A DNA stretch of 22,092 bases from Ginkgo biloba (GCA_024626585.2 JANKJI020000001.1:14725550-14747641); one strand, 5' to 3'. Shown: positions 1 to 22,092, counted from the stretch's first letter. Numbers and translations are program-made. The notes: generated by a model from the sequence alone, not told the origin.

Positions 1-1040
1 GATTGGTCTCTTTCGTCTCAGTTGTATGCAATTATTTTTCTCGATTTTTATTATCGATTTAACCACCCCTCACCCAAACAAGTCTGTTTGTGTGCATAGT
101 GGCTTTCTCTTGGACATGTCTGGCAACGTCTAAAGCCTCTAGAGGTATGACGACCTCCCTAGAGGCATCCCACTATCCTCGAGCCTCTTGGTTATTGTTG
201 CAACGTATTGGTTCCTCCATTGGGCAACCTTAGAATTACCACATTGATTACCGACCTCTATTTTTCTCACTTGTGAAGCCTCCTAGAGGTAGGGAAACCT
301 CCCCATGTTGAAGCAAGCACCATGACCTTCCAGATGATTGCACAAGATCACTACTACTCAAAAAACGTTCCATGACTTTACCCATGGCCTTATTCAGCTG
401 AACACTCTCCACATAGGGTCCTCCAAGGTCTAAGACCCTTCCTGAAGTCAATCGACCTGCCTTGGGCTCTCGAATTGTGTTGCGATCTTTGGAGTGCTGC
501 ACAAGTTGGGCAATCCAAATCTTTCTATTTAAAAAAAAAATTACTTTTTAGCCCTAAGTCAACTTTAGGGATACATTTTAATTTTATGCAAGTTGTCGAT
601 CACTAGGATTGTCAATGCGACCTTAACTTCTCTTCCAAAGGTGCTTAAAGGCTTTATTTAGCCTCTTTTACTCGTCTTCATGCATTTTTTAAGCCCCATG
701 GTTTCACGAGTGTCATTCTTTAAGCCCAAGAGCGTGTTTCCACTTCATAATTTCTTGTTTCGTTGCTGCCAGGCTCTAAATTTCTCGACAACTTCTCTCT
801 TTGTTCAAATAATGCCCTTTTGCTATAAGTTTTAACTTATGCAGGGAGGACAAATGGGCTTGAAGAAAGAAGTATTACTGGTTTTTGATACCATTCCTAC
901 CATAGACAACTTTGAGGAGATTAGTTAGCAACAACAATGCATGATTTGACAACAACATGTCGATCTCATGTAGCTAGTCCAAACCATGCAGGCACAAAAT
1001 TCACGCTNNNNNNNNNNNNNNNNNNNNNNNNNNNNNNNNN

Positions 1041-2290
1041 TTGATTCGAGTCATTACCAAGATGGAGATCAAGCCATATAGTGGAGTGATCGATGCAGAA
1101 ATCTTGGATGAGTGCATTTGATACCTTGAGGTATATTTTGAAGTATAGTCTTACACTAATGAGCAAAATATTATGTTTATTAAAATAAGGATCATAGGTG
1201 TGTATTATTATGATGTAATGTTCATTTTTCTACACATGAATCTATTGGAAACCCACCAATTATAGATTGGGAAGAGATCTTGAAGAGAAATAATTGAAAA
1301 ATATTCTATCCAAGTGACTACTTGGATAACATAAAGAAGAAATAACATCAATTATGTCAAGAAAAGGATCAAAGTACTTAATAATATAGTAGTAATTTCC
1401 TTCAACATAATATCAGACTAGTTAGGAAAGACTCAAAATAAGAGAAAATATTAAAATTTGTTAGTGGTATCTACTCCTTTATACAATAATAGTTAGAATT
1501 TATGGATATTCCAAACTTGGATAAAGGCTTTACTTTAACACCAAAATATGAAGAAGAAACATAAAAGATAACTCCATCACTCTAAAAAGGAACTTCATCC
1601 TTCAAAATCAAATGGAATGATACAGAAGAAATCTCTAAGGGGAATCCTCCTCAAGTTATAAATTCCTTTAATTCTAAGAAATAAAAATATTATACTTTTC
1701 ATAAAAGCAATGCACACAATATAGAAGAATTTTGATCTTATAAGAAGAATCAAAAGATGTAATCCAAATCCTTACTGGAAAATAGGAAAGAAGAAGAAGA
1801 ATCCAAATTTTTTAATCTTATTATATATATGATATTGGACTCAATACTTTCTTTCATAGCTTCTTCCACCACTAAAGAGGATCAAGAGAGTTTGTTCATT
1901 TATCAAGCTTAAGTAAAGACCCAACTAGTCAAAGTAATCTTTGATAATGGGAGCATGAAAAATCATATTTATTCTTCTATTATATCCATTATTCATCTTC
2001 CTATAGAGTATAACCCATTTCCTTATATATTAGGTTAGACTTGTTCAAAATTTTAAAAAAAATAGAGGTTATAAAGGTTTGTAATTTCAAATTTAAAATC
2101 AATTCATACGTCAATTCAGTTATTTATGATGAGACAAATATAGATTGTTGTGATGTATTTTTTGGCATGCCTTACCATTATGATAGGTATGCATAGTTTG
2201 ACACTCAAGATAATACCTACTTTAAGGAAACAAGGAGAATCTATTATCTATGATCCCTTCCTCCTTATGAGAGATAAGCACCATTTACTA
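1041..2290 (+). pseudogene. Degenerate Ty3/Gypsy gag (retrotransposon gag core, decayed zinc knuckle) plus aspartic protease
   Basis: Manual translation across stops and frameshifts gives the gag core KMEIKPYSGVIDAEILDECI*YLEVYF ... PPIIDWEE ... FYPSDYL ... LCQEKDQS ... LKFVSGIYSFIQ. KYYTFHKSNAHNIEEF at ~1684-1733 is a decayed CxxHx4Hx4C knuckle. LVKVIFDNGSMKNHI...HLPIEYNPFPYILG* (D at 1943) and DCCDVFFGMPYHYDR are retropepsin-like. Confidence 0.85.
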
Positions 2291-2792
2291 TTCACTCGTC
2301 GTCAAAAGTACTTATGAGATCATTTACATACATGAATTTTCTCTTATCACACATTATTCCATTGGAGGACCATGTAAAACACAAGGACAAGGAGGTGTCC
2401 ACTCCTTCATTTTATTTATAACATCAATAAATGGATAAGGGAAAATAGGACCAATACCTTCCATAAGATAGTGTCATTCCTTAAATAAGAATATTTCTAC
2501 TACAAAGGAGAAACCATCTTCATCACCTACTAATTCTACTTATATTCTTATGATTCCTTCTTATTCTCCACTTTAGGGAAAAATATATTTAGTGCCTTCC
2601 ACTTGGGTTACAAAAGGAGGAAAAATACATGCCTCTCTTCACTTGTTTATACTCCACTTCTAAATTCTATATCTTGTTCTATGCATCCCTCTCCATCAAC
2701 TTCACTTGAGATGACTAATAAATGCTTACCACCTCCATATACACTTTGAGTCTACTATACTAGTTTGAATTGTAATGGACACCATCACACTT

Positions 2793-2805
2793 AAGAAGGT
2801 AGGAA
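2793..2805 (+). promoter_or_regulatory. Polypurine tract (PPT) of LTR retrotransposon
   Basis: AAGAAGGTAGGAA lies just before the putative LTR start. The preceding ~80 nt align by eye with 4120-4220, which also ends in a purine tract followed by TGATG. Confidence 0.55.
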
Positions 2806-2806
2806 T

Positions 2807-3369
2807 TAACATGTTTCATAATCCACTTTTCTTATCTGATTGCAGTACATATTAATAAATTTAATTAATACTCACAAACTTGTGTAAATTTACATAACTA
2901 AGTCCAATGATACGCTTAGTTAGTAAATATGATCCCTTATATGAGAAACTAATTAATTAGATAAGGATTTAATTTCTAAAATAAGATATTAGATATTTTG
3001 AACATTATTAGCTAATCTAGGAAAGTATTGTAGTGCATACTTTCTAAATATTAGAAATAAGACTTTTCTAAATTCCTAGCTTAAGATTTTATTTTTTCCT
3101 TTCTACATACTTTTATCAAAAAGGGTAATTGATATAAATCCATGTAATAGTTGATTGTCAATTCAAATAATTGAGTCTTCATTACATATTGAGAACCATC
3201 AATCAATCAATCAAATTATTAAGTTTTATCAATCATTGAAGAGTAAAAATCAAGTGTGGATTTCAATTTTACACATTGAAATCTATGAGTACTTATAGAT
3301 TCTAATTTGCTTATAATTATTTTTTTTATTATCTCTATTTGAAATTATATTTCTTTATTTTAAGCTACA
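2807..3369 (+). mobile_element. Putative 3' LTR of the gag-protease element (right end uncertain)
   Basis: It follows the PPT and starts TAACATGT, against TGATGTGT in the paralog at 4222. TATAAA-N3-ATGTAAT at 3133 matches the same motif at 4487. It shares ACTTTCTAA..TTAGAA motifs with the paralog and has a candidate end GCTACA at 3364-3369, also seen at 5126-5131. Confidence 0.5.
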
Positions 3370-4207
3370 TGTCAACCATAAACTAAGTTCAGGAAGCTAA
3401 AAATATGATTATCGAGGTTTTCGTAAGTTGTAATATAAAGGAGATACATGGAAAAAAAAGTGCAGCATCTCTATTAAAAAAAATCATGGCATAGCATGAG
3501 AAAGGTGCAATGCAACAGGTAAAAAGGCATAACATTCTGAGTTTCATGTCTAAGGGTGAATTAGTCCTAAATTTATCAAGATGGTCAAAGTTGCCTTAGG
3601 TCTATTCCATTTGATAAGCCTCATTTATCATCTAAAAGAAAAGAAACCTCTTTTCCAAACTTCCAAGGATTTATTTGGGTGATCCCAAATCCCAAATTCT
3701 TCTACATGTTCATTCTATGATTGTTCTTCAATGATCCATAATTTGGGACACACCATGCTTTTCNNNNNNNNNNNNNNNNNNNNNNNNNNNNTACGATAAG
3801 TGTCTTACCCTATTCCTCATAGGTCAATGAGTACTCAAGTGAATACCTATAATACCATGGATATTTTAATGCTTTTATAGTAATTATCCCATTTATAAAT
3901 AAACATTCTTTAATCTATTATTTCACCACTTGACATGCCAATTATTTATAGTTCACCATAGATGTCCATTCCACAACCCATTTTATTGATGTACATGAAT
4001 GTGGATCGCTCTCTCANNNNNNNNNNNNNNNNNNNNNNNNNNNNNNNNNNNNNNNNNNNNNNNNNNNNNNNNNNNNNNNNNNNNNNNNNNNNNNNNNNNN
4101 NNNNNNNNNNNNNNNNCACTTGTGATGCTTAACACCTATTTACCTTTTGCATGGACACTTAGAGTCTACCATACCAATTCCAAATATGATGCGGATCATC
4201 ACAAACT

Positions 4208-4220
4208 AAGCAAGGAGGAA
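4208..4220 (+). promoter_or_regulatory. Polypurine tract (PPT)
   Basis: AAGCAAGGAGGAA followed by T and then TGATGTG (LTR start at 4222). Confidence 0.6.
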
Positions 4221-4221
4221 T

Positions 4222-5225
4222 TGATGTGTCTTGTGTTCATCCTTGCACGGCCTTTTGCACGCCACATCGCATTTTTAACTTAATTACTCATTTTATTATT
4301 GTATAATTGTGTAGCTAGGCCAACGATCTAGGGTGCACATCTGCCAATCATTGTCCATATATACTACGGTTTACTTTCTAAATAAGAGATTAGCTATTTT
4401 CAGACTGTCAACTATTCATAGAAAGTGACGTAGATAACACTTTCTAATTTAGAATTAGGATTACTATTTTGAGACAGGAATTTTCCTATAAAGCTATGTA
4501 ATCAAGATCTATTTATTGCTCCTTTGAAGTGGAAGCACGTGATCCTAGCAGATAATTGGATGATTAGAAACAGTGGCAGATGTATTTGGGACACTATAAG
4601 GCTTGTAGGTCTTTTTCACCTTTCAAGGAAGAGATCATGCCTTGTATTTAAAAGAACTTGACACTTTTAGAATTGAACTAGCAGAACGAATTAGGGCTAG
4701 ATNNNNNNNNNNNNNNNNNNNNNNNNNNNNNNNNNNNNNNNNNNNNNNNNNNNNNNNNNNNNNNTCTTCTTGCCTTTTTAGGCAAAAGGCAGGTGATGTA
4801 ATTCTTTTGTTTATTTTAGTAATATAAGCAACATTTTCCAAAAGAAAAAAAAAGCTATGTAATCAACTCATTCCGTTAGATTGAAAGACGAGAGTTTTGA
4901 TAATCGAAGAGCCGAATCTTTTACATCTATTATCTTATGGTTTTTGTCTCTTAGTTGCTTCTTATTTACTTCTCTCAAATTACGTAATTTCTCTCTTTGG
5001 GTGAACCTAAAGCCGCAAGTCTTCCACCCGCATTCTCTTGGGTCGTTCTTTAGCAACCCTATGCTTTAGCTTCATATTAGGCTCACTATTTTCTTCTTTA
5101 TGTTGTAATTAGAAAAATTGTGCATGCTACATGGTTACAGACCATCGAATAAATTCTAGCTGTTGAGTTAGCAATTGTTGTCCCTTGAGTTTATAGATGC
5201 TAGAAATTTAGTTGGGATCTTAACA
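4222..5225 (+). mobile_element. LTR (TG...CA) interrupted by a truncated LINE; alternative end at 5131
   Basis: Starts TG right after the PPT, has TATAAA at 4487-4492, and ends ...TTAACA at 5225 immediately before a tRNA-iMet PBS. Confidence 0.6.
4506..4850 (+). mobile_element. 5'-truncated L1-type LINE (ORF2 C-terminus, 3'UTR, A-rich tail) with 16-bp target-site duplication
   Basis: Flanked by a perfect AAAGCTATGTAATCAA at 4490-4505 and 4851-4866, and ends in CAAAAGAAAAAA. It encodes LKWKHVILADNW...IWDTIRLVG and LYLKELDTFRIELAERIRAR, homologous to the minus-strand LINE end at 17340-17710 (LKWKDVTLGDN*...TWDTIRIVG...LHLKELDAFRFELVEQIWAR). Confidence 0.88.
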
Positions 5226-5226
5226 G

Positions 5227-5238
5227 GGGTATCAGAGC
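5227..5238 (+). promoter_or_regulatory. Primer binding site complementary to the tRNA-iMet 3' end
   Basis: GGGTATCAGAGC matches canonical TGGTATCAGAGC at 11/12 positions and lies 1 nt after the LTR-terminal CA. Confidence 0.85.
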
Positions 5239-5559
5239 TATCAATTTTGGTGCTATGGGTTTACGGGAGGATTTCTTGACTACTCAGTCAAATGAAGATG
5301 TTAGGAAGCAATGAATTCAGTTGGGAACAATAATCAACCCTTCGTGATGTGCTTGAAGAAAATCTCAAACCCATAAACCAAGTAATAGAGGGCATTATGT
5401 AAAATTGTAGATCTATTTCAGTAGATGAATAGGAATAAAAAATAGTCAAGAAGTACTTGGAAAATCAAAAAAATTTCCTTTAAATCCATGTCATGTTATG
5501 CCTAACAAAGAAATTTTGGGGATGAATTATTAGTAGGGACGCACTACATCTATTGGACG

Positions 5560-5800
5560 AGGAAACCGACGCATGTTGAAAATGACCGAGTTGGTTTACC
5601 GACAAGCATTGGAGTGAGGATGGTTGACATTGACATGGATCACTCTTCAACACCTACACCAACAAGAAATAGTGCTATACCGACCTGAGTTGGCTCATCG
5701 AAAAAGTTTGGGGTAGGCCTTTCTAGCTCTTCATCGACACTATCGAAAGATCCCGACGTCAGCTAGCCGACATGAGTTCACCGACTTCAGTCGGAGTGAC
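5560..5800. repeat. CCGAC/GTCGG-rich repeat block, related to 11700-12020
   Basis: About 7 CCGAC/GTCGG words, the palindrome CCGACT-TC-AGTCGG at 5781-5794, and an exact 14-mer AGGAAACCGACGCA shared with 11824-11837. Confidence 0.55.
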
Positions 5801-6269
5801 NNNNNNNNNNNNNNNNNNNNNNNNNNNNNNNNNNNNNNNNNNNNNNNNNNNNNNNNNNNNNNNNNNNNNNNNNNNNNNNNNNNNNNNNNNNNNNNNNNNN
5901 NNNNNNNNNNNNNNNNNNNNNNNNNNNNNNNNNNNNNNNNNNNNNNNNNNNNNNNNNNNNNNNNNNNNNNNNNNNNNNNNNNNNNNNNNNNNNNNNNNNN
6001 NNNNNNNNNNNNNNNNNNNNNNNNNNNNNNNNNNNNNNNNNNNNNNNNNNNNNNNNNNNNNNNNNNNNNNNNNNNNNNNNNNNNNNNNNNNNNNNNNNTG
6101 CTCGAGCTTCGGCATTCAGAAGGGCAGTAGGTGCAACTGGAAACCTCAGACAGGTTGATACATTATGAAATATGGAAGGTGTTCATGTTGGAAGCAATGA
6201 TAGAGAATGAGCACATGGAAAGGCACATGAGGTTTTGTCAGAGAGATGAATCACAAAGAGCTTGGATGT

Positions 6270-6467
6270 GCTTCCATTAAGCAACAACAGAATAACTTGG
6301 GTGCAAGATTTAGTCTTATTGATCCTGCATTCCTAGAGGCTCTTCTTGAAGATCTAAGAATTAAGGTCCTTGCTTCCCAATAGAATCATGTGGCACAAAC
6401 TGTTCCCTATAATCTGCCAACTACTAAAGCTATTGATCTAGAATTTCTTGCCACTCTTCCTCCAGAG
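6270..6467 (+). pseudogene. UPL1-like: Fragment of UPL1/UPL2-type (HUWE1-like) HECT E3 ubiquitin ligase: tandem UBM (DUF4414) motifs
   Basis: The frame of ORF 6390, read through TAG at 6381, gives IDPAFLEALLEDLRIKVLASQ*NHVAQTVPYNLPTTKAIDLEFLATLPPE. This matches the plant UPL1/2 pattern IDPxFLEALPEDLRAEVLASQQ...IDPEFLAALPP as I recall it. It may extend upstream to the gap at 6098. Confidence 0.85.
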
Positions 6468-6551
6468 TGTGGAAAGGAAAACATTATTGAGTTGGAACCA
6501 GGTACAACTTCAATAATGATTCCTCCTTATAGACAATCCCATTATAACAAT
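6456..6551 (+). mobile_element. Short Ty3/Gypsy pol fragment (protease-RT linker)
   Basis: LPPECGKENIIELEPGTTSIMIPPYRQSH matches the Gypsy pre-RT motif LPPxRxxEHxIELxPGxxPxxxxPYR. Confidence 0.8.
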
Positions 6552-7154
6552 CTCGCAGGAAAAGTGATTGATGATCCAATACTGATTTCAAGTGGTCATA
6601 CCTATGAGCAAGACACAATCTTGTGTGAGTCTGAAAATATTGAGTTGAAAGATCCCATCATTGGCAAGGATTTGCAGAATTTTTCTTTGACACCAAATCA
6701 TGCATTGTATTGTACTATAAAGTACTGGAGGTAGCAAAATTATGTAGCCTATATTTTTAAAGCAAAGATTAAATTGGAGACACGAGTAGAGGTTGTGCAA
6801 GAAAAAAACACTCACAACTTTGTTAGATTTCTGCAATGATAGTGCTAATGATAAAGACTGGATGGTGTTTGAATATTTAGTTCCACTTGTTTTGGAAGCA
6901 TTAAAGCCTTGGAATAATGAGTTAAAGGCGCTCTGTTTTTCAATCCTAAAATCAATTATTAAAGACAGTAATTATTGCAAGGAAAAGCTAGCTTAAGCTA
7001 GAGGGATTAAGCAGATCATTGGAAAGTTGAACCGAGACCCTGTAGTTACAAGGGAAGGTGTAGCCCTGCTATCAGAGTTGATAAATATAAGAATTTGCTG
7101 GAATAGCTGGCTCAAGAATGTGGTGCTATCTTGACGCTTGTAACCATTTTAGTA
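6552..7154 (+). pseudogene. PUB44-like: Fragment of plant U-box/ARM E3 ligase, PUB43/PUB44(SAUL1)-like
   Basis: U-box: GKVIDDPILISSGHTYEQDTI...DPIIGKDLQNFSLTPNHALYCTIKYWR. ARM region: *QNY...AKIKL..., DFCNDSANDKDWM..., KEKLA*ARGIKQIIGKLNRD...REGVALLSEL, GAILTLVTIL. Stops at 6732 and 6994, frameshifts near 6805 and ~7100; runs into a gap. Confidence 0.85.
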
Positions 7155-7254
7155 NNNNNNNNNNNNNNNNNNNNNNNNNNNNNNNNNNNNNNNNNNNNNN
7201 NNNNNNNNNNNNNNNNNNNNNNNNNNNNNNNNNNNNNNNNNNNNNNNNNNNNNN

Positions 7255-8419
7255 TCTAGAAGATCATATTCAAATCTTCAATTATGTTGTGGAAAAAACA
7301 ATAGTGGATAGAGGTTCAAATGTTATTGTCTATCTAGAATCAACTTGGAGAATTGGATTATATACCACCTTGTTATACGAATTATGTGGCTGACCAATTT
7401 GAGATTCGACTTAAAGTAGTACTCCAAGATGTGCCTATAACAATTGTAAGCATTACTGTAAAACAAGACTTTGCAATAGTCCAAATGGAAACTAACTTCT
7501 CCTACTCCACACTTCTAGGAAGACAGTGGCTATACGCCATAGAGGCAATTTAGGACTAGGGGAAATAGCAATGGATGATACATAAAATTCTAGTAGTATC
7601 ACACAGACCCTGGGCAGAAATAATTCTTAACTTGGAATGACATATCAACAAAACAACATCCAACACAACCATTGCCACTGAGGCTACGGCAAGCTCTTAT
7701 TAAGAATTTTCCTATCATGCGATTCAAGACTTCCTAACCATAATCAAAGATAACATCGAAGAACCTATAGAGCAAGGATAAATTGAAGTAAATAACAAGG
7801 ACTCCCTCTCAGAGCATATTCTCTGTTGGTTGAAAGGAGCTTATGCGACCTCAAATGCGCGTATTTGTTTCTGCCAGATCCTTGTATATGATGATGAGGA
7901 ATCAGATGAGGAAAGTAACTACGATGATATATTATCAGAATCTGATGAGTCAAGTGATGATGAAGTAGAAGAAGAAACTAACCTCCTTGGAACCACAAAA
8001 AATGTGTTAATCTCAGTCATGTAATAAATTCCTAAATTTAGCAAATTGAACTTGAAAGGAATGGGCAACAACATGCCCCACAATGCATAAAGATATGGAT
8101 GAATAACCACTTTTGGGGATGACAAAAATGCAAGACCATGTTTTCTATAACATTTGAGAGACAAGCTTTTAGTTGTTTTTTAGCTCGTAGAGTAGAATCT
8201 CGAGATTGGGACCACTTACGACATTACTTTGAGATGCGATTTAGAGGATGTTGGTCACCACCATTAGCAATATATAATGTATGGGACCCCTCACAAAATT
8301 TTGTTGATAACAATTGAAATTTCACCTCGAAGGCAAAATTGAAGTCGCAAATACATGGTATCCGAAATGGAAGAGATAGAGATAAATTATGATGCAAGAT
8401 AAAATCTCAAGAGGGTGAT
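7255..8419 (+). pseudogene. Degenerate non-chromovirus Ty3/Gypsy (Athila/Tat-like) aspartic protease and downstream acidic linker
   Basis: TIVDRGSNV (cf. IVDGGSGVN), VADQ, LQDVPITI, DFAIV and YSTLLGRQWL are retropepsin motifs. An acidic tract lies at 7890-7980 and the rest is heavily decayed. Confidence 0.7.
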
Positions 8420-8792
8420 NNNNNNNNNNNNNNNNNNNNNNNNNNNNNNNNNNNNNNNNNNNNNNNNNNNNNNNNNNNNNNNNNNNNNNNNNNNNNNNNN
8501 NNNNNNNNNNNNNNNNNNNTGGTGACAAGACTAGTTGAGTTGATGGCTGTATTGCTCCATCATTACCTTGACAACCACTCCAAATTAAAAAACACACATG
8601 TAATGCCAAAATCTTGAATGACTAGCCATTTTGAGGGGAAATTGATCATAAGAGAAGCAAAGTGACTGCAAGAAGATACCAAAGCAACCAAATGAAGGAA
8701 TTGTGTTTAATTGCTTTAGGTCAGAGTTGCCATGGCTAGCACNNNNNNNNNNNNNNNNNNNNNNNNNNNNNNNNNNNNNNNNNNNNNNNNNN

Positions 8793-10077
8793 ATATTCCT
8801 TGTAATAAGGAAGAATTTAAGGGCTTCCATAACCCCACCCAATCAAACAAGCCTTGGAGAAGGCGCAACTTGTTGCATATCTACTAATGCATCCGCTGGT
8901 CTATGAGACAACCCAACTTTCATCTATTGTTGGAATGGTGGCAATAGCTCCAAAAACTATGATTATAACCTAAGTAGTAATCCACATAGTTATAGGGTTG
9001 TGACTTGGCAGGGCCGAAGTACCCATAGTAACACATCAAGATAGGCAAGTAATTGTGGAGAATTTTTGCTTGCAGGCTTCCAACGCAAATACTTCAAGCA
9101 TACGCATAGATCGGCTTCGTGATCTCCAGTTGAGATGGATAACGCAATTAATTATTGCTAGCTTGTTGGGAAATTAGAAAGCAATGTATATTCCAACTTA
9201 GCTACGAACAACGCTACTGCAAGTATAGGCAAGTAATGTGTTCAACTGGTGCACTTTTATTATTTTCGCATAATGACTGTGTTATGAAAAATTAAAGAAC
9301 TGCCCAGATCTTCTTCATTCTTCCTGCCTACAATCTTCCAAGAGTTGTTATTAGCACAATGCCTCAAGGTTGAATTACCCATTGTCGATAACTACCCTGA
9401 GTTTTCTTGGCTAGTAGGATGGTTGGAAAGGTATTCCAAAAGTTCCATCATAGAAGAAAATGTGGTGCTATTGGGAAAGGTAATGACAGAGGTATTGATA
9501 TGGCTAAAGAAAGGCTATGATAGCCATAAGGAAAAGGGAACAAACAATAAGAAGGGAACATATAGTAAGAAGGAGTCAGACAGGTGAAAAAAGGATACTG
9601 TCAAGAAGAAGGAAACAAAAAATAAAAAGGAGTTGTTGAGGTCTTCATCATTGGCTTGGACCAGGCCTCAGAAGTTGAAGAAGAATTGAGAAAAGAAAAG
9701 GGAAAAGAAGCAGTAGTTAAAGAAGCACCAGGAAGTCTTGCCATACCCCACCAAGGCACCAATTGACCCCTTATCTAAGGTAACACGTGACATTGGTGTG
9801 CATGTTGCATTAGGATCCATTGCTAGCTTGGTTGCTGAACCATCCATAGAAATTATTGTGCGACCAGGTTGGGTCGATGCCATCCTTGGTGGTCGTATGA
9901 AATTAGACTGGATAGATAGAATAAAAGTCTTTAAAGAAGGGTTAGATAAATTATAATGTGAGTTGTTAAGCCACAAAGCATGAAAGGCAACATTCGTTAC
10001 TAATGTTATTCAGATACTATTAGGGATCTGTTTCAAAAAGTTAAAGACCCAACTTGAGGTGTGACTCATGAAACAAT
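8793..10077 (-). pseudogene. Probable degenerate gag-protease of an LTR retrotransposon
   Basis: On the minus strand, CVIH-LTGD-H-EADL-C at ~9103-9146 forms CxxHx4Hx4C if a 1-nt frameshift is allowed. Downstream, DALVD/(frameshift)ATSCAFS at ~8855-8895 resembles a protease active site. Boundaries are set by gaps. Confidence 0.4.
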
Positions 10078-11699
10078 NNNNNNNNNNNNNNNNNNNNNNN
10101 NNNNNNNNNNNNNNNNNNNNNNNNNNNNNNNNNNNNNNNNNNNNNNNNNNNNNNNNNNNNNNNNNNNNNNNNNNNNNNNNNNNNNNNNNNNNNNNNNNNN
10201 NNNNNNNNNNNNNNNNNNNNNNNNNNNNNNNNNNNNNNNNNNNNNNNNNNNNNNNNNNNNNNNNNNNNNNNNNNNNNNNNNNNNNNNNNNNNNNNNNNNN
10301 NNNNNNNNNNNNNNNNNNNNNNNNNNNNNNNNNNNNNNNNNNNNNNNNNNNNNNNNNNNNNNNNNNNNNNNNNNNNNNNNNNNNNNNNNNNNNNNNNNNN
10401 NNNNNNNNNNNNNNNNNNNNNNNNNNNNNNNNNNNNNNNNNNNNNNNNNNNNNNNNNNNNNNNNNNNNNNNNNNNNNNNNNNNNNNNNNNNNNNNNNNNN
10501 NNNNNNNNNNNNNNNNNNNNNNNNNNNNNNNNNNNNNNNNNNNNNNNNNNNNNNNNNNNNNNNNNNNNNNNNNNNNNNNNNNNNNNNNNNNNNNNNNNNN
10601 NNNNNNNNNNNNNNNNNNNNNNNNNNNNNNNNNNNNNNNNNNNNNNNNNNNNNNNNNNNNNNNNNNNNNNNNNNNNNNNNNNNNNNNNNNNNNNNNNNNN
10701 NNNNNNNNNNNNNNNNNNNNNNNNNNNNNNNNNNNNNNNNNNNNNNNNNNNNNNNNNNNNNNNNNNNNNNNNNNNNNNNNNNNNNNNNNNNNNNNNNNNN
10801 NNNNNNNNNNNNNNNNNNNNNNNNNNNNNNNNNNNNNNNNNNNNNNNNNNNNNNNNNNNNNNNNNNNNNNNNNNNNNNNTATTAATTAGCTTTTGTTTGT
10901 TTGATCTCAAATCGTGTTTGTATGATTTTATATCTGTTTCTTTGTGTTTAAGTAGGGATACATATATCCATGATAATTCCTTTTGTTATGATTGCCTTAA
11001 AAGCACTCTCCATTTTTTTTTTTCTTTCTAAATTGTTTCTATATTTTATACATATAGTTTTTTTTTTTTGTAAATATATAATTCTATTAATAGGAAAAAT
11101 TACATACAGTTAAAAAAAGACTGGGTGGCAATAGGCACACCCATTATTGACTAAAGGGAACTTAAATACACACTATGTACCTGATTCTAAAAAATCATAA
11201 TGACATAATAAAACAACCATATAAGACACAAGTAATAAGATTTATATAGAAGGAATAAAATTATTAGGCTTTAGGTCCCCCCAACCATCCAAGCCATTTT
11301 TTTTGTAAATGTCTCCCTTATAGGGAGAAATGATCAAGGCAAGTGTAGAGAAGGTACCCTCCTTTCTGGGAGAGATAGACAACTCTAAAGTAGGTTCCTT
11401 TAATAATCCATTAGTCTTTTTTTGGGGGGGATATATGGGAGTGGCATGTCCTCTTCCTCCTTTGCCTCACCATGGAGGTCTGCTACCACTTTTGGATCCG
11501 CTGCTTCCCTTGTCTTCTTTAACTAAGACTTGGCTTATGGTATAATGGGTAGAGCCCCAATAGTTAATCAATTCCATTAGGTGGGATAGTTCCAATTGCA
11601 CTTTATTATCTTGTAGTTTGATCTACAGTGTACAATTAGCAAGGATGCAAGATACAAAATGGCTAGTTACTAAGTTATGAGGAGGTGTTTAAACATTAT

Positions 11700-12308
11700 T
11701 GATGTAGGATGTGTCGGTCATCAGCCAAAATCGACGTCTGTCAGAAATTCAACAAAACTGATGCGTCGGTTCCCAAATCTTAAGTTGGTTGGCGACTAAG
11801 AAAACTAATGTCAGTCGGGCGCAAGGAAACCGACGCAAGTCAGTGATTCGCTTGAGGTTGGTTGGCAACAGGGTCACCCAACGCCCTTTGATGGTTCAAT
11901 GCTATGTTGGTTGGCGACAGGGTAATCCGACACTGACACTGACTCGGTCCCGTCCTCCAGGATCTCAGCGACAGCCTCAACCGACAACGTTGGCATCGGT
12001 TTAGTTCACTGACACGCGCATAGGTAGAAACAACAAGCACTCTTAAAACTCGATGCTAGTGACTCTGCAATGCAAATATAAAGTGCACATAAGACAAGGT
12101 CCAAAAATCACACCCAGAGCATGACACAACCTTTTTAACTGGAGAAACCCTCATGGGGAATAAAACTCCAGGTACATTATGAAATAAGCAACTACAAGCC
12201 TCAAGCTTTACAATAGCCTCGGTGACCCCATATGTCGGCTGGCATTACAATATCATTGCAAGACATTAAATTAGAATATAGAACCATAGGGTTTGAGCCT
12301 GAAACGAT
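11700..12308 (-). mobile_element. LTR remnant in reverse orientation (3' or solo LTR; Copia-like motif)
   Basis: Starts TGATGTAG at 11700, which is the CA end on the minus strand, with no PBS beside it. It contains the nested hairpin CTGGAG-AAACCC-TCAT-GGGG-AATAAAA-CTCCAG at 12139-12171, like the GGAAAACCC...GGG..AAAACC motif of plant LTRs. CCGAC-rich. Confidence 0.55.
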
Positions 12309-12408
12309 NNNNNNNNNNNNNNNNNNNNNNNNNNNNNNNNNNNNNNNNNNNNNNNNNNNNNNNNNNNNNNNNNNNNNNNNNNNNNNNNNNNNNNNNNNNN
12401 NNNNNNNN

Positions 12409-12860
12409 ACACAAATGAAGTAAAACAAGATAAATGATGAGGGTGATATTTAGATTTCTACAACTGTTCTTGAAGGTGTAATTGCCAACCACCCTACAAG
12501 CATAAATATCCAAAAGGAACCTAATTAAGGGGTTATTCAAGTAATATTTTGTGGAGCTCTAATTTTTTTCATCTATACTTTTGTAACTTCTATCTAAGAA
12601 GATAGAGCTTTGATAGGATCCTTTTTGATAAGTGATCAAGTAATCACTAGCACATAGTGCAAATGTATGGGTGTACGTAGGCTAAAGCACATTGAACGTC
12701 TTGTAAGTATATTTCCTATTTAAACATTTACAAGATGCTCCAACTAAATTGATTATGAATAATAAACTTCAATTTTGGTTTGTAGTTATTATATGCTTAT
12801 TTTTATTTTCACAATACATGATTAGCTTTTGATGGAATAACACATAGTGGTTCTGGATCA
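12409..12860 (+). mobile_element. Partial 5' LTR (left end in gap)
   Basis: U5-like GTGTACGTAGGC at ~12672, and ends GGATCA before a degenerate PBS and gag. Confidence 0.5.
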
Positions 12861-12866
12861 AATTTT

Positions 12867-12878
12867 CGGTATTAGGGC
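12867..12878 (+). promoter_or_regulatory. Degenerate tRNA-iMet PBS
   Basis: CGGTATTAGGGC matches TGGTATCAGAGC at 9/12 positions, with all differences being transitions. It lies upstream of gag-like sequence. Confidence 0.5.
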
Positions 12879-13080
12879 TAGGTTACAAGCGCTAGGAAAA
12901 AGAGCATGAAAGTAAGCTAGATTTTGATGGTTTGGACTAGGTTTACCTACACCAACGAAGGAAAATATTTGGAGGAATCTTTGTTGCTATTTTATAGAAC
13001 TAGGAGAAATCACGAGGCATGGAAGAAGCTTAAATTTCAAACATGTCAGTAGCTGTAGAAGAAAATTTTATGAGACCAAA

Positions 13081-13370
13081 ATGACCTCATATACTTACTA
13101 AAGAATCCATGGAGGATAGGGTTGACTAGATAGAGAGAAGTCTAGAAAAATTACAGAATGGCACTAGAAATTAGATGTCAGAGTTGGTTCAAGCAATGCT
13201 GAGCTAACAATAGGGCTCTCCATGAAAAAAACAACTACTACCACAGGGAATGGTGCTACATCCAAAGGTGCTATTGCAAATCCCATTGGGACATAATTGC
13301 AAGCGCCTAATATAGCCAATAGCTTCAAAGTGGAGACAAAAGTTATGATACTATCATTTAATGAAAACAT
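13081..13370 (+). pseudogene. Gypsy gag N-terminus truncated by nested insertion
   Basis: ESMEDRVD*IERSLEKLQ ... SFKVETKVMILSFNEN (cf. gag FKVEAKxDIPxFxG) stops abruptly at the TG at 13371. Confidence 0.6.
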
Positions 13371-13945
13371 TGTGAGTTCCCCAATGGGAACTTACTAAAT
13401 AATTGAGAAAAAAATAATGATTGGATAACTCCACAACAATAGATCCTCAAACAATAAGATAATAGATAATCTCTAATGTAAGATCACGCTTAATCACAGT
13501 AGGATCAATACAAACCTAGAGAGACAATAATGTGAGAATTATAGGAAAGAGGATGAAGATACTCAAGATGCAAAAGACATGAAGATACTAGGACCAACTC
13601 CTACCCACAGAGAGTGATTATGGGGTACTTGCGACCCACAAAGAGCTAAGTGGAAGCATCTTCTTCCAAAAGAAGGATNNNNNNNNNNNNNNNNNNNNNN
13701 NNNNNNNNNNNNNNNNNNNNNNNNNNNNTGAGAAGAGAGCTTCCCTATTTTTAGCCCAAACTAATTTTGGCTTCCTCTAGGTTGGCTAAGGCTATTGATT
13801 AGGCTCCAAAATGCACCTTATTGTTAAGAACTTAAATACCCTTCAACTAGCTCCACTATAAGGTTAAACTAAGCCATTTTTTTGGGTTAGGTGCACTTAA
13901 GTGTTTTTCAACTTAACTCTTTCTTAAGCCTAGTTATGTCTTAGG
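13371..13945 (-). mobile_element. 3' LTR of minus-strand chromovirus
   Basis: Sharp TG boundary at 13371, directly downstream (minus strand) of the chromodomain. A degenerate reverse TATA context CCCTATTTTTAG lies at ~13743. The PPT and LTR start would fall in gap 13946-13993. Confidence 0.65.
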
Positions 13946-13993
13946 NNNNNNNNNNNNNNNNNNNNNNNNNNNNNNNNNNNNNNNNNNNNNNNN

Positions 13994-15994
13994 TAAAGCA
14001 TTGGTAGCTTTGGTTATTGTAGTACGAATGCCTTGGTTTCCAAGGTTGCATCTTCTTAGGGAAGATTTCTTCATTTCATTCTATGCTCACAAACTAGTTT
14101 TGCCCTTAGATCCTTTTTTCTTACTTCCATCATGCCTTCTAGTTCTAGGATCAATTTACCTTCCTCATCAAGTATTGGTAGTTCTATCTAAGGCACCACC
14201 TGTGATCTAATTTGTTTTTTAGGCAAGAAATATGAAAAAACATCATGAATGCTACCTTTGTTTTGAACATGCACCGCATATGTGACTTCTACTTTTATGC
14301 AAATTTTGTATGGTCGTAGAATTTTGGTGCCTAACTTGTTTTTGCCCTTCTCTTTTAGCAACATTTGCTGGTATGGTTGTAGATTAATGAAAACCATGTT
14401 GCCTACGTTAAATGATCTTTTGCTACGTGCCTTGTCTATTTGTTGCCTCATTTCATTCCTTCTTGTATTCACATTGTCCTATAAGATTTTAATTAAATTT
14501 TACATTTCCCTCATTGAATCTTGTGTTGTTGCTACCCTCAACTCCTATGGCATGTAGTCTTTCATGGGTGGTAGGTTGTAGCTATGAAATGCTAAAAATA
14601 GGGGCATCATTGCTGACATGTGATGTGTTGTACCATCATGCAACTAGGTGCAACGATTTGGCCCACTTTGTCTTCTTAACCCCTGCATATGTTCTTAGGT
14701 ACCCTTCAAGGTGTTTGTTCACTGTCTCTGTTTGTCTGTTTGTCTAGGGAGGGTATGTAGTGCTCATGTTAAACTTGGTCCCTGTTAGTTGAAAAGTTCC
14801 TTCTAAAAATGACTTGTGAATTTTGGGTCTCAGTGATAGGTTATTCTCTTAGGGAATCCATGATATTTATGTACGTACTTCATAAAGACCTCTATGATCT
14901 GCGAAACCTTATATTTTGAGTTGATGGCTATGAAATGTGCAAATTTGGTTAGGCGGTCAACAACTATGACTATGGTATCTTTATAGTCTGAATTACGTAA
15001 TCTTGTTGTAAAATCCATTGATATCTCCTCCCATTTTTTGTTAGGAACATTGAGAGGTTGAAGCTTTCCTAGCAACACTACATTTTCCATCTTTTGCCTC
15101 TTGTAGCTGTCACATTCTACTGTAAATTTTGTTATATTGCTTTTTATTTTTGGCTTATAGAATATTCGGTTGATCTTGCAATACGATTTCTTGAATCCCA
15201 CATGTTTGACAGTCAGGCGTAGGTGTCCTTTCATCACTTTTTGAATGAACTCCAACCCTTTTTTTAGATATATTCATCCTTCAAATATGATGCTTCCATG
15301 ACCTTTTAATTGTTTGTTATATCTTCTATCAACTGCCATGTATTAGGATCCTTTTAATACTTGTGTTGAACTTCTCTACTCCAAGATAGCTCTAGGATCA
15401 TCATTACATTTAGTGAAGCCTCTTAGAATTTCCTTGACAACGCATGTGTTATAATTTCTCTTTTCCTTTTTTTTATACCATCTCAAAATCAAAGGCCTAT
15501 GTCTTATCAATCGACTCTTTCTACTCATCGATTAGTGATTCTTGACACAGTAGGTACTTCAAACTGTTATGGTTTGTCTTTACTATAAACTCATTGCCTA
15601 ATACGTACTACTACCAATTTTCTAGTGCATGCATGATACTGAGCATCTCCTCGTTATAAGTAGATAATCTCTACTTCCTATTGTTTAATTTCTTACTTGC
15701 AAATGCTATTGGTCTTCCTTTCTACATTAATATTGCCCCAATTTTGGTTCTTAAAGCATCACATTCTACCATAAATATTTTTGTGAAATCTAGAGTTGCT
15801 AATATCAGGGGGTTGTGAGTGTCGTCTTTAGTTCTTCTCTTTGTTAAATCCATAAGTGGAGTTGCTTTTGTTGAATAATTTCGTACAAACTTTTGAAAGA
15901 ATCTAATCATGCTAAGAAACCCTCTTAATTTGGTGACTGTCTTTGGTCTTGGCCAATCTTTCATGGCTTAGATTCTTGCTAGGTCAATACTTAC
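13994..15994 (-). pseudogene. pol: Chromoviral Ty3/Gypsy pol: RT C-terminus, RNase H, integrase, GPY-like motif, chromodomain
   Basis: RT/RH: KDWPRPKTVTKLRGFL and VECDA...IGAILM*KGRPIAFASKKL. Integrase: HVGFKKSY...WEEISMDFTT...VIVVDRLTKFAHF...HGFPKRI, then RPYKI...IHDVF. Chromodomain (~13995-14185): ELPILDEEGKLILE...MK*RNLP*EDATLE. Many stops and frameshifts. Confidence 0.95.
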
Positions 15995-16599
15995 NNNNNN
16001 NNNNNNNNNNNNNNNNNNNNNNNNNNNNNNNNNNNNNNNNNNNNNNNNNNNNNNNNNNNNNNNNNNNNNNNNNNNNNNNNNNNNNNNNNNNNNNGGCATG
16101 GAATCATAATCCATAAATTACAAGGTTGTTTATCCCTTGAAATGGGATTGAAAATTAGAGTACACAATAATGTTGCCTCATATGAGGATTAGTTGATATT
16201 TATGTATATATTCCTAAGCTATTAATTGGAATAATCATAGGCTATTGTCCAAAACATAGAAACTAGAATTGAAAGCTTTTAGTTTGTGAAGAAGAACAAA
16301 ATAAGTCTAAACTTAAGAAATATGAGCCCCTACTCCTAATCACTCCAGAGATTTTATCGTCTTTCTAAGGGTAACTATCAAATTAGTTACAAACTGTTCA
16401 TTTTATATTTTTAGGAATAGATGAAGTTGCATTTGCCATGTCGCAAGGATTTGATGTGATAATTGAATGGTGGAGGTTCAAAGATGCTTAGTCTCATCAT
16501 CGTGATATTTTGCTAATTTTTTATGCTTGTTGTCTTTTTAACATATTTGTATGATATTGTACTTTAACCTATATTATTGATCTGGTTGATTCAATATAT

Positions 16600-17339
16600 T
16601 TTTTTTCATCTTTTGAATGAACTCCGACCCTTTGTTTAGATATATTTGTACTTTTGACACCCTTGTTGGACTTTTGTAATCTAGGTTGGCTTTATGACCC
16701 TCTTTGCATTTAGTGAAAAATCTTCAAATTTCCTTGACAATGAATTTGCTACAATGTTCTCTTTCCCCTTTGTGTATACTATCTCAAAATTGAGGGTTTG
16801 GATCGTATCAATCCACTTTTTCTATTTATTGGTTAGTGGCTTTTGATGCAGTAGGTACTTCAAATGCTATGATGTCTTTACTGTAAACTTATTGCCTAAT
16901 AGGTACTATCACAAATTTTCTACTACGTGCATGATAGCTAGCATTTCCTTATTATACATAGATAACATCTTCCCCTAGTTGTTTAATTTCTTACTTTCAC
17001 ATGCTATTGGTCTTCCCTTGTGCATTAATACTACAATTTTGGTTCTTGAAGCATTGCATTCCACCATAAATGCTTTGGTGAAATCTAGAGTTGCTAATAC
17101 TGGGTTTGTTGTGAGTGTCATTTTTAGTTCTTCAAAATCCCTTTGAACATCATCATTCCATTTGAATGCATCCTTCTTTGCTAAGTCCATGAGTGGTGCA
17201 ACTATTGTTGAATAAATTTGCATGAACTTTCAATAGAATCCAATCATGCGAAGAAACCCTCTTAATTTGGTGACTGTCCTTGCTCTTGGCCAATCTTTGA
17301 TGGCTTGGAATTTTGTTGGGTGGACACTTAACGCCATTC
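16600..17339 (-). pseudogene. pol: Second paralogous Gypsy RT/RNase H fragment of the same family
   Basis: PLMDLAKKDAFKWNDDVQRDFEELKMTLTTNPVLATLDFTKAFMVECNAS. Long near-identical stretches with 15235-15994, e.g. AAGAAACCCTCTTAATTTGGTGACTGTC in both. The right end is cut by a LINE poly(A). Confidence 0.93.
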
Positions 17340-17896
17340 TTTTTTTTTGAAAGAATGCTGCTTATATTACTTCTAGAAAAATGACAGAATTACATCACAT
17401 GTCTTCTCCCTATAAGGGAGAGAAGAGAAATCATATCAGTCTAGGCTCCAAATGAAGCCAAATCTATTTGTCTCCTAAAAATATCAGCTCTAGCCCATAT
17501 TTGTTCTACTAATTCAAATCTAAAAGCATCCAACTCCTTTAAGTGCAAGGTACCACCTCCTCCTTGGAATGTCAAGTTACAGCTTCACCTCCACAAGAAG
17601 GAAATACCTACAATCCTTATGGTATCCCAAGTAAGTTCTCCATTGTCTTTGATCATCTAATTATCCCCTAGGGTTACGTCCTTCCACTTCAAAGAGGCTA
17701 CAAATAGTGGTTCATCCTCGGCTTGAACCCACTTCTAAAAGGTTTTAGCGGTTGGGCATTTCCATAATACATGTAAAATTGATTCCTTCTTTTCACATAC
17801 AACACAATAGGGGTCCATTAGGCCTAACTTATATAATTTCTCTTTGATTGCAAGGTTGTGATGTATCAACAACCAACGCAAGACCTTTAACTTGAA
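17340..17896 (-). mobile_element. L1-type LINE 3' segment: zf-RVT/CCHC, ORF2 C-terminus, 3'UTR, poly(A)
   Basis: Minus strand: FKLKVLRWLLIHHNLAIKEKLYKLGLMDPYCVVCEKKESILHVLWKCPTAKTF*KW ... WDTIRIVGISFLWR ... ELDAFRFELVEQIWARADIF, with T9 on the plus strand at 17340-17348. Confidence 0.92.
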
Positions 17897-18640
17897 TGTC
17901 GTTATCCCTTACGGATGGAATTTCCTAGAATTCCGGAGCACTTCAGAGCTTGCATTGAAAAAATTGTGAAGCCCTTTGGTCGGCTTTTGGTAGGGGATAA
18001 GAGAGGATCCCACTCGATGTGACCCAATGCCAGGGTCTGTGTGGAGGTGGATTTAGCTAGAAATCTACCATCAGAGATTTGGTGTTTCCTTCACAATGGG
18101 CGGTGCATGTGCAAAAGGTACTTTATCTTAACTTCCCCAATTGTTGTTATGCCTTCTTGTTGCCAAATCATTTGATTAAAGATTGCCCTCATAAAAAAAT
18201 TGAACAAGCTAAGTCAACAACAACTGCACCAAAGACAAAGAAGGGTGATTTGATAGATAAAACTAAAATGAGCACCATGACAACAGATCAAAACAAAGGG
18301 AAAGATACTGGGAATGATGAAGGGTGGATTACTAAGACATTTAGAAAGACAGACAAGCTTGGTACCTCTCAACAGAAAGTAGCAGAATCACAACAGCTGA
18401 AGCTGATAGATAAACAAAAATGGGCCCCCATGTCAACCACTCAGTCAAGCCACAATACTTAGCCAAATTGCAATGTTCAGGGGTCAAGTGCAACACCGAC
18501 TCATCGTGCTCATGTTGATTCTCTAAGCAAAAGGAAGGAGGCAATTCCCAACAACTGCTCCATTGATGCAAATAAATCTGACAGGCAAGATAAACCAGAC
18601 TCAAACTTTTCAAACTCGCCAACCGTCTGGACAACTATCA
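17897..18640 (+). pseudogene. LINE ORF1 remnant (5'-truncated; zinc knuckle region plus disordered tail)
   Basis: YPLRMEFPRIPEHF...IVKPFGRLL...NARVCVEVDLARNLPSEI...QKVLYLNFPNCCYAFLLPNHLIKDCP follows the plant L1 ORF1 pattern (PVWV..P.LP, ARVCVEVDL, CxxCx4Hx4C). Confidence 0.85.
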
Positions 18641-18691
18641 GTTAAATAATGCATTTTCAACCCCCGAGCAGGGACTTATGGATGGTTGCCC

Positions 18692-20199
18692 ATGAAGGTA
18701 AAGATTTTGGCTTGGAATGTGAGGGGATCCTTAGGGCCGAGAAGGCGAGCTCTTTTGAAATCACTTATTTCCAAGCTACACTTTGATGTTCTTCTCATAC
18801 AAGAAATAAAAATTATTGGTTTTCGGTTGAGAATGTTGATGTCGAGTTGTTGGTTTGGGGACTTCATGGTAACAACTCATAATGATGCTTGCAGAGGGGT
18901 TGTTTGTGCAGTTGCTTCTTGTCTTTCTCCTTACATAGTTGCAAAAGGGTAAGACCCAATGGCTAGGTCTTGCTGGATCACTTTGATGTTAGTTGGCAGT
19001 GTATGGGGATTCTGTTTGATTTATGCACCCATTGACCTAGTCGGTAGATCCCAATTATGGGATTGGATGGCACATTTGATCCTGATGGTAGAGTGGGTCC
19101 TGGGAAGTGATTTTAATATGGTAGAGTGGGATGGGGATAGAGTGGGGGTTGAGCTCTCACCCTTGGTTCTTTGGAAAGGCAAGCTTGGAATGATTGTAAA
19201 AGGGTGTTAGGGGTCAAGGATGTGATATGGGGACAAAAGGTATTTGATGTTGGATGTTGGTACATGTGGTCAAATTGGCAGAAAGGGGATGATCGCATTC
19301 AAGCACGGTTGGATCGGATTTATGCTAACCCTCTTACTACCACATTTGTTTTCGGGGCACTATAGATCAGTACATATTGAAGACTCAATAACAAGGTTAG
19401 ATCATCTCTTGGTATCAACCGACATGGTGATAAGGGATGGTTTTAGCATGAATGGTAAGCTACCTTACAAACTAAATGTATATCTTCTAGACTCAGAAGA
19501 GTGTCTGTAGGCTATTGACAATGTATGGAATATGGTACCTCGCCCTTAGAATGGAGAGGGATGGATCCTTTGGTGGGAAGTAGCAGTGTTGCGTACAATA
19601 AAGTTCTTGCAAGGATGGGGCAAAATGGTGGCAAGAGCTAGAAGGTGTATGGAACAATCTCTTAGATGTCAACTAAGCCTTAGTCGGAAAGAATTAGAAG
19701 AGGACATCTTCAACACATTGAAGCAACAAGTAGCCACTCTAGAGCACCGACTTCGACAACATGAGGAGTATAAAGCTAGAGGGGCTTAAATTTTTGCCCG
19801 GATCAAACTGGATCAAGGATGGGGATGCGTCGTCCAAGTTCTATTTCTAGTGTCTAAGGAAAAAACTCACTTTTGAGAGAATTCTTGCTCAAAAAGACTC
19901 ATTTGGTAATGTTTTTGAGGAAGACATATGAATTAGGGAAATTTTCGAAGGCCATTTCCAACAAATTTTTTCCTCCCTTAGATGTGATTCTACACGCCAA
20001 GCATCTAGGCATATGATCAGAGGAGTAGTAACAACACTAGTTGAAGGCTTTGAAAGAGGTCATCTAGCACAACAAATTGAATTGGATGAGCTTGAAGAAG
20101 CAATGTGGCACATGAAGAACAAAAAAACTCCTAGGCCGGATGGGCTATTTATTGAATTTTACTATAAGATGTGGCCAATGATTGGCGAGGATCTTCTTC
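18692..20199 (+). pseudogene. LINE ORF2 remnant: APE endonuclease through start of RT
   Basis: MKVKILAWNVRGS, DVLLIQE, IYAP, WVLGSDFNMVE, ARLDRIY, LDH, WIKDGDASSKFY and MKNKKTPRPDGLFIEFY. Disrupted by stops and frameshifts; ends at a 100-N gap. Confidence 0.95.
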
Positions 20200-20299
20200 N
20201 NNNNNNNNNNNNNNNNNNNNNNNNNNNNNNNNNNNNNNNNNNNNNNNNNNNNNNNNNNNNNNNNNNNNNNNNNNNNNNNNNNNNNNNNNNNNNNNNNNN

Positions 20300-20437
20300 C
20301 CAAGAAATGGAAAATAAGATTGCTAGGGCCATACAAAATCCATCAGATTTATGAGAATGGTGATGTTCGATTACAACAACTTGATGGACTAATTGCACCA
20401 AAGTTAATTAATTGGAGTCGGCTTAAACCATATCATT
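20300..20437 (+). pseudogene. Integrase C-terminal GPY/F region of a non-chromovirus Gypsy (Athila/Tat-like)
   Basis: KKWKIRLLGPYKIHQIYENGDVRLQQLDGLIAPKLINWSRLKPY (cf. RWxGPY...NG.V.L..LDG...VNGxRLKxY). Confidence 0.85.
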
Positions 20438-20496
20438 ATTTGATAACTAACGAAGACATCTCTTATGATCAATTAAAAAAAACAAAAAGAAAAAAA

Positions 20497-20625
20497 CATG
20501 TATCTCTATGCATGTACATGTATATCTATGCATGTACATGTATATCTATGCATGTACATGTATATCTATACATATATATATATATATATATATATTCATG
20601 TATATCTATCTATCTATCTATATGT

Positions 20626-20658
<33 letters not shown>

Positions 20659-20720
20659 CATATGATAATAATAATAACAAGGAACTAAATATAAAAACAA
20701 TAAGTAATACATATATATAA
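20497..20720. repeat. Compound mini/microsatellite: 20-bp CATGTACATGTATATCTATG x~3.7, then (TA)n, (TATC)n, (CA)n, (ATA)n
   Basis: Directly visible; full units at 20511-20530 and 20531-20550, and a third at 20551-20570 differing at its last base. Confidence 0.95.
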
Positions 20721-20993
20721 TATCCAAGGTACGACTAAATAAGGAGTAACTATCACCAGTCGTTTTGAGAAACGACCAAACTACGAAGCCGCCAGGATGG
20801 CATCAAACGAAACAATCGTAAAAAAACAATCATTAACATCAGCTATGACTTACATCATTAATTCACAATGACGATGTACAAGTGAGTCATAATGACCAAG
20901 CATGGGGGCATATCTCACACAATTGCCACCTGTTTGAAAAGTTCACCGCTTGCTACATTAGCCTTTCATTGAGAAACTAGTAGCAAAGATGAA

Positions 20994-21580
20994 ATGACCA
21001 CACATCAATTCTCTATTTCAACTCATATGGTGAAGCATGTGCCAATCTTTCACATTGACATAAGGGAACATGATATCCTAGAGCATTGTGCGGAATTTTC
21101 CACTTATGACGTAGACCACAATAGGTGCAAGAGTTTAGAGCAAGCACGGTTGGGCGAATTCATTATGATTTTGCTATTGTTCTACAACCAGGCCAACGTG
21201 AGTTTTGCGATAGGGATAGTATCTCACTAATAAGAATTACTATAGATTTCAAAAGCCGCAATTTAGGAAGTAACAAGACTTCCATGTGAAGAGCCAAAAG
21301 TACCTATCGAAGGAAGACAGGAAACTTAGGACATAGCTTGAGAACTTTGCCTCAGTCTAGAGGATGCAACTTCATCCGAAATTCACATAGATGGCTCACG
21401 GCATCCCGATTTACGCTAGATTATATAGTTCTTAGTAGCAAAACTCTTCGAACACCAAAAACATACACATATCTCGACATAGTTATGAACAACAATTCGA
21501 TAGGTAAAGTTGGGAACACATTATAATTGGTGTGCATATATTCAGTTTCAAATGTCGGTCTTTCTCTAAGAAACAAAAAG
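20994..21580 (+). pseudogene. Decayed extra ORF downstream of Gypsy integrase (env-like position; function unknown)
   Basis: A single frame continues past scattered stops: ...ARLGEFIM...ISKAAI*EVTRLPCEEP...VKLGTHYNWCAYIQ. This is reminiscent of accessory plant retrotransposon proteins (I..VTGLP..G and G...NW patterns). Confidence 0.4.
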
Positions 21581-22092
21581 CCCCTCACTTGGATTCTTTA
21601 TTTTATCCCACCATCTACATCTAGATGTTATCTACTCAATGCCTAAAGATAGAATTACCAATTTCCAACTTACACCCTAAAGTTATCCGCTTGGTGGGAT
21701 GGTCAAGTTAGTATTCCAAAACCTCCATAGGGAAGGAAGGAGCCAAAAGGATCAGATGAAATTTGCAGCAATGTTGCAATGGTTGTTGAGAGAAAAGAAA
21801 CAGAAAGAGGAATTATAACATGCACAACAAGACATAAACTAGGAATTGGAAATGTCAATATCAGAAGGAAATGAACAAGATGATCAGGAACCAACATTAA
21901 GAGACGTTATAGAAGAAGAAAAGCATTGGAAAAAATGAATGCAATTGTGATAGAGGAAGAATCAATGGCATTAAGAAGTGATAAGGAATCAACTCGACCT
22001 ACCCATGACAAAGGAGTTTACGCATATCATCTGATATTACAAGTACTAATCAACATTCTGCCACGATTAAACTGCACAAACTCCATTCTGGA

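Follow-up and report, generated by a model that had tools for sequence, protein, structure and literature searches.

A decayed mosaic of UPL1-type, Ty3/Gypsy pol and U-box/ARM sequence in Ginkgo biloba and its possible origin by reverse-transcriptase template switching

A single reading frame in draft sequence of Ginkgo biloba passes through pieces of a HECT ubiquitin ligase, a retrotransposon polyprotein and a U-box ubiquitin ligase. The question that this locus raises is whether the arrangement is what remains of a gene in which these parts once worked together, or a by-product of the processes by which fragments of genes are copied and joined in a genome rich in transposable elements (TEs). 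The stretch of DNA that was analyzed, referred to here as the window, is 22,092 nt long (GCA_024626585.2, JANKJI020000001.1:14725550-14747641). This article describes the three fragments and the joins between them, examines what an intron site reveals of the route by which one of them was copied, and weighs the explanations that have been proposed for their union.

Three sources in one reading frame

The window is AT-rich draft sequence interrupted by 14 runs of N, the largest of which spans 802 nt (10078-10879). Most of these gaps are round-sized (50 or 100 nt) and are thus placeholders of unknown length, so that distances between contigs in the scaffold are unreliable. The entire mosaic is carried by one gap-bounded contig of 1,056 bp (6099-7154, delimited from the list of N runs and without a strand of its own), which contains no N and is flanked by gaps at 5801-6098 and 7155-7254. 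The frame phased on position 6102 extends over 6246-6731 with one stop, a TAG at 6381-6383, and is closed by a further TAG at 6732-6734. A preliminary description of the locus had placed the frame at 6318-6731 with a single TAG at 6381 and no gap, and these coordinates are correct; the frame it reported as a continuous stretch is real, but the gaps that flank the contig had gone unmentioned. The three fragments abut one another in this frame, all in sense orientation on the plus strand. Their attribution in that description to three unrelated sources, a UPL1-type HECT ligase, Ty3/Gypsy pol and a U-box/ARM ligase, was borne out when each identity was checked against real sequences by tblastn and with Pfam and PDB. 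Four in-frame stops (6381, 6732, 6994, and 7104) and two frameshifts interrupt the mosaic, in agreement with the earlier view that the copy is now disrupted. A search of Rfam returned no matches.

The first fragment (6282-6467, + strand), recognized by tblastn, tblastx and the Pfam UBM model, derives from the coding sequence of a UPL1-type HECT E3 ligase. It comprises a first UBM repeat (6318-6380) preceded by about 12 upstream residues, then a linker of 17 aa and the opening 12 residues of a second UBM repeat (6432-6467), which is truncated at 'LPP(E)', where the homology to UPL1 ends. The references were the exons of three plant UPL1 loci (L008-L010) from metagenome contigs, picked by the UPL1 pattern IDPAFLEALPE[DE]. 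Their top match in the window lies at 6282-6479, where 66 aa align without gaps at 44-47% identity (E 5e-10 to 1e-9) and the spacing from UBM1 to UBM2 is equal, at 38 aa; the fragment is colinear with plant UPL1 over UBM1, linker and UBM2. UBM (PF14377) is the sole Pfam family matched by each motif, with 13.6 bits (E 0.047) at 6318-6374 and 15.6 bits (E 0.01) at 6432-6467, both below the gathering score of 23.3, and the UBM structure of HUWE1 (2mul) matches the piece at E 0.89. In the linker, UPL1 proteins have Q at the position of the in-frame TAG (6381-6383, + strand). The likeness to angiosperm UPL1/UPL2 over this region is set against clear differences, as the fragment represents less than 2% of the gene (an internal stretch of about 190 nt from a very long mRNA), is truncated inside a domain and is interrupted by a stop. 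No UPL1 similarity was found elsewhere in the window by tblastx. An upstream continuation in another frame (6100-6281), suspected by eye, was rejected because its Smith-Waterman scores did not exceed those of shuffled sequences (z up to 0.7); one borderline score was obtained in this region, for frame 1 against L010 (z 2.9, reached by 4 of 300 shuffles).

The middle of the mosaic is a patch of 28 codons of Ty3/Gypsy pol (6456-6539, + strand) that corresponds to the conserved stretch just before the reverse transcriptase (RT) domain (LPP..I.L.PGT..PYR.S); the remainder of the RT is absent after it. Pfam has no model for the region just upstream of RVT_1, and Gypsy elements from IMG/VR were therefore used as references. 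These five loci (L003-L007), found with the pattern KYPLPRIDD, are UViG contigs that are filed as viral although they are plant-type Ty3/Gypsy elements, several of them with in-frame stops in pol. When a 197-aa pol segment of L004 was compared by tblastn with the whole 22-kb window, its top match fell exactly on 6456-6539, with 28 aa aligned without gaps at 43% identity (E 0.016; alignment row LPPECGKENIIELEPGTTSIMIPPYRQS), while the runner-up had an E of 2.0. Shuffling of the window piece gave a z value of 4.0 for L007 and of 6-8 for the other four Gypsy loci, and the score was reached by none of 5000 shuffles for L003, L004, and L006. The motif is present in all five loci (L003-L007), where it runs on into the RT, whereas in the window it runs into the U-box. 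A scan of IMG/VR with the PYRMAPAELKEL pattern gave no matches, and a PDB search with the linker piece found only a chance match to phosphoglucose isomerase (E 0.6). The host fragments on either side are joined directly, and in one orientation, to internal sequence of an LTR retrotransposon.

The third fragment opens with a U-box domain (6549-6731, + strand; PF04564, 25.7 bits, E 1.3e-5, above the gathering score of 21.4) that covers profile positions 9-67 of 73, about the first 8 being missing, and is closed by the TAG at 6732-6734, where orthologues have Q. Residues 60-115 of the piece can also be aligned with two U-boxes in the PDB, those of rice PUB12 and Arabidopsis PUB14. It continues as a helical and ARM-region part (6735-7154, + strand; tblastn, aa 331-470 of the Ginkgo protein P0031) that ends in the N-gap. 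The homology behind the continuation from U-box to ARM region that had been noted earlier is real, but following it takes two frameshifts, +1 at about 6803-6809 and -1 at about 7087/7088, and leads past stops at 6994-6996 and 7104-7106; nowhere does a complete U-box stand in an open reading frame.

An exhaustive HMMER pass over 1.84 billion representative proteins yielded 13 matches, all to the U-box and from query residues 48-61 onward, the best of which were Taxus protein P0001 (KAH9317358.1) and a 998-aa conifer transcript product (P0002). No known protein aligned colinearly with the whole stretch. A search with the conifer product led to Ginkgo protein Gb_00701 (P0031), by far the closest to the window copy: positions 6549-7154 are colinear with its residues 269-470 at 76-79% identity (79% for the U-box part, aa 269-329), and the mRNA L001 aligns by blastn with 6556-7144 at 71% identity over about 590 nt, with two 1-nt gaps. 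As judged from these alignments, the parent of the fragment is a gymnosperm gene of PUB42/44 type, belonging to a family with an N-terminal domain of about 260 aa, a central U-box (aa 266-332) and ARM repeats. The earlier label 'PUB44-like' is a loose one; a Cryptomeria paralogue is named PUB44 by NCBI, but the angiosperm homologues are named PUB42. The U-boxes of gymnosperm PUB42/44-type proteins (P0001, P0002, P0031-P0033) have K/R-D-P-I-T-G rather than the usual Cys-Pro turn and lack the Trp of the central helix. Since the clade itself is without these canonical plant features, the window copy had looked more degenerate than it is, and its odd U-box residues were rejected as signs of decay, being largely family traits common to P0001, P0002, and P0031. 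The copy shares KDPITG with gymnosperm PUB42/44 (P0031, P0001), but differs from it in retaining only about 20% of the PUB, in being truncated within the domain, in its stops and frameshifts and in the loss of the intron described below.

The surroundings of the contig contain further remnants of mobile elements. A decayed Ty3/Gypsy pol remnant on the minus strand (14609-17340) includes an integrase zinc-binding region (Pfam E 8.8e-6), RNase H and partial RT, and has an internal tandem duplication (15229-15993 versus 16604-17330, about 74% identity). An inverted pair of about 340 bp (4509-4851, +; 17337-17707, -) is 67-77% identical, each arm extending from the end of the protease to the start of the RT of one Gypsy family in opposite orientation, and the left fragment is truncated at both ends. 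A non-LTR (LINE) remnant (18650-20198, +) opens with the start of an endonuclease/exonuclease/phosphatase domain (Pfam E 3.7e-4, below the cut-off) and goes on as ORF2-like sequence; on the strand opposite to it, 17738-17908 holds a possible zf-RVT-like piece. Directly past the gap that ends the mosaic, retropepsin-like sequence (VDRGSNV ... LLGRQWL; 7256-7550, +) is followed by gag-like sequence (8123-8314, +), an order unlike that of an intact element; Pfam confirms neither resemblance. A compound microsatellite with a 10/20-nt tandem repeat, in which ACATGTATATCTATGCATGT units pass into AT and AC repeats, occupies 20476-20663.

Junctions and a conserved intron site

The passage from UPL1 to Gypsy sequence, junction 1, lies at 6456-6466 (+ strand). 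The codons for L-P-P (6456-6464) fall in both the UPL1 and the Gypsy alignment, and the breakpoint is for this reason not more finely placeable. Junction 2, from Gypsy to PUB (6525-6551, + strand), is likewise located on residues common to both partners, the 'PY' at 6525-6530, which belongs to PYR in Gypsy elements and to EPY or KPY just before the U-box in the PUB parents; the following seven codons (6531-6551, RQSHYNN) are ambiguous. The similarity at the junctions (LPP; PY) is seen at the amino-acid level and in non-parental sequences: the window has CTTCCTCC in common with the UPL1 loci, and L007 has an exact match to CCTTATAGA, neither comparison being with a parent. Because at each join both partners read the shared residues (LPP; PY) in an identical codon phase, no selection is needed for the frame to be kept. 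Retention of frame at both junctions had been read in the preliminary description as a hint of a once-expressed or TE-carried E3 chimera, with the caution that it would arise by chance about 1 time in 9; it need not reflect selection.

Information on the route by which the third fragment was copied comes from an exon-exon junction at 6981-6982 (+ strand), the site of a phase-0 intron that related genes have kept across seed plants. In the Cryptomeria japonica orthologue (L011, the SUGI_1195280 locus) a 132-nt GT..AG intron (2489-2620) lies between K412 and E413, and an interruption is found at the same site, which corresponds to aa 412/413 of P0031, both in a Cryptomeria paralogue (L012) and in a PUB42-like gene of an angiosperm (L013). 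The L011 locus has three introns of 252, 132, and 1266 nt, all multiples of three; internal stops and GT..AG ends establish the 132-nt sequence as a real intron. The window is continuous at 6981|6982, and the tblastx HSP stops at position 2488 of L011, equivalent to 6981 of the window, and resumes past the intron. Loss of introns relative to parent-type genes, proposed earlier as a check, is thus seen for the PUB piece at a site interrupted in L011, L012, and L013. By parsimony, the actual Ginkgo-like PUB parent would have possessed this intron as well. Since the fragment crosses the site uninterrupted, it is a spliced, RNA-derived copy, which supports template switching by a reverse transcriptase as the source of the mosaic. 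The UPL1 piece lies within a single exon in the angiosperm loci L008-L010 and is therefore uninformative on whether that part also derives from RNA.

Competing accounts of the origin

The best explanation, to which we assign a probability of about one half, is that the mosaic is a decayed chimeric processed pseudogene produced by reverse-transcriptase template switching of the LTR-mediated type. A reverse transcriptase, most likely in the virus-like particle of a Ty3/Gypsy element, would have copied RNA, taking as its first template part of a spliced PUB (U-box/ARM) mRNA. At the short shared stretch PY it would have switched to retrotransposon pol RNA, presumably the element's own and the source of the middle patch, and after copying 28 codons would have switched again at the shared LPP to a UPL1 mRNA, within the UBM region. 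The cDNA would then have been integrated and left to neutral drift. So conceived, the three joins would stem from a single reverse-transcription event, the enzyme would be a Gypsy rather than a LINE RT, and the shared residues would correspond to nucleotide microhomologies in the true parent RNAs.

Several features argue for such an origin. Both host pieces come from the interior of mRNAs and the middle piece from the interior of retrotransposon coding sequence; the PUB piece follows the mRNA L001 colinearly and crosses the intron site; all parts lie in one orientation; and residues are shared at the junctions. Against it, the 84-nt middle patch could equally be filler introduced during DNA repair, and the nearby Gypsy remnants (4509-4851, +; 14609-17707, -) are of another family or do not form one colinear element. 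Around the mosaic, the 22 kb yielded neither an LTR pair nor a target-site duplication nor a coherent host element. With N-gaps at both ends of the contig and heavy decay of the region, flanking LTRs and the rest of an element are not demonstrable. The preliminary description had left the choice between template switching and templated repair open; the three-source mosaic and template switching are supported by the intron loss and the single orientation, but repair filler stays a rival.

A known class of events offers a close parallel. LTR-mediated retroposition depends on microsimilarity, sometimes involves more than two switches and gives rise to chimeras of several parental genes, as in maize Bs1, and an example of an LTR-mediated chimeric retrocopy is Drosophila CG4799_CG11924_r (PMC5131818). 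The Ginkgo mosaic resembles these retrocopies in its intron-less partial pieces of host mRNA fused to internal retrotransposon coding sequence, in having more than two switch points and more than one parental gene and in its single orientation with short runs of shared residues at the junctions. It differs in that the retrotransposon part is just 84 nt long and lies between two host fragments, in that the copy is old and dead, and in that microhomology is visible at the protein level only.

A possible but clearly less probable origin is a patchwork built at the DNA level, in which a PUB processed pseudogene, a Gypsy copy and a UPL1 pseudogene would have been juxtaposed by nested insertions and trimmed by illegitimate-recombination deletions between short repeats, or in which DSB-repair filler would have been involved. 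The setting is congenial to it, since the whole window consists of truncated and scrambled TE pieces (among them 4509-4851, the duplicated pol at 15229-17330, and the LINE at 18650-20198) and the mosaic is not bracketed by LTRs or target-site duplications. Illegitimate-recombination deletions in the turnover of plant genomes leave microhomology at their junctions, so that the shared residues would suit a patchwork too. It would, however, call for three separate events and at least two precise deletions, after which the pieces would share one orientation by chance in 1/4 of cases and one frame in 1/9. A Gypsy insertion would be expected to leave an LTR at its edge rather than a 28-codon patch from inside pol, unless both edges had been deleted, and the loss of the PUB intron still demands an RNA step. 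An improbable further alternative is a LINE-mediated tripartite chimeric retrogene, in which a target-primed non-LTR RT would have copied a 5′-truncated PUB mRNA, then Gypsy RNA and then UPL1 mRNA. LINE-mediated chimeric retrogenes have full-length small RNAs as their 5′ components and are flanked by direct repeats (PMC2104539). The mosaic shares with this class three presumably RNA-derived parts that are directly joined in one orientation, the double template switch that this implies and a 5′-truncated 3′ part, and the window contains LINE remnants (18650-18949, Exo_endo_phos, E 3.7e-4). The class fits less well because its 5′ parts are full-length small RNAs, whereas the mosaic has short pieces from the interior of long RNAs as its 5′ and middle parts, the UPL1 piece of about 190 nt included. 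The 3′ end of the mosaic, where the class would have a poly(A) tail, is lost in the gap at 7155-7254, and its 5′ limit is undefined.

That the assembler joined three unrelated loci in a small contig is very unlikely. The scaffold is a draft with 14 N-gaps and the contig is only 1,056 bp long, features in keeping with an artefact of this kind, but the partners overlap at the joins by no more than about 9-27 nt, which is less than the length of the k-mers over which assemblers mis-join, each piece is already a diverged pseudogene rather than a functional gene, and the joins keep both orientation and frame. Capture by a Pack-MULE or Helitron was also considered and was rejected, as the only inverted pair, 4509-4851/17337-17707, is made of Gypsy coding fragments and the PUB piece has lost its intron; both arms encode the Gypsy protease/RT boundary and are therefore not the TIRs of a Pack-MULE-like carrier.

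Decay, function and the gymnosperm context

Whether the mosaic ever served its host can be judged from the pattern of its decay. Relative to P0031, the copy has changed at 22 of the 95 positions that do not vary across six gymnosperm orthologues and at 25 of the 105 that do (Fisher p = 1.0); no constraint on conserved residues is detectable. In a three-way nucleotide alignment, for which two exon stretches of L011 were joined, GC-to-AT changes number 42 and AT-to-GC changes 21. The decay is neutral. No junction-spanning protein was found by HMMER among the 1.84 billion representatives, and for the 116-aa and 45-aa pieces no protein sharing three words was found among proteins 0.55-1.75 times the query length.

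These results bear on the proposal in the preliminary description that the locus was once expressed as a functional E3 chimera, which fared poorly. That it is the remnant of a once-functional or TE-propagated gene coupling a ubiquitin-binding UBM to a U-box is the least probable of the readings considered. The retained frame and the ubiquitin-pathway nature of both host parts speak in its favor, but both UBM2 and the U-box are cut short where the pieces meet, a start codon context is missing, invariant residues have changed as often as variable ones, junction-carrying proteins are lacking both among the representatives and among short predicted proteins, and the frame can be explained by residues that the partners share in phase. 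Very little credence can also be given to the idea that the mosaic is a decayed copy of a family in a Ginkgo-like lineage that was formerly transcribed, or spread by a non-autonomous Gypsy element, and that would for a time have encoded a UBM plus U-box/ARM protein. The mosaic is without function now, and it was probably never functional, having been dead on arrival.

Gymnosperm TEs are reported to have captured some 400,000 gene fragments per genome, and 13.7% of the host TEs contain at least two fragments (PMC13477047). The Ginkgo locus resembles the captured fragments of these giga-genomes in being TE-rich and decayed and in holding host exon fragments; the survey is statistical, whereas here the junctions are resolved and the intron loss that marks the RNA route is visible. 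The mosaic is most likely a by-product of a reverse transcriptase jumping between RNAs, junk of a sort common in gymnosperm genomes and not a working gene. Its probable kind, the LTR-mediated chimeric retrocopy, is already known, and it reveals no new gene architecture, mechanism or function; what is new is that the PUB fragment passes the intron site at 6981|6982 unbroken. For annotation it carries the warning that domains combined in frame within TE-rich draft sequence are not to be taken for genes. It also provides a worked example in which RNA origin can be read from a single conserved intron site and both junctions fall on residues shared by the partners, and thus a view at base-pair scale of how reverse transcription by retrotransposons shuffles exon fragments in the giga-genomes of gymnosperms.
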